Source: Sumerlaeia bacterium
GTDB taxonomy: Bacteria > Sumerlaeota > Sumerlaeia > SLMS01 > JAHLLQ01
Reading direction: 5' to 3'
Assembly: GCA_040219255.1 (NCBI GenBank)
Contig: JAVJSW010000039.1
Location: 96,001 to 160,000, forward strand
DNA: 64,000 nucleotides
The notes under the pieces are model-generated. The model did no database searches and was not told where the DNA came from. It worked only from the letters and a program-made list of their open reading frames with translations. Numbering within the stretch: position 1 is the first letter of the stretch; every line of letters begins with the position of its first letter. The translations under genes and the position numbers were made by a program. Below, piece by piece: positions 1 to 64,000 of the stretch.

Positions 1-461
1 TGAGCGAAGCCAGCAAGAAAACCTACACGAAGCCCTCGGTGGCGGAAATCCGCGCCAAGCTGACCGACCTGCAATACCGCGTGACCCAGGAAAACGGCAC
101 CGAGCGCGCCTTCTCGAACGAGTACTGGGACAACAAGCGCGAGGGCATTTATGTGGATGTCGTCTCCGGTGAACCCCTCTTCAGCTCGGCCGACAAGTAC
201 AAGTCCGGCACTGGCTGGCCGAGCTTCACCCGTCCCCTCGTGGCGGAAAACGTGGTCGAAGTGCAAGACCGGTCCCACGGCATGACGCGTACCGAGGTCC
301 GCAGCAAACACGCCGACTCTCACCTGGGCCACGTCTTCGATGACGGACCCGCGCCGACCGGCTTGCGCTACTGCATGAACTCGGCGTCCATGCGGTTCAT
401 CCCGCTGGAGGAGATGGAAGAGGAGGGTTATGGCGAGTTTGTGGGGGCGGTTAAGAAGTAG
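1..461 (+). CDS. msrB: Peptide-methionine (R)-S-oxide reductase; 5' end clipped by the window edge
   Basis: Motifs [24 protein letters not shown] and RYCMNS. The frame is open back to base 1 (..tg agc gaa), so the ATG probably starts one base before the window. Confidence 0.95.
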
Positions 462-482
462 GGTTTTCCTGTTCCCTCAAGC

Positions 483-642
483 AATCACCACAGAGTCACA
501 GAGAACACCGAGATCGTTGTCTTCATGGAAGTTAGCGGGTACGAAAGGAGGGTTTGCCATATGTGGAGTCATGGCAAGGAGACACTCTATCGTCTTGCAA
601 CCTCTGTGCAAACTCTGTCCTCTGAGTGCTCTGTGGTTGAGG
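483..642. repeat. Intergenic MITE/REP-like element, copy 1 (CACAGAG family)
   Basis: Ends AATCACCACAGAGTCACAGAG and CTCTGTCCTCTGAGTGCTCTGTGGTTGAGG; very similar ends recur inverted at 16277-16402. Confidence 0.75.
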
Positions 643-667
643 GATCACGAGTGGTCCCCCGATAGGG

Positions 668-1333
668 TCAGGCGAACATCCCCAACTCCGGCAACTCGCC
701 GGTGAACACTTCGGCCTGCATCCCGGCGGCCAGGGCCGCGTCCACGTTCTTCTGCATGTCGTCGATGAAGTAATGAGAGCGGGGCGCGCAGCCGGTGGCT
801 TCGATGATGGCGTGAAAGAAACCCTCATCGTTCTTGGAATGTCCCAACTCGAACGACAAGAAGGCGCGGTCCCACCAGCGGTCGGCGATTTCCGGGTACG
901 TTTCCAGGATGTGCTCCCAGTGGGGCTGGTTGGTGCTCGAGCAAATGGCAACGAACTTGCCGCGCTCGCGGGCGCGCTTCATGGCTTCGACCACGTGGTG
1001 ATTGACCGTGGTGAAGATGTCGCTCCAGACGGGGCGCAGTTCGTCGGCGGAGATATTGACGCCGTAACGCACGTCCAGGTCGCGGGCAATATCCACGAGG
1101 TCGAGCGCCCCCCGGTCCATGAGCACGTTGCGCGTGGCGTCGCGATAGGGTTCGGCGAAAAAATACCCCGCCAGCAAAGGCAGCTCGGGCACCTGCTGGC
1201 CCGGCCGCAGGCGGCCGGGGTTTTTCTCCAGAAACGTCTCCAGATTGTGCGCCACGTGTACGTGGTCGAAATTCACGAGTACTTTGCCAAGATCGCAAAG
1301 CACCCACTCGATGGCGTCTTCGTCGATTACCAT
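668..1333 (-). CDS. HAD family phosphatase (YihX-like)
   Basis: Motif I CDLGKVL, SSTN, and motif IV FIDD..KNV. The real start is MVIDEDAI at 1333; the upstream part of the 675-aa ORF is spurious. Confidence 0.85.
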   Translation of the reverse strand: MVIDEDAIEWVLCDLGKVLVNFDHVHVAHNLETFLEKNPGRLRPGQQVPELPLLAGYFFAEPYRDATRNVLMDRGALDLVDIARDLDVRYGVNISADELRPVWSDIFTTVNHHVVEAMKRARERGKFVAICSSTNQPHWEHILETYPEIADRWWDRAFLSFELGHSKNDEGFFHAIIEATGCAPRSHYFIDDMQKNVDAALAAGMQAEVFTGELPELGMFA

Positions 1334-2295
1334 AAGAAGTGAACTCCCAGTGACGCCATGATCATCCACACAAGCAGACCGAGGAGGGCAATCAGGAGAT
1401 TCACCATATTTGAATAAGTCACGCTGCCCAGGGCCGTGTTCAGCTCGGGGGGCGTCACCTTCTGGTAGTTCTTGATCGCCACCGTGATTTCCGGCAGCGA
1501 CGTGATCAGCGAGCCCAGGAACCAGTGGAGCCAAGTGAACACCGCCAGACCGAACAGCCCGGTCAGTTTCTGATCGTAGATGTCCGACCAGGCAAGGAAC
1601 AGCGCGTTCATCACATAGGTGGACGCGATAACGCCCGCCGTTCCAACGAAGAACAGGGTCCAGCTCTCGTTGTGGTGCTCGGCGTCGATGTCGTCCAGCA
1701 ACTCGGGCCGATGGGTCTTCAGCCAGCGATCGAAAACCAGGAAAATACCCACCCCCGCCAGCAGCAGCGCCATCGTCAGCACCAGCGCCAGATCGAACGC
1801 CGGTTCCTGACCGTCGCCCATCAGGACCCGCAGCGCGGCGAAACCGAGCAGGAAAATCAGGAAGGAGACGACGAAGTGGTAAGCGGCCAGACGCCGTTCT
1901 TTCTTCAAGAGCTTCCACAGAGCGGCGGCCTTCTCGCGCTGGCCCGTGAACCAGAATTTCGCGAAGACGTAAATCAGCGCCACGCCGTACATCAGGTAGA
2001 TGTTCGCGAAGAGCGACCCGAGCGGATTGGCCCATCCGCCCATGCGCCGCATGGCGAAGCTGACCAGCATCGAGGCGGCCTCCGGATTGTTGGTGCTGGC
2101 GTTGATGATCAGCGTCCGCGACCGGCGGCCCAGGTGCTTGCCCGCCAGGCCCGCGGCGCTGTTGACCATCACGTCCGTGAACTTGGGAATGGCGATGAAG
2201 GCCAAAACCAGAGAGAGAACGGTGGACAGCGTGAGGAACCCGGCGTTGCCCCAGGCGCCATGCAAATCGATCAGGAATTGCGTCAAATCGAACAA
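1327..2295 (-). CDS. Cation/Ca2+ exchanger (Na_Ca_ex-like) membrane protein
   Basis: Many TM segments; alpha-repeat motifs STNNPE and ITSLPE..ALGSVTYSNMVN. Confidence 0.7.
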   Translation of the reverse strand: MFDLTQFLIDLHGAWGNAGFLTLSTVLSLVLAFIAIPKFTDVMVNSAAGLAGKHLGRRSRTLIINASTNNPEAASMLVSFAMRRMGGWANPLGSLFANIYLMYGVALIYVFAKFWFTGQREKAAALWKLLKKERRLAAYHFVVSFLIFLLGFAALRVLMGDGQEPAFDLALVLTMALLLAGVGIFLVFDRWLKTHRPELLDDIDAEHHNESWTLFFVGTAGVIASTYVMNALFLAWSDIYDQKLTGLFGLAVFTWLHWFLGSLITSLPEITVAIKNYQKVTPPELNTALGSVTYSNMVNLLIALLGLLVWMIMASLGVHFLW

Positions 2296-2521
2296 GAGTA
2301 GGACACCAGGTCAAAGGATGATGCCCGCCGTAACGGCGCGGCCGTGGCTCCGCCCGCAAAAGGCTCGCCAAGCCGTACTGGCAGCCCCGGGGCGGCGCAA
2401 TGCGAACAGGACGCGCCGAGGCCGCTCTCTTCGGTTGCCGGGCAGCCCCGCCCGCCCTACACTTCCAGGGCTGAAGCGGCCTGTGGCCGCACTTCGGACC
2501 CGGAGAACCTTTCCACCGCCC

Positions 2522-3343
2522 ATGCCCCCCGTTTCCTACAGCGACATCAAGAAGGGCCGCCGCCGCGAGTGGGACCCCCTTCTGCCGCCCGACGAGCGCC
2601 GCCGCCGCGAGGACGAAGCCCGCGCCGCCAAGCAGGAAGCCACCGCCAAGTACAAGTCCTTCCTGAAACGCCGGCAGGAAAACCTGGAGAAGCAACGCCA
2701 GGACGACGAGGTCAAGTTCCGTCAGGTGATGCGCCAGGTCACCATCGCCGGCGTGATCCTTGGCGCGTTGCTCCTGCTCTACGGGGGGTACAGCGCCTAC
2801 CGCTCGATCCAGGCCGAGCGCGCCCGCAGCGGCAAACTCGTGGAGTACTCGCGCCAGATGGACTCCGGGTTCGAGTTCTCTTCCCTCGACGACCCCATCG
2901 AAGCCTGGGCCTCCTGGCGCAGCGCCTGGCTCAAGAAAAACGCCCAGGGCCTCTTCGACACCTACGGCCCCGATCTGCGCCGCCAGGTCCTCGACTCCAC
3001 CGGCTCAAACGAATACGTCCGCTATCAGCAGCAGCGCTTCCGCACCGGGCTGCTCGACACCGACATCAGCCTGGCTCGCGGGTTCGATTCGCCCAAATAC
3101 CTGCACCAGCCCACCCGCCCCTACAGCGATGGCGAACTGGCCGTGTTCGTCAGCCGGCCCATCAGCCGCGCCGAAACCCGCGAGAAACCCCGCCCCTGGA
3201 TCGCCGCCTTCGTCTATCAAGACGCCGACGATACCTGGCGCTTTCAGGAAGTCCGGCCCCTGTCGCAATGGCGCGAGTCCTGGGACCACGCGAACCAGGT
3301 CGCCCCCCAGGCCATCAGCCTGGAAAAGCTGCGCGGCGGCTGA
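2522..3343 (+). CDS. Hypothetical single-pass membrane protein
   Basis: Strong GC3 bias; charged N-terminus, one TM segment (IAGVILGALLLLYGGY) and a soluble C-terminal domain. Confidence 0.75.
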   Translation: MPPVSYSDIKKGRRREWDPLLPPDERRRREDEARAAKQEATAKYKSFLKRRQENLEKQRQDDEVKFRQVMRQVTIAGVILGALLLLYGGYSAYRSIQAERARSGKLVEYSRQMDSGFEFSSLDDPIEAWASWRSAWLKKNAQGLFDTYGPDLRRQVLDSTGSNEYVRYQQQRFRTGLLDTDISLARGFDSPKYLHQPTRPYSDGELAVFVSRPISRAETREKPRPWIAAFVYQDADDTWRFQEVRPLSQWRESWDHANQVAPQAISLEKLRGG

Positions 3344-3350
3344 TCGACCC

Positions 3351-3557
3351 ATGGAACTGGAAGCGGACTACTCCTGCGCCTATTGCGGCGAAACCATCGC
3401 CACCCGCGTCGATGCCTCCGCCGGCCGCCATCAATCCTACACGGAAGACTGCCAGGTCTGTTGCCGCCCCAACCTGCTCCGCATCGAAATCTGGGACGAT
3501 GGTTCGGGCGATTTGCAGGCCCGCGTGGATGCGGAGCCGGAGTCCGATTGGGAATGA
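3351..3557 (+). CDS. CPXCG-motif cysteine-rich small protein
   Basis: CAYCGE ... YTEDCQVCCRPN signature. Confidence 0.85.
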   Translation: MELEADYSCAYCGETIATRVDASAGRHQSYTEDCQVCCRPNLLRIEIWDDGSGDLQARVDAEPESDWE

Positions 3558-3609
3558 GGCCCCGCCGCGGAACGGAGGGCGCGGCCGGAACGCGGCTCCC
3601 GCTGGGCTT

Positions 3610-4293
3610 TCAGATCCGGTACTTCTGCACGTTCACATGATGGAGGGCGTTCTCCAGGCGCTTGACGAACTCTTCCTTTTTCAGATTTCCCCACGCCGGC
3701 AGCGATGCCCGGAAGGCGAAAAAGAATCCGATCGTCACGATCGTCACGATGAAAATCGGGTTCATCGCCCGCGCCAGGACCAGCAAGGCCGCAACGATCC
3801 CCAGCGCCACCAGAGACCCCAGCGCCACCACCAGCGAACGGCGCGTCTGCAGGCTCGATTTCGCCTCCACGACGCTCATGTCCAGGTCCTGGAGCAGGCG
3901 GGCGGTGGCTTCGGACCGCAGCACTTCCTCCGCGTCCGCCTTCTGGGCCCAGCCGCGCAACGCCGCCGCCGGGTCCAGCAGGCGCCCCCGCGGTTCGTCG
4001 TCCCCCATCCATTCCCCTGGCAAACGATAACCCGTTTCCGGTGAATACTTCACCTTGGGGAAATCGTTGTCCTCGTACACGTCCAGAGCCGATTGCGCCA
4101 GCCGTGCGGAGAGCGCCTGGCAGAGCGTCAGGAACTCCTTCTGCGTGTCCATGTCCTGGCCCCGCATGGCAATGACGCGGACCGATTCGTCCTCCGCCTC
4201 TTGCGCCAGGCGTTGCCGCTCGTCCTTTTGCTCGCCGGCAAGAAGGTCGGCGAAATTGTGCCAGAGGCTGCGGCGTGATCGGGATCGTGTCAT
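3610..4293 (-). CDS. Hypothetical protein with two C-terminal TM helices
   Basis: Coding-like codon bias; hydrophobic hairpin near the C-terminus. Confidence 0.7.
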   Translation of the reverse strand: MTRSRSRRSLWHNFADLLAGEQKDERQRLAQEAEDESVRVIAMRGQDMDTQKEFLTLCQALSARLAQSALDVYEDNDFPKVKYSPETGYRLPGEWMGDDEPRGRLLDPAAALRGWAQKADAEEVLRSEATARLLQDLDMSVVEAKSSLQTRRSLVVALGSLVALGIVAALLVLARAMNPIFIVTIVTIGFFFAFRASLPAWGNLKKEEFVKRLENALHHVNVQKYRI

Positions 4294-4380
4294 GGAACGA
4301 AATCCTCTCCCATGGGGGTGCTGTCGAACGTATCGCGCGGGACGTGCCGATATTCAAAGCCCGTGGCGCTTTTCGCCGGA

Positions 4381-5136
4381 CTAGACGTAGGACCGGCGCT
4401 GTTCCTTGAGCACGAAAGGATGCCGACGGCGTTCGAAGAGATTGAGAATGGCCTCCGTTCCCCGGCGCAGTTTCAGGTTCGTCTCGCGATCCGTGAGGAA
4501 CGTCACCCAATACGGATTCACGGGATCGCCCTTGATAGTGAGACGCTCGCGCAGGCCTTGATCCTCTTCGACGATCGGCGGCAGCAGCAGAGCCGTCGTC
4601 AGCTTCGACTTCTCGAAAAAGGGTTTGGGCGGGTCGCCGTTTGGGACGGTATGGCCGGGGCCAAGCCAGGTCTGGAATTCGTGAGGCATGCGAGCGAGGA
4701 ACCGAAGCAACTGCGCATATTCCGGCTTATTTTCATTCGCATAGAGCAAAAGCTCCGACCGTCGCAATTCTCCGGGCTCGTCCAGTTCGTCGGGAATGGT
4801 CATGGGAACGTCGCTCATGCCGCCGGTGATCAGCGTGTAGAAGGGCCGCTGCTCGGTCGGTTCGAAGATGTAGACGTCCAGGTGGGGCACCATGGGGATT
4901 AGTTCGTGATTGACGTTGAAATCCTCGCCGAAGAGTTCGGCATAGACGGCCTCCCGCTGCTCGATATGGGGAAGGGTGTCCTCCTCGGAAAAGCCGAAGA
5001 GGCTCCTGGCCTGGGTTTCGGTGTGGCGATAGATGCGCGATCCGCCGGGGGTTACGTTTCCGCCGGGGGGGTTGGCGCTGGCGCCGGGAACCGGCTCGTG
5101 CTGGCGTCTGCGGCGAAACAATTCGCGAAGTCCCAT
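4381..5136 (-). CDS. Suppressor-of-fused (SUFU) domain protein
   Basis: HLDVYIF, TLITGGMSD.PM, ELLLY and WLGPGHT motifs. Confidence 0.85.
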   Translation of the reverse strand: MGLRELFRRRRQHEPVPGASANPPGGNVTPGGSRIYRHTETQARSLFGFSEEDTLPHIEQREAVYAELFGEDFNVNHELIPMVPHLDVYIFEPTEQRPFYTLITGGMSDVPMTIPDELDEPGELRRSELLLYANENKPEYAQLLRFLARMPHEFQTWLGPGHTVPNGDPPKPFFEKSKLTTALLLPPIVEEDQGLRERLTIKGDPVNPYWVTFLTDRETNLKLRRGTEAILNLFERRRHPFVLKEQRRSYV

Positions 5137-5166
5137 CGGCGCGGTCCTCGATCGGAAGGGGGAATC

Positions 5167-5871
5167 TCAGTTGGCAGGGTCGTTCGCCGCCGCCCACGCC
5201 GCAAGGTCATAGTGGCAGAGGCGGAAGGGGGCGCTGACCTTGAGGGGTTCCTGTGGGTAATCGTTGGCTAGGGTCTGCAGCGCCAGGACGCGCGGGCCGT
5301 CGCCGCCCCGGGCACGCAATTGCTTTTCGATCAGCAGGATACGCTCGCGATGCTTCAGGCCGAGGACGCCGGGCTTTTCGTTTCCCCAGGCCGCGACGAT
5401 CAGGTCGCGGGAACCGGCCCGTTGAAAGACCTCGCCGGTGATGCGGTCGTTTTCCGGTCCCACCGGGTCCTCCGCGTCGAGCAGTTCGCTGGGGTATTCA
5501 CAGCGCCAGGCGAAGAGGTTCAGAATCGCGAAGCCGCCGCATTTCGTTCCGGCCGAGAGGGCCACGTCGTGGCAGCGTTCGATGCTGGCGTCGCCACGGA
5601 TTTCGTCGGCCCGGCCGGGGTGCAGGAGCACGAAAATCACCTTGGGCCGCGTGTCGTCCCATACGCGCCACAGCAGATAGCGGTAGCGCGCCTTGGGACC
5701 GTAGATCGCGCCGAGGGCGTGGCCGGCGGTGCGGTAATCGGCCTGCTCGGCTTTGTGGCCGATTTCGAGAAAGCGTCCGATAAGCGGCGGGGAGGGTTCA
5801 CCCTGAGCCCTGTCGAGCAGTTCCCGGGGCACTTCGAAGTGTTCTTGAGTGATGGTGGAATCGTCTTCCAG
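5167..5871 (-). CDS. DUF1643 domain protein (probable CTG start)
   Basis: RYRYLLWRVWD, NLFAWR, DPVGPEND and AAWG motifs; AGGAGGAGAGG precedes an in-frame CTG at 5871. Confidence 0.75.
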   Translation of the reverse strand: MEDDSTITQEHFEVPRELLDRAQGEPSPPLIGRFLEIGHKAEQADYRTAGHALGAIYGPKARYRYLLWRVWDDTRPKVIFVLLHPGRADEIRGDASIERCHDVALSAGTKCGGFAILNLFAWRCEYPSELLDAEDPVGPENDRITGEVFQRAGSRDLIVAAWGNEKPGVLGLKHRERILLIEKQLRARGGDGPRVLALQTLANDYPQEPLKVSAPFRLCHYDLAAWAAANDPAN

Positions 5872-5993
5872 GTGTCCTCTCCTCCTGCGAGGCCTTCGTA
5901 TCGGGCGGTCCGGAGAAATTCCCGGCTTAAATATGAATGGCTCTCGTTGCCCGCCATGGAGCCGCGAGAGCCATACCAAGCGCGAGGCTTTTC

Positions 5994-8606
5994 TTATTCG
6001 TCCTCGTCGTCCTCCGCCGGCAGCGACGGGTCGGCCTCTCCGAGGAGATCGATCTGGCCTTCCAGATCCTCGTCTTCGATGTCTTCCTTCTCGCCGTCGC
6101 TTTCCACGCGGCTGACGGCCGTGATGCGGTCGTCGTCGGGCAGGTTGAAGAAGCGAACGCCCTGAGTGGCGCGGCCGATGACGCGGCAATCGGTGGCGCG
6201 GAAGCGGATCGTCTGACCGCCTTCGGTGATGATGATCAGCTCGTCGTCGCCCATGACTTCGTTGATGCCGACCACGTCGCCGTTGCGGCTGCTGACGCGG
6301 ATGTTGATGACGCCCTTGCCGCCGCGTTTGATGAGGCGGTACTCGTCCACGTTGGAGCGCTTGCCGAAGCCCTTCTCGCAGGTCGTCAGGATCGTCGAGC
6401 CGGGGCGGATCACCTCGGCGCCCACCACCACGTCGTCGGCGGCCAGGTTGATGCCCGCCACGCCTTGGGTGAAGCGGCCCGCCGCGCGCACGTCCGTTTC
6501 CTGGAAGCGGATCGCCATGCCTTTGCGCGTGCCGATGAAGATGTCCTGATCGCCGTTGGTGATCTTCACCGTCACCAGTTTGTCGTCGTCGCCGACGTTG
6601 ATGGCCTTGATGCCGACCTTACGGGGGTTGTTGTAGAGCGAGAGGGCGTTGCGCTGGATGCGGCCCTTCTTGGTCACGAAGACCAGGAACTGCGAGTCGT
6701 CGAACTTGCTGACGGGGACGACGGCTTCGACCTTCTCGCCCTTTTCCAGGCCTTCGAGCAGGTTGACGATGGGCCGGCCTTTGCTGGCGCGGCCGCCTTC
6801 CGGCAGCTCGTACACCTTCAGCCAGTAGGCTTTACCGAAGTTCGTGAAGAACATCAGGTAATCGTGCGTCGTGCCGACGAAAATCAGCTCGACCCAGTCT
6901 TCGTCCTTCGTTTCGGCGCCGATGACGCCCTTTCCGCCGCGTTTCTGGCGGCGGTAGAGGTCCGTGTCGGTGCGCTTGATGTAGCCCTGGTGGCTGATGG
7001 TGATGACCATGCGCTGCTCGGCGATCAGGTCTTCGATGGTCATTTCGCCTTCGTGGGCCAGAAGCTGGGTGCGGCGCGCATCGCCGAACTTGTTCTTCAT
7101 CGCCAGCAGGTCGTTCTTGATGACTTCGTATTGCTTCACTTCGCTGCCCAGGATTTCCAGCAGGCTTTCGATCAGCTCGTTGAGCTTCTTCCACTCGTCC
7201 TCGAGCTTGCCCACTTCCAGCGCGGTCAAGGTCCGCAGGCGCATTTCCAGGATCGCGTCGGCCTGACGCTTGGACATCGCCGTGTACTTCTCGCGGATGA
7301 CGGAGATCACTTCGGGGTTGGCGCTGGTGATTTTGTTCTTCTTCAGCTTGACCATGAGGCCGCTGCTCATCAACGCCTCGCGGGCGGCGTCGGTGTCCGC
7401 CGACTCGCGGATGATGCGCACGATTTCATCGATGTCCGACAGCGCCAGCACGAGGCCCTCGACGATGTGGAGGCGCTCCTGGGCTTTGTTCAGATCGTAG
7501 CGCGTCCCGCGTACCAGCACCTCTTTGCGGTGCGCGACGTAGAGGTGCAGCATGCGCTCCAGGCTGAGGTAGCGCGGCTGGTTGTTGACGATGGAGAGCA
7601 GGATGATGCCGAAGCTCGTCTGGAGCTGCGTGCGTTTGTAGAGGTTGTTGATGACGACTTCCGGGTTTTCGCCGCGTCGCAGTTCGATGACGACGCGCAT
7701 GCCTTCGCGGTCGCTCTCGTCGCGCACTTCGGTGATGCCCAGGATTTTCTTGTCGCGCACCTGATGCACGATGTCCACGACCAGGCGCGACTTGTTCACC
7801 TGGAAGGGGATTTCCGTGATGATGATGGCCTCTTTGTTGCCCTTCAGCTCCTCCTTGTGGAGCTTGGCGCGCATCATGAACTTGCCGCGGCCGGTGCGAT
7901 AGGCGTCCTTGATGCCCTTGTTGCCCATGATGAAGCCGCCGGTCGGCAGGTCCGGCCCGGGCAGCTTCTCCATCAGCTCCTCGACCGTCAGGCGCCGGTC
8001 GCGGTTGTCGATCATGAGGACCAAGGCGTCCACGATTTCGCTCAGGTTGTGGGGCGGGATCTTCGTCGCCATGCCGACGGCGATGCCGTCGGAGCCGTTC
8101 ATCAGGAGTTGCGGCACGGCGCTCGGCAGCGAGATGGGCTCGAGTTCCTTGCCGTCGTAGTTGGGCTGGAAATCGACGGTGTTTTTCTCGATGTCGATGA
8201 GCATCGCTTCGCCGATGGGCAGGAGGCGCGCTTCCGTGTAACGCATGGCGGCGGCTTTGTCGCCATCGACGGAGCCGAAGTTGCCCTGGCCATCGACCAG
8301 CGGATAGCGCAGGTTCCAGGGCTGGGCCATGCGGGCCAAGGTGTCGTAGATCGCCGAGTCGCCGTGCGGGTGGTATTTACCCATCACTTCACCGACGATT
8401 TTGGCGGACTTGTTGTGGGCGCGATTGCTGCGGTAACCGCCGGTGTACATGGCGTAGAGAATGCGCCGGTGCACCGGTTTCATGCCGTCGCGCACATCGG
8501 GCAAGGCCCGCCCCACGATGACCGACATCGCGTAATCCAGGTACGACGTCCGCATCTCCTCTTCGATACCGAGATTGGTGATGGATTCTCTGCTGCTATC
8601 CTGCAT
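5994..8606 (-). CDS. gyrA: DNA gyrase subunit A
   Basis: YLDYAMSVIVGRALPD, YHPHGDSAIY, catalytic AAMRYTE, GyrA-box QKRGGKG and an acidic tail. Confidence 0.97.
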   Translation of the reverse strand: MQDSSRESITNLGIEEEMRTSYLDYAMSVIVGRALPDVRDGMKPVHRRILYAMYTGGYRSNRAHNKSAKIVGEVMGKYHPHGDSAIYDTLARMAQPWNLRYPLVDGQGNFGSVDGDKAAAMRYTEARLLPIGEAMLIDIEKNTVDFQPNYDGKELEPISLPSAVPQLLMNGSDGIAVGMATKIPPHNLSEIVDALVLMIDNRDRRLTVEELMEKLPGPDLPTGGFIMGNKGIKDAYRTGRGKFMMRAKLHKEELKGNKEAIIITEIPFQVNKSRLVVDIVHQVRDKKILGITEVRDESDREGMRVVIELRRGENPEVVINNLYKRTQLQTSFGIILLSIVNNQPRYLSLERMLHLYVAHRKEVLVRGTRYDLNKAQERLHIVEGLVLALSDIDEIVRIIRESADTDAAREALMSSGLMVKLKKNKITSANPEVISVIREKYTAMSKRQADAILEMRLRTLTALEVGKLEDEWKKLNELIESLLEILGSEVKQYEVIKNDLLAMKNKFGDARRTQLLAHEGEMTIEDLIAEQRMVITISHQGYIKRTDTDLYRRQKRGGKGVIGAETKDEDWVELIFVGTTHDYLMFFTNFGKAYWLKVYELPEGGRASKGRPIVNLLEGLEKGEKVEAVVPVSKFDDSQFLVFVTKKGRIQRNALSLYNNPRKVGIKAINVGDDDKLVTVKITNGDQDIFIGTRKGMAIRFQETDVRAAGRFTQGVAGINLAADDVVVGAEVIRPGSTILTTCEKGFGKRSNVDEYRLIKRGGKGVINIRVSSRNGDVVGINEVMGDDELIIITEGGQTIRFRATDCRVIGRATQGVRFFNLPDDDRITAVSRVESDGEKEDIEDEDLEGQIDLLGEADPSLPAEDDEDE

Positions 8607-8753
8607 CCGGGGGCGTGCTCCTCGATGATTGGCGAAACGGAAAAAGAGACCAGACCGTTGCCCTGCGTAGGTTGCCGGAATCGGCGCAAAGCCCGAGGGT
8701 CCGGGCACAACTCCGCAAGAGGGATGAGCTTAGGCACCCGGGATGGCAGAAGC

Positions 8754-8785
8754 AAGCCCGGAAATGCGTTTTTCTCGGGCTTTTT
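8754..8785. terminator. Possible hairpin between copA and gyrA
   Basis: AAGCCCG...CGGGCTT inverted repeat with a T run on the + strand. Confidence 0.3.
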
Positions 8786-8804
8786 CGCTTTTAATTCTCT
8801 ACCC

Positions 8805-11363
8805 TCAGCGGCGTCCGAAACGCCTGAGAAGCAACGAGTTACCCACCACCGACACGCTGCTGAGCGCCATCGCTCCGGCGGCCAGATAGGGGGCTACCAA
8901 ACCAAACGCCGCCACAGGAATCAAAACGGTGTTGTATGCGAACGCCCAGAACAGATTCTGGCGGATTTTCCGGAACGTCGCCTCGGACAAAGCGATGGCT
9001 CGCTCGACCCCCGCCACGTCGCCGGAGGCCAGCGTAATCGCCCCCGCCTCCATCGCCACGTCGGCCCCGGTGCCGAGCGCGATTCCCAGATCCGCCCGGG
9101 CCAGCGCGGGGGCGTCGTTGATGCCGTCGCCGACCATCGCCACGCGCTTGCCTTCGTCCTGGAGCCGGGCGATTTCGTCGGCCTTGTTTTCGGGCCGGAC
9201 GCCCGCCAGGACACGCTCCGGCGCGATGCCGGCTTCGCGGGCGATGGCGCGGGCGGTGGCGGCGTTGTCGCCGGTGATGAGCCAGACCTCCAGATCGCGC
9301 TCCTCCGTCAGCCGCCGCACCGTCTCGCGGGCGTTGGGCTTGAGTTCATCGGCGATGGCCAGGAAGCCCAGCAAAACGCCCTCGCGCCCCACCGCGACCA
9401 CGGTCTTGCCTTCGTCCTCCAGGGCGCCCTTGGCGGCGTCGTGGCCGGCGCCGTCCGCCCCCACGAAGGCCAGGCTGCCCACGGCCACGGACCGGCCATC
9501 CACCGAGGCGCGGATGCCTTCGCCGGGGTTGGCCTGGGCGTCGCGCGATTCGGGGATCGAGAGGTCGGCTTCCTCCGCCGCGCGGACGATGGCGCGGCCG
9601 ATGGGGTGCTCGCTGTGGCGCTCGGCGGCGGCGGCCAGGGTGAGCAGTTCGCCCTCGGAGATGCCTTCCGCCACGGCCCGCCGGTCCGTGACGCGCATTT
9701 CGCCGACTGTCAAGGTACCGGTCTTGTCAAAGACGATGGCCGTGATGCGACGGGCCTGCTCGATGGCCTGGGCGTCGCGGATCAGGATGCCTTCCTTGGC
9801 CCCGGCGCCCGTGCCGACCATGATCGCCGTCGGCGTGGCCAGGCCCAGCGCGCAGGGGCAGGCGATGATGAGCACCGCCACCGCCGCGATGAGCCCCGGC
9901 GCCCAGCCCGCCCCAAACACCGCCCACGCCAGGAACGTCAGCACCGCGACGCCAATTACGCAGGGCACGAAGATACCGCTGATGCGGTCGGCGAGGCGCT
10001 GCACGTCAGCCTTGCTTTCCTGCGCCATCTCGACGGCGCGGGCGATGCCGGCGAGCGCCGTCTCGCCTCCGACGCGCGTGGCGCGGATTTCCAGGACGCC
10101 GTTCTGGTTCACCGTGGCGCCGTAGGCGTCGTCGCCGGGGGCTTTGCGAACCGGGGCCGATTCGCCGGTGAGCATCGATTCGTCGACGGAGGATTCGCCC
10201 GAGAGAACTTCGCCATCGGTGGGGATTTTCTCGCCCGGGCGCACGATCATGACATCGCCGGGGGCGATGTCTTCGGCGGCGATTTCGCGCTCCTCGCCCT
10301 CACGGCGGACGCGGGCTTTCTTCGCGGCGAGGTCCATCAGGGCGGTGATGGCTTCGCCGGCTTTGGCCTTGGCGCGGGCTTCCATCCATTTGCCCAGGCT
10401 GATGAGCGCCACGATCATGGCGGCGCTCTCGAAATAGACGTGGCCCTCGGCGAGGGTCGTTCCCGCCAACCCGGCGAAGAACACCACACAGGAAAACAGA
10501 TAGGCCGTGCCCGATCCGAGGGCGATCAGCGTGTCCATGTTGACCATCCGGTGGCGCAGGCCCCGTGCGGCGCTGCGCACGAACGCCCAGCCCGCCGTTG
10601 CCATCACCGCCGTAGTGAGGACGAACGCGATCCACCGCGACCCCGGCACATGCCAGCCGAACCAGTGCCCGCCCATCTCGACCACCATGACGGGGATCGC
10701 GAGAGCCAGCGCCAGGAGGGCGAGGCGCTTCCATTGGCGGGCCTCGAGGGCGCGTTTCTCCGAGGAGCTGGGGCCGCCCTGGTCCTTCGCCGACGCGGCC
10801 CGGGGTTTGGCTTCGTAGCCCGCGTCGGCCACGGCGCGTTCGCCTTGCGAGGCGGCGGCCTGCGGATCGGTGCCGTCCGCCAGATCCACCGTGGCGCGTT
10901 CCATGGCGAAGTTCACCCGCGCCGCCGCAACGCCGGGAACGTCAGCCAGGGCCTTCTCGACGCGCTGGGCGCAGGACGCGCAGTGCATCCCGCCGATGTC
11001 GAAGGTGAGGGACGCACCGCTGGGGGCCTTTTCCCGAGGGGAAGCCGATTCCGGCGCCGGAGCCGCGTCCGCGTTCGCGTCTTCTCTTTCGAGTTCGCAG
11101 GCTTCGGGCGAGGCGGGAGCCTGTGCGACGGTGACCGTGAACTTCGTGTCCGCGAAGGCATTCTCGAAATTCGCGGGCGAGAAATCCTTGGACGTCATGA
11201 CTTCCGCCCGCGCCTGCTCCAGGTCCACGGTGGCCCGCTCGACCCCGTCGAGGGCCAAAAGGCGCCGCTCCACACCGCCCGCGCAGCCCTGGCAGGTCAT
11301 GCCTTCGACGCGCAAGAGCCATTGATTTTGCTGAGCTTGGGGAGATGAGGCCGAAGTGCCCAT
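8805..11363 (-). CDS. copA: Cu(I)-translocating P1B-type ATPase with two HMA domains
   Basis: GMTCQGC and GMHCASC; TGES, CPC, DKTGT, HP, GDGIND, YN and MALSS motifs. Confidence 0.93.
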
Positions 11364-11427
11364 GGGTTTGCCTTTCCGGATGCCAAGGTGTTGGCTTCCT
11401 AATCAGGCGAGGCTCGTGCCAGGGGAC

Positions 11428-11512
11428 GCACAGACTGGAGAGTCTGTGCCACATCGGACGCGACCCAGATCTGCCGCACACGCGAATGTAGCACAGGCAC
11501 TCTTGCCTGTGC
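11428..11512. repeat. REP-like inverted doublet (GTRG plus hairpin)
   Basis: GTAGCACAGGCACTCTTGCCTGTGC (+) and GTGGCACAGACTCTCCAGTCTGTGC (-), about 35 bp apart. Confidence 0.7.
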
Positions 11513-11523
11513 CCTCTCCGACA

Positions 11524-12504
11524 TTACGCGTCGCGCAGCCTCGGGTTGATCACCGGGTAGAGCGAATCCACCAGCAAGTTCATGAAAATCAGGGTTGCGC
11601 TGAAGAAGACCACCAGCCCCAGGAGCAACGGCATATCGCGGTTGTTGATGGAGTGGACGAGCAGCTCGCCGATGCCGGGCACGGCGAAAATCTTCTCGAC
11701 CACCAGGGAGCCGGTGAGCAGCGCCGCCACCACCGGGCCGATGTAAGTCACGACGGAGGAGAGCGAATTGCGCAAGGCGTGGCGCAGGACGACCTTGTAT
11801 TCGGCGACGCCCTTGGACCGGGCGGTGCGGACGTAGTCCTGGCGCAGGGCCTCGAGCATGGAGGCCCGCGTCAGGCGCAGAATCGCGGCGAAGGGGAAGG
11901 CCCCCAGACAGGCCGCGGGGATCCACATGCGCCACCAGCTTTCGTGCCAGCCGGTGGCCGGCAACCAGCCCAAGACCCTCGCCAGGAAAAACACCGCCAG
12001 CGAGGCGAGCACGAAGTTGGGCACGGAAACCCCCAGAAGCGAGAGGACGATTCCGCCCTGGTCTATGGCCTCGTTGTGTTTCACGGCGCACATGACCCCG
12101 ATGGGCACGCCCAGCAAGACCGCCAGCAGAACCGCCCGCCAGCCAAGGCCGATGGAGGCGGGGAGGTGCTGGCTGAGCAGTTCCCGCAACGTGCGATCCT
12201 GCTTGGTGCGCGCCGGAAGCGAGTCGAACACCGCGACCTTCTGCATGTTCTTGACGTATTGGATGTGAAGGGGCTGATCGAGATAGTAGCGCTGCATGAT
12301 GGCCTGGCGGGTGCGTTCGTCCATGCGGCCTTCGCCGCCGATCATGTCGGCTTCGCCGCCGGCCAGCTTGGTGAGGAGAAACACCAGCGTGGCCACAAAC
12401 CACAACGTCCCGAGCGCGATGGGCAGTTTCTTGAGCAAGGTGGGCAGGAAAGCCCGAAAGAAAACGGCGGCGCCGGTGGAGATGGACTTGGCGAAATCGA
12501 TCAT
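11524..12504 (-). CDS. Oligopeptide/dipeptide ABC transporter permease (OppB/DppB family)
   Basis: YLDQPLHIQY, SVPNF, DYVRTARSKG (EAA loop), HALRNSL and VEKIFAVPGIG motifs. Confidence 0.9.
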   Translation of the reverse strand: MIDFAKSISTGAAVFFRAFLPTLLKKLPIALGTLWFVATLVFLLTKLAGGEADMIGGEGRMDERTRQAIMQRYYLDQPLHIQYVKNMQKVAVFDSLPARTKQDRTLRELLSQHLPASIGLGWRAVLLAVLLGVPIGVMCAVKHNEAIDQGGIVLSLLGVSVPNFVLASLAVFFLARVLGWLPATGWHESWWRMWIPAACLGAFPFAAILRLTRASMLEALRQDYVRTARSKGVAEYKVVLRHALRNSLSSVVTYIGPVVAALLTGSLVVEKIFAVPGIGELLVHSINNRDMPLLLGLVVFFSATLIFMNLLVDSLYPVINPRLRDA

Positions 12505-12525
12505 GGGGCGGGTGGGGGCTCCTGG

Positions 12526-13083
12526 TTACTCGACGCGCAGCAGGCGCATTTGGACTTGTTCGCGGACGGCGAAGCGCGAATGCGCAGCCGCCCGGTAATG
12601 AAAGCTCTTGCGCGGCTCGACCGTGCCCCGGGTCCAGGGCGTGGCGTCGATCACGGTGCCGTTCTGCCGAAAGAAAATGGTGCGGATTTCAAAATGCGCC
12701 ACGCCGGTCTCGCGCCGGTTGAAAACGTTCAGCCGCACCTCGGGCAGGTCCACCGTCAGATAGGCGTCTTCATCGCTCGGCTGGAGGAACTCGTAGTTGC
12801 GGATTTCGAGGGTTTTCTTCAACTCCTCCGGGACCTGACCGCCGGGCAGGAGCCGCAGAAAGTCCTCTGCCGTCAGCGGCTTAGCCTCGGGCGCGAGCGT
12901 ATCGGTGGCGGGCGCCGCGTTCGGCGTGACGATGGGCGCGGGCGCGGGCGCGGGCAATTCGGCTGGCTCGCCGCGCTCAGCGACGGGCGGCACGTCGGGC
13001 GAAGACACCCCGCCCTCCTGCGCCAGAGCGGGTGCGAGGGCGAGGACGGAGAAGGCGGCGGCAAGGATCGGGCGTCGAAACAT
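12526..13083 (-). CDS. Hypothetical secreted protein
   Basis: Signal peptide MFRRPILAAAFSVLALAPALA, a Pro/Ala linker and a beta-rich C-terminal domain. Confidence 0.7.
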   Translation of the reverse strand: MFRRPILAAAFSVLALAPALAQEGGVSSPDVPPVAERGEPAELPAPAPAPIVTPNAAPATDTLAPEAKPLTAEDFLRLLPGGQVPEELKKTLEIRNYEFLQPSDEDAYLTVDLPEVRLNVFNRRETGVAHFEIRTIFFRQNGTVIDATPWTRGTVEPRKSFHYRAAAHSRFAVREQVQMRLLRVE

Positions 13084-13216
13084 AAGGGGGGTCTCAATCC
13101 ATTCAGAAGGGGTTAGTATAGGCAAGGGGCGGGCTCCGCAAGCCCGGATAAGCACCTTGACCCGGTTTTGCCGGGCGCGGTTGGTTTTCGGCAGACTTTC
13201 GCTTGGACCCGCGCGC

Positions 13217-13828
13217 ATGATTGACTCACTCCAAGGCACCCTCCTCGACCACGACGAATCGCATGCCATCGTGGACGTCGGCGGCGTGCGCTTTCGCGTC
13301 GAGATTCCCGGCAGCACCGCCGTGCAACTGCCGGCTCAGGGCGAGCCGGTGACACTGCTGACGCGGTTGTCGTTCAACCCGAACGAGGGCAGTTTCGCGC
13401 TGTTCGGCTTCTCGACGCCGATGGAGCGCCAGTGCTATGAGGTGCTGCTGACGATCAGCGGCATCGGGCCGAAGAAGGCGCTGGCGATCCTGAGCCAGGT
13501 CGAAGTCGCGGCCTTTGCCCGCGCCGTGATCGAGAAAAACCTGACGTACTTCAGCGGCATCAAAGGCGTGGGGCGGAAAACGGCGGAGCGGCTGCTGCTG
13601 GAGCTGAGCGACAAAATGTTCGGCCTTGCCGCGGAAGCCAAAGTCAGCGGCAAGCAAGCCCCCGCCGCGCCCGCGCAGAGCGAGAACATCGCCGACGCGG
13701 TCGCGGCCCTGATCGCCCTGGGCTGCCCCGCCGCAGTGGCCCAGCGAGCCGTCGCCAGCGCCGCCGAAATCGCCGGCCAGGACGCCCCCACGGAAGAGTT
13801 GATTCGCGAAGGCTTGCGGCACCGCTAA
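13217..13828 (+). CDS. ruvA: Holliday junction branch migration protein RuvA
   Basis: MIDSLQG, LFGF, HhH motifs SGIGPKKAL and GVGRKTAERL, and C-terminal ALIALG. Confidence 0.95.
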   Translation: MIDSLQGTLLDHDESHAIVDVGGVRFRVEIPGSTAVQLPAQGEPVTLLTRLSFNPNEGSFALFGFSTPMERQCYEVLLTISGIGPKKALAILSQVEVAAFARAVIEKNLTYFSGIKGVGRKTAERLLLELSDKMFGLAAEAKVSGKQAPAAPAQSENIADAVAALIALGCPAAVAQRAVASAAEIAGQDAPTEELIREGLRHR

Positions 13829-13847
13829 GCCGCACGTCGTCCCGCCT

Positions 13848-14765
13848 TCAGGCGGAAAGCTTTTCTCCCTCCGCCTGATCTTCCTCAATCACAGCCAGCA
13901 ACAGTTCCCGCGCCGACTCGCAGCGCCCCATATCGGGCTCGATGGCGTCGTAAACCCGGTCGCGCAGGGAAGGCATAAACCGGCGCCCCAGCACCAGCAG
14001 CGCCAGCGCTCCCCCGCCGACCAGCAGCCACTTCACCGCAACACTCGCGAAGGCCGGATCGCGGAGCGCCGCGGCTACCATGATGGCAATGAGCGCGATC
14101 ACGAAGCAGCCGACCTCGGCGGCGAAGTTGAACGTGTAGTCAATAAACCAGAACAACGCCATCAACGGCCACCTGAGAGGGCGCAGGACAGCTAGGCTGA
14201 GGGCGGGGCGGAGGAGGAGGCTTTCGGCCTGCGAGAGTCGGATGGAGGGGACGCTGGTGATTTCCTTCATCTGCAGAATCACGAGAACGAGGAAAATCAC
14301 GATCCAGGCGAATGGATGAATCAGAGACAAGAAAGCGTAGGCGAACGCGAAACCGATCAGGAGTTGGGCCATCCGGCGGGCGCGTTCGCAGGGGGCGAGG
14401 ATGCCAGACAGAATGTCCTCGGCGGAGAGGCTGGTCAGAAGCAAATCACGCAGCATGGCCGCGTTCCAAAAGCCCTGGAACTCTTGGCGGACCCGCAGGC
14501 GAAAGAGTGCCTCTATGGAGACTAAACAGACTGGAATCAGGCCCAGCGAAAGCAGGAAGTGCGGGAAGAGGAGGAGCTTGAATGTTGCGAAGGCTAGGAT
14601 GCCAAGCAGGAGCACCACGACGGCGAAGCTGCGGCTGCGCCGAAACGACCGCGCGTAAACCGGGTTTTCCCAAGGTTCCGTCTGGCCCTCCAGATGGCGC
14701 TCGCTGACTGGGCGGCGCAAAGGCCTGGGCTTTGGCATGGCGCGGCGACCAAGGGGCACCGTCAA
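13848..14765 (-). CDS. Hypothetical multi-pass membrane protein (ABC-2 permease-like motif); start uncertain
   Basis: About 6 TM segments; motif LLLTSLSAEDILSG. Confidence 0.65.
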   Translation of the reverse strand: MTVPLGRRAMPKPRPLRRPVSERHLEGQTEPWENPVYARSFRRSRSFAVVVLLLGILAFATFKLLLFPHFLLSLGLIPVCLVSIEALFRLRVRQEFQGFWNAAMLRDLLLTSLSAEDILSGILAPCERARRMAQLLIGFAFAYAFLSLIHPFAWIVIFLVLVILQMKEITSVPSIRLSQAESLLLRPALSLAVLRPLRWPLMALFWFIDYTFNFAAEVGCFVIALIAIMVAAALRDPAFASVAVKWLLVGGGALALLVLGRRFMPSLRDRVYDAIEPDMGRCESARELLLAVIEEDQAEGEKLSA

Positions 14766-15226
14766 TTGCCCGCGAGGCTCGCCTCGGCCCGTCCCGCAGC
14801 GATCATGTCTGCCACGTCGAAGGCGCCGTCGCGGTTGACGTCCGGTTCGCGAGGGGCGTCGAAGGGGGGCTGGTTGGGGTCGGCGAAGAGGAAGGCATCG
14901 ACCGTGGTGGCCTGAAAGGCGGGATCGCCGGGGTGGAGATCGGCGTTGATTTCACTGAGGTTGACCCAGCCATCGCCGTCGGAATCGAGGCCTTCGATGG
15001 GAGAAAAGAGATAGCCGGCGTCCTCAAAGGCCATGCCGAAGAGGTTGCGCGTGCCGCCACCGGTCCATCGGACATGACAGATTCCGCAGCCGACGACGGC
15101 CGGCAGGGTCGTGCCGGGGTATTCGTCCTGGAAGGCGGCGAAGAAGCCGGGGAAAGCGAAGGCGTGGGGACTGACGAGGACCGTCAGGGCGAGGCCCAGG
15201 AACCGGCGGCGGGTCTGGGGGGTCAT
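14762..15226 (-). CDS. Secreted monoheme c-type protein with Ca-binding loop and dockerin-like tail
   Basis: TRRRFL signal, CGICH, GGGTRNLFG, DSDGDG and C-terminal DVNRDGAFDVAD; start overlaps the prmA stop (ATGA). Confidence 0.75.
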   Translation of the reverse strand: MTPQTRRRFLGLALTVLVSPHAFAFPGFFAAFQDEYPGTTLPAVVGCGICHVRWTGGGTRNLFGMAFEDAGYLFSPIEGLDSDGDGWVNLSEINADLHPGDPAFQATTVDAFLFADPNQPPFDAPREPDVNRDGAFDVADMIAAGRAEASLAGN

Positions 15227-16173
15227 TCGGGGGCGACCTCGTTGGTGGGGTGGCATTCCCAGGCGAGCCATTCGCCGATGGGCAGGCTCTCGGCGATGAC
15301 GAAACCGGCGGATTCGACGGCGCCGCGGACGACGGCTTCTTCGCTGGCGAGGAATCCGGCCAGCAGCAGTGGGCGGCGCAGGCGGGCGAGAGTCGGCAGC
15401 ATCGGCCCGAATTCGTTCGACAGCATGTTGCACGCGATGCAATCGGGCAGGGGTCGCCCCGCCATCATGCAGCCGGTCACCGCCGCGTCGATGGTGGAGC
15501 CCTGAATGTAGTGGGTTTGCTCGTCGCATCCGTTGCGCAAGGCGTTGCCGTAGAAGACGTCGCCGCAACCCTTCTGGCAATCCATCCCGACGGCGTATTC
15601 CATGCCGAGCTTGACGGCGGCGAAGCAGAGCACGCCGGTGCCGGTGCCGATGTCGAGGAGCGAATGGCGACCGTCCTTCACCGCCTTCTCGACGAGGCGC
15701 AGGCAGCCCTGGGTCGACTCGTGGGTGCCGGTGCCAAAGGTGCCGCCGGAATATTCGATGCCGATCGCGATGGCGTCGGCGGGGGCGTCTTCGGGCAGGG
15801 TGGCGGCTTCCTCGGGCGGGCCGACATAGACGCGGCGGGTGGCCTGGATCAGGTGGTAGTACGGCCGGAAGCCGGCGCTCCAGTCCTGATCGTGGAGCCA
15901 GTGGCCGTGGATTTCGGCGCGCTTGGCGGGAAACATCGCCAGCGCCAGGTCGCGCAGAGCCTGGGCTTGGCGGGGCTCATGATCTTCGAAGGCGAGGGGC
16001 ACGGCGGCGAAGAAAAACTTGCCGACGCAGGGGTCGTCGGGGTGTTCCTCGATGCCTAGCGCCTCGCATTCGCCCATGGCGCGGTCACAGAACAGCTCCC
16101 ACTCGCTGGGCGAGAGGAACTCGGGGAACTGGACGTGGACGGTGGGCCATTGGATGGGGGCGTCGGAGGTCAT
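15223..16173 (-). CDS. prmA: Ribosomal protein L11 methyltransferase
   Basis: DQDW, FGTGTHEST and LDIGTGTGVL motifs. Confidence 0.88.
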   Translation of the reverse strand: MTSDAPIQWPTVHVQFPEFLSPSEWELFCDRAMGECEALGIEEHPDDPCVGKFFFAAVPLAFEDHEPRQAQALRDLALAMFPAKRAEIHGHWLHDQDWSAGFRPYYHLIQATRRVYVGPPEEAATLPEDAPADAIAIGIEYSGGTFGTGTHESTQGCLRLVEKAVKDGRHSLLDIGTGTGVLCFAAVKLGMEYAVGMDCQKGCGDVFYGNALRNGCDEQTHYIQGSTIDAAVTGCMMAGRPLPDCIACNMLSNEFGPMLPTLARLRRPLLLAGFLASEEAVVRGAVESAGFVIAESLPIGEWLAWECHPTNEVAPE

Positions 16174-16276
16174 GGGAGCAGAGCGGCCTTTCGCAGAGGA
16201 AGCAGGTCCGTATTGAAAGACTTGCCGCCCCTGATCCGCAACGGAAAGCGGGGCCGCCACAAGCCTCCTTAAGACT

Positions 16277-16402
16277 CCTCAACCAGTAGAGAATCACAAA
16301 GGACAGAGTTTTCACAGAGGATCTCATCGAACGCGATGAGCTGCGCACAATAAGATCAATTAATCCAAAATTCTCTGTGCCCTCTGTGACTCTGTGATGA
16401 TT
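16277..16402. repeat. Intergenic MITE/REP-like element, copy 2 (inverted relative to copy 1)
   Basis: Reverse complement reads AATCATCACAGAGTCACAGAGGGCACAGAG...CCTCTGTGAAAACTCTGTCC...GGTTGAGG. Confidence 0.75.
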
Positions 16403-16418
16403 AACTCGCGAAGAAAAA

Positions 16419-17357
16419 CTACACTTTCTTCCGCGCGAACGCATACCGTGGCTTGCCCGCGAGATCGCGGTCCATGTGGGCGGATTCGAAGCAGCCGGCC
16501 AGGCGGAAAACTTCCACGATGCCGGGCTCCTGGTCCTCGCCCAGTTCCATGACGAGGCAGCCGCCGGGGACGAGGTGTTTTTTAGCGAGGTGGACGATCT
16601 GGCGGGCGATGTCGAGGCCGTCGTCTCCCCCGCCGTCGAGGGCTGCCATGGGGTCGTGGACGCGGACTTCGGGCGGCAGGCCGGGGATTTGGGAGGCGGG
16701 GATGTAGGGCGGGTTCGAGACGATGAGGTGGAGCGAGCCTTCGAAGCCGGCCAGGAGGGGGCCTTCGCGGAATTCGATGCGCGATTCGACGTCGTGCTTG
16801 GCGGCGTTGCGGCGGGCGGTAGCCAGGGCCTTTGGGTCTACATCGGAGGCGATGTAGTGGGGGGCGCCGTTTTCCGCCGCCATGGTGACGACGATGCAGC
16901 CGCTTCCGGTGCCGATTTCGAAGACGTAGGGGGCGTTGCCGGTTTCGGGTTGGAGAGCCTTCTCCGAGGACAGGAGGTCGAGGGCGCGCTCGACGAGTCC
17001 CTCGGTTTCGGGCCGGGGGACGAAGGCGTTTTCGAGGAGGAAGTCGCGGCTGTAGAATTCCTTTTTGCCGAGCAGGCGGGCCACCGGGATTCGATCCTGA
17101 GCGCGTTGGCGTATGAGTTCGCGGTAGGCGGCCAACTCCAGTTCGATGAGCGGTTTTTTCCAATCCATGTAAAGCCGCAGGCGGTCGCAGCCGAGCACCT
17201 TGCCGAGGAGCAGTTCGGCGTCGAGGCGGGGGCTGTCTGCGCCGTGCCTGGTGAGGTACTGCGCGGACTTGGCGATGACATCGCCGATGGTCAATGGAGC
17301 GGTGGGTTTCACGGGGGGGAGGCGCAGACTCCGGAGGTGCGGGAAGTGGGCGGACAT
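16419..17357 (-). CDS. prmC: Release factor glutamine methyltransferase
   Basis: PRLDAELLL, PRPETE, EIGTGSG, SNPPY and ALDGG..GL motifs. Confidence 0.95.
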   Translation of the reverse strand: MSAHFPHLRSLRLPPVKPTAPLTIGDVIAKSAQYLTRHGADSPRLDAELLLGKVLGCDRLRLYMDWKKPLIELELAAYRELIRQRAQDRIPVARLLGKKEFYSRDFLLENAFVPRPETEGLVERALDLLSSEKALQPETGNAPYVFEIGTGSGCIVVTMAAENGAPHYIASDVDPKALATARRNAAKHDVESRIEFREGPLLAGFEGSLHLIVSNPPYIPASQIPGLPPEVRVHDPMAALDGGGDDGLDIARQIVHLAKKHLVPGGCLVMELGEDQEPGIVEVFRLAGCFESAHMDRDLAGKPRYAFARKKV

Positions 17358-17562
17358 AGGGCGGCCCTCCGTGGGGAGATTGTTACCCGGGCGCGTCCGC
17401 TGCGTTCAGGGAGGGCGGAGGGGGCCGGGGGGTCAAGCCATTTCGCATGACCTTCGCCACTATCGCCGCTTTTCTTTCGCTTTTGCAAGGAAAATCGTCC
17501 AGGAAACGTAAGTTCCCGGGCGACAAGGGTTCGATGAAGATTGGGACGGGTTGGGGTCCGGC

Positions 17563-20500
17563 CTACTCGCGGACGACCAAGAGGTCGCCGGCGTCGCAGA
17601 CCCCGTCGCCGTTGCGGTCTGGCAGGGTGGCGTCCGGCACCTGGGTTCCATTGAGCCAGTCGGCGACTTCCTCGCGGGCGAAGAGGAAGGCCTGCGAAGC
17701 GGTCTGGAAGGTCCAGACAGGGCCTTCGGTCTCGCCCCAGAGATTCTGGGCCCGCATGCGCCAGGAGTAGGCGGTGGCGGGTTGGAGGGGAGCGGGCAGT
17801 TCCTTGAAGGGGAAGGCGCTGCCGAGGAGGATGGGCGAGGTGGGCTCGTCCTCCGCGCTGGGCCAGAGGGTGATGGAGTAGGTCTGGGCGCCTTCGGTGG
17901 CCCCGCCGGAGAGCAAGACGTTGCGATAGTCGAGGAGTTGCTGGCCATCGGGGGGCGTGGGGCCATAGGGCTCGCCCGGGGGCAGATCGGCCAGGACGTT
18001 GCGCCAGGGGCCGTCGTTGGGCGGGTCGGAGGTGCTGATGGCGGTGTTGGTGTCGAAAACGATCAGGGCTTCGTTGACGAGTTCGGTGCCGAGCGGCAGC
18101 GTGCCGAGCGGTGTCAGGCGGAAGGAGACGAAGCCTTCGCCCGATCCGTTGCCGTCGTTGGGAGGCAGGAAACCATCGATGGGGGGCAGTTCACCGGTCG
18201 CCTGCTCCAGGGTGGTGAAGCTCCAGAAGAGTTCGCCGTGGTCGCCCGAGTCGAGGAGTTGGGCTTCGACGATGACCTCCATGCCATTGCCGATGGGGAT
18301 GACTTCGCGGGCGCCTTCTCCGAACGCATAGATCGTGTTGCTCCAGCCAAAGCCGTCGAAGTGGAGGGAGTTTTCTTCGATGGGGAACTGGAGGAGATCG
18401 GAGATGGTGACGATCTGGGCGTCGGCGGTGGCGGTGGAGACGTTTTCGAATTTGATGTCGTAGCGCATTTCGCCGGGCAGGATGAAGCGCTGCTCGCCGC
18501 GGCCTTCGGGCCCGAGCTTTTCGTTGGGGTCCATGGAGCCGATGACGCGCACGCTCTTGCGGGCCATGGTGCGCTGGACGCTGGTGCTGGGGCTCGATCC
18601 CACCCCGTGATCCATGCGGACTTCGATGGTGACGGTCTGGGGGGTTCGGGGGGATTGAAGGGTGAAGGCGTAGTTGCGCGAACCGGGGGGGAAGTTATCG
18701 ACGCCGAATCCGAAGGGGAAGGTGGTGCCGTCGGAGGTCGTGTACTTGACCTGGAAGAGGGCGCCGGCCATGGGGCAACTGGTGGGATTGGTGAGGGTGA
18801 TATTGCAGTCGAAGCTTCGGCTGACGCGGACCGTGGAGGGCGCATTGAACTGGACGACATAGATCCGGCGGTCGGGCCGGCGATAGAAGCCCGAGGAATG
18901 GGAGGTGCCATTGGGATGGACGGTGACGGTCTTGGAGGCGGGGGCGGTCCAGCAGTTAATGGAGCGGAATTGCACGGTGGCCTGGCCGGCGGGTACGCCG
19001 GAGACTTCGCCACTCCCGGTGATCCAGCCGCTGTTGCCCACGCGGAAGGCAGCGCCATCAGAGACGGCCCCGGGCGGGTCGATCCGCACGTAGACCGAGC
19101 CCGTTGCCTGAGGCGTCGGCGTCACGGTCGGCGTGATCGTTGGCGTGACGGTGGGGGTAATCGTCGGCGTTATGGTCGGTGTAACCGTTGGCGTGATTGT
19201 CGGGGTGATGGTGGGAGTGATCGTCGGAGTGATGGTTGGGGTGATGGTCGGCGTGATGGTGGGTGTGATCGTGGGTGTGATCGTGGGGGTGATGGTCGGC
19301 GTGATCGTCGGAGTCACCGTCGAAGTCACGGTCGGGGTGATCGTCGGCGTCACGGTCGGTGTGATGGTCGGTGTAATCGTGGGAGTGATCGTCGGGGTGA
19401 TCGTCGGGGTGATCGTAGGCGTGATCGTGGCGGTGATCGTCGGCGTAATCGTCGGAGGAACGGTCGGTGTGACGGTCGGGGTCGGGGCGGTTCCTTCGAA
19501 GGCGGAGAGCACATAGCGGCCCTCGTCCTGGGTGCGGGCGCCGTGGACCAGGATGCGGTAGGTGCCGGTCTTGTTGAGGGCCACGTCGCTGACGAAGAGG
19601 ACATCGCCGTCGGCGCTCGCTTCCCTGCTGAGGACCTTTGTGCCGTCTGGATCGTAGAGCGCCAGAGCCCCGCGGGGCAGCGAGGGAGTCTGAACGAAAT
19701 CGGGTTCGAGCACCAGGTTGACGGCGGTGCGCGAGGTCACCTCCAGGGTCCACTGATCCACCTCGCCGCGGGTGGCGATGCTTGCTTCCGAGGGCGTTTC
19801 CCAGGGCAGGGTGCCTTCGCCGTCGAGAAGGAGCACGGGAGCGAGGCGGGGCGAACTGAGGCGCCGCTGGCCGTCCACGAGGCGAACCCAGACGGCCTTC
19901 GGGCCGGGCTCGGGATCGGTCAGGGAAAAAGCGCCAAAGCCGGGCATGGGATGGCGCACAAGAGTGGCGAAGCCGTCTTCGCTCAGTTCGAAGAAGGCCG
20001 CTTCGCCGCAGGCGTCGGTCACGCGGATTTTCAGATTCGGCGTGTCGGAATAAGTCGGCGCGTCCTCGAACACATAAGCCGAGTCGTTTCCGGCTTCGAT
20101 GGTTTCGATGTAGGGTCCCTTATTCGGCTCGCAACTGTCCGGTTTCCAGTTCCGGTTACAGTCCGCCGCGCCCGCCAGGACGTCGTCGTCATCGGGAACG
20201 CCGTTGCCGTTGCAGTCGGCGGGTTGCTGGAAAATGGCGGCCAGTCCCCAGAAAGCGCCGCCGGGGGCCTCGGAGGGATTGCTCCTTGGGACCGGGGCGG
20301 TGTTCAGCAGGGCGACGGTATCGCCGAAGAAAGCGGCCGGTGCCGAGCCGGTGGGGACGGGCGCGGTGTTGAGCACGGCCGACATGTCGCCGAAGTAGGC
20401 GCGCGGGATGCTCGTCTGTGGCACGGGGGCGGTGTTCAGCAAGGCGGACATGTCCCCGAAGTAGGCGCGGGGGATGGCGCTCTGGGGCACGGGGGCGGTG

Positions 20501-20847
20501 TTCAGGAGGGCGGACATATCGCCGAAGTAGGCGCGGGGGATGCTGGTCTGGGGCGGTGGCTGGATGTTGAGGAGGCTGCTCATATCGCCAAAGATGGCGC
20601 GAGGGGCGCCGGCGAAGCTGGGGATGCTGGCGGGATTGGAAGGGACGGAATTCTTTTCCACCTCCTCGCCGTCGAGCCAGCCATCGCCGTCCGTATCGGG
20701 GTTGTCCGGATCGCATTGATACGTGGCTTCCTGATCGTCGGGCAGCAGGTCACGGTCGCGGTCGGCCGCTGAGGCCAGAGCCGGGGGGAGAACCCACGGG
20801 GCCAGAAGCAAGAGGATGACTGCAAAACGGCGATGTCGCTTGGCCAT
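17563..20847 (-). CDS. Large modular secreted protein (TSP3-like Ca loops, 20-aa repeats, PPC-like domain, Pro/Thr linker, DPNEK-type Ig-like domain, dockerin-like tail)
   Basis: Signal peptide; DRDRD, DTDGDG and DCNGNG loops; TPTI repeats; GSMDPNEK..Y.IKFEN..TA.A; C-terminal DRNGDGVCDAGD. Confidence 0.85.
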   Translation of the reverse strand: MAKRHRRFAVILLLLAPWVLPPALASAADRDRDLLPDDQEATYQCDPDNPDTDGDGWLDGEEVEKNSVPSNPASIPSFAGAPRAIFGDMSSLLNIQPPPQTSIPRAYFGDMSALLNTAPVPQSAIPRAYFGDMSALLNTAPVPQTSIPRAYFGDMSAVLNTAPVPTGSAPAAFFGDTVALLNTAPVPRSNPSEAPGGAFWGLAAIFQQPADCNGNGVPDDDDVLAGAADCNRNWKPDSCEPNKGPYIETIEAGNDSAYVFEDAPTYSDTPNLKIRVTDACGEAAFFELSEDGFATLVRHPMPGFGAFSLTDPEPGPKAVWVRLVDGQRRLSSPRLAPVLLLDGEGTLPWETPSEASIATRGEVDQWTLEVTSRTAVNLVLEPDFVQTPSLPRGALALYDPDGTKVLSREASADGDVLFVSDVALNKTGTYRILVHGARTQDEGRYVLSAFEGTAPTPTVTPTVPPTITPTITATITPTITPTITPTITPTITPTITPTVTPTITPTVTSTVTPTITPTITPTITPTITPTITPTITPTITPTITPTITPTITPTVTPTITPTITPTVTPTITPTVTPTPQATGSVYVRIDPPGAVSDGAAFRVGNSGWITGSGEVSGVPAGQATVQFRSINCWTAPASKTVTVHPNGTSHSSGFYRRPDRRIYVVQFNAPSTVRVSRSFDCNITLTNPTSCPMAGALFQVKYTTSDGTTFPFGFGVDNFPPGSRNYAFTLQSPRTPQTVTIEVRMDHGVGSSPSTSVQRTMARKSVRVIGSMDPNEKLGPEGRGEQRFILPGEMRYDIKFENVSTATADAQIVTISDLLQFPIEENSLHFDGFGWSNTIYAFGEGAREVIPIGNGMEVIVEAQLLDSGDHGELFWSFTTLEQATGELPPIDGFLPPNDGNGSGEGFVSFRLTPLGTLPLGTELVNEALIVFDTNTAISTSDPPNDGPWRNVLADLPPGEPYGPTPPDGQQLLDYRNVLLSGGATEGAQTYSITLWPSAEDEPTSPILLGSAFPFKELPAPLQPATAYSWRMRAQNLWGETEGPVWTFQTASQAFLFAREEVADWLNGTQVPDATLPDRNGDGVCDAGDLLVVRE
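19111..19486 (-). repeat. 12-bp coding tandem repeat encoding a (TPTI/V)n linker, about 30 units
   Basis: Translated PTITPTITPTVT... with synonymous variation between units. Confidence 0.9.
20245..20610 (-). repeat. 60-bp coding tandem repeat, 5-6 copies of IPRAYFGDMSALLNTAPVPQ-like units
   Basis: Repeated GCCGAAGTAGGCGCGGGG...GGCGGTGTTCAG at 60-bp spacing, in frame. Confidence 0.9.
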
Positions 20848-20942
20848 GGTTCCGCCCTCATTGGCTGCCGAAGGAGCCGCGTCTCCGCAGCCCGTCAAAG
20901 TGTTGCTGGGTCAGATTGCGCTCTGCGGGACGGCACGGGCCG

Positions 20943-22121
20943 TTACTGGGTCCACTGGGCGTAGATGAAACCCCGGCTCCAGCCGTTGGGGACCTTGCGG
21001 GTTCCCGTCGCCATCGACGAGGCGACCGATCCCTCGAGCGGGGCGGTGTCGAAGGTCAGGACCTGCTCCGTCTCGTTCCAGAGGAAGATCGTCACCTTGG
21101 TGCCGAGCGGAATGCCGGAGGCTTCGACCTCGAAGGTCACGGTCTGATCGGTGTTGATTTCCACATCGGGAGGCATGACGAACAGGCCCGAGGGCGTCCC
21201 GGGCACGGCGACGCCATTGATGCGGACGAGGCGGGCCTTGGCCACGCCGCCTTGCGGAAGGATCGTGGTGGCCGTGGGAGCCAGGGTAACGCGGCGGATG
21301 TTCGTTCCGGCGTCGATCGTGCCGCTGAAGTTGTCGTTGGTTGCTTCCAGGCGGATGTAGCCGTACCAACCGTTTTTGTTGCGCCCGCAGTCAAGTCTTC
21401 CATCGCCACCGATTGTCGGGGCCAGGAGTCGAATCGCGCCGGAAGTCCCGTCCTGGTATCCGAGTCCAAAGCGCGCCGAAACGATCCCGGTCACCGTGAT
21501 TGCGGTGTTGCTTGCCAGAAGAAGAGCGCCGCCGCCGGCTCCTCCTCCCTGTCCATTGTCATTTGTGACGCCATAGTTTATGGGGCCATCCCCACGATTG
21601 CCATTCCCGCCACGAAGGGGCTGACAGAAGACATTGCCTGACCCCGAGCCAAACCCATGTGCGCCGTCCAAACCGGAGGATTTCACACAACCCCATCCCC
21701 CAGGGAATCCGCCCGGTCCGGGGATGGAGGGGACGTGTTCCTGAATCGGCGCGCCGGCGGGATGACCGGCTTCGCCGTCGAGGTCCAGCTTGCCGGCGAT
21801 CGTCACGTTGCCGGTGCAAAGCCAATGAAGCGGCACCCAACCGACCTCGGGGGCGCGGATTTTGACGGTGACGTTCGCCGGGATGTTGACCGTCGTGAAG
21901 TGATAGACGCCGTCGCCGTCGGGGTCGAGGGGCGGATTGAAGGTCTTGGGATCGAAGACGTGGGTAACGGGTGTGGCGCTGGCGGGGAAGGAAAGGGCGC
22001 CGTCGGAGCCGGTGGAGCCACAATTGAAGGTTTGGGCCCCGGCCAGCGTGGCGCCCAGGAGGGACACCGACAGCAGCGGCAGAAGGGCGCGGAGGGTGAG
22101 ATGACGGAGGGCTGAAAACAT
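20943..22121 (-). CDS. Secreted Gly-rich protein (N-terminal GSTGSDGAL)
   Basis: Signal peptide; GVYHFTTVNIP, GPGGFPGG, GGGAGGGALL and SGAIRL segments; first gene of a probable two-gene operon. Confidence 0.8.
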   Translation of the reverse strand: MFSALRHLTLRALLPLLSVSLLGATLAGAQTFNCGSTGSDGALSFPASATPVTHVFDPKTFNPPLDPDGDGVYHFTTVNIPANVTVKIRAPEVGWVPLHWLCTGNVTIAGKLDLDGEAGHPAGAPIQEHVPSIPGPGGFPGGWGCVKSSGLDGAHGFGSGSGNVFCQPLRGGNGNRGDGPINYGVTNDNGQGGGAGGGALLLASNTAITVTGIVSARFGLGYQDGTSGAIRLLAPTIGGDGRLDCGRNKNGWYGYIRLEATNDNFSGTIDAGTNIRRVTLAPTATTILPQGGVAKARLVRINGVAVPGTPSGLFVMPPDVEINTDQTVTFEVEASGIPLGTKVTIFLWNETEQVLTFDTAPLEGSVASSMATGTRKVPNGWSRGFIYAQWTQ

Positions 22122-22381
22122 GGGGCGATGACTCCTCTGGCGATGAAGAAAGGGTGTGGGCGCCATTCCCGCTCGCTCCTGAGGAGCCCGGCCCCGCCGC
22201 CCGGCGGGTCGGGTCGGGGGGGTGGATGCGGGCGCCCAACACACACATTTCAGGCAAAATTTATCCGATTCGTCCGAAGGGCAACAAAAAATTTGTACTC
22301 CGACCCTACTTATGCGAATCATTGTTCGCTCAGCTTAGGCTTTGGCGGTGAGTTTGGAGCAAGGGGTAGGGAGGGGATTGG

Positions 22382-22411
22382 AAAAGGCTCCCGGAGAACC
22401 GGGAGCCTTTT
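22382..22411 (-). terminator. Rho-independent terminator downstream of the tRNA
   Basis: Perfect hairpin AAAAGGCTCCCGG-AGAA-CCGGGAGCCTTTT. Confidence 0.8.
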
Positions 22412-22424
22412 GGGAGGAGGAGGG

Positions 22425-22500
22425 TGGTGGAGCATACCAGAGTCGAACTGGTGACCTCTGCAATGCCATTGCAGCGCTCTACCAGCTGAGCTAATGCCCC
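22425..22500 (-). tRNA. tRNA-Ala (anticodon GGC)
   Basis: GGGGCATTAGCTCAGCTGGTAGAGCG-CTGCA-ATGGCAT-TGCAG-AGGTC..GTTCGA..TGCTCCACCA; 76 nt, encoded CCA, G3:U70 pair. Confidence 0.97.
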
Positions 22501-22674
22501 ACACGTTGCTGGTGATCCCGGCGGCGTGGTCACGACCGCGCGGGAGGGATGAGAAAGCGCATTTGACCCTCGGCTGTCAAGCGTGAAACGACAGGGTCGG
22601 CGGGTTCTTGGAGACGACCTCTCGGTTCCGCGCGCAAAGAGACTTCAAATCCTTGAAAATGGGAGAGTTATACA

Positions 22675-23562
22675 ATGCCAAGTTACTTGCACTACTGGTC
22701 TCAAGAGACCGTCCAGCGGAGAGCCTCCGACGACGCGATCGTGGAGTTTTGCTGTGGCACTGGGCTCGACGAGGCCAAGCCGGGCGATACCCTGTTCATC
22801 GTGACTGTGGAAGAAGGGGAATTGGTGCTCGTCAATCAATTCGACGTGGACGAGATCGTTTCGCCCAAGGAGGCGGCGAAGCGGTTTGGCAAGCAGGCGG
22901 GATCGATGCCCCACTGCCTGGCCTGCGAACCGGAGAACGCCGACTTGCTGGATGCGGTGGAGATCGAAGAGATCGCGGGCGATCTGCGGATTGTCGGCAA
23001 GAACGGGGCGGAAGCGCCGCTCGCGCGGACACCCTCCGGGGCCGTCGATTCGAAGCAGTTCAAGAGTTCCCTGCTCGAGCTGACGGAGGAGAGCGCGGAG
23101 CTTCTCCGCGAGAAGTGGGATCTGCCCATGCCCGACCCCGAGGAGGTGATGGGGGAACTCTCGCAGTACGACGAGTCGGGCGAGACGGCATTTTTCACAA
23201 TGCCGGAACATTCCGAGATGCTCCAGCTCCTCGCCCTGAAGTTCGCCACCATGGTTTTGGAGGCTGAGGGATGGCGTTGCAAGGTGACGCCCGAGGACGA
23301 GGGAGCGCATTTGCTGGAGTGCAAGAAGCGCCAGGAGACGCGGCGGTATCTGGTGTGCGCCGTTTCTCCGGAAACGTCGAGCGTCGTATTATCCGATGAG
23401 AAGCGGCGCTTCCTGACGGAGGATAAGAAGGCTTACCTGGCGATCGTGCGGGGCGTGACACGGCCAAACCCGGAGTGGTTCGAATTCACCGGTGCCCAGG
23501 CGGCGGAAAGCTTTCAGTTCGAGCCGATGGTTTGGCAGGCGACGATGCCGGAGCTGGGATAG
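22675..23562 (+). CDS. Hypothetical protein; C-terminus resembles a degenerate DUF3883 (PD-(D/E)XK-like) domain
   Basis: EGWRCKVT..GAHLLEC...RYLVC...VVLSDEK...YLAIVRGV follows the DUF3883 layout. Recognised by eye only. Confidence 0.6.
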   Translation: MPSYLHYWSQETVQRRASDDAIVEFCCGTGLDEAKPGDTLFIVTVEEGELVLVNQFDVDEIVSPKEAAKRFGKQAGSMPHCLACEPENADLLDAVEIEEIAGDLRIVGKNGAEAPLARTPSGAVDSKQFKSSLLELTEESAELLREKWDLPMPDPEEVMGELSQYDESGETAFFTMPEHSEMLQLLALKFATMVLEAEGWRCKVTPEDEGAHLLECKKRQETRRYLVCAVSPETSSVVLSDEKRRFLTEDKKAYLAIVRGVTRPNPEWFEFTGAQAAESFQFEPMVWQATMPELG

Positions 23563-23580
23563 GCCAGAGCCTCTGGGGGA

Positions 23581-24351
23581 TCAGGGAGCGGCTTGGGCGC
23601 CAGGGCCTTGCGCCTCCCCATCCCCCCGCGCGGCGACGCGCTGTTCGCGCGAGACCTTTACGCACATGCGGTAGCCGGCGTAGATGAAGAGGATGCCGAT
23701 GAGTTCGGTGACGTAGAGAATTTCGACGTGGCCGTAGCGGGCGAAGCTGCCGCCGATGCCGGGGAGGAGGGCTCCGAAGGCGATGAGGCCGTTGCCCTGG
23801 GCGAGGGCGGCGGGGGCTTTGACGCGCAGGTAGCGCAGGGCGCTGTAGACCGCGCCGCCGATCAGGAACAGGGCGGCGTAGAGATTGACGAAGGGCACCA
23901 TGATCTTGAGCCAGCGCCAGGTGAGGACGGCTCCGGTGGGGCGGTGGGGCTCCATCATCGAGAGGTCCACGGGGGATAGGAAGGAGCCGATGACGCCAAC
24001 GATGACGAAGGGCAGGGAGATGGCCGTGAGAATGTGGGCGGTCCGGCGGCGAAAGAGGAGGTAGACGCTGCCCTGGGCCAGGGGATAGCCGCCGAGGTAG
24101 GCTCCGAAGGCGTACCAGGCTTTGGTGAGGAGGGGGGTGTTGCTGAAGACGGTGACGGTGCTTTCGACGGCGGTGCCGATACCGTAGGCGGCAACGCCGG
24201 CGCACCACCAGAGGAGGTGGAGGCCGCCGCCCTTTTCGCTGTATCGCCGGGCAAGGACGATGAAAAAGAAGATGGAAAAGAGGGTGGTGAGGATGGGGAG
24301 GTAATGCACCCACTGCACCAGTTCGGCGTGGGAGGCGGTTTCCGTATTCAT
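23581..24351 (-). CDS. Hypothetical integral membrane protein (about 7 TM)
   Basis: Multiple hydrophobic helices and strong codon bias. Confidence 0.75.
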   Translation of the reverse strand: MNTETASHAELVQWVHYLPILTTLFSIFFFIVLARRYSEKGGGLHLLWWCAGVAAYGIGTAVESTVTVFSNTPLLTKAWYAFGAYLGGYPLAQGSVYLLFRRRTAHILTAISLPFVIVGVIGSFLSPVDLSMMEPHRPTGAVLTWRWLKIMVPFVNLYAALFLIGGAVYSALRYLRVKAPAALAQGNGLIAFGALLPGIGGSFARYGHVEILYVTELIGILFIYAGYRMCVKVSREQRVAARGDGEAQGPGAQAAP

Positions 24352-24425
24352 GAAGAGGCCTGGTCGTGGAGATGGAATTGTCGCGCCCGGCGGATGAAAA
24401 AAAGGGCGCGAAGAGGTCTATGACC

Positions 24426-25511
24426 TCAGCCCTCCGATTTTTTTTCCACGAGGGTGCGGATTTTTCCCCAGAGGCCGGGCAGTTTCCGTTCGATGACGGC
24501 CATCTTGCGCCACAGGGCGATGTCCATGGCGGGGGTGCCGCCCCATTGGGACATGGGGGGCGCTTCGCCGCCCGGGAAGCCGGTTTGGGCGGCCATTTTC
24601 ACGCCATCGCCGATGAGGGCGTTGTCGGCGATGCCGACCTGACCGGCGAGGATGACGCCACGGCCGATCCTGGCGGAGCCGGCGATGCCGACTTGGGCGA
24701 CGATGACGCAGTCGCTGCCGATGGTGACATTGTGAGCGATATGGACCAAGTTGTCGATTTTTGTGCGGGCGCCGATGCGGGTCTCGGAGAAGCTCGCCCG
24801 GTCGATGGTGCAGTTCGCTCCGATTTCGACGTCGTCCTCGATGACGACGGAGCCGACTTGCGGGATTTTGGTGAAGCGCCCGCCGACCATCTCGTACTTG
24901 AAGCCATCGGCTCCGGTGACGGTGCCGCTGTGGATGCGGACGCGGCGGCCGAGGCGGGTGCCATGGCCGAGCGTGACGCGGGGATTGAGGACGCAGTCAT
25001 CGCCGATGAGGGATTCTTCGCCGATGACGCAATGGGACTCGAGGCGGACGCGGTCGCCGATGCGGACGTTGTCTTTGATGACGCAGTAGGGGCCGACGGT
25101 GACGCCTTCGCCGAGGGTGGCGCTGGGGGCCACGACGGCTGTGGGGTGGACGAAGTCGCGGGGGGCGGGTTCGGGATGAAAATGGTGCAGGAGGATCAGG
25201 ACGCCGGCCCAGACATCGGGGAGGGGAAGAAAGCGGGGGTCGGCGCCGTCGTCCATCTTGGCGGGGACGAGAATGACGGAGGCCTGGGATTGGACGGCCT
25301 GGTCGCGCAATTTGGCGCGGATCAGGAAGGAGGCCTGGCCCTCTTGCGCCTCGGCCAGAGTGGTCACGCCAGTGATCGGGGCGTCTGGCAAAGCCGCTGG
25401 CTTGACCACTTCGAGGAGGCGGCAGAGCTGGGAGACGGTCAGCGGGGAAGCGGATTCGGAGAGGATGGAAGCGTCCATGATGGGCTCAGGTTGAAGGGTC
25501 TGGGGCGACAT
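24426..25511 (-). CDS. lpxD: UDP-3-O-(3-hydroxyacyl)glucosamine N-acyltransferase
   Basis: Hexapeptide repeats; GADGFKY, KIPQVGSV, IDRA and KIDNLVHIAHNV motifs. Confidence 0.95.
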   Translation of the reverse strand: MSPQTLQPEPIMDASILSESASPLTVSQLCRLLEVVKPAALPDAPITGVTTLAEAQEGQASFLIRAKLRDQAVQSQASVILVPAKMDDGADPRFLPLPDVWAGVLILLHHFHPEPAPRDFVHPTAVVAPSATLGEGVTVGPYCVIKDNVRIGDRVRLESHCVIGEESLIGDDCVLNPRVTLGHGTRLGRRVRIHSGTVTGADGFKYEMVGGRFTKIPQVGSVVIEDDVEIGANCTIDRASFSETRIGARTKIDNLVHIAHNVTIGSDCVIVAQVGIAGSARIGRGVILAGQVGIADNALIGDGVKMAAQTGFPGGEAPPMSQWGGTPAMDIALWRKMAVIERKLPGLWGKIRTLVEKKSEG

Positions 25512-25584
25512 GGCAAAAGAAATCCGATGCGGGGGCAAGTGGGACCGACCGGCGAAAACCCGATCCGCGGTTGGCCCAACGCCA

Positions 25585-26583
25585 TCACATCCGGGGCGAG
25601 CGCAACACGATCAAGGCAATTTCGGGGCGGCAGTTCCAGCGAAAGTGGAGCGCCGAGGTTCCGACGCCGCGGCTGATGTAGACGAGCGTGTGGGGCCCGC
25701 GAACGAGGCCGGAGACGTACTTGTCGGTGCCATCGCTGAGGAGGCGGATGGCTTTATTGAAGACCCGGATTTGACCGCCGTGGGTGTGGCCGGAGAGCTG
25801 AAGGGCGACTCCCAGGTGTTCGGGGAGGATTTCGGCGGTTTGGGGATTGTGGGAGAGGAGCAGGCGGGGGGCTTGGCGGAAATCGGGGGCGCCATGGAAG
25901 GTTTCGTGGGGGCGGACGGTGCCTTCCCACATGTCGCCGACGCCGCCGATGGTCAGGCGCGCGTCCGGGTCCGGGGGACAGTGGGTCCCGTGGCCGGGCA
26001 GGTGGCAGCGGGCGGGACGGATGACGACGTGCTCGTTTTCGAGCAGCCGGATGCCGGCGTCCTCGCAGAGCATGCGCATGTGGTCGAGACCGGTGCCGTA
26101 ATCGTGATTGCCGCGCGTGGCCAGCAAACCGTCGGGGGCGCTCAAGAGCGAGAGGGAGTCGAGGCATCCCGGCAGGCGCGCCGGATTGTGGGTGACGAAG
26201 TCGCCGGTGATGGCGATGAGGTCGCCATCGAGGGCGTTGGCCTTTTCGACGATGCGGGCCAGGAAGCCACGCCCGGCGATGACATTGTGGTGAATGTCGG
26301 TGAGGTGGACGATGCGATAGCCATCGAGGCAGGGGGCGAGGTTGGGGACGTCGATTTCCAGCATAGTGGTTTCGATGAAGCGAGGCTCGACGAAGGCGGC
26401 GTAGCCGACGCCGCCGCTGACGCCCTTGAGGGCGCGATGGACGCCCTGGCGCAGGGCGTGGCGGCCGGCGGTCTGGAACCGGACGCGGGCGACGAAATCG
26501 TAGGCGGCACGGCGGAAGGGGGAAGCCTGGAAGGGAAGGTTTTTTTTGGAAGGAACAGCGGGATGGGGCCGTTGGGCGCTCAT
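25585..26583 (-). CDS. Metallophosphoesterase (YkuE/YaeI-like)
   Basis: TDIH, TGDF, RGNHD, SHNP and SGHTHGGQ motifs. Confidence 0.92.
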   Translation of the reverse strand: MSAQRPHPAVPSKKNLPFQASPFRRAAYDFVARVRFQTAGRHALRQGVHRALKGVSGGVGYAAFVEPRFIETTMLEIDVPNLAPCLDGYRIVHLTDIHHNVIAGRGFLARIVEKANALDGDLIAITGDFVTHNPARLPGCLDSLSLLSAPDGLLATRGNHDYGTGLDHMRMLCEDAGIRLLENEHVVIRPARCHLPGHGTHCPPDPDARLTIGGVGDMWEGTVRPHETFHGAPDFRQAPRLLLSHNPQTAEILPEHLGVALQLSGHTHGGQIRVFNKAIRLLSDGTDKYVSGLVRGPHTLVYISRGVGTSALHFRWNCRPEIALIVLRSPRM

Positions 26584-26638
26584 AGGCGGTTGCCGGAGGG
26601 GGTGTTCAGAGGGGGTTGCGAGATGGGGGTTCGGAGGG

Positions 26639-27106
26639 TCACTCCGGGTCGCGGGCGAAGGAGTCGCCGGACTGCTGGGTTTCAATCTTCAACACCATGT
26701 GGCGCAAGGCCCGGGCCGTATCCGCGTCCATGATGTTGAGGAGCAGGCCAATGGAGCACTCGCCGCGCTCGGAGAAGTTCTGGTCGTTGCGTGAGAACTT
26801 GATCCAGACGACTTCGCCGGGAAGCTCAAGGGATGCGAGGGGGGCGCCTTGCTGGGTGGGGAGGCTGATGACGGCGTTGAGGTATTCGCCTTTGCGGATC
26901 GTTTCTTCCCAGAGGATGTAGCGGGTTTCGGGAAAATCGGAGAGGATGACTTTAACGCCGTGCTCGGTGAGGTTCTCGGTTTCGCCATGGAGGGGCTTGG
27001 TGAGCATGGCCCATGCGGGAGACTTGATTTCCAGACCGCAGCCGGAGACGAAGCCGAAGCGCTGCTCGCGTCGCCGGTTGGGGACAGAAGGCGTTTCCGA
27101 TATCAT
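26639..27106 (-). CDS. PilZ domain protein
   Basis: RREQR followed by NLTEHG (D/NxSxxG-like) and GEVVW. Confidence 0.7.
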   Translation of the reverse strand: MISETPSVPNRRREQRFGFVSGCGLEIKSPAWAMLTKPLHGETENLTEHGVKVILSDFPETRYILWEETIRKGEYLNAVISLPTQQGAPLASLELPGEVVWIKFSRNDQNFSERGECSIGLLLNIMDADTARALRHMVLKIETQQSGDSFARDPE

Positions 27107-28260
27107 CCGGGGTCATCCACATTTCCGCCGCCAGCGGCGGCTTTTTCTCGCGGATCGCGGTCCTGGGTGGCGGACGGCATGGTGGCCGGCGATCGGCGCT
27201 GGCCTTCGGTCCCCGGCGCCGGAAGTTCGGCGGGGTGCCCAGGGGCCGCCGCGAACAGATACGTGTCGAAGACGCGATTGTAGGCGGTCCATGTCTCGGC
27301 GCGGCCGCGGGCTTCGGCCGTCGATTCGTCGAAGCTCGTCAGGAAGGCGTCGCTGTAATCGGCGTAATGCAGGATCAGTGCCTCTTTGGTTTTGGGAATG
27401 ACGGGGCTGCCGAATTCCATTTTACCGTGGTGGCTGAGGATGAGGTGGAGGATGTGGCTGCGGTAGAGTTCGGGGAAGCCATCGAGTTTGAGGATGGCCT
27501 GCTCGACCATGGAGGCGCCCATGAAGATGTGCCCGAGGAGGCGGCCGTCGTCGGTGTAGGAGATGGTGCGGCGCCATTCGTACTCGCGCACCTTGCCGAT
27601 GTCGTGAAGAAGGCCCGCGGTGATGAGCAGGTCGCGATCATAGGGCTGATAGCGTTCGGCGAGTTTGAGGGCGTTGGTGACGACGTTGAGGGTGTGTTCG
27701 AGGAGGCCGCCGAGGAAAGCCTGATGGACGCGGGCGGCGGCGGGGGCGGTGCAGAAGAGTTCGCGCAGGCGTTTGTGCTGGAAGAAGCGTTCGAGGAGAC
27801 GGCGGCAGTCGGGCTGGGTGACGCTTTCGATGAGGGCGTCGAGTTCGGCCTCCATTTCGGGGCGGGAGCGGCGGCTGCTGGCGAGGAATTCGCCGACGTC
27901 GACGTCTTCGTCGTTCATGCGCGAGATGAACTTCACGGTCACCTGAAGGCCACCGTTGAACTCGGCGACCTGTCCGTCGACGAAGACGATGTCTTCGGCT
28001 TTCACGCGGCCTTCGCGGAGGGCGTCGTGGCGGTCCCACATGACGGCGGCGACGGAGCCGCTGGCGTCGGCGAGGCGCATGAGGAAGTAGGGGTCGCCGT
28101 TTTTCTTCTGGCGCTGGTCGCAGACCGCCAGCAGGTAAGTGGATTCGATGCGCTGGCCTTCCTTGAGTTCGGCGCAGGGAATACGGGGGGAGCTGGTGGG
28201 GGCGGAGGAAGCGCCATTGGGGGTCGAGGCGTCTTCCGCCGCGGGGGTGGCCTTTTGCAT
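27103..28260 (-). CDS. yhaM: 3'-5' exoribonuclease YhaM family (OB fold plus HD domain)
   Basis: PAAARVHQAFLGGLLEH, LLHDIGK, LLGHI, SHHG..EFGSP and DYSDA motifs. Confidence 0.9.
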   Translation of the reverse strand: MQKATPAAEDASTPNGASSAPTSSPRIPCAELKEGQRIESTYLLAVCDQRQKKNGDPYFLMRLADASGSVAAVMWDRHDALREGRVKAEDIVFVDGQVAEFNGGLQVTVKFISRMNDEDVDVGEFLASSRRSRPEMEAELDALIESVTQPDCRRLLERFFQHKRLRELFCTAPAAARVHQAFLGGLLEHTLNVVTNALKLAERYQPYDRDLLITAGLLHDIGKVREYEWRRTISYTDDGRLLGHIFMGASMVEQAILKLDGFPELYRSHILHLILSHHGKMEFGSPVIPKTKEALILHYADYSDAFLTSFDESTAEARGRAETWTAYNRVFDTYLFAAAPGHPAELPAPGTEGQRRSPATMPSATQDRDPREKAAAGGGNVDDPG

Positions 28261-28458
28261 GAACGGTCATTCCTTGTGAGAGCCGGGGGCCGGGGAGATT
28301 GCTCCGGCACCAGAGCGTCCGGGAATTGAAGCGAAGTGCCCCCCGGCCCGTCAACCGTCAACGGGCGGGAAAGGGGCGGGGGTCTTGTTTTCGCGAAAAT
28401 AAAAGGGACGAGGAAAATATTGGCGCTATTGATTCTTTTCTCATTTCGCAACAGCTAA

Positions 28459-28473
28459 ACGAAAATCTTTCGT
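28459..28473. promoter_or_regulatory. Palindrome ACGAAA-ATC-TTTCGT, candidate Lrp/AsnC operator
   Basis: Lies in the AT-rich divergent intergenic region upstream of an Lrp/AsnC gene. Confidence 0.35.
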
Positions 28474-28660
28474 TGCTTATACAAGCAGAAGTCACTAAGG
28501 TCTCAGAACAAGCGGGAAGAGCGTTGTCGACAAGCTCTCCGGTGCGTGGGAGAAAATCGAGGCGACAAATTGAATCTGGTTTCCCGCGCTCCAAAAGTCG
28601 AATACGAATTCCCGGATTTTTTTCATTTTGAGACGATATTGACGGAGGTCTTCTTGAGCG

Positions 28661-29152
28661 ATGGATCAACTCGATAAGGACATTCTGAACCTTCTGCGGG
28701 ACAACGCCCGCCTCTCGAACGCGGAAATTTCGCGCCGGGTCGGCCGCGCCCCATCGGTCATTTTCGAGCGGTTGCGCCGTCTCGAAGGGAGCGTGATCCG
28801 CCGGTACTACGCGGACATCGACCCCAAAGCGGTGGACCGCTCGACCCTCGGTTTCTTGTTGGTGCGGGCCCGCGCGGGGGAGGACATCGAGGCCCTGGGC
28901 CAGCGTCTCGCCGCCTCGCCGGAAGTCCTGGAAGCGCATTACGTCGCCGGGGAAGACGGGTTCCTCCTCAAGGTGAGCAGCCGCGATTGCGACGATTTGC
29001 TCCGCGTCGTTCAATCGGTCCTTGGGGATCACGAGGGTGTCCGGGAAGTCCGCACCCTGGTGGCCTTGCGGAGCTTCAAGCAGTGCGCGCCGCTGCCCCT
29101 CGACGGGGTGGCGGTGGAGGACTGCGCCGCCGTGGCCGCCGAGTCTTCCTGA
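28661..29152 (+). CDS. Lrp/AsnC family transcriptional regulator
   Basis: MDQLDKDILNLLRDNARLSNAEI HTH; EVLEAHYVAGEDGFLLKV. Confidence 0.93.
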   Translation: MDQLDKDILNLLRDNARLSNAEISRRVGRAPSVIFERLRRLEGSVIRRYYADIDPKAVDRSTLGFLLVRARAGEDIEALGQRLAASPEVLEAHYVAGEDGFLLKVSSRDCDDLLRVVQSVLGDHEGVREVRTLVALRSFKQCAPLPLDGVAVEDCAAVAAESS

Positions 29153-29247
29153 CCTGTCCTTCCCCGTTGCCCTTTCCCTCCTCTCGTGGCAGGCGTGGGT
29201 TTCCCCTGGAATCGCCACCGGACCCCGAGAGGAGATCGCCACCCGCC

Positions 29248-31059
29248 ATGATCCCGACCGCTTTGAGAACTCTGCTGGCCTGCTGGTTGGCGCTCATCGG
29301 CTTCGCCGCGCTTTGTGGGCCCGAAGGCGCTGGGGCCCAACCGCCGGACGGCGGCGAGGGCGAACAGCCGCGCCTGCGCGTCGAGGGTTTGGTTTCCGGA
29401 CCGGAAGGCCCGGCCGCCGGTGTGCGCGTGCTCCTCGAATTGTCCGACATGCGCATCCGGCGCCAGGTGGCGTTTCTGGAAACCGTGTCGGACGATACGG
29501 GGCGCTTCCGTTTCGATTTGAGCGAGCACGACATGCCGGTGTTCGGGTTGCAGTTCAACACGGTCTCGCCGCGATTCCAGGAGAGCCTGGAGATTATCGA
29601 AGCGAGCCGGGCGGAAATGCCCGTGCGGGTCGAGTTGGCGGTGCAGCCGGGCGCGGTGGCCCAGGGCATCGTAACGGACTCGGAAGGCACGCCGCTGGAA
29701 GGCGTGGAGATTACGTCCTGGGCCGGAGTCCGCCCGCAAGTCAGCGATGAGAAGGGCGAGTGGGAGGTTTTCGGGCTGGCGATGGGACGCAACCAGTTGA
29801 CGTTTCGCAAGGAAGGTTTCGCGGACGAGTTTCTGAACGTGGCGCCGGAAGGCCCGGTGACGGTGAGCGGCCTGGAAGTGGTGATGCAGAGCGCGCGCTC
29901 GCTGAGGGGCCGGGTGGTCGATCAGTCGGGTGAGGGCGTTCCCCGGGCCACGGCGCTGCTGCGCTTTCCCGGCCGGTTCCAGCAGACGGCCGGGGACGAA
30001 TCCGGGCTGTTCGTCTTTAAAGCGGTGCCGAAGGACGTGACCGGGGGCGAGTTGCACCTGGAGGCGAAGGGGTTTCTGCCGACGACGCATGAAATTTCGG
30101 AAGCGGACGTCTCCACGGAGGGAGAAGCGGAGAGTGAGGAAGCGAGGACTTACGCGATCGACAATGGTGTGTTCGTGCGGGGTCATGTGAGGCTACCGGA
30201 TGGCAAGCCGGCCCCCGGCTCGATCGTGATCGCCGGGGAGCAGGGCGGTCCGCTGGCGCCGCGGTCGATGGTGCGGCAAGACGGCCAGTGGGAGCTGGGT
30301 CCGTTTCCGCCGGGCGAGGAGGTGGCGTTCACCGCGCTGCCGCCGAATCCCGTGGAGATCCGCACGGCGGCCGACGTTTACCTGGAGGACGCGCCCGGAC
30401 GGGGGCGATATGTGGGGGGTGTGGATTATTGGCCGGCGGGTTTCGCCAGCGATTTCACCGCGACTCTCGCCAACGGCAAGGTGGAGATGCGCCGGCGCGA
30501 CAAGGGCGAACGGGGCTTTGGCGCGGAAGTGGTGTACCGCGCGGACTGGGATGGCGCAGGGAACGAAATCAAGGGCGAGGTGGAGGTCGTGGGCATGCGC
30601 CAGAGCGGCACGTTTTCGATGCGGCGGCGCTATGGCGGAGCCGGCGGGCCGCTGGCGGGGGAATGGGAAATCCGCGAGTTCATCGATCCCTCCAGGCTCA
30701 ACGTGGCGCCGGTGCGCAAGAGCTTGGCCCTGCCGATCATTACGGGGACGACGGCGCTCGATCTGGCGCTCGTGCCGTCGCGGACGTTGAGCGGTCAGGT
30801 GGTTAAGGAAAACGAGCGGCCCTTTCTGGATGGCGAAGTGCTCATCCTGGACTGGAACGGGTCTCGGGTCTTCCAGCCGCGGGCGGAGATCGGAATCGCC
30901 GGGCGGTTTTCCTTCGACCGCGTGCCGGACGGGGTTTTTCGTCTGATCGCCCGCAGCGGCGACGGCCAGGACAGCGTGGGGCCGGTGCTGGCGCGCGGGG
31001 GCGCCGAGGGACTGGTGCTGTCTCCCGAGATGAGCCGCGAGGATCCGATGGATGACTGA
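29248..31059 (+). CDS. Secreted protein with repeated carboxypeptidase-regulatory-like (Cna-B-type) domains
   Basis: Signal peptide; repeats G.VTDSEGTPLEGV, GRVVDQSGEGVPRA and GHVRLPDGKPAPG. Confidence 0.8.
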   Translation: MIPTALRTLLACWLALIGFAALCGPEGAGAQPPDGGEGEQPRLRVEGLVSGPEGPAAGVRVLLELSDMRIRRQVAFLETVSDDTGRFRFDLSEHDMPVFGLQFNTVSPRFQESLEIIEASRAEMPVRVELAVQPGAVAQGIVTDSEGTPLEGVEITSWAGVRPQVSDEKGEWEVFGLAMGRNQLTFRKEGFADEFLNVAPEGPVTVSGLEVVMQSARSLRGRVVDQSGEGVPRATALLRFPGRFQQTAGDESGLFVFKAVPKDVTGGELHLEAKGFLPTTHEISEADVSTEGEAESEEARTYAIDNGVFVRGHVRLPDGKPAPGSIVIAGEQGGPLAPRSMVRQDGQWELGPFPPGEEVAFTALPPNPVEIRTAADVYLEDAPGRGRYVGGVDYWPAGFASDFTATLANGKVEMRRRDKGERGFGAEVVYRADWDGAGNEIKGEVEVVGMRQSGTFSMRRRYGGAGGPLAGEWEIREFIDPSRLNVAPVRKSLALPIITGTTALDLALVPSRTLSGQVVKENERPFLDGEVLILDWNGSRVFQPRAEIGIAGRFSFDRVPDGVFRLIARSGDGQDSVGPVLARGGAEGLVLSPEMSREDPMDD

Positions 31060-31849
31060 TCGGCATCCCCGGCTCTTCGGTGTGCCGTTGGCAGCGGTGA
31101 CGACGGACGAGTTCATCGACCGGATGGCGGCGTGGGCGGGGGAGGAAGTGGTGGGCGCCCCGCGAGTGGTGACTTATTTGAACGCCCACACGGCGAATCT
31201 GGCGGCGGAGGATCCGGAGTTCCGGGCGCTGCTGGAGCGCTCGGCGTTGACCTATGCGGATGGCATGGCGGTGGTGCGGGCGTGCCGCCGATTGGGCACT
31301 CCGCTGCCAGAGCGGGTGAACGCGGGGGATTTTCTGGAACGTTTTCTCTGGCGCATGAAACGCGACGATGTGCCAGTTGGCCTCCTGGGTTGCGGGAGGC
31401 CGGTGGTGGAGGCTTGCGCCAGTCGGCTCGAGGCCGCGGTGCCGGGCCTGCGGTTCGCTTGTGTGGAAAGCGGGCATTTCGCTCTTGGCGGGGAAGAGGA
31501 ACGGGTTCTGCTTCAACGGATTCGAGACGGCCAGCCCGCCGTTTTGCTCACCGGTATGGGCAGCCCGCGGCAGGAGCGATGGGCTTTCGCGAGGGGCGCG
31601 GAGACGGGCGCCCGGGTTGTGTGGTGCGTGGGGGCGCTGTGCGAGTACTTCAGCGGACTGCGGCCGAGAGCTCCGGTGTGGATGCGGCAGGCCGGATTGG
31701 AATGGGCATTTCGGCTTGGTTGCGAGCCGCGGCGCATGGCGCGGCGTTATCTTTGGGGGAACGGGGCCTTTCTTTTGCGGTTGAATCAGGAGAGAAGGCG
31801 GCAAAGCGATTCGAATTCGCGCGAAAGAGATTGCCCACATCAGGGTTGA
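31052..31849 (+). CDS. WecB/TagA/CpsF (GT26) glycosyltransferase
   Basis: ADGM, ERV, GMGSPRQE, RAP.WM..AGLEW.FRL..EPRR motifs. Confidence 0.92.
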   Translation: MTDRHPRLFGVPLAAVTTDEFIDRMAAWAGEEVVGAPRVVTYLNAHTANLAAEDPEFRALLERSALTYADGMAVVRACRRLGTPLPERVNAGDFLERFLWRMKRDDVPVGLLGCGRPVVEACASRLEAAVPGLRFACVESGHFALGGEEERVLLQRIRDGQPAVLLTGMGSPRQERWAFARGAETGARVVWCVGALCEYFSGLRPRAPVWMRQAGLEWAFRLGCEPRRMARRYLWGNGAFLLRLNQERRRQSDSNSRERDCPHQG

Positions 31850-31919
31850 TCCGCGTATAACGGACATCAGCGATGAGCACCTTTTCCGAAATCGATCCGA
31901 CCTTTCCCGAGGGAGCATA

Positions 31920-33338
31920 GTGATGAGCGAAACCGCTGCGACCGACCTTCCGCGCGTCCTCATCGTGGAGCCAGAAGAGGCCTTGCGAGCGGCTCTGGCC
32001 GAACTGCTGAACGACCGTTGCCGCATCGACGCGGTGGCCAACCCCACGGTGGCCCAGCGGGAGTACTCGCCCGACGCCTACCACGCCATTTTCATCGGCC
32101 TCAGCGAGGAGCGCGAGGGCGCCTTCGAACTGGCCCGCTACTGCGCCGCCCTGGCGCAGCCGCCCAGCATCATTGGAATCACCGGCCTGACGGGTGGCGC
32201 CTCTGTCGCTTACGCCTACGAGGCGGGACTTCACGGTGTATTACAGACATCTTTCGACCGCGAGGAAGTCCTCGCGATGCTCGACTCGGCGCTGCTTCGC
32301 CACGACTCCCCCGCGGCGCCCTCGCCCGTCCGCTACCTCTTCGACATCGCCCGCCGCCTTCGCATCACCTCCTCGATGACGGGCCTGCGCCCGGCGCTCC
32401 ATCATGACATCGCCGAGCTGCTCGATGCCAATTTGGCGACGCTGGTTTTGCCGCTGTGGGAGGAGCCGGTGCTGATGGCGCAAAAAGGCGCCACGATATC
32501 GCCGGGCTACACCACGCATCTGGCGATGCACCTGCAGGGCCTGTGGAAGAGTTACGCGGGGCCGGAAACGGCCTGGGACTGGCACCGGGGCTTTGACGAC
32601 ATCGCCGCCGGGTCGGAGCAGACGACGGGTCGGCCGCCGACTCTTGTGAGCGCCCCCATCAATCTGTTCGGGGAAATCAGCGGGTTTCTGACGATTTCAC
32701 CCGCCCCCGGCGTGGCGATCGATCAAGACCGGCTGGATGTGCTGTTCGCCTTGGCGGAGGTGCTGTCGGCCCGGCTCGAGTGCATCGTGTACGCTTCGGA
32801 GGCCGAGTCTGTGGAGTTCCGCTACGATTCGCTGACCGGTGTGCTGAACCACGGCACGATCATGACCCGGCTCAAGGATCAATTGCACCGGGCGCGACGC
32901 ACCGGAATGACGGTGTCGCTGATCGTGGTGGATCTGGACGACCTGACGGGTATCAACGACCGCTGTGGGCATCCGGCGGGCGACGCGGCGCTGAAGCACA
33001 CGGGCCGTCTGATCATGGCGCAGGCGCGCAAGTCCGATCTGGTCGGCCGTCTCGCCGGCGAGGAGTTTCTCATTATCCTGCCAAACACGGCGGAGGAGGG
33101 CGCCGCGCGCTATGCCGAACGCATCCGCCGCTCCGTCACCGCGAACCTGATCCGCAGTGGCGAGCACGAAATCAGCGTCACCGTCAGCATCGGCGTCATC
33201 ACGGTACAGAAAGAGCACGCCGATTCGGACGCCGAGGTGCTGGTGAATCAGGCCCACGCGGCGGCCACAAAGGCTTTCGAAATGGGAGGCAACCAACTGA
33301 TGGCGGCGGAGTTGCCCTCGAGCAGCCAGTCGGAGTGA
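31920..33338 (+). CDS. Diguanylate cyclase with N-terminal pseudo-receiver and GAF-like middle domain
   Basis: DSLTGVLN, DLDD, INDRCGHPAGD, RKSD I-site and AGEEF. Confidence 0.85.
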   Translation: MMSETAATDLPRVLIVEPEEALRAALAELLNDRCRIDAVANPTVAQREYSPDAYHAIFIGLSEEREGAFELARYCAALAQPPSIIGITGLTGGASVAYAYEAGLHGVLQTSFDREEVLAMLDSALLRHDSPAAPSPVRYLFDIARRLRITSSMTGLRPALHHDIAELLDANLATLVLPLWEEPVLMAQKGATISPGYTTHLAMHLQGLWKSYAGPETAWDWHRGFDDIAAGSEQTTGRPPTLVSAPINLFGEISGFLTISPAPGVAIDQDRLDVLFALAEVLSARLECIVYASEAESVEFRYDSLTGVLNHGTIMTRLKDQLHRARRTGMTVSLIVVDLDDLTGINDRCGHPAGDAALKHTGRLIMAQARKSDLVGRLAGEEFLIILPNTAEEGAARYAERIRRSVTANLIRSGEHEISVTVSIGVITVQKEHADSDAEVLVNQAHAAATKAFEMGGNQLMAAELPSSSQSE

Positions 33339-33388
33339 AGATTGCTATCTTTGCCCGGACTACCCTCTGAGGCGCGGCTCTATTCCCG

Positions 33389-34003
33389 ATGACCGGCACC
33401 GTCACCCTTCCCGATTCTCTGCGATACCCTCCCCCGCCGAAGACGCCCCGCCTGCTGACGGAGCGGCTGATCATCCGCCCGCCCGGTGCGGAGGATGCGC
33501 GATCGGTGCTGCATTACTATACAGAGAATCGTGCGCACCTGGAACCTTTCGAGCCCTTGCGGCCACGCGGGTTCTACACGCTGTTGTTCTGGGATTCGCA
33601 GCTTGAGCGCTTCGCCAACGATTTCCGGCAGGACCGTGCGGCGCGCCTGTTTTTCTTCGACCGGCGAGACGATTCGCGGATCGTTGGCTATGTGGGCTTT
33701 AACGGCATCACGCGCGGCGCGGCGCATTTCGCCTACCTGGGCTATAGCGTCGCCGCCGAGTGCCAGGGCCTGGGGCTGATGACCGAAGGCGTCGCCGAAT
33801 CGGTGCGATACGGGTTCGCGGGCTTGAAACTGCATCGGCTGATGGCGAACTACATGCCGCGCAACGAGCGCAGCGGGCGGCTGCTGAAGCGCCTGGGCTT
33901 CGTGCCTGAGGGTTTCGCGCGCGATTACCTTCGGATCAACGGCGTGTGGGAGGACCACGTCCTGACGAGCCTGACGAATCCGAATTGGGAAGAGTCTCAG
34001 TAA
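33389..34003 (+). CDS. rimJ: RimJ-like GNAT N-acetyltransferase
   Basis: LGYS, QGLGLMTE, LHRLMANYMPRNERS and YLRINGVWEDH motifs. Confidence 0.85.
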   Translation: MTGTVTLPDSLRYPPPPKTPRLLTERLIIRPPGAEDARSVLHYYTENRAHLEPFEPLRPRGFYTLLFWDSQLERFANDFRQDRAARLFFFDRRDDSRIVGYVGFNGITRGAAHFAYLGYSVAAECQGLGLMTEGVAESVRYGFAGLKLHRLMANYMPRNERSGRLLKRLGFVPEGFARDYLRINGVWEDHVLTSLTNPNWEESQ

Positions 34004-34794
34004 ATCGGGACGGAATTCAGGTTGCCCTGGCGCTGCTGGAAGGCGGAGCGGGCCCTGCGGGAGAGTTCGATGTCCTCCTTGATTTTCTCTGCCAGGGAAT
34101 GGCCCGGAGAAACGCCGTAGGTTTCGTTGCGGGTGGCGAAACGGGGGTCCTGCTCGGTGATGACTTCGATGATGAGGGTTACGGTGCCGTCGGCCTCTGG
34201 GCGGTATTCGAGAACGACGAAGCGGGTGCCATCGAACGCGGCGTAGATGCGGTGGTTGGGGTCAATGTCGCTCTCGGCGAAGCTCTGCATCGAGGAGGTG
34301 CGGGGCAGCAGGCGGCTGTTCATGCGTTCGATGAGGGCGGCGCCGGGGATCGAGTAGCCGGGGGAGGTGACATAGAGATGGGTGATATTGCCGACGACGT
34401 CTTCGCTCTTGATGAGGGTCAGGAGGGGTTGGCCGCGCTCCTCTGGGACGTCATCGAGGGTCAGCCATTGGGGGCGGGCGGAGTAGGCTTCGTCTTCGTC
34501 GAAGAAGGCGACGAGGGCGTTGCTGTGGGGCATTTCCTCGGGCCGCCGTGCGTACCGGGTGCCTACGTTCGCCATCACCTGGGTGAGATGGCGGAACATG
34601 GCGTTGATGCGGGGGTTGTCTTCCATCTGGAGAGCCATGTCGCGGCCGCGCATTTCCTTGTGGGGGACGGTTGCCCAGGCCAGGCCCACCGCCATCGTGG
34701 TCGCCAGGGCGAGAACCGCGACCCCGGCGACGAGGCGCAGGGTCCATCGCAGGATGGCGCGGGTGGCTTGCTTGGCCACGGAAGGAAGGGGCAT
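33997..34794 (-). CDS. Hypothetical exported protein
   Basis: N-terminal signal or anchor; starts 3 bp after the upstream gene's stop. Confidence 0.7.
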   Translation of the reverse strand: MPLPSVAKQATRAILRWTLRLVAGVAVLALATTMAVGLAWATVPHKEMRGRDMALQMEDNPRINAMFRHLTQVMANVGTRYARRPEEMPHSNALVAFFDEDEAYSARPQWLTLDDVPEERGQPLLTLIKSEDVVGNITHLYVTSPGYSIPGAALIERMNSRLLPRTSSMQSFAESDIDPNHRIYAAFDGTRFVVLEYRPEADGTVTLIIEVITEQDPRFATRNETYGVSPGHSLAEKIKEDIELSRRARSAFQQRQGNLNSVPIY

Positions 34795-34797
34795 GGG

Positions 34798-36066
34798 CTA
34801 GCGGAGCGCCACGGGGGGCTGGGGCCGGTCGAGTTCGCTGCGGGCTGGGATTTTGGCTGGCGGGATACCGCCCAGATTGGTGATTTGGCGGTGGGTCTTG
34901 GCGTTCTGGATTTGTGTCAGAACGGTTTCCCGGGCGAGGCCCCGGGCGCTTTCGCGCAGTTGTGGCATGGCGCTTTCAAACGTCTCGCCACTGCCCGGCA
35001 GGATATCGAGGACCTTGACGACGTGATAGGATTCGGTGAAGAGGCTGCCGTCTGAGAGGCGGACTTTGGCTTCCAGAACGTTGGAGACGGTGCCTTTGCG
35101 CATGCGGCCGATTTCATAGCGGACAATGGGCGGCAAGCCTTCCTGCTCGACGTTGAAGAATCCGAGGACGGTTCCGATCATGCCGTTGTCGACTTCGGAG
35201 TGCTGCTTGAAGACGTCCTCGGGGAGGCGGCCCTTTTCCAGGTCCTTGCGGACCAGATCGGCCACGCCGCGGGCGCGGCGGCGGTCGCGAGCGGATTCGT
35301 CGCCGAGCAAACCGACGGAGAAGTGGGCGACTTTGAAGAGGGGCGGTTGCTGATAAAGTCCTGGGGATTTTTCGTAGGCGGCGCGCAGGGCGCTCTGAGG
35401 CACGTACTGGTCCACGTAGCGATCGAGCATGCCTTCGATCAGCAAGGCTTCGTAGACATAGGTTTCGAGTTCCGCTTCCGTCATGCCGAATTCGTTGAGG
35501 ATGGCGTGGACGTCGCCTGCTTGAAAGCCGAGTTCGCGCTGGATTTTGGCGAGGCGCTTGTCGATGGCTCCGGCGGCCACGACGATTCCCTGGCGGGCGG
35601 CTTCGTCGGCCAGGGTCTTGTGCTCAATCCATTCGAGGAGTGCGAGGCCCTCCTCCTTGCGGATCGAGTCACGCATGCGGTCGAGGCGGTTCTGCTCGAC
35701 GAGCGCCTTGTCGAGCGTCAGGCCGTCGGGGGCGATCGCGGCGAGAACGCCGTCGGTATGGGCTTCTTCCTCGGCCAGTTGGGCTTTGATCTTGCCGATG
35801 CGGGCTTCGAGGAGCCGGTCAAGTTGGGCGCGGGTGAGGGAGTGGCCGTTCACGATGGCGACGAGAACGGTATGCGGGTCCGGGGTGGGGGTGGGTTCGG
35901 GGGTGGGACGCGCCGAGTCGATCTCGGCAGAGGAGGCGGTTCGCCCCCCTCGTGTCACTTTGACCGCCGATTCTTCGCGGATCAGAGCGGGTGGAGGAGC
36001 GTCCTGGGCCATCCCGGCCAGGGGCAGGAAGAGCAGTAAGCAGAGGAAAATCAGGAAACCGCGCAC
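34798..36066 (-). CDS. SurA/PrsA-like parvulin chaperone; start approximate
   Basis: Signal peptide, VAIVNGHSLT, LADEAARQGI and a degenerate parvulin domain ending YHVVKV. Confidence 0.75.
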   Translation of the reverse strand: MRGFLIFLCLLLFLPLAGMAQDAPPPALIREESAVKVTRGGRTASSAEIDSARPTPEPTPTPDPHTVLVAIVNGHSLTRAQLDRLLEARIGKIKAQLAEEEAHTDGVLAAIAPDGLTLDKALVEQNRLDRMRDSIRKEEGLALLEWIEHKTLADEAARQGIVVAAGAIDKRLAKIQRELGFQAGDVHAILNEFGMTEAELETYVYEALLIEGMLDRYVDQYVPQSALRAAYEKSPGLYQQPPLFKVAHFSVGLLGDESARDRRRARGVADLVRKDLEKGRLPEDVFKQHSEVDNGMIGTVLGFFNVEQEGLPPIVRYEIGRMRKGTVSNVLEAKVRLSDGSLFTESYHVVKVLDILPGSGETFESAMPQLRESARGLARETVLTQIQNAKTHRQITNLGGIPPAKIPARSELDRPQPPVALR

Positions 36067-36238
36067 AGGAAACAAGACCCTTTTGGAAAAACGAGCAGTG
36101 GGCGGCGGGCTCGAGGCCTTCGGCCGTCGCCAGATCGGACCGCAGGTTCCCTGCCCAGTGCCCATCTGTCAATTCCAGCCCCGCAAAGACTGAAAAACGC
36201 GGCGTGGCGCGACTGCTGTGGGAAAGCCGGACAAGGCG

Positions 36239-37513
36239 TCATGCGGTCTCCCCCACCATTTCCTCCTCTGTCGGCGGCAGGGTCCGATCGATCACCGCGG
36301 CGCCGATGGCATCGCCCCAGACGTTGACGGTGGTGCGGAGGCGATCGAGGAACCAATCGACCGGCAGGATCAGGGCGAGTCCGGCAACGGGGGGGTTTTC
36401 GGGGAAAACGCTGGTCAGAATGATGACGATGAACGCGATGCTGGCGGAGGGCACGCCGGCGGCGCCGATGCTGGTGACGGTGGCGAGGATGAAGATCGTG
36501 ATGAGCTGGCCGAGCGTGAGATCGATGTTGAAGGCTTGGCAGATGAAAATCACGGCGACCGCTTCGTAGAGCGCGGTGCCATCCATGTTGACGGTAGCGC
36601 CGAGGGGCAGCACAAAGCCGGCGGCGCGGTCGCTGACACCGCCGCGGACGGTGGCGCTCTCGATGGTCACCGGTAGAGTGCCGGAGGAGGAGGCGGTGGA
36701 GAAGGCGGTGAGAAGAGCGGGGCTGAGGGCGAGTCCGTATTTGAAGGGGTTGCGCCGCGCGAGGAGCCAGCAGAGCAGCGGCAAGATAACGAGGGCATGA
36801 AAGCTGAGGCCGCCGATGACGGCGGCGCAGAATCTGGCCAAACCGGCGAAGAGCGCCGCGATGCCGCCGTCGGTCATGGCCGCTTCGCCGAACTTGCCGG
36901 CCACGAGGCCGTAGATGCCGATGGGCGCGATCCAGAGAATGAGCAGGACGAACTTCATCATGGCTTCGTAAAGGCTGTCGAAGAAGGCGATGAGCGGTTT
37001 GCCCTTTTCGCCCATGGTGGTCAGGATGGCGCCCAGAATGAGCGAGAAGACGATGACCGGCAGCATGTCGGGCTGGCCCATGGCGCCGAAGATGTTCGGG
37101 TGGATGAAGGACAGGATGATGTCGGTGGGGCCGAGGTCTCCCTTGGCGGTGATGGCTTCGTCGACAGCGAGGGCGGCCATGTCGGTGGTCTCGGCGATGC
37201 CTGAACCGGGAGCGATCATGACGACGATGAGGACGCCGATGAAGACCGAAATCGAGGTCGTGAGGGCATAATAGCCGAGGGTGCGCAGGGTGGCTCCGCT
37301 GGCTTTGCGGATGTCGCCGAGCCTCGCCATGCCCATGACCACCGAGGCCAGCACCAGGGGCACGATGATCATCTTCAGCGCCGTCAGGAAGAAGGTCCCG
37401 AGCCAGGCCGTGGAGACGGCGAATTCGGGCGAAAGGGAAACGGTGATCCACGCGAGAATCAGCGCCGCGACAATCCCGATGAGGAGAATATTCGAAAACT
37501 TGGAGTCCGTCAT
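36239..37513 (-). CDS. Dicarboxylate/amino acid:cation symporter (glutamate/aspartate type)
   Basis: LKMIIVPLV, FSTASSSGTLP, ATVNMDGTA and DRLRTTVNVWGD motifs. Confidence 0.92.
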   Translation of the reverse strand: MTDSKFSNILLIGIVAALILAWITVSLSPEFAVSTAWLGTFFLTALKMIIVPLVLASVVMGMARLGDIRKASGATLRTLGYYALTTSISVFIGVLIVVMIAPGSGIAETTDMAALAVDEAITAKGDLGPTDIILSFIHPNIFGAMGQPDMLPVIVFSLILGAILTTMGEKGKPLIAFFDSLYEAMMKFVLLILWIAPIGIYGLVAGKFGEAAMTDGGIAALFAGLARFCAAVIGGLSFHALVILPLLCWLLARRNPFKYGLALSPALLTAFSTASSSGTLPVTIESATVRGGVSDRAAGFVLPLGATVNMDGTALYEAVAVIFICQAFNIDLTLGQLITIFILATVTSIGAAGVPSASIAFIVIILTSVFPENPPVAGLALILPVDWFLDRLRTTVNVWGDAIGAAVIDRTLPPTEEEMVGETA

Positions 37514-37904
37514 GATGAGTCCCGAGAGCCCCTTTGCGTGCCGCATGTTGGAAATGAGGCGCGCAGGTTAGCACGAACGGGGATGCGGCGGGTCAAGCGG
37601 TGAGGAACGGCCCTGCGCTTCAATAACGACGGAGCACTCAAAGAAAAGAGGTTACACAGACAAGTGGAGAGGATTGGATTTTCCCGCTGGGCCGGGATCG
37701 TTGGGCGGCATCGCAGATTTTTCTGGCTCGCTCGGAGAGAATTGTGGTCCGGTGGAATCTTCGATGGGCTGTTATCCGATTCATCCGCATTCATCTGCGG
37801 CTAACTTGAAATCCACCCGCCACTCCCCCTCCGGCGGATGACACTTTTCTCCTAGCCCCGCTCCGCGCCGGTCCCGCAGAGGTGGATCATGGAGTGACTT
37901 GCTT

Positions 37905-38230
37905 ATGTCAGAGACGCAACAAACCCCCGAGGCGCCCCGGCCCGAAACCGTCGAGTCGCCGTTGACCCGCCGCGATCAGGAATATTGGCGCGCGAATTTG
38001 AAACTGATTCTGGCGCTGCTCGCCGTGTGGGCTTTTGTGTCCTTTGTGTGCAGCATCCTGCTGATCGAGGTGCTGAACAAGATCAGCCTCGGTGGCGTAC
38101 CCTTCGGGTTTTGGATGGCGCAGCAGGGCAGCATTTACGTCTTCGTCGTCCTGATTGGTGTGTACGTTCTGGGGATGCGGCGCCTCGAACGCAAGTACGG
38201 CGTCCCCAGCGCTCCGCAAGGGGGCCAGGG

Positions 38231-38234
<4 letters not shown>
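37905..38234 (+). CDS. DUF4212 small membrane partner of SSS transporter
   Basis: YWRANL, GFWMAQQGSIYVF; overlaps the start of the SSS gene. Confidence 0.9.
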
Positions 38235-39937
<1,703 letters not shown>

Positions 39938-39944
39938 GAACCGC

Positions 39945-41063
39945 CTACCGCGCCTGCGCCGCGACGCGCACGAAATCGGCCGCGTCCAGCACCGTGTCGT
40001 CGTTCGCGTCGAGCCGCGGCTCAATCTCGAACGTCGGCACGCACCCGCACGTCATCACGTCGGCGATGGACCGGCGGATGACGCCGGGGCTGGGGGTGGC
40101 GAAGTTCGTCCAATCGTGTTGAAAAGGCCCGGCGCCTGGCATCGGAGCATCAAGGTCGGATGTGATCAGGACATCCCGCAGGTAAGAATTGTCATCCTCG
40201 ATATCGAAGCGAATCGTTTCCGTTGTGAAGCCATCCACCTTCAGGTGAACCCGCATCGGGCCAAACGGCACATCCAGGCCAAACCGGGCTTCATTCGATC
40301 CGTTCGAGGCCGTGGCATGATCCCCCCAATGCAATTCAAAGTCATTGAAGGGGCCGCCTTCTGATGGGAGGGGATAGGTGTAGGAATCTGAGACCAGGGA
40401 TTGCAGCACATTTCCCAGCAGATACTCCGCCGTGACGGTGACTGTGGTTCCTGGGTTGTCGAAGATTTTCTGGTCGTCCACGATGAGGGAAGGAAGTTGC
40501 CGGCTGTGGGCGACCCAGGCTGTCAGTTGAATTGTAAGCCTTGAAAGCAGTGATGACTCGCCCTTTTGAACTTCGTAATTTCGCCAGGGACTCTCAATCA
40601 ATTCCGTCCCCCGGGTTGGTACAATCCAGTTGATGTCTTGTCCGGCGATGTGGGCCGCAAACCAAGTAAACCCGCTAACGCATTTCCCCTCCCCGGGAAA
40701 GCCGATGCCGGATGCGCGGAACGACAAAGGCGTGCCGGGTTCGACGGGAAGCTCCACGCCGAAGTCGAGCCCGCTCTCCGGGTCTGCGTCCATGGTGGCA
40801 GGTCCTGAACCATTGATCCAGACCAGCAGTTCATCCTCCGCTTGGTTCTCGCGGGGGCGAACCGTTATGCCCAGCCGGCTATCCAAATCGTAGAACGAGC
40901 TGACCCGGAAATACACCAAGCGGAAATCGATATCCCCCGCACCCGCTACCCCCGGCATCACGCAGGCGGCCAGCGCCGGAGCCAGTAACCCGGCCCACCG
41001 GAGACGGGACTTTCGATTCTTTCTTGATCGCGTCTGGAGCGGGAAATTGATTGGCGATGTCAC
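39945..41063 (-). CDS. Hypothetical secreted protein with dockerin-like tail; start uncertain
   Basis: Signal-like RLRWAGLLAPALAA; beta-rich body with atypical codons; C-terminal DANDDTVLDAAD. Confidence 0.65.
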   Translation of the reverse strand: MTSPINFPLQTRSRKNRKSRLRWAGLLAPALAACVMPGVAGAGDIDFRLVYFRVSSFYDLDSRLGITVRPRENQAEDELLVWINGSGPATMDADPESGLDFGVELPVEPGTPLSFRASGIGFPGEGKCVSGFTWFAAHIAGQDINWIVPTRGTELIESPWRNYEVQKGESSLLSRLTIQLTAWVAHSRQLPSLIVDDQKIFDNPGTTVTVTAEYLLGNVLQSLVSDSYTYPLPSEGGPFNDFELHWGDHATASNGSNEARFGLDVPFGPMRVHLKVDGFTTETIRFDIEDDNSYLRDVLITSDLDAPMPGAGPFQHDWTNFATPSPGVIRRSIADVMTCGCVPTFEIEPRLDANDDTVLDAADFVRVAAQAR

Positions 41064-41198
41064 GGCGGCAGGGGAACTCGGCAGCAAAAGTGTGAGCTTC
41101 AAATTTGAGAGCGATGAAAGCCAGGCCTCGAACCGTTGGCAATCGCAGAGTGACAGGGCGCCACCAGATTTCGCCACTTAATGGATGACTTTCATGCG

Positions 41199-41227
41199 TT
41201 GACAGATTCGGCGGCGCGTTATACTTT
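41199..41227 (+). promoter_or_regulatory. Candidate sigma70 promoter
   Basis: TTGACA followed by TATACT (15-bp spacer) or TACTTT (17-bp spacer) upstream of the vWA gene. Confidence 0.45.
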
Positions 41228-41261
41228 GATAATGAAATATGTCCACCGGAGCCCCCTTCCC

Positions 41262-43112
41262 ATGCTTACTCCGCTCTGGCGCGCGGTGCTGCCGCTGCTC
41301 TTTCTCGGAGCCGTGATGGTACCCCGCGCCGCCCACGCCGTCCCCGAAGTCACCTATTATCTGGTGGATCGGTCGCTTTCCATGAACTCCTCGGCGCGCG
41401 ATGGGCGAGCGTTGCTGGATCATGCGCGGTCGCGGGCGTTGACGTCGATTTCCCGCAAGCCCCCGATCCAGGACCGCCGCCGGGTGGTGCTGATTTTCTT
41501 CGACTCGGACCCGACCCGCGCGAACCGCATCGAAATTGCCGAGGCGGATCTGGCGAACGTGGAAAGTCTGCTGGCGACGAACTTCATGGCGCGCGGCAAG
41601 CACACGGTGGTCGGCGCGCGGATCGAGGAAATCCGCCGCGAACTGCTCGCCCTGCGGCCCGCCAAGGCGGAGATTCATCTGTTCAGCGATTTGCAGGAAA
41701 ACTTCCACGGTCTGCCCGCCGAAGCCGCGACGCCGATTTCGCTCCAGGCCGCGCTCGACCGCCTGCTCGGCGACGTGGGCACGGACCGGGGCGCCACGGC
41801 GCTGCTGTTCTATCTCTACGCCCCGCCGGCGATGCAACTCCGGCCCGGGTCGTTCGCTTCCACAGACAGCGATGGCATCGAATACCAGCTCGAATTCCCG
41901 CCGGACCGCGTTCTGTTTCGCGACATCGCGCGGCCATTGGTCGAGGCATTTCTCGACGCTCCGTCGGCAACGCCGGTCTTTCGCATCGCCGAGGAACGCG
42001 TCGGCGCGGCGACGGGAGCCATCGCCGAGGTCCGTCTGTCGGGATTCCTGGAACCGCTGCTGAGCAGCCGGGGCGCCCGCCTGGCCATTCGCGGTCACTT
42101 GGAAATCGAGGACGGTCAGCGATTCGTGCTGCGCCTGAACGATCAGACGCAGCTCGATGTGACGCCCGGGTCTTCGCGCTTCGGGCCGATGACGGTGGTG
42201 GCGGAGTTGCCGCCAGCCGTGCCGTTCGCCGACCTGGAGAGCGGCGCGCGGCGCGCCTTTGTGATTCTCGAACCCATCCTTTCGGCGATTCCCCGTCCGT
42301 TGGAAGCGGAAGATGTGGACGGCGGGGTTCCGCTTCGCGTCGGGGCCCGGTTCGCCTATCGGCCGCGCATGGAGATCGCCGGTCATCGCGGCGACGAAAC
42401 GATCGCCTTCAACGAACTGCTCGATGGGGCCCCTTGCTGGATGGATTTCGAGCTTCTCTGGAACGCTTCGGTGGAGGACGAGATCCTGGCGTGGCGGCTC
42501 GATCCGGTGGTTCCCCAGATCACGCGGTTGCTGGATGGCGCCGGCCGGCGCCAGGGCCAGGCGTTCCTGGTGCCCACGGGCCTCGGACAGCGGCGGGCCA
42601 CCTACACGCTGCACTGGGACAATTTGCGACCCTACCATGGGGCCTTCGTCGTCGAGACGGCGGGCGGCGAGGAACTGATTCGCCAGCCGCTGGCCATCAC
42701 GACCGCCGAGCCGAGGCTGGAACTGGCGGGCGAAGCCATCGCCGCTTCGAACCTGACGCCTGGGGGCAAGGCTCTGGTGCCGTTCCGGCTGACCGGGAAC
42801 AACGCGGTGGAGGGGCTTTTCATGCCTTGGCGCCTCGAACCTCCGCCGCCCTTCCTAATCCGCCTTCTGCGGGGCGACGGCACCGTTTTTCCGCAGCGCA
42901 CGGCCATCGCGATTTCCCAAACGGATAGCGGCGTGCTGGCCTTTGGAATTCAGGGGGCGCGGGATTACGAGGGCGAGTTGGTCTTTACTCTCAATCCTCC
43001 GAACCGGGAACCGGCGGACGTGCGCATTCCGGTGCGGATCGAGGTGCGAGGGGATGCGCCGGCGACGGGAACGCTGACGGCGGAGGCGGGAATTCCAGCC
43101 ATCTCGCCGTGA
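41262..43112 (+). CDS. Secreted vWA-domain protein with C-terminal beta-sandwich regions; start uncertain
   Basis: Signal peptide, MIDAS-like YLVDRSLSM and LFSDLQEN. Confidence 0.7.
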   Translation: MLTPLWRAVLPLLFLGAVMVPRAAHAVPEVTYYLVDRSLSMNSSARDGRALLDHARSRALTSISRKPPIQDRRRVVLIFFDSDPTRANRIEIAEADLANVESLLATNFMARGKHTVVGARIEEIRRELLALRPAKAEIHLFSDLQENFHGLPAEAATPISLQAALDRLLGDVGTDRGATALLFYLYAPPAMQLRPGSFASTDSDGIEYQLEFPPDRVLFRDIARPLVEAFLDAPSATPVFRIAEERVGAATGAIAEVRLSGFLEPLLSSRGARLAIRGHLEIEDGQRFVLRLNDQTQLDVTPGSSRFGPMTVVAELPPAVPFADLESGARRAFVILEPILSAIPRPLEAEDVDGGVPLRVGARFAYRPRMEIAGHRGDETIAFNELLDGAPCWMDFELLWNASVEDEILAWRLDPVVPQITRLLDGAGRRQGQAFLVPTGLGQRRATYTLHWDNLRPYHGAFVVETAGGEELIRQPLAITTAEPRLELAGEAIAASNLTPGGKALVPFRLTGNNAVEGLFMPWRLEPPPPFLIRLLRGDGTVFPQRTAIAISQTDSGVLAFGIQGARDYEGELVFTLNPPNREPADVRIPVRIEVRGDAPATGTLTAEAGIPAISP

Positions 43113-43115
43113 TTC

Positions 43116-43646
43116 TCAAAACGGCCCAACGGATTTCCACGTCGCTCCCTGGGCCGCGGCATGTTCCTTCGCCCAGGTTTCATAGGCGGGGAAGCCGTCG
43201 GGCAGGGGGGTTTTGGGCAGCGTCTTGTGCTCCGGATGGCAGTCCTGACAGCCGAAGCCGGCGGCGTCGTGGAGGGCGAAATAGTATTCGGTGCGGCGCT
43301 TCGCTTCGTCTTCCGGCTGGCCCCGTTTTTTCCATTCCTCGACAAAAAGTTCGACGTAGCGTTCGCGCGGGGCGTAGTTGCTGAACTCGCCGTGGCAGTA
43401 GGAGGAATAGCACCCCATCTGGGTGGTGTAGGGGGCGCCCACGCCGGTCTTCTTGTGGCATTTGTGACAGGGGTAGTCCTCGCCCTGGTGCCAGACATCG
43501 GGGTGCATGTTGAGGTCCATGTCGGCCACATAGAGGCGGGGGTTGTCTTTTCCGGCCTGGAAGAGCCAGCCGGTGACGCCGAGGGACACCATGACGGCGG
43601 CCAGGCTGAGGTAGCGGGGGACGCGCTTTTCGCTCGCGATCGCCAT
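43116..43646 (-). CDS. Membrane-anchored triheme cytochrome c
   Basis: N-terminal TM; CHKCH, CYSSYCH (CX4CH) and CQDCH..H, plus extra His residues. Confidence 0.85.
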   Translation of the reverse strand: MAIASEKRVPRYLSLAAVMVSLGVTGWLFQAGKDNPRLYVADMDLNMHPDVWHQGEDYPCHKCHKKTGVGAPYTTQMGCYSSYCHGEFSNYAPRERYVELFVEEWKKRGQPEDEAKRRTEYYFALHDAAGFGCQDCHPEHKTLPKTPLPDGFPAYETWAKEHAAAQGATWKSVGPF

Positions 43647-43660
43647 GGATGGGGAGCCTT

Positions 43661-45766
43661 TCAGGAACCGAGCTTGATCGAGACGTAGATATGCAGAATG
43701 GCCAGAACGATGAAGAAGATGGCCAGCGGGTAGTGGACGAGGCGCCAGCCCGACAGGAGCTGGGCGGAGAGAAGCGACAGCATGCGGGTGCGTTCGTTGG
43801 TCTCGCCGCTGCCGCGCAGATTGAGTTCGGACACGAGCAGTTGGCGCCGCAGTTGGCGGAAGATGACGAGGCCGACGGCGCCGCTGACGGCGGTGACGAA
43901 GAGCACCGAGCCCATGAGCACGGACAGCCAGGGCGGGGCGGCCTCTCCCCCGGGGGCGAGACCCCGGAGCCAATTGCCGGAGTGTATCAGCAGCATCATG
44001 ACCGCCGGAACGGCTGTGGCGATGTGCGTGTAGAGCCAGGCGCGGAGGCTGCCGATGACGGGAACCTGCTTCTTGCGCGCGAGGGCGACGTAGAAAATGC
44101 AGAACAGGGAGAAGCCGAGCAGGTACGTTCCGGCGTCGCCGATCCAGTCGAGAAAGGCGGAGAGTCCGGCGTTGCGCAGGGAGCTTTCTCCCAGGATGCC
44201 GCCCGCGGTGATGGTGAGCCAGATCGCCGCGACGAGCAGGCCCTGGAGCAGCATGGACTTTTTTTCCTTCTTGCCGAAGCGGCGCAGCGAATCGCCGAGC
44301 AGTTGGTTGGCGCCGGCGTTCGACATGCGCCGCGAAGTGGACGAGTCGGAAAGGACCTTCTGCCAGGCTTCGTAGCAGGCGTCGAAATCCTTGAAGCGTT
44401 TAGCCGGGTCTTTATCCAGCATGCGCTGGATGACTCGGTCGACGGAGCGCGGAAGCTCCTCGTTGAGGGAGGACGGCGCGGGCGCGGGCGCGTTGATATG
44501 CTGGTCGATGATGTCGGCCATTTTCTGTCCGGTGAAAGGCATCTTGCCCGTGAGGGCATAGAAGAGAGTGACGCCGAGGGAATATTGGTCCGTGGCGGGG
44601 GTCAGGGGGAGCATCTGACACTGCTCGGGGGAAGCGAACAGGAGCGTTCCAGCGAAGCCGTAATCCTTTTCCTGGAACGCGGCGGCGGCTTCGGCGAGAC
44701 CGAAGTCGACGATTTTCAGGTCGCCGTTCTCGTCCACCATCATGTTGGCGGGTTTGATGTCGCGGTGGATCAGGCCGTCTTCGGCGGTGCGGCCAAGGGC
44801 GCTGCACGCCTGGCAGGCGATGTTGGCGACCACTTCGATGGGCATACCGCCCCCGCTGTCCTTGGCCAGGTCTTTCAGGGTCTTGCCGTTGATGTGCTCC
44901 ATCGTGAAGAAAGCGTTTCCGTTTTCTTCGAAGATCTCGAAAATCTTCACGATGCGGGCGTGGTTGATGGCTGCCAGGGTTTGGGCTTCTTTGCGGAAGG
45001 CCGCGACGAAGGCTCCGGCGGAGGCGCGGCGGGGCACTTCGAGACGCTTCATCGCCACGTAGCGGTTGAGCGAGACCTGCTTGGCGAGGTAGACGTCGCC
45101 CTGGCCGCCGCTGCCGAGGCGGTCGAGGATGATGTGGCGGGCGAGGACCTGGCCGATCATTTCGCTCTTGAGGCGAGAGGTCGAAAGGCGCAGGCGCTCT
45201 TCGTCGGTGAGCGTGTGTGAGAGGTCGTTGGCCGGATCGAAGACGGTGCTGGGGTTGGAAAGGCTGGGGGCCTGGCTGAGTCCGGCCATTTGGCTGTCGA
45301 CGATGGTGGCGTCGCCAGAGGCCACGGGAGCCATCGGATTGCTGGGGCGGCTCTCGCGAAGGGGAGCGGCCTGGGTGCGGAAAGGGTCCGGTTGGGCCTC
45401 CGCCGCCGCCGCGCCGAAGGCGTCGGCGCGGTCGACTCGGGTGTCTGACGGCACGCGGATCAGGGTGTCGGCGTCGGGCATTTCGGCGGGCAGATGCTCG
45501 CGGAGCTTGGGAGTGGCGAGGATGTCGAGCAGTTCTTGGAGATTGCCCCGTTCCTTCGGGGAGAGGTTGGCGTTCTCCGCCAGAAGATCGGCCAGGGCCA
45601 TGGGCGGGTCGGCCTGGTGCTGCGCCTCGACCAGCAAGTCGTAGTGATGGGGTTGGAAGAGATCGTGACGGACGAGTATTCCAAAGAGGAGAAAATCCTC
45701 CTTGTAAAGGAAATGGCGCCGTTCGTCATCGGCGAGAGTGGGGGCGAGGAGCGTCTTGTCATCCAT
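43661..45766 (-). CDS. Ser/Thr protein kinase fused to a C-terminal cytochrome-b-like membrane domain
   Basis: GSGGQG, VAMK, HRDIKPAN, DFG, SPEQ and DQYSLG; then 5 TM segments with His pairs HIATAVPAVMMLLIH and HYPLAIFFIVLAILH. Confidence 0.88.
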   Translation of the reverse strand: MDDKTLLAPTLADDERRHFLYKEDFLLFGILVRHDLFQPHHYDLLVEAQHQADPPMALADLLAENANLSPKERGNLQELLDILATPKLREHLPAEMPDADTLIRVPSDTRVDRADAFGAAAAEAQPDPFRTQAAPLRESRPSNPMAPVASGDATIVDSQMAGLSQAPSLSNPSTVFDPANDLSHTLTDEERLRLSTSRLKSEMIGQVLARHIILDRLGSGGQGDVYLAKQVSLNRYVAMKRLEVPRRASAGAFVAAFRKEAQTLAAINHARIVKIFEIFEENGNAFFTMEHINGKTLKDLAKDSGGGMPIEVVANIACQACSALGRTAEDGLIHRDIKPANMMVDENGDLKIVDFGLAEAAAAFQEKDYGFAGTLLFASPEQCQMLPLTPATDQYSLGVTLFYALTGKMPFTGQKMADIIDQHINAPAPAPSSLNEELPRSVDRVIQRMLDKDPAKRFKDFDACYEAWQKVLSDSSTSRRMSNAGANQLLGDSLRRFGKKEKKSMLLQGLLVAAIWLTITAGGILGESSLRNAGLSAFLDWIGDAGTYLLGFSLFCIFYVALARKKQVPVIGSLRAWLYTHIATAVPAVMMLLIHSGNWLRGLAPGGEAAPPWLSVLMGSVLFVTAVSGAVGLVIFRQLRRQLLVSELNLRGSGETNERTRMLSLLSAQLLSGWRLVHYPLAIFFIVLAILHIYVSIKLGS

Positions 45767-45967
45767 AGGTAGGGACCGTGCTGGGATGGAGCCGTAAGGT
45801 CAAGCCAGCACCGCTGGCGCGAAAGGATTTGTCCGGCAAGGGACAGAGAGGTAATATTGCCCGGAAAGACAAAAAGCCGGTGGAGGGGTTCTCGATCAGG
45901 GAACGATTACTGCTCCCGCCGGGAATCCGTCACCAGAAAAATGTCGCTGAGAGGCCTTCCATTCGAA

Positions 45968-47242
45968 ATGTCGATCTTCAAGAGCAAAAATGAAATTGTC
46001 CTGTTTATGATCGTGCTTGGGGGAACGCTCCTGGCCATGATCGCCGTGCTACTGGTCGAGCCCGAACCGTCACAAGCGGGCGGCGAGGGAGAAAGCCATG
46101 CCGCCACCGGCGCGGTGGACGGAGCCGGTGCATCCACCTCCGGGAGCGAGGGCGCGGGTTCGCGGCCCGCCACCGGAACGGCCTCGCGGCCTGCGGGCTC
46201 AGGCCCGGCCAGCCGTCCAAGCGGACCGGCCTCGCGCCCGGCGGCGACGATCGTGACCCCCGCCCCGACTCCCCGGCCCACTCCGGAACCGTCAGCCACG
46301 CCCGCGCCGCAGCCAACCGCGGAATCCGTGTCCGCCGAGTTGGCGGAGGCAATGCCCGAGACGCCTGCGGAACCCTCCGTTGCGCAGGGAGACTTGAGAT
46401 TGCGCCCGGCCAACGACGGCGTGTTGACGCCAGCCGAAGTCACGCTGGAGGCGCTCATGCCGGTCGAGACGTACCAGTCGCTCCTCGACGCCTACGTCCG
46501 CGGCCGCGGAGTCGATTATGAAGCTTTGGTGGCGCAAGGGCGCGACGATCTGACGCGGGTGACGGACGCGATGGCCGAGGCGAAAGCGCGGATCCAAACC
46601 GCCGAAGTGTACTCCGATCCCGCGTCGCACGAATACCGCACACTGACGGCCTTCCTCATCAACGCCTACAACGCGCTGACGCTTGAGACGATCGTCGATC
46701 ATTATCCGCTGAACAGCATCATGGATATCGACAAACCCTGGGACACGCCGCTGCCGTTTATGGGGCGCGAGGCGACGCTCAATGAAATCGAGCACGAGAT
46801 GCTGCGCCTCAACAAAGCGTCCGAAGAGATGCGTCGGCAGTTCGTCGACCCCCGGCTGCACTTCGCGGTGAACTGCGCCAGCGTCGGCTGTCCGATCCTC
46901 CAGCCCGTGGTGTTCACGGCGGACAACGTCGAGGAACTCTACGACCAGGGCGTCCGGGATTTCATGAGCGATCCCACGAAGTACCGCTTAGAGAACGGCA
47001 CGCTGCATATCAGCCAACTGCTCGACTGGTACGGCGAGGACTTTCAGCTTCAATTCGAAAACGCGGACGCGGCGGAGAACCTGCGCCGGCGCGGCGTGGA
47101 CAACGCGGACAAGTGGGCCGCGGTCGGAACGTTCTTCGCCGAATACGAGGACGACTCCGCGACGGCGGAGGCCCTTCGGAGCGGAGAGTTTTGGGTGGAA
47201 TTGCTGGAGTACGACTGGAGCCTGAACCGGGCGGCTCGCTAG
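45968..47242 (+). CDS. DUF547 domain protein with N-terminal TM and Pro-rich linker
   Basis: VDY, AFLINAYNA, TLNEIEH, DPRLHFAVNCASVGCP and YDWSLN motifs. Confidence 0.88.
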   Translation: MSIFKSKNEIVLFMIVLGGTLLAMIAVLLVEPEPSQAGGEGESHAATGAVDGAGASTSGSEGAGSRPATGTASRPAGSGPASRPSGPASRPAATIVTPAPTPRPTPEPSATPAPQPTAESVSAELAEAMPETPAEPSVAQGDLRLRPANDGVLTPAEVTLEALMPVETYQSLLDAYVRGRGVDYEALVAQGRDDLTRVTDAMAEAKARIQTAEVYSDPASHEYRTLTAFLINAYNALTLETIVDHYPLNSIMDIDKPWDTPLPFMGREATLNEIEHEMLRLNKASEEMRRQFVDPRLHFAVNCASVGCPILQPVVFTADNVEELYDQGVRDFMSDPTKYRLENGTLHISQLLDWYGEDFQLQFENADAAENLRRRGVDNADKWAAVGTFFAEYEDDSATAEALRSGEFWVELLEYDWSLNRAAR

Positions 47243-48186
47243 GATCGCCCCGCCGCGTCGCCGCACACGTTCCTGAGTTTTCCCACCTTCTCGATTTCCA
47301 CAACGACCTCGTCGCCGATTTTCAGGAACCGTTGCGGCGAGCGATAAAGTCCGACGCCGCCGGGGGTGCCGGTGCTGATGATGTCGCCCGGTTCGAGGGT
47401 CATGACGGCGCTGATGTGGGCGATCAGTTCCTGAACCTTGAAAACCAGATTCCCGGTGTTCGAGGACTGCATCGTCTTGCCATTGAGCTTCATGGTGATG
47501 GCGAGGGCGTGGGGGTCGCCGACTTCGTCGGGCGTGACGAGCGCCGGACCGCAGGGCCCGGAGCCATCGAAGCCCTTGGCGCGGCTCCATTGCTTTTCCC
47601 GGGCCTGGAGGCTGCGGGCGCTGACGTCGTTCATGCACATGTAACCGGCGACGTGTTTGAGGGCGCTGCGCTTGGAAACGGCGCGGGCTTCCTTGCCAAT
47701 GACGACGGCCAGCTCGGCCTCGTAATCGATCTGATCGTCGAGACCGAGGGGCAGCGGGATGGTGGCTTCGTGGCCGATCAGGGAGGTGGCGAATTTGTTG
47801 AAGACGATGGGGAATTCGGGCACGGGCTTGTTCTGCTCTTCGCAGTGATCGCGATAGTTGAGGCCGATGCAGAGGACCTTGCCGGGGCGGCGCACCGGCG
47901 GAAGGTAGGTGACGTCTTTGGCCGGAATGAGGAACGGCAGGCCGTCGGCCTCGCTGGCCCCGGCGAGGGTCTTGGGCTTTTCGGCGATCAGTTGGAGGAG
48001 CTTGCGCAGGGCCTTCTCCGACCTGGGCCAATCGGCCAAGTACGCCATCATGTCCGCGAGGCCGTCACGCTCTTTCTTTGACAGCGCGAACGCCTCGGCG
48101 GCGGCGGCCACGCGCAGGATTTTCGTGCGGATTTCGACGCCGAAAAAGACTCCGGTGGCTTCGGTCTGGACGGTGCAGAGGCGCAT
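47239..48186 (-). CDS. Fumarylacetoacetate hydrolase family protein
   Basis: CIGLNY..H, DYEAELAVVIG, NDVSAR and GDIISTGTPGG motifs. Confidence 0.92.
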   Translation of the reverse strand: MRLCTVQTEATGVFFGVEIRTKILRVAAAAEAFALSKKERDGLADMMAYLADWPRSEKALRKLLQLIAEKPKTLAGASEADGLPFLIPAKDVTYLPPVRRPGKVLCIGLNYRDHCEEQNKPVPEFPIVFNKFATSLIGHEATIPLPLGLDDQIDYEAELAVVIGKEARAVSKRSALKHVAGYMCMNDVSARSLQAREKQWSRAKGFDGSGPCGPALVTPDEVGDPHALAITMKLNGKTMQSSNTGNLVFKVQELIAHISAVMTLEPGDIISTGTPGGVGLYRSPQRFLKIGDEVVVEIEKVGKLRNVCGDAAGRS

Positions 48187-48330
48187 GGCGGGGGGAGCTT
48201 TCTGTGCGGGGGCAAAGGTTCGGTTGGCGGAGGCAGCGCCTCGCCTTGCGTCTTTGCCTACGGCTGAGGCAGGGATTGGGGCAAAGGAAGACTGGCGCGA
48301 AAACGCGCCGCCGCCAAAGGACCCCTAACG

Positions 48331-49008
48331 ATGACCGCCGCCTTCTCCCCCGCCGCCCTGATTTCCGTCGAGGTACGGTCGCTCAACGTCGGCGTGCCGC
48401 GCGTACTGATCGATCAGAACGGCCGCGAATACGAGTCCTCCATCGCCCGCCAGCCCGTCGCCGGGCCGGTCGAGCTGACCGCCGAGGGCTTTGCCGGCGA
48501 CGGTTGCAGCTACAAGGGCCACGCCGGTCCGAACATGAAGGTGAACGCCTTTCCCGAGGAGAGTTACCGGATCCTGGAAGCCCGGGCCGGACAGACCCTG
48601 CCGGTGCCCGGTTTCGGCGAGAACCTGTCGCTCGGCGTTGGCTATGGCGACGGTGAAGCCCGCATCGGCGACATGGCGCGCCTGGGCACGGCGGTGCTCC
48701 AGGTCAGCCAGCCGCGCGAGCCCTGTGGCAACGTGACCCGTTTCCTGGGGCTGACGAAAGTTCTGCGGTGGATGGCGGAGGAGTCGGTGAGCGGATTTTA
48801 CTTCCGGGTGCTGGAATCGGGGACGGTGGCGCCCGGCGACCGCCTGGAGGTGATCGAGCGGGGCGCCGACGAGCGTTGGACGATCATGGCGCTGAACCGC
48901 ATGATGGGGGGCCGGGAGGGCGATGAGGCCACAATTGCCGAACTCCTGGATTGCGCCGCGTTGTCGGAAAACTGGAAAAAGTCGTTCAAGAAACAAAGAT
49001 CCCGTTAG
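48331..49008 (+). CDS. MOSC domain protein (YiiM-like)
   Basis: FGENL, IGD, QVSQPREPC and GFYFRVLESG motifs. Confidence 0.88.
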   Translation: MTAAFSPAALISVEVRSLNVGVPRVLIDQNGREYESSIARQPVAGPVELTAEGFAGDGCSYKGHAGPNMKVNAFPEESYRILEARAGQTLPVPGFGENLSLGVGYGDGEARIGDMARLGTAVLQVSQPREPCGNVTRFLGLTKVLRWMAEESVSGFYFRVLESGTVAPGDRLEVIERGADERWTIMALNRMMGGREGDEATIAELLDCAALSENWKKSFKKQRSR

Positions 49009-49028
49009 ATCGAAAGGACTCGATCCCC

Positions 49029-49316
49029 ATGCCCCTGTTCGTCATCATCGGCCGCGACGCGCCCGACAGCAAAGACAAACGCCCCGCCGCCCGTGCGGAT
49101 CATCTGGAATATTGGAAGCCCCTCGACGAAGCCGGGCGCGTCGTCGTGGCGGGCCCGTTGGCGGATTTCGCGGGTTCCCTCTTCGTCTTCCAGGCCGAAA
49201 ACATCGAGGAAGCGGTCGAGATTGCGGACAACGACCCCTACGTCGCCGCCGGCGTCTTCGAATCCAGCGAAGTCCACGGCTTCAAGGGCGTTCTGCCGAA
49301 TTTGGTTTATGGGTAA
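49029..49316 (+). CDS. YciI family protein
   Basis: R...R.DHL, AGP, GSL and NDPY..AGV motifs. Confidence 0.88.
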   Translation: MPLFVIIGRDAPDSKDKRPAARADHLEYWKPLDEAGRVVVAGPLADFAGSLFVFQAENIEEAVEIADNDPYVAAGVFESSEVHGFKGVLPNLVYG

Positions 49317-49328
49317 GGGGTGGTTCTA

Positions 49329-49368
49329 TTACCACAGAGTGACACGGAGGACAGAGGTTTCACAGAGA
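49329..49368. repeat. Partial third copy of the CACAGAG intergenic element
   Basis: ACCACAGAGTGACACGGAGGACAGAGGTTTCACAGAG resembles the reverse complement of 601-640. Confidence 0.6.
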
Positions 49369-49625
49369 TCGAGAAAATAACCGGTCCTCTGTCAGCATGC
49401 GTGACGATCATGTTCACGACGTTGGAATATCCCTTGAATCACATGAGAGACTCTCCAACTTCCAATGAACTCCTGCCGATCCAGGTCGACTCGGCCCAGT
49501 CATCAAGGCCGCCGAGCTATCCATTGGAAAGCGTTCGCAATCCATTGGGAGTTCACACCTTGGCGTTTTGTTTTTGATGAATCAGAAGTAAGGGATCGGC
49601 CAATGGATTTTCTCCGCGCCCCCTC

Positions 49626-50144
49626 CTACTTCGCCCGCACCCTCCGTCCCGGCTGGGGGGTGGGGGCGGCGAGGTCGGAGCCGCTCCCTTCCAGGGGCAG
49701 TTGCAGGTCCGGGTTGTCCATTGGGACGTCGGCCCCGGTGGTGTAAATGCTGAACGCCTCGGATCGCAGGCCCTGGCAGTCGCGGCAGACACCGTGGTAG
49801 AGGATGGTGTGGCCGTCGATCTGGAAGCCCTCGGGCAGAAGGCCCTTGGTAGGGATGGGGCCGGGAGGCGCGTCGAGTTCATAGACGCGGCCGCAATCGC
49901 GGCAGTGAAAGTGGGGATGGGGATCGGTGACGCCCCACTCGTAGCGGGGCGCCTCACCCGGGAGGAAAACCAGGGAGAGCAGACCCGTCTCGTGCATCGA
50001 CTTCAGCGTGCGGTAGACGGTGGCGATGCCGAGCTTCGGCACCGTCTCCTTGGCGAGGCGATGCACCTCGGCGGGGGAAAGTGGGCGTCTGGCATTCTTG
50101 AGGACCTGCCGGATGGCGGTCCTCTGGTTCGTCTTTCGTTCCAT
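49626..50144 (-). CDS. Fur family transcriptional regulator
   Basis: TNQRTAI, LGIATVYRTL, HPHFHCRDC and GVCRDC motifs. Confidence 0.9.
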   Translation of the reverse strand: MERKTNQRTAIRQVLKNARRPLSPAEVHRLAKETVPKLGIATVYRTLKSMHETGLLSLVFLPGEAPRYEWGVTDPHPHFHCRDCGRVYELDAPPGPIPTKGLLPEGFQIDGHTILYHGVCRDCQGLRSEAFSIYTTGADVPMDNPDLQLPLEGSGSDLAAPTPQPGRRVRAK

Positions 50145-50499
50145 CTCGCTAACCCAATACAAGCACAACTCAAGGCGAAGCGCCCCTTCTTCACCGTTGA
50201 GCCAATCTCAGTTACAGCCCACCCTTTGCGGTTGAGCCATTCGAGTCAAAGGAAAACTCGAATTCGTACCGAACCGGTCGCAGGGGCGCCCCCGCAACGC
50301 GACCGCGGCGGGCGGGAAGAACCCACCTAAGTTGCACCGTATCAAAGGCTTACACAGTGGCTTTGTGATGAGCGGGGCATAAAGGGAATGAAAAACCATC
50401 CGTCGTTTTAAATCATGCAATGAAATCGGAACGATCCTCGAGGAATGAAAACTCGATTCCATTCCGTTTTCAATTTTTCGATCAATTTCGTTATCGCCG

Positions 50500-53394
50500 T
50501 CAGCAATTCATGGCCCGCGCCAGGCGGTCGTAGCGGCGGGTCATCCAGCCTCGCTCTCGCATGCGGAGGAAGACGCGGCGGGCGTCGTCCTCGCAGCGCG
50601 CGCGCAGGTATAGTTCGGCGGCGATGCCGGCGCCGTGGCACTGGTCTTCCCAGTCGCTGGGGCGGAGCATGGCGAGCGCGGTTTCGTAGGCCTGTTGGGC
50701 CGGGCCCGGTTCGCCGCGGCCTTCCAGGGCCATGCCAAGGGCCAGATGGCCTTGGCAGTAGGCGTTTTGAAAGACGCCGTTGCCGGGCATTTTCTCCAGG
50801 GCCTGGTTCGCTCCGGCGATGGCTTCGCGGGCAAGAGAAAGGGCCGAGTCGCTCTTGCCGAGCGCCGCCAGGACTTGGGCGTAGTATCCGCAGTTGAGCG
50901 CGTGGCTGCCGCGTTCGCGGGCGTTGGTGGGATCGGCGGCGGAGAGTTGGGAGCTGAGATCGACCGCTTCGCCGCTGTATTTGGCGGCTTCGCTGGGGCG
51001 CTCCATGTTGTAGAGCATGCGCCCGGTGCAGGAGAGCAGGAAGGTGAGCATGTTGCGATGCATGGCGTTGGCGGGATCGCCCTCGGCGAGTTCGCGCCGC
51101 AGGGCCATGGCGCGGGAGTAGGTGACCAGGGCGTCGTCGAATTCGCCAGCGAATTCCTGGATCAGAGCCAGGTTGGAGACGCTCCAGCAGAGGTCGTCGA
51201 GGCTCTGCATGTTGGCCGGTTCTTCTTCGCGCAACTCTTCGCGGAGCAGAACGCTGCGTTCGGTGACGCGGATCGCTTCGGCCAGTTCGTTGCGGTCGCG
51301 ATAGACATTGCCAAAGGTCGCCAGACACCATCCCAGATTGCCCCGGATAGCCCGGTCGGCGGGATGTTTGGCGGCCAGTTCCTCCAGAATCCGCAGGGCC
51401 CGCAGGTGCATTTCGAGGGCCTGATCGGTCTCCTGCTTGCGCCAATGGGCCACGCCCACTTGGTGGCTGGCGTGGGCGAGGCGGTTGCGGATCGCCACGT
51501 CTCCGGGGTTGTTGCGGGAAAGCCGGATCAGCATGCTCAGCGCGGCCTGGTGCTCCTCGAGAGCCGCGCCGGGGTTGCCCTGAAAGTAGAGCACGGTGCC
51601 GATGCGTTCATGGCTTTCCGCCAGATCGGACCGATAGGCTGGATCTTCGGGGTCGAGTTCGACGAGGTTGCGGGCGTAGCCCTGGAATTCGCGAAAGGCT
51701 TGCAGGGCGGCGGTCAGGTCGCCCTTGGCGCGGAACACATCGCCGAGGTTGCGGCAGGCGACGGCGCGGTTCCGCAGCGCGGCGAGCCGGCTCTCGTGAT
51801 CCGTGGCCAGGTCTTCCTCGTCCGGAAAGGCGTCGAAATAGTCGAGCGCTTCGTTGCCGACGCGCGCCAGGAGATCGAGCCGGTTGACCTGCTTGAGGCC
51901 CTCGTGCAGGTCCTGGAGAACGAAAGCGAGGAGGCGTTCGGCGCGTTCGCGGGCTTTGCGGGCGCGGTTGAAGGCCGCCTCCAGGCGTTCGTCGGCGCGG
52001 CGCTGCTCTTCTTCGCGGCGGGCGATTTCCGCCAGCAAATCCTCGCGCGTCGGGCACGGGCTGAGGCGCTCGGCCTGAAGACGGGCGAGCCTCAGATCGC
52101 GGCTTTGGAGCGCGACGCGGCTGTAGCGCGCGAGCAGGTCCTGGCGCAGTTGGCCCGCTTCCGTGTTGCCGGGCCAGAGGGTGCGGGCGCGGCTGAGTTT
52201 TTCCAGGGCCTCGGCCAGTTCGATGTACTCGATGGCGCCCTTGGCCAGGCTCTCCGCCACTTCTCCGATGAGAACTTCCGCTTCCCTGCGGCGCGACGCA
52301 CCGGTGAGGAAACCGCGCAGTTCGTCGACCACTTCCTCGGCGGAGCGGGGGCGATCCAAGGGAGAGAGGGCGAGGCAGCGCATCGCCAGGATGTCGAGTT
52401 CCAAGGGCACCTCCCGGTCTTCGGGAGCGGCCTCGCGGGGGGGCTGGACTTTGCCCTCGGCGGCCAGGAAGAACGCCGCTTTGGGCGAGTCGGCCTCGTG
52501 CGGCCGGCGACCCGTCAGGAGTTCGTACAGCACGGCGCCGAGCAGATAGACGTCGGTCCAGGGCCCGATGTTCGAGACCGTGTCCTCGGTTTGCTCCGGC
52601 GCCATATAGGCCACGGTTCCGGCCGGGTTGGCGGCGGATTCGCTCATGGCGCCCAACATGGGCACGATCAGGCTATCGCTCTCGCGGCGGTTGCGTTCCG
52701 GGTCGTAGACCAGCGCGATACCCCAGTCCATCAGGAGCACCTCGCCGAATTCGCCGACCATGACCTGACTCGGCTTGAGGTCGCGATGGACGATGCCGCG
52801 GCTGTGGGCGAAGGCCACCGCCTGGCCGACGTCGATCAGGATGGTCAGATGCTTGGCGAGGAATTCCTCGACGCCGAGGGTGGGCCAGTCCTGGCGCAGA
52901 AGCTGATACCAGGGTTTGCCACCGACGCGCTTCATGGCGATCAGCAGATTGCCCTCTTCGTCGAGCCCTAAGTCATGCACCGGCAGGACGTTGGGATGCT
53001 CCAGGCTGGCGGCGAGAAAGGCTTCGTGGCGGAAGTCGTGCTCGAGCTGGCGCAGGCGGCGCGGATTGTCGCTGCAACTTTCCCGCAGATCCCATCGCAG
53101 GCGCTTGACCGCGATGGTGCGGCCCAGGCTTTCCTGCCGCGCTTCCCAGACTTCGCCGACACCGCCCTGGGCGATCAGGTTGAGCAGCGTGTAGTCCGGG
53201 TTCATTTCCGGCCGGTATTCCGGATCGGCGGTTCGCGCGTCTTCCTGGCGAACCGGTGCTGTGTTGACGACGCGGCGGCGTGTCGCCTCAAAGGAATCGT
53301 AATCGCTGGGCAGGGCGGAGAGCGAATCGAGGCTGGCGACTTGAGTGGTGAACGTCTCGTAGAGGGTCGAGGGGAGGTTGAGAGGAAGCTTCAC
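50500..53394 (-). CDS. Ser/Thr protein kinase with C-terminal TPR repeats
   Basis: QGGVG, IAVK, HRDLKPSQ, DWG and YMAPEQ; multiple TPR-like helical repeats. Confidence 0.9.
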   Translation of the reverse strand: MKLPLNLPSTLYETFTTQVASLDSLSALPSDYDSFEATRRRVVNTAPVRQEDARTADPEYRPEMNPDYTLLNLIAQGGVGEVWEARQESLGRTIAVKRLRWDLRESCSDNPRRLRQLEHDFRHEAFLAASLEHPNVLPVHDLGLDEEGNLLIAMKRVGGKPWYQLLRQDWPTLGVEEFLAKHLTILIDVGQAVAFAHSRGIVHRDLKPSQVMVGEFGEVLLMDWGIALVYDPERNRRESDSLIVPMLGAMSESAANPAGTVAYMAPEQTEDTVSNIGPWTDVYLLGAVLYELLTGRRPHEADSPKAAFFLAAEGKVQPPREAAPEDREVPLELDILAMRCLALSPLDRPRSAEEVVDELRGFLTGASRRREAEVLIGEVAESLAKGAIEYIELAEALEKLSRARTLWPGNTEAGQLRQDLLARYSRVALQSRDLRLARLQAERLSPCPTREDLLAEIARREEEQRRADERLEAAFNRARKARERAERLLAFVLQDLHEGLKQVNRLDLLARVGNEALDYFDAFPDEEDLATDHESRLAALRNRAVACRNLGDVFRAKGDLTAALQAFREFQGYARNLVELDPEDPAYRSDLAESHERIGTVLYFQGNPGAALEEHQAALSMLIRLSRNNPGDVAIRNRLAHASHQVGVAHWRKQETDQALEMHLRALRILEELAAKHPADRAIRGNLGWCLATFGNVYRDRNELAEAIRVTERSVLLREELREEEPANMQSLDDLCWSVSNLALIQEFAGEFDDALVTYSRAMALRRELAEGDPANAMHRNMLTFLLSCTGRMLYNMERPSEAAKYSGEAVDLSSQLSAADPTNARERGSHALNCGYYAQVLAALGKSDSALSLAREAIAGANQALEKMPGNGVFQNAYCQGHLALGMALEGRGEPGPAQQAYETALAMLRPSDWEDQCHGAGIAAELYLRARCEDDARRVFLRMRERGWMTRRYDRLARAMNC

Positions 53395-53618
53395 CGGAAT
53401 AGGACGGAACCCTTCGGATCGTTTGGGAGGCTAGGAAGAATGACCCACCCTTGGAAAAGCTTATGACAATGGAGCGTGAGGGTCAAGAGAGTCGCGCCAC
53501 CGAAAAATCGGGCCGGTGTCGTTTCAATGGGCTCTTCTTCACTGGAAAATCGAGAGATGCCAAAAACCCAGGAGCATCGCCGGCGGAGCCCGCGTCCCCT
53601 AAACGGCCATGCAGGCGA

Positions 53619-55151
53619 TCAGTCTTCGATGCGCCGGCCGCGATAGTAGCGGACCTTTTTCTTCTTCTTGCCGCCGCCGGACTTCTTTGGGCCGAGGCCG
53701 GCGGTGCCGCTCGCGCTGTCGTCGAGGGGCGATGCGGGGCCGGTATAGGACGAGGAGTCGTCGGGCCCGCGGGGTACGGCGCTGAGCTTGCCGAACAGGG
53801 ACGAACCGGGGCGCGAAGATTCGGAGGGATCGTCGGGCGGCGGGGGCGTCTTTTTTTTGTCGGCGGGAGCGGGTTCCGTGGGGATCGCCTTGAAGAGGCC
53901 GGAGATCTTCTTGAAGATGTTGGATTGGCGCGTGTTGGTCTGTTCGGCGATGGTTTTCTCCGCCTCTTCTTCGCGCTGTCCTTCCAGGAGTTTGGCCTGC
54001 AATTGATAGGTCGAGGAGCCCTTTTGACTGGCCACCACCGAGGAGCCGCTGGCTTCGTCGTCGGTCGAGCCGCCCTGGAAACCGGCGGGAATGGGCCGGC
54101 GGTTGAACCCGCTGGTGTTCTGGAAGAGGGTCAGTTCCTCGACCAGTTCGCGGGGATTCTGATACCGTTCGTCGCGGTCCTTCTTCATGCACTTGGTCAG
54201 GATTTCCACGAGCCGGTCGGGCATTTCCGGGCAGAAGTCGCGTGGACTGGGGGCTTCCTCGTAGATGACTTTGGCCATGACTTCGAAGGGCGATCCGCCG
54301 GCGAAGGGTGAATGGCCCGTCAAAGCCTTGTAGAAAGTCACGCCGAGAGCGTAAATGTCCGCCCGGATGTCCACGTCTTCGTTGCCGCGCACTTGCTCGG
54401 GCGGCATGTAGGCTGGGGTGCCCATGGCCTGGCCAACCATGGTGAGGTTTTCGGACTTTTTGGCTCCGGATTGCACGGCGCGGGCCAGACCCAGGTCGGC
54501 GATTCGAGCCGAGCCGGTCTTGGTCAGCAGGATGTTGGAGGGCTTGATGTCGCGATGCACCAGGCCAGCCTCGTGAATGTCGACCAGGCCCTGGGCGCAA
54601 TCGAGGAAGAGCCGGGTGGCGAGGTCGGCGGCGATGCGGCCGCCATTGTTCTTCATGAGGGCGGCGAGTTCGCCGCCGCTGACGAACTTCATGGCGATAT
54701 AGAGGAATCCGCCCTCGTTGCCGGCGTCGTAAACGGTAACGACGTAAGGGCTGTCGACGGAGGCGGCGATGCGGGCTTCGCGGATGAATCGTTTGACGAA
54801 GGAGTCGTCGCTGGCGAGGTCTTCGCGCATGATCTTGAGGGCCACTTTGCGGCCCAGCATGACGTGTTGCGCTTTGTAGACGACGCCCATGGCGCCCTTG
54901 CCGACGCGCTCGAGGAGTTCGTACTGACCGATTTTTTGCACGTCGTGAGCGATGTTGTGGCGCTGGCGATGAATCTCCACCGGGTCCTCGGCGGGTCCCA
55001 TGGGAGTCGACGAGATCGACCTGGTGGGCATGTCGTCGTGCGACTCCGGAGCGCCATGGTCTGGCACCATGGTGGGCCGCTCCCACTCCATGGTTTCCGC
55101 CTGGTCGAGATCGATGGCTTTGTTTTTCGTCTCGTTCTTTGGGTCGCTCAT
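53619..55151 (-). CDS. Cytoplasmic Ser/Thr protein kinase with disordered basic C-terminal tail
   Basis: GKGAMG, VALK, HRDIKPSN, DLG, GTPAYMPPEQ and DIYALG motifs. Confidence 0.92.
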   Translation of the reverse strand: MSDPKNETKNKAIDLDQAETMEWERPTMVPDHGAPESHDDMPTRSISSTPMGPAEDPVEIHRQRHNIAHDVQKIGQYELLERVGKGAMGVVYKAQHVMLGRKVALKIMREDLASDDSFVKRFIREARIAASVDSPYVVTVYDAGNEGGFLYIAMKFVSGGELAALMKNNGGRIAADLATRLFLDCAQGLVDIHEAGLVHRDIKPSNILLTKTGSARIADLGLARAVQSGAKKSENLTMVGQAMGTPAYMPPEQVRGNEDVDIRADIYALGVTFYKALTGHSPFAGGSPFEVMAKVIYEEAPSPRDFCPEMPDRLVEILTKCMKKDRDERYQNPRELVEELTLFQNTSGFNRRPIPAGFQGGSTDDEASGSSVVASQKGSSTYQLQAKLLEGQREEEAEKTIAEQTNTRQSNIFKKISGLFKAIPTEPAPADKKKTPPPPDDPSESSRPGSSLFGKLSAVPRGPDDSSSYTGPASPLDDSASGTAGLGPKKSGGGKKKKKVRYYRGRRIED

Positions 55152-55278
55152 CCGCCCCCCCACCGATTGATCCGATGCGTACTTCGGTCGGTCCTTATGG
55201 TCGGGACGCGGGGGGCTCGTAAAGGACCTTTTTTCCAGGCGAGTTTTTTTGGAGCGGCCATTTTATGAAAAGCCTTAT

Positions 55279-56736
55279 TTAGACAAGGGTTGGAAGTTCC
55301 TCCTCCTCGTCTTCGTCATCGTTCATGCCAAAGAATCCCGGGTCCGGGTAGGCGGCGATGCCATGCTCGGAAACGTCCATGCCTTCTTCCTCCTCCTCCG
55401 CGGGAATGCGCAGCCCCATGGTGCCCTTCAAGGTGGCGAACAGCAGCAGCCCGGTGATGGCGCAGAACAGGAACACGGCGGTGGCGCCGAGCGCCTGAAT
55501 GCCCAGGAGGGTGAAACCGCCGCCGAAGAAAAGCCCATCCATAATATCCGGATTCACCGAGCTTTGGGCGAACAACCCCACCATCAGGGTGCCATAGACG
55601 CCGCAGATGGCGTGGACGCTGATGGCCCCGACGGGGTCGTCGACGCCGAAATTGTCGATGCCGATGATGGAGAACACGATCAGGGGGCCGGCGAGGGCTC
55701 CGATCGCGAGGGCGGCGGCGGGCTGCACATAGCCGCAGCCCGCCGTGATCGCCACCAGGCCGGCCAGAATGCCATTCAGCGTGAGGCTGATGTCGAATTC
55801 CTTGAACAGAATTCGCGCCGTGAAAAGGGTCGTGACGGCGGAGGCGGCGGAGGCCAGAATAGTGTTGAGGCAAATGAGCGCGATGAGCGGCTGGGCCGCC
55901 ATGGTGGACCCGGCGTTGAACCCGAACCAGCCAACCCAAAGCAGGAAAACGCCCAGCGTCGCCATGGGCAGCGAATGCCCGGGAATGGCCTTGGGCTGGC
56001 CCTGGGCGTCGTACTTGCCCGCCCGGGGCCCGACGATGTAGGCGCCCATGAGCGCCAGCCAGCCGCCAACGCCATGCACCACGGTGGAGCCGGCGAAGTC
56101 GCGGAAGCCGCGCTCGTAGAGCCAGCCTCCGCCCCAAATCCAGTGGCCCGCCACCGGATAAATCACACCGGTAATGACCGCGGAGTAGATCAGGTAACTG
56201 CTGAATTTGGTGCGTTCCGCCATGGCGCCGGAAACGATGGTGGCGGCGGTGGCGGCAAAGGCGAGGTGGAAGACGAACTTGGCCTCGAGGGGAACGCCCG
56301 CCCACGAGAGCGAGGTGAAGACGCCCTCGTACAGATCGCCCACCAGGGGCGAATTGTCCGCCCCCAAGAGAAAGAAACCGTGCTGGCCGAAGAACGGGTT
56401 CCCATCTCCAAACATCAGTGCGAAGCCGAGCGTGAAAAAGGCCAGCGCCCCCACCGAGAGGTCCATCAGGTTCTTCATCAGAATGCTGACGGCGTTCTTG
56501 GCCCGCACGAGTCCCGCTTCGAGATAGGCGAAACCGGCCTGCATCAGGTAAACGAGCACCGCCGCCATGATGACCCAAACGGTGTCGAGGAGGAACTTGG
56601 GGGCGATTCGCTCGTCGAGGGCGTAGCGCTCTGAGGGCAAGAGCACATCGACGGGAGCCCCGCCTTCCCCCTGGGCGTAAGTCAAGGCGGCGGACGCCAG
56701 GAGCAGCAGCAAGAGGAGGCAAGGGCAACGCTTCAT
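55279..56736 (-). CDS. amtB: Ammonium transporter (Amt family)
   Basis: MQAGF, SGAMAER, DFAGSTVVH, GWFGFN and DDPVGAISVH motifs. Confidence 0.95.
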   Translation of the reverse strand: MKRCPCLLLLLLLASAALTYAQGEGGAPVDVLLPSERYALDERIAPKFLLDTVWVIMAAVLVYLMQAGFAYLEAGLVRAKNAVSILMKNLMDLSVGALAFFTLGFALMFGDGNPFFGQHGFFLLGADNSPLVGDLYEGVFTSLSWAGVPLEAKFVFHLAFAATAATIVSGAMAERTKFSSYLIYSAVITGVIYPVAGHWIWGGGWLYERGFRDFAGSTVVHGVGGWLALMGAYIVGPRAGKYDAQGQPKAIPGHSLPMATLGVFLLWVGWFGFNAGSTMAAQPLIALICLNTILASAASAVTTLFTARILFKEFDISLTLNGILAGLVAITAGCGYVQPAAALAIGALAGPLIVFSIIGIDNFGVDDPVGAISVHAICGVYGTLMVGLFAQSSVNPDIMDGLFFGGGFTLLGIQALGATAVFLFCAITGLLLFATLKGTMGLRIPAEEEEEGMDVSEHGIAAYPDPGFFGMNDDEDEEEELPTLV

Positions 56737-56957
56737 GGCAATCCAAGGGTCAAGGGAATGGGGGCGAGGAACACCGGGCCGCAGGCTGGAAAACAGACGG
56801 AGCCAGTCGGGACCTCGGGCGGAGATCAGGCCAGCGAAAGGCTAATAGGCGGGACTTCGCCCCGGCGTCAAGACTTGCGCGATTCGCCTCCGCCTCGCCC
56901 CGCGATCCTTCAACCACGGAGGCTGGAGGTTCACGAAGGGAATTTTATTTTATTTTA

Positions 56958-57128
56958 TTTTGCCACAGATGAAGGCCGATGGCGCTGATGATGGCGCACC
57001 GGCGAGAAACATTCTGAATTCTGATGAAGATGGCTGACTTGAACGAAAGTCGCTCAAGCATATCTCAGCAGGTCGGTCTGCGTCCTCGAGACATATCATC
57101 TGTGCCGATCCGCGTGATCTGTGGCGAA
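56958..57128. repeat. Intergenic element with inverted ends GCCACAGAT...ATCTGTGGC
   Basis: Terminal inverted repeat plus internal GAT/ATC sub-repeats; single copy in this window. Confidence 0.5.
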
Positions 57129-57239
57129 TCATTCTTCGCTCCTCGCTGCCTCTGAGTCGAGTTTTCTTGGAGGATCGACGGCCACGCCCCGCGCTCTTTC
57201 GAGGCGATGCCATCGTGTCGGCCGCCCCCGAATAAAGAA

Positions 57240-57269
57240 CCCCCACCGAGTCCGAAAACCCGGCGGGGG
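57240..57269 (-). terminator. Probable terminator after the GH13 gene
   Basis: Minus-strand hairpin CCCCGCCGGGT-TTTCGG-ACTCGGTGGGG followed by GTTCTTTATT. Confidence 0.55.
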
Positions 57270-57313
57270 CCATCCCTCCTGAAGCGACGAGGCCTTAGAG
57301 AGGCTCTTGGGAA

Positions 57314-60300
57314 TTATTGGGAGAGGATGATGACGGTGTAGGGACCGACAGCGATGTTACCGTTGTAACCCATGCCGTCCTTGGCACCGCCATTGGCGTT
57401 GGTGTCGTAGGAGTAGGTGTTGCCGAAATCGCCGGAGTAGCCGTTCCAGTCGCTGTTGAAGCGCACGTACCAGGTGCCGCCGCTGGGGAAGCCGATGTTG
57501 TAGCTGTTGTAGGTGGTGCCGCTGAAGTTCGCGACCACGATCACGTCGTCGCCGGGGCCACCGTTCTCCCAGCGGTGATAGGCGACGACCTTGCCGGTGT
57601 CGTTGACGTGGTGGACGTTGACGTTGTTGCCGCGCAGACCGCGGGTATTGTTGTCGTAGTTGCGGCGCAACTGCATGAGGCGGCGGTAGAGGTCGATAAT
57701 GCCGCCATAGGTCGTGGCCTTGTTCCAGTCGATCGGGTCGGTGTCTTGCCAGAAGCCGTCTTCGAGGAATTCCTGGCCCTGGAAGATCATCGGGATGCCG
57801 GGGGCGGTGAAGGTGATGGCGGCGCCGAGGGTCGAGCGCTTCTTGGAGAACCAGGAGCCGGCGTTACCGGGCCAGATTTCTTCCGGAACGCGGCTGCGGC
57901 CGTTGTTCACTTCGTCGTGGGACTCGGTGTAGATCACGCGCTGGGTGGCGGTGCCGTTGTAGAGGTTGGCGATGGCGTCGCGCACCTGGTACATGTGGCG
58001 GTCGCTGTCGTTGGCGGTGATGATGGCTTCGCGGATCGGGTGGACGAAGCCCGCGTCCCATTGGCTGTCGAAGCCAGCGCCGCCGGCGCCCGTCGACCGG
58101 GTGATGTACTCGTTCTTCTGGAGATCTTCGGCGATGCTGATCTTCCAGGGCTGGGAAGCGTCGATCTCGTTGTTGATCCACTGGATCAGGCTCCAGCCTT
58201 CCGGAATGTCGCCGCCGCTGCCGTTGTTCTGGGTGCGGATGTTGACCACCGAGTCCCAGCGCAGGCCGTCGACGCGGTATTCGTTGAGCCAGTAGAGGGC
58301 GTTGTCGCGCAGGTAGGAGCGCACTTCGCCACGGCCGTAGTCGGGACGGGTGGCGCCCCAGGGGGTCTGAGCGCGCCAGTCGTTGTAGAAGTAGATGCCG
58401 CCGCTGCCGTAGCACTCGCCGTCGAAGCACCACATGTCGAGATCGCTGGGGCCGAAGTGGTTATAGACCACGTCGAGGATGACGCCGATGCCGCGGCCGT
58501 GGCACTCGTCCACGAAGGCCTTGAAGTCTTTGGGCGAGCCGTAGGCGCTCTCGGGAGCGAACGGGTGAGCGGGGTTGTAGCCCCAGGAGAAATCGGCGCC
58601 GAATTCGGCGATGGGCATGACCTTGACCATGTTCACGCCGAGGTTCTGCAGGTGATCGAGGCGGGCGATAGCGCTCTGGAAGGTGCCGGGGCCGCCGCCG
58701 GGCGAGTCGTTGTAGGTACCGATGTGCATCTCGTAGATGACCATCTCGTTGAAGCCGGGGGCACCGAAGCCGGTGTTTTGCCAGGTGTAAGCAAGGTCCG
58801 CGATGACCGACTCGCCGACGGAGTTAGTGATGTCGAGGGCGCGCGGGTCGTTCTTCCAAAGGTCGGTTCCATTGTTCGTGATGACGTACTTGTAGCGATC
58901 GTTGATGACCGCGCCGTCCACATCGACGCTCCAGTGGCCGTTGCCTTCGCTGAACATCGGGTTCGCGCCTTGGTTCCAGCCGTTGAAATCGCCAGCCACG
59001 GCCACGGCGTCGGCGTTCGGCGCCCAGACGCGGAACATGGTGCCATTGCTGTAGGGAACGGCGCCCATGCCCGAGCGGCTCGACGGACCGGCCGGAGTCG
59101 GCGTGGGGGTCGGCGTCGGGGTCGCGGTCGGCGTGGGTGTCGGAGTCGGCGTAGGAGTCGGCGTCGGGGTGGCGCCGCCGGTGATGGTGGCGGTCAGGCT
59201 GTAGTTGCTGCTGGTGGCGTAGCCCTGGGCCGCGAGGTACCACGTGCCCGCCGCGGGGTTGCTGACGGTGACGGTTTCGTTCGAGCCGCCGACGTAGGGA
59301 CGATAATCCCAATCGGTGAGCGTCGGCTGGCTGCCGTAGTTGACGTAGAGATCGGCGTCGTTCGTGCCGGTCATGACGATGCTGAGCTGGGTGGCGCCGC
59401 TCGGAACCGCGATGGAATAATGATCCCAGGCGTTCTGAGCCACCGTGCCACTGACGGTCTGGCCGCTGGTCAGGGTGCTGCCGCCAGGCGTCGGCGTGGG
59501 CGTCGGAGTAGGCGTCGCAGTGGCGGTCGGCGTGGGAGTCGGAGTCGCGGTCGGAGTCGGCGTAGGAGTCGGCGTGGAGCTGCCGCCCGAGGTGCCGGTG
59601 ACGAAGATGTCGTCCACGGCCACGTCGCCAGCCCAGCCACCCGCGGCGGTCAGGACGAAGCGCAGGCTGAGCGTGCCGGAGTAGGAACCGAGGTCCACCG
59701 TGGCGGAGAGCCAGTTGCTCTGGCTGCTGGACTGCTGCCCGGTGCGGCTCCAGACGGTGCTATAGGCGCCGCCGGTGGAGGCCTGAAGGGACAGTGTGCC
59801 CGTGTTGCTGCCATACATGTTGTATTCGAAGCTCGCGGTACGGTCCGAGCCGCCGATGCCGGAGGCCTGCAGGAAAGCCGTGTTGCCTGAGCTGTAGGCG
59901 CCGCCGCTGGACGTTTCGACGAAGGCGTACCAGGACGAGCCGTTGGCGCCGGAGCTAGGGCCGGTGCCGCTGCTCGGGGTGCCGCCGCTGTCGCGGGTCC
60001 AGTTGTGGCTGTCGCCGCTGACGTTGACGAAGTCGCCGAAGCCGCTCTCGAAGTCCGAGGAGGCCAGAATGGTGGCTCCACCGCCGCCACCGGAGGGCGT
60101 GCCCTCGAGGACGATGTTGTCGAGGGCGAGGCCGTCGCTGCTGGCGGGGTAGTTGTCGTACTGCTGCCAGCGAATGATCGTGCTGGAGGAGTTGCTGGGG
60201 ATCGCCACCGTGGAGGTCACGAACCCAGCGCTGGCGGAGGGGAAGCTCCAGGTCAGCTTGGTAAAGGACGAGCCGCCGTTGGTGGACAGGAAAAGGCCGT

Positions 60301-60634
60301 CCTCAGCGTGGGCTTCGTCACCGACTGAGTCGGCGGCGAAGGTCACCGTGACGTTCGTGTAACCAGACAGATCGACAGGAAGGTCGAGGCGCGACGTGGA
60401 GAAACTCCCGCCGGAAACCGAGTCGTCGAGCAAGACGCCGTAAGAACCGGAAGCCTTGTAGGTAGAGCTGATCGCCACACGCCACTCGGCGGTGCCGCTG
60501 GTCTGGAGCGGCGCCGAAAGGGTGCCCGATTCGAAATTTTGCGAATAGATAACGTCGGCGCTGGCGGCCGATGCCCCGCCCAGCAGAAGGGCCATGGCGG
60601 CGAGAACGATGCGGGGGGTTCCTGAAGTCTGCAT
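57314..60634 (-). CDS. Secreted multidomain GH13 alpha-glucan enzyme (jelly-roll, MAM-like, PPC, CBM48, GH13)
   Basis: Signal peptide; FRVWAPNA, IYEMH, WGYNP, DVVYNH, DGLRWD, IAED and ESHDE; two Pro/Thr linkers. Confidence 0.9.
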   Translation of the reverse strand: MQTSGTPRIVLAAMALLLGGASAASADVIYSQNFESGTLSAPLQTSGTAEWRVAISSTYKASGSYGVLLDDSVSGGSFSTSRLDLPVDLSGYTNVTVTFAADSVGDEAHAEDGLFLSTNGGSSFTKLTWSFPSASAGFVTSTVAIPSNSSSTIIRWQQYDNYPASSDGLALDNIVLEGTPSGGGGGATILASSDFESGFGDFVNVSGDSHNWTRDSGGTPSSGTGPSSGANGSSWYAFVETSSGGAYSSGNTAFLQASGIGGSDRTASFEYNMYGSNTGTLSLQASTGGAYSTVWSRTGQQSSSQSNWLSATVDLGSYSGTLSLRFVLTAAGGWAGDVAVDDIFVTGTSGGSSTPTPTPTPTATPTPTPTATATPTPTPTPTPGGSTLTSGQTVSGTVAQNAWDHYSIAVPSGATQLSIVMTGTNDADLYVNYGSQPTLTDWDYRPYVGGSNETVTVSNPAAGTWYLAAQGYATSSNYSLTATITGGATPTPTPTPTPTPTPTATPTPTPTPTPAGPSSRSGMGAVPYSNGTMFRVWAPNADAVAVAGDFNGWNQGANPMFSEGNGHWSVDVDGAVINDRYKYVITNNGTDLWKNDPRALDITNSVGESVIADLAYTWQNTGFGAPGFNEMVIYEMHIGTYNDSPGGGPGTFQSAIARLDHLQNLGVNMVKVMPIAEFGADFSWGYNPAHPFAPESAYGSPKDFKAFVDECHGRGIGVILDVVYNHFGPSDLDMWCFDGECYGSGGIYFYNDWRAQTPWGATRPDYGRGEVRSYLRDNALYWLNEYRVDGLRWDSVVNIRTQNNGSGGDIPEGWSLIQWINNEIDASQPWKISIAEDLQKNEYITRSTGAGGAGFDSQWDAGFVHPIREAIITANDSDRHMYQVRDAIANLYNGTATQRVIYTESHDEVNNGRSRVPEEIWPGNAGSWFSKKRSTLGAAITFTAPGIPMIFQGQEFLEDGFWQDTDPIDWNKATTYGGIIDLYRRLMQLRRNYDNNTRGLRGNNVNVHHVNDTGKVVAYHRWENGGPGDDVIVVANFSGTTYNSYNIGFPSGGTWYVRFNSDWNGYSGDFGNTYSYDTNANGGAKDGMGYNGNIAVGPYTVIILSQ

Positions 60635-61050
60635 GGTAGCAATGTGTCCTTTAAGGAGCGGGGCCCGGGTGGGCGGGTGGCCCGCGATGTGTCTGTAAAG
60701 ACGCCTCCGCCGGTGGGTGCGGAGGAACAGGGCAGGAATGGAGGGCGGGATCGTTTCCGTCAAGACTGCGATTTCGCGGGCGAAAGTTTTATCCCCTCTC
60801 CGGGTGCCGCGAAGAGCCCACTATGCCACAAGATAAAGGGCTTTACTCACCCCGAAGCTGTAAAGCAATTTTATCTTGCATTGCAGACATCGCCGGATGC
60901 GTTGCAAAAGAGATTTGTAACGACAAAATCCTTTTGCGCGACTTCGCGCCGCCGCCGACTTTGCCGTTGAGACCCCTTTACCACCCTGTTTTTCTTATCG
61001 TGTAGAAACCGTTTTCCCGCCCAACGCCTCCCCCGCAGGAGCCCCCCGGA

Positions 61051-62337
61051 ATGACCCCGCCGGATCCAGACGACGTCTTTATCGAGATGGAAGATCCGGG
61101 GCCGTCGGCTTCCACCCGCCCGCCGGACGCACCCCGCCCCCGCGCTGCGCCGATCCTGGTGGACCGCACGGTGGAGCGCGCGCCCCAGCCGAAGCAGACC
61201 ATGGCCCGGCCTTATGCCCCACAGGCCCGCCTGAAGGAATCGACCATCGCCCCGCCGGAGGACAACCCGCTGAGCGGCTGGCGCTGGTTCGGCGTGGTGC
61301 TGCTGAACCGCAATCTGTGGCCCCGCGACGCCGCCTCGAACGTGGTGATGATGTATTTCAGTGGCCGGTTGCGGGGGCGGCGGGTCGAGGATCTGACGGG
61401 GCTGGCGCCGTGGATCTTCCTGCTGTTGGCGGAAATCGCTTACTTGATCGTTTTCCGGGGCGACGCGGCGCTGATCGCGGGGCTCGAGTGGGCCAGTCTG
61501 GCCATCGCGTTTTTCCTCGGCTATGGCTGGAGCGCCGGCATCACGGCCATCCATCTGCGGCGGAACCTCCAATGCCTGCCTTTGGAGGAAGTGCTACTGA
61601 CCCGGCTCCAGCCGGCCGACATCGTGCAGGGGCTGAGCGTCCGGCCCATCGCGGTGCAGTCGGCGGCCTCGCTGATCTATAACATCCTCCATCTCGGCAT
61701 GTCGCTGAGTTTCCTGTGGCTGGCGAGCGGCGCGGGGGCGGATTTGCTGAACTATGCGGGATTCGTGTTCCTGCTGACGGCGATTCGCTGGGTGGCGGTG
61801 GGGTCGGCGATCGAGGCGGGAGGCGCCTTCGCCACGCGGGCGCACCTGTGCATCCGCAATCCGATGGTGGCGTCGATGCGCATGCTGATCGATCTGGTGG
61901 CGCCGTTGGTGTTGCTGGGTACGGCGGCGATTCTGCTAGGGGTGGTGGTGGCGATCATCCTGCTGGTGGGCGGGGCGCTGTCTCTAGCCATCGGGCCGTT
62001 CCCGGCCTTGCTGGCGCTACTCGGGGCGGGATTTGTGCTGATTACCTTCGGGACGGCGATCGCGGCGTGGCAGCGCAGCCTTGGCTCGGACGCCATGGAT
62101 TTCTGCATTTTCAATCCCCAGGAATGGTGGCCCCGGCAGAACCGCGAGGCGGGCTTGAACGAACTGCCGGAGCGCGAGCTGTTCACGCCCTGGAAGCCCC
62201 GGGACCCGGAAACGCGGCTGAGCGCGGACAAGATCGAGCGGGCGCTGGAGCGGGCGGAAGCCAGGAAGCGGCGGGCGCAGGCGTCGAGTCCGGCGCCGAG
62301 GCCCTACGTCGAGGGCGACGATGGGAAGCGGCCTTAA
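61051..62337 (+). CDS. Hypothetical multi-pass membrane protein (ABC-2 permease-like motif)
   Basis: About 6 TM segments; motif VLLTRLQPADIVQG. Confidence 0.7.
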   Translation: MTPPDPDDVFIEMEDPGPSASTRPPDAPRPRAAPILVDRTVERAPQPKQTMARPYAPQARLKESTIAPPEDNPLSGWRWFGVVLLNRNLWPRDAASNVVMMYFSGRLRGRRVEDLTGLAPWIFLLLAEIAYLIVFRGDAALIAGLEWASLAIAFFLGYGWSAGITAIHLRRNLQCLPLEEVLLTRLQPADIVQGLSVRPIAVQSAASLIYNILHLGMSLSFLWLASGAGADLLNYAGFVFLLTAIRWVAVGSAIEAGGAFATRAHLCIRNPMVASMRMLIDLVAPLVLLGTAAILLGVVVAIILLVGGALSLAIGPFPALLALLGAGFVLITFGTAIAAWQRSLGSDAMDFCIFNPQEWWPRQNREAGLNELPERELFTPWKPRDPETRLSADKIERALERAEARKRRAQASSPAPRPYVEGDDGKRP

Positions 62338-62550
62338 ACAAAGGATTTCTTTGTTTCGTTGCGCCTTGGCGGGTGGGTCCGAGACCCTGTGGAACCTTGA
62401 TTCTGGACAAGAAAGGAGGCTTACGAGAGATCTTTCGTTTCATCAAAATAACATAAAAACTTTTTGACTTCGGACCGAGGTTGGGGTTTCGTCCTTCGCA
62501 GATGCGTCACGAACGCCCATTCCCCTCAGGATTTTCCGCGAGTCCCCACC

Positions 62551-63435
62551 ATGTCCGCACACATTCGTCAGGAAGCCGCCATGAGCCTGCCCGTCGTGCC
62601 TCCGCGCGAGCCCGGATACGGGCACCTGGTGCTGATCGGCGGCGGCGAGGATCGCTCCGACGCGATGCGGGTGCTCAAGGCGACCTGGGCCATCAACGAC
62701 GCCCAGACGATCGCGGTGATCCCGAGCGCGAGCCGCTATAGCGTCGAAGCGGGCCGCATTTACACCCGGGCCTTCACGAAACTCGGCGCCAAGGCGATCT
62801 TCGTCTGCGACGCCCGCAATTGCGACGAAGCGGCCGACCCGAAGATGGTCGAGCAGGTCCGCATGGCCGACATGATTTTCTTCAGCGGCGGCGATCAGGT
62901 GCGCCTGGCCGAAATCCTGAACGGCTCGCCTCTTCTGGCGGCGGTGCGGGAACGTTTCGCCCAGGGCGCCACGGTGGCCGGCACGAGCGCCGGTGCCGCC
63001 GCCGCCAGCGATCCGATGCTCTACGATGGCGACGCCTACGGCTTTCACAAGGGCTCGGTGGGCTTCGCGCCAGGGTTCAACCTTCTGCCCGGGGTGGCCA
63101 TCGACACCCACTTCGTGGGGCGGGGGCGGTTGCCGCGGATGGCGCAATTCCTGGCGAGCAAGCGCTGCCGCCTGGGAATCGGCCTGCCGGAAGACACGGG
63201 CATCTTCATCGCCCCCGATGGCACGACGCGCGTCGTCGGCACCGGGGTGGTGACGCTGCTGGATGCGCGGGCGATGGACTTCAGCGATTACGACCTGATC
63301 GACGACGACGACAACTATACGGTGGAGGGCTTGCGCCTCGGTTTTCTGGCCGAGGGCGCGGTCTTCGACCTGAAAACCTGGACAGTGACCTCTTCCCGCG
63401 TCAAACCCGCCGCTCCCTCCGCTCCCGTCCAATAA
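62551..63435 (+). CDS. cphB: Cyanophycinase (peptidase S51); alternative start at 62581
   Basis: LIGGGED, FSGGDQ, GTSAG nucleophile, IDTHF..RGR and GIGLPEDT motifs. Confidence 0.92.
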   Translation: MSAHIRQEAAMSLPVVPPREPGYGHLVLIGGGEDRSDAMRVLKATWAINDAQTIAVIPSASRYSVEAGRIYTRAFTKLGAKAIFVCDARNCDEAADPKMVEQVRMADMIFFSGGDQVRLAEILNGSPLLAAVRERFAQGATVAGTSAGAAAASDPMLYDGDAYGFHKGSVGFAPGFNLLPGVAIDTHFVGRGRLPRMAQFLASKRCRLGIGLPEDTGIFIAPDGTTRVVGTGVVTLLDARAMDFSDYDLIDDDDNYTVEGLRLGFLAEGAVFDLKTWTVTSSRVKPAAPSAPVQ

Positions 63436-63548
63436 GCCCTTCCACCAAGCGAGCCCTCGACCACGCGGCCCCACTGGCCGCCTCCCTCTGTCTCCCCGCC
63501 TGTCCCAAACCTGGAACCTTTGACCGAGCCATTGAAAGTTGACGACCC

Positions 63549-64000
63549 ATGACGATCGAAGCCTTCGACCACCCCACAGCCCACCACGGTCCGGAGACCT
63601 CCTTCGAGGACTTCGCGCTCAGTAAGTTCGCGTTCTATCCCGGACCGAGCGCGTACCTTCCGCGCCGCGCCCTGGTGTTCAACCTGACCCTGAGGCCCAA
63701 CGGGCCACGCGCCGAATGGTACCGCTCGCAAATCGCCGAGCACCTGCCGGTCCTGCGCGAGTCGAAATGCGAACGGGTCGCCGAACTCTTCGCGGAAACG
63801 CTCCAGCAGGTTCTTGGCCTCGGCATCGGGCTTCCCTGCCGCGACTGGGCCGTCCTGCCCGACGACGACGCGGAGACCATCGCTGTCGAAGCGCTCGACG
63901 AAATCGTCGCCGAGGACGCCGCCCGCATGGTCAGCGAGTGGTTCCGCACCATCAACGACGACGATTATTTCCCCTTCGACGAGCGCCTGCGCGCCCTGCA
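63549..64000 (+). CDS. Cyanophycin synthetase N-terminal domain, CphA2-like; runs off the window and is absent from the ORF track
   Basis: Open frame MTIEAFD..FAFYPGPSAYLPRRALVFNL..AELFAET..IAVEAL..EWFRTI..FDERLRAL directly after cphB. Confidence 0.7.
   Translation, partial: MTIEAFDHPTAHHGPETSFEDFALSKFAFYPGPSAYLPRRALVFNLTLRPNGPRAEWYRSQIAEHLPVLRESKCERVAELFAETLQQVLGLGIGLPCRDWAVLPDDDAETIAVEALDEIVAEDAARMVSEWFRTINDDDYFPFDERLRAL

Follow-up and report, generated by a model that had tools for sequence, protein, structure and literature searches.

The window analysed here is a 64,000-nucleotide stretch of contig JAVJSW010000039.1 from a Sumerlaeia bacterium. It carries on the reverse strand a gene for a Ser/Thr kinase with a C-terminal membrane domain and, directly downstream, a gene for a multihaem cytochrome c (Table 1). 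The kinase gene was called from the list of open reading frames and its translation. Its stop codon, TGA, is followed by 14 nt, AAGGCTCCCCATCC, and then by the ATG of the cytochrome gene, as an earlier note on this DNA had stated for the same-strand gap. In 12 close loci, the kinase-cytochrome spacers span 3-73 nt.

Table 1 Features of the kinase-cytochrome locus, with positions in the window.
Feature	Position	Strand	Description and basis
Whole kinase gene	43661..45766	-	701 aa; Hanks Ser/Thr kinase with C-terminal 5-TM four-His domain; stop codon included
N-terminal helical domain, residues ~17-97	45476..45718	-	Conserved block in the alignment of fused relatives; no assigned function
Hanks-type kinase catalytic domain, residues 209-482	44321..45142	-	Pfam Pkinase and NCBIfam; predicted cytoplasmic
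Juxtamembrane helix and 5-TM ferric-reductase-like domain, residues 490-701	43664..44299	-	Hydropathy, AF2, hhalign; two b haems predicted
TM3, residues 575-596	43979..44044	-	H581 on the cytoplasmic side, H595 on the periplasmic side, then invariant S596-G597
TM5, residues 672-696	43679..43753	-	Invariant W674-R675; H678 on the cytoplasmic side, H692 on the periplasmic side
Intergenic spacer, kinase stop to cytochrome start	43647..43660	-	14 nt; sequence read directly
Trihaem cytochrome c gene	43116..43646	-	176 aa, membrane-anchored; translation; stop codon included
Cytochrome TM anchor, residues ~11-34	43545..43616	-	Invariant columns, hydropathy, helix 11-34 with pLDDT 92-93
Periplasmic haem-c domain	43227..43520	-	Invariant in 12/12: M43, H48, C60xxC63H64, C79x4C84H85, H126, C133xxC136H137, E139-H140

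The 30 fused relatives have overall identities of 46-56% to the 701-aa kinase, and the database name of the fused proteins is merely 'serine/threonine protein kinase'. The Pfam model Pkinase (PF00069) matches residues 215-461 with an E-value of 4e-47 (161.3 bits, cut-off 31.7). The motifs LGSGGQGDV, YVAMK, IHRDIKPANMM and VDFG can be read in the translation, and the catalytic set is full: Gly-rich loop, VAxK Lys, αC Glu, HRD, catalytic-loop Asn, DFG and APE-type Glu. Residues G218, G220, G223, K240, E260, H334, D336, K338, N341, D354-F355-G356, E381, D393 and R457 are invariant in all 31 fused sequences, while R335, the Arg of HRD, is kept in at least 90% of them but is not invariant. Judged by its residues, the protein is a catalytically complete Hanks kinase; all the motifs on which the earlier note had based this claim were found again. 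The best NCBIfam match, PknB_PASTA_kin (NF033483), covers residues 209-482 with 242.1 bits; because this lies below the equivalog cut-off of 450 and Pfam finds no PASTA repeats in the protein, membership of the PknB/Stk1 PASTA kinases was rejected. The N-terminal helical domain, which is followed by a variable low-complexity linker (residues ~100-205), has zero matches in a Pfam search and weak Atlas leads only, to MshEN/PatA_N-like domains of Planctomycetota kinases.

The membrane domain comprises five hydrophobic segments, [506-526], [544-562], [575-596], [612-636] and [672-696], and its AF2 model consists of five long helices (pLDDT 86.3, pTM 0.80), so that the five transmembrane helices noted earlier are borne out. 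The protein terminates 5-9 residues past TM5. The predicted cytoplasmic loops contain 6, 3 and 6 Lys and Arg residues, versus 1, 1 and 1 in the periplasmic ones. The topology is predicted to be N-in/C-out, which places the two His of TM3, and likewise those of TM5, close to opposite leaflets. These residues, H581, H595, H678 and H692, are the sole His within residues 490-701, and the spacing of exactly 14 described earlier for two helices holds for both H581/H595 and H678/H692. When their conservation was checked, the four His were invariant in 31/31 fused sequences, in 36/36 sequences of an alignment that takes in stand-alone relatives of ~190 aa at ~23% identity, and in 14/14 sequences of a third alignment; this invariance argues that the His pattern is not due to chance. 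At ~23% identity, nine positions of the domain are invariant. The four His imply two putative b haems that are six-coordinate and bis-His ligated, leaving no open site, and the domain is predicted to bind two b haems.

The family alignment was compared by hhalign with the 15 PF01794 domains of the phylum and gave a match of 93.7% with an E-value of 1.9e-7, which is that of one pairwise comparison. In an extended alignment (171 columns), all four His as well as the invariant Trp have counterparts in the ferric-reductase domains (FRD): the two TM3 His align with the two TM3 His of FRD, and the Trp and two His of TM5 match with one gap, the spacing being 14 versus 13. By this profile-profile comparison, the membrane domain is remotely homologous to ferric-reductase domains. 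The PF01794 model itself gives no row for the kinase protein at E≤1 in Pfam and 0 matches at E≤0.01 in a scan of the whole genome, kinase locus included; 5 of the 38 relatives scanned have sub-threshold scores of 16.8-20.7 bits (cut-off 28). NCBIfam gives no match for the domain, and no curated Pfam or NCBIfam model reaches its threshold on it. In a Foldseek search with the model of the domain, no PDB entry matched at E≤0.001 (best E 0.32); NOX5 and DUOX1 are among the non-significant rows. Several di-haem bundles are among the top VIA-align rows, namely E. coli CybB (PDB 5OC0, the best row: Z 10.0, rmsd 3.9 Å, 137 residues aligned), a designed two-haem protein (9.9), Hyd-1 cytochrome b (4GD3, 8.3), b6 (8.2), Dcytb (7.8) and SpNOX (8QQ7, 7.4, 121 residues aligned, 17% identity), but helical bundles can score Z ~13 with this tool from arrangement alone, and the values for 5OC0, 4GD3 and 8QQ7 lie below that level. 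The profile and structure search proposed in the earlier note yielded the FRD match in its profile-profile part, no above-threshold hit from curated models and no significant one from Foldseek.

Two other families were tried and fit less well. Pfam Ni_hydr_CYTB (PF01292) covers residues 539-696 with 13.5 bits (cut-off 30.1, E 0.063), and hhalign of the same family against 12 canonical Ni_hydr_CYTB proteins gave 4.2%, over the last helix alone, which speaks against membership of Ni_hydr_CYTB or the prokaryotic cytochromes b561. DUF4405 (PF14358) has no row for the kinase protein at E≤1, and its matches in the phylum (48/75 genomes) are all at loci other than the kinase locus; sub-threshold DUF4405 matches occur in 7 of the 38 relatives scanned. 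The earlier note had recognised a pattern of cytochrome b or ferric reductase; of these, the FRD superfamily is closer to the domain than a Ni-hydrogenase or bc-type cytochrome b.

The downstream protein had been described as a triheme cytochrome c. It does have three haem sites and a membrane anchor, but the sites are two CXXCH motifs (C60-H64 and C133-H137) and one CX4CH (C79YSSYC84H85), the latter invariant in 12/12 orthologues. Three spare His, H48, H126 and H140, are also invariant in 12/12, one per haem site, and could be the distal haem ligands. S14 and A17 of the anchor and E6 just before it are invariant, as expected if a retained anchor helix packs against a partner. The cytochrome scores slightly below the Pfam cut-offs for Cytochrom_c3_2 (22.5 bits versus 25) and Cytochrom_CIII (20.0 versus 22.9), and a third score in the class III/c7 set (PF02085, PF14537, PF14522) is 13.4 versus 24.8, so that no cut-off of this set is reached. 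The profile of the cytochrome family matches c3/c7-type PDB chains with E-values of 1.4e-4 to 1e-2; the best rows are 2A3M (1.4e-4), the c7-like 8K9E (9e-4) and 6F0K (2.5e-3), together with many cytochromes c3. The predicted model of the cytochrome is poor overall (pLDDT 65.7). Cytochrome c assembly proteins (PF01578) are encoded in the same genome.

The fusion of kinase and four-His domain is more than an oddity of one assembly, being found in 18 of the 75 genomes of the phylum Candidatus Sumerlaeota. A survey for the gene pair, also proposed earlier, located a multihaem cytochrome c gene directly downstream of the fusion in 18/18 genomes (12 close, 5 divergent, 1 at a contig edge), and in the 12 close loci it is in each case an orthologue of the cytochrome described above. 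None of 8 other neighbours of the kinase in the window was found in the 16 loci compared, nor is a neighbouring reductase or terminal enzyme conserved there; the kinase-cytochrome pair is the sole conserved linkage at fused loci. The stand-alone relatives have a different setting. A gene for a cytochrome c with 8-14 haems lies directly downstream in 24/24 loci examined and one for an FNR-like NAD-binding/2Fe-2S reductase directly upstream in 24/39, the typical order being FNR-like NAD(P)H reductase, four-His TM protein and octahaem cytochrome. This context of reductase and multihaem cytochrome argues that the four-His domain carries electrons across the membrane. The stand-alone family looks like a group of uncharacterised four-His membrane proteins, candidate quinone-independent electron exporters, and the fused module looks like a transmembrane electron wire with the kinase in place of the reductase. 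A PepSY gene adjoins some of the stand-alone relatives.

The co-folding suggested in the earlier note was carried out with the membrane domain, four haems and the cytochrome. The score was 0.46 versus 0.00 for the best control, which separates the pair from the control but lies in the weak range of up to 0.60: of the calibration complexes, 58/80 solved ones and 2/110 mismatches reach the mark, and at scores ≤0.60 this is so for 7/80 solved complexes and for both passing mismatches. The calibration set was run without ligands and without the alignments used here. At least 62% of contacts recur between runs, with a partner pLDDT of at least 53. The co-fold is weakly suggestive of docking of the cytochrome on the membrane domain.

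On balance, we lean towards reading the two genes as a transmembrane redox-sensing module. From the architecture, topology, conservation, FRD homology, gene linkage and context of relatives we infer haem binding, cytochrome docking, a direction of electron flow and a coupling to kinase activity, as follows. The two b haems would be stacked across the membrane, the inner one held by H581 and H678 and the outer one by H595 and H692. The presumably co-transcribed, membrane-anchored cytochrome would dock on the periplasmic face, and its three c haems together with the two b haems would make up a wire that takes electrons from the periplasm through to the cytoplasmic face. In the stand-alone relatives, the inner end of such a wire would be fed by the cytoplasmic FNR-like NAD(P)H reductase; in the fused protein, a Hanks kinase would occupy that position, and because it has no cofactor the wire would be a dead end. 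The haems of a dead-end wire would come into redox equilibrium with electron carriers of the periplasm or of respiration. The cytochrome would pass electrons to the b haems, and their redox state would govern phosphorylation, as the earlier note also supposed. The state of the inner haem would be relayed via the juxtamembrane helix, a collar of R564 and W674-R675, and the cytoplasmic loop between TM4 and TM5 to the kinase domain, altering Ser/Thr phosphorylation; the kinase would then be coupled to the haems and not just tethered to them. The combination of kinase, putative haem membrane domain and cytochrome suggests an undescribed means of reading the redox state outside the membrane. That it is a eukaryote-like receptor kinase which takes electrons, and not a bound ligand, as its signal through a five-haem wire conveying the periplasmic or respiratory redox potential, the NAD(P)H reductase of a split NOX-like export system having been swapped for a kinase, is a more tentative proposal, for which we see a little less than an even chance. 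If true, it would be a new principle of bacterial transmembrane signalling and a template for bioelectronic control of phosphorylation.

The same wire could serve metabolism. The module might primarily be an electron-transfer enzyme, a small quinol:cytochrome c or cytoplasm-to-periplasm conduit that is controlled or monitored by the kinase; some other input, and not the redox state of the haems, would switch the kinase, which would gate the flow through phosphorylation or just localise to the respiratory membrane. The stand-alone relatives, with their reductase, four-His protein and octahaem cytochrome c, resemble working conduits, the conserved N-terminal domain of the kinase could be the true input, and MsrQ-type FRD proteins can carry quinone, according to excerpts of PMC12525009. 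We nevertheless consider this reading unlikely: no cytoplasmic electron donor is evident other than the one that the kinase has replaced, neither a reductase nor a terminal enzyme is conserved next to the pair, and a three-haem cytochrome with no catalytic partner would be a poor metabolic end-point. Moreover, tight fusion via a conserved juxtamembrane helix is typical of receptor kinases.

The closed state of the b haems implied by the four invariant His bears on whether this is a gas or small-ligand sensor, in which O2, NO, CO or sulfide would bind a b or c haem and switch the kinase, as in FixL or DosS. Haem-based sensor histidine kinases are well known (available part of PMC12189002), Sumerlaeota are described in passages of PMC8092238 as facultative anaerobes from environments where oxygen fluctuates, and invariant Met43 near His48 of the cytochrome could give a labile ligand. 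Such a sensor is improbable, given the two implied bis-His six-coordinate sites, the exactly three spare invariant His for the three haems of the cytochrome, and a gene context of the relatives that is one of electron transfer and not of gas sensing. A further step away, the four His might hold a metal ion or be purely structural, the domain being an anchor or dimerisation module and the cytochrome functionally unrelated. All curated haem-protein models are below threshold, Foldseek has no significant match and helical bundles easily look alike; the FRD profile-profile link, however, pairs the four His as well as the Trp, two parallel helices whose His stand 14 apart, one towards each leaflet, follow the di-haem rule (PMC3591440, in the part available), a multihaem cytochrome gene is linked without exception at the 18/18 fused loci and at the 24/24 stand-alone loci that were examined, and a plain anchor would not retain nine invariant positions at ~23% identity. 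We regard this explanation as very improbable, and return to the redox-sensing module for comparison with known systems.

The FRD superfamily (PF01794: NOX, FRE, MsrQ/YedZ, STEAP, SpNOX) has the same N-in topology and the His rule on TM3 and TM5, by which two His on each helix are 13-14 residues apart, for example His101/115 and His209/222 of NOX2 (PMC3591440, same part). Both have an invariant Trp four residues ahead of the first TM5 His, and an FNR-like NAD-binding reductase accompanies the stand-alone relatives, just as such a partner goes with NOX and FRE. In contrast, the domain described here has five TM helices instead of six, a TM5 His spacing of 14 where NOX2 and the FRD proteins of the phylum have 13, an N-terminally fused protein kinase instead of a C-terminal FAD/NADPH dehydrogenase, and as its outside partner a dedicated multihaem cytochrome c instead of O2, Fe(III) or MsrP. 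The word 'kinase' is absent from the available text of the FRD survey PMC3591440. DUF4405, PepSY-like TM and FezC proteins are likewise small TM proteins of bacteria that have four His at their centre and are predicted transmembrane electron carriers, and binding of haem b was demonstrated for DUF4405 and FezC; in the accessible sections of that report (bioRxiv 10.1101/2024.03.13.584918), the three are linked to ApbE flavinylation or ferrosomes and not to kinases or multihaem cytochromes c. A literature search found no description of such a kinase fusion, in line with the earlier statement that no characterised system of this architecture was known; the supplementary tables of PMC8092238 and 10.1101/2024.03.13.584918 could list members.

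The cytochrome b561/Ni_hydr_CYTB family (CybB, 5OC0; Hyd-1 cytochrome b, 4GD3) consists of di-haem four-helix TM bundles, which the membrane domain may resemble. The His ligands of that family are spread over helices 1, 2 and 4, not two helices. The cytochrome resembles class III (c3/c7) cytochromes and the NapC/NrfH-like and ACIII haem subunits in its putative bis-His haems and mixed CXXCH/CX4CH motifs, but it differs from them in having three haem sites on an N-terminal anchor with invariant residues, in being always paired with a kinase gene and in its sub-threshold Pfam scores. The case points to a role of the FRD fold in signalling besides catalysis, and it brings up an uncharacterised ~190-aa four-His family whose genes are flanked by those for NAD(P)H reductases and octahaem cytochromes. 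The module would also give a handle on redox tracking by an uncultured, facultatively anaerobic phylum. Like the PknB/Stk1 PASTA kinases, the fused protein has a Hanks domain in the cytoplasm that leads through a juxtamembrane segment to a sensor part in the membrane or beyond it, but those kinases have one TM helix and an extracellular ligand-binding domain where this protein has a polytopic TM domain predicted to bind cofactors. With FixL, DosS/DosT and HRI it would have in common that a bound haem, through its state, governs the kinase. These sense gas or haem binding; FixL and DosS/DosT are histidine kinases with soluble PAS or GAF haem domains, and HRI is a soluble eukaryotic eIF2alpha kinase. 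We know of none among them in which a partner cytochrome feeds a di-haem wire across the membrane. Bacterial Hanks kinases sense via PASTA, TPR, propeller and similar ligand-binding domains, and the known haem-based kinases via PAS or GAF domains that are soluble; a kinase joined to a polytopic di-haem domain, with a dedicated multihaem cytochrome as its antenna, would add a new type of input, direct electronic coupling across the membrane.

The translation of the kinase gene contains every one of the kinase motifs quoted in the earlier note, and Pfam places a Pkinase domain at residues 215-461 of the protein (E 4e-47). The C-terminal 200 residues have five hydrophobic segments in a hydropathy profile. 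The lysine and arginine residues in the loops of this transmembrane (TM) domain number 6/3/6 on the predicted cytoplasmic side and 1/1/1 on the other side. This predicted topology fits a cytoplasmic kinase and a C-terminus located outside. The two TM histidine pairs with a spacing of 14 were borne out as well. H581 and H595 are on the third helix, H678 and H692 are on the fifth, the spacing within each pair is exactly 14, and residues 490-701 have no other histidine. At the other end of the protein, a conserved helical domain (residues ~17-97; EDYLLFGLLVRHGL...AQ...) is followed by a variable low-complexity linker that leads to the kinase. A Pfam scan of this N-terminal domain gave no match, and the Protein Atlas gave weak leads only, to MshEN/PatA_N-like domains that kinases of Planctomycetota carry at their N-termini. 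The domain may act as a second input or in binding a partner.

Features of the window and of other loci referred to in the text
Feature	Location	Strand	Description
Kinase-TM gene	43661-45766	-	701 aa, ORF translation
Kinase N-terminal domain	45476-45718	-	residues ~17-97
Cytochrome c gene	43116-43646	-	176 aa, starts 14 nt after the kinase TGA stop
Converging gene	41181-43112	+	643 aa
ORF	39945-41177	-	410 aa
Fur-family regulator	49626-50168	-	between second Hanks kinase and kinase-cytochrome pair
Second Hanks kinase	50500-53394	-	964 aa, 5 kb from the pair
DUF4405 protein, same genome (G000)	C31:79248-79436 (L029/L094)		167-aa frame
Divergent partner cytochromes	L013:3425-4711; L014:3538-4734; L017:4029-5219; L101:621-1883		five haem motifs
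Reductase cassette, L044-L068	e.g. L057:2543-5247		three genes
PepSY subgroup, L033-L042	e.g. L041:3523-6632		stand-alone four-His gene

A search with residues 495-701 retrieved 30 further proteins, all of which have kinase domains, with identities of 50-60% in the TM part; the named organisms among them are Candidatus Sumerlaeota or Sumerlaeia (five) and a "bacterium" (one). The four TM histidines and the catalytic kinase residues are invariant in the resulting 31-sequence alignment of fusions. When 1.84 billion representatives were searched exhaustively with HMMER, just 49 proteins matched at E<=0.001, including nine divergent kinase-domain proteins of 524-987 aa and a set of stand-alone membrane proteins of ~190 aa. 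In an alignment of 36 sequences, 21 of them stand-alone at ~23% identity, the invariant columns number nine and include the four histidines, which stay invariant when five divergent Sumerlaeota fusions are added. Conservation of the histidines, on which the earlier proposal depended, thus holds in both alignments. The fusion is also not confined to this assembly, as the TM domain is present in 18 of the 75 genomes of the phylum, 12 of them close and 6 more distant. When species-representative genomes were scanned with the closer alignment (A4), 11 loci emerged, each in a bacterial MAG that is either labelled Sumerlaeota or unnamed.

The TM domain was compared with curated families. The Pfam model Ni_hydr_CYTB scored 13.5 bits on the domain of the window, under its cut-off of 30.1, and Ferric_reduct and DUF4405 did not match the window's kinase protein. 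NCBIfam has no family for this domain, nor for 10 of the stand-alone relatives. Among the relatives, however, sub-threshold matches to precisely these three di-haem families are scattered over the 38 proteins scanned (Ni_hydr_CYTB in nine, Ferric_reduct in five, DUF4405 in seven). Elsewhere, the genome of the window encodes one bona fide DUF4405 protein (57.3 bits), which is unrelated to the kinase locus. The family profile was then compared with an aligned set of 15 bona fide PF01794 domains, the ferric reductase domain (FRD), from the same phylum, and it matched with a profile-profile probability of 93.7% (E 1.9e-7). A greedier extension of this comparison covers 171 columns and pairs both TM3 histidines, an invariant tryptophan and both TM5 histidines, with a single gap that absorbs the spacing of 14 versus 13. 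A cytochrome b of the Ni-hydrogenase or formate-dehydrogenase type was ruled out, because hhalign gave 4.2% against 12 canonical Ni_hydr_CYTB proteins. As a survey of the FRD superfamily describes, the four histidines are located on TM3 and TM5 (101/115 and 209/222 in NOX2), the first of each pair binding the inner haem and the second the outer haem (PMC3591440). FRD proteins have six helices, whereas the TM domain of the window has five.

The AF2 model of the TM domain is confident (pLDDT 86.3, pTM 0.80). Foldseek found no match to this model in the PDB at E<=0.001. The best row in VIA-align was E. coli CybB (Z 10.0, rmsd 3.9 Å over 137 residues); the next ones were a designed two-haem protein (9.9), Hyd-1 cytochrome b (8.3), cytochrome b6 (8.2), Dcytb (7.8) and SpNOX (7.4), all of them under the Z level trusted for helical bundles. 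A search of the domain profile against PDB sequences returned only a chance match to the EGFR TM helix (E 0.31), and the Protein Atlas returned just unnamed "hypothetical protein" clusters of 195-218 aa (scores 0.88-0.90). The suggestion that this is a cytochrome b- or ferric reductase-like domain therefore gained the profile match to PF01794, but neither a curated model nor a significant fold match in the PDB. Given the FRD match and the lack of recognition by curated models, we filed the domain as a probable divergent, five-helix relative of the FRD superfamily that is in no curated family.

The cytochrome encoded by the second gene is anchored by a hydrophobic N-terminal segment and contains two CXXCH motifs as well as one CX4CH motif, so that the three haem-c motifs reported before are correct in number and one site is non-canonical. 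A gene with the same two-CXXCH/one-CX4CH composition is located 3' of the kinase gene, with a spacer of 3-73 nt, in all 12 close loci. In five divergent loci and a contig-edge case, this position is taken by a gene for a 4-5-haem cytochrome with a spacer of 0-3 nt. The pairing of kinase and multihaem cytochrome genes, for which the earlier note had proposed a survey, is therefore kept in 18 of 18 loci. The 16 loci compared have none of the eight other genes that flank the pair in the window, and on this count (0/8) we rejected the idea that a phosphatase, FHA protein, reductase or the like is a conserved operon partner. The window's pair also has a convergent gene on one flank and a divergent gene on the other. 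The conserved unit is thus the kinase and cytochrome genes. One DNA sequencing run was identified that contains the stretch, and no RNA run is listed. Among the neighbours, the converging gene encodes a protein with a weak match to VWA_2 (E 0.0046), and the 410-aa ORF has no Pfam family. The second Hanks kinase has a long TPR region; neither it nor the Fur-family regulator is conserved beside the pair in the other genomes compared.

The cytochromes of the 12 close loci have identities of 26-33% to that of the window, and common to them are the three attachment motifs, H48, H126, H140 and Met43. E6, S14 and A17, which belong to the N-terminal tail and the anchor, are also kept, which suggests that this helix is retained and packs against a partner. 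A profile of the cytochrome family matched c3/c7-type cytochromes in the PDB (best E 1.4e-4), and cytochrome c assembly genes are present in the genome of the window. The AF2 model of the cytochrome is poor (pLDDT 65.7, pTM 0.46). In four divergent Sumerlaeota partner cytochromes, the five haem motifs precede a Pro/Thr-rich linker, which is followed by a conserved C-terminal domain of ~110 aa, which by eye only looks thioredoxin-like, without CXXC.

The TM domain was co-folded with four haems and the cytochrome, as the earlier note had suggested. The score was 0.46 (runs 0.46, 0.41 and 0.49), while the best of three controls scored 0.00; the runs agreed in at least 62% of contacts, and the partner pLDDT was at least 53. 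Of 80 solved complexes, 58 passed the mark used, as did 2 of 110 mismatched pairs. Within the range of scores up to 0.60, just 7 of the 80 solved complexes passed, and both passing mismatched pairs are also in this range. This calibration was made without the ligands and without the alignments used for this pair. The modelled docking is a positive result that gives weak support to an interaction of the two proteins.

A metagenome scan with a single stand-alone relative (P0050) as the query gave 39 loci, of which 15 short or partial ones were excluded by eye before cytochromes were counted. In all 24 remaining loci, the next gene downstream, on the same strand, encodes an 8-14-haem cytochrome c. 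When the full set of 39 loci was searched by BLAST, 24 had a gene for an FNR-like protein of ~430 aa directly upstream; Pfam recognises NAD_binding_1 (E 1.9e-20) and Fer2 (E 2.7e-11) in this protein, with the ferric-reductase NAD-binding family just below the cut-off. A split NOX/FRE-like electron exporter would have this gene order of cytoplasmic NAD(P)H reductase, four-His TM protein and periplasmic multihaem cytochrome. In the cassette of L044-L068, an FNR-like NAD-binding/2Fe-2S reductase and an octahaem cytochrome c accompany a five-TM, four-His protein of ~192 aa that has no Pfam or NCBIfam family. The cassette looks like a split NOX/ferric-reductase-like exporter, possibly a quinone-independent one. 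In the loci of another stand-alone subgroup, the four-His gene is located between the genes for a PepSY-domain protein and a 10-14-haem cytochrome c, and a gene for a canonical cytochrome b561 (PF01292, E 2e-28) comes after the latter. The flanks of the L041 locus encode a response regulator as well as a GGDEF protein that has a Tll0287-like domain.

In a quick tree of the family, a branch with an SH-aLRT of 95 parts 19 stand-alone proteins from 26 fused ones and two likely fragments, which is compatible with a single fusion event. The two, P0046 and P0048, had been listed as stand-alone. Independent losses of the kinase were rejected for them, as P0048 still has the end of a kinase domain at its start and TM1 is missing from P0046. 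The kinase of the fusion is predicted to have the position of the reductase, preceding the haem domain in the chain and located on its cytoplasmic side.

We lean towards a redox sensor in which a haem wire controls the kinase. The observations behind it are the architecture, the topology, the invariant residues, the FRD homology, the strict linkage to a cytochrome and the electron-transfer context of the relatives, from which we infer haem binding, docking and coupling. An inner b haem would be bound by H581 and H678, and an outer one by H595 and H692. The anchored trihaem cytochrome would dock on the outside face. As the kinase has no redox cofactor, the wire would terminate at the inner haem, whose redox state may track periplasmic or respiratory carriers. 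Its reduction or oxidation would shift the R564 and W674-R675 collar, the TM4-TM5 cytoplasmic helix and the juxtamembrane helix (L489-L490-G491, L494), and this shift would alter kinase activity. Counted against the sensor are a haem-domain assignment without a curated-model or significant fold match, the five helices instead of six, the weak co-fold and the poor cytochrome model. The possibility that no haem is bound at all is opposed by the FRD alignment and by the strict cytochrome linkage, and we regard it as highly improbable.

Two other explanations keep the haems and change their role. The domain could be a sensor of a gas or another ligand; the set of histidine ligands is full, which disfavours this explanation and makes it quite improbable. 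Alternatively, the TM domain and cytochrome could form a conduit that is regulated by the kinase or merely carries it, and the true input would be the conserved N-terminal domain. We consider such a conduit rather unlikely, although the likeliest of the alternatives. For the redox sensor that we prefer, a use is plausible, since Sumerlaeota are described as facultative anaerobes of habitats with fluctuating oxygen (PMC8092238).

In a literature search that covered kinases, the phylum, DUF4405 and NOX-like systems, we found no account of a protein that joins a Hanks kinase to an FRD-like or cytochrome b domain; supplementary tables of papers on Sumerlaeota and on flavinylation might list members. 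The word "kinase" is absent from the available text of the FRD survey (PMC3591440), and a 2025 review of the regulation of bacterial phosphorelays mentions haem, in its available part, only for PAS domains of histidine kinases (PMC12189002). The protein of the window combines two known kinds, a receptor Hanks kinase and a predicted di-haem domain of the FRD type, and it is their fusion that appears to be new.
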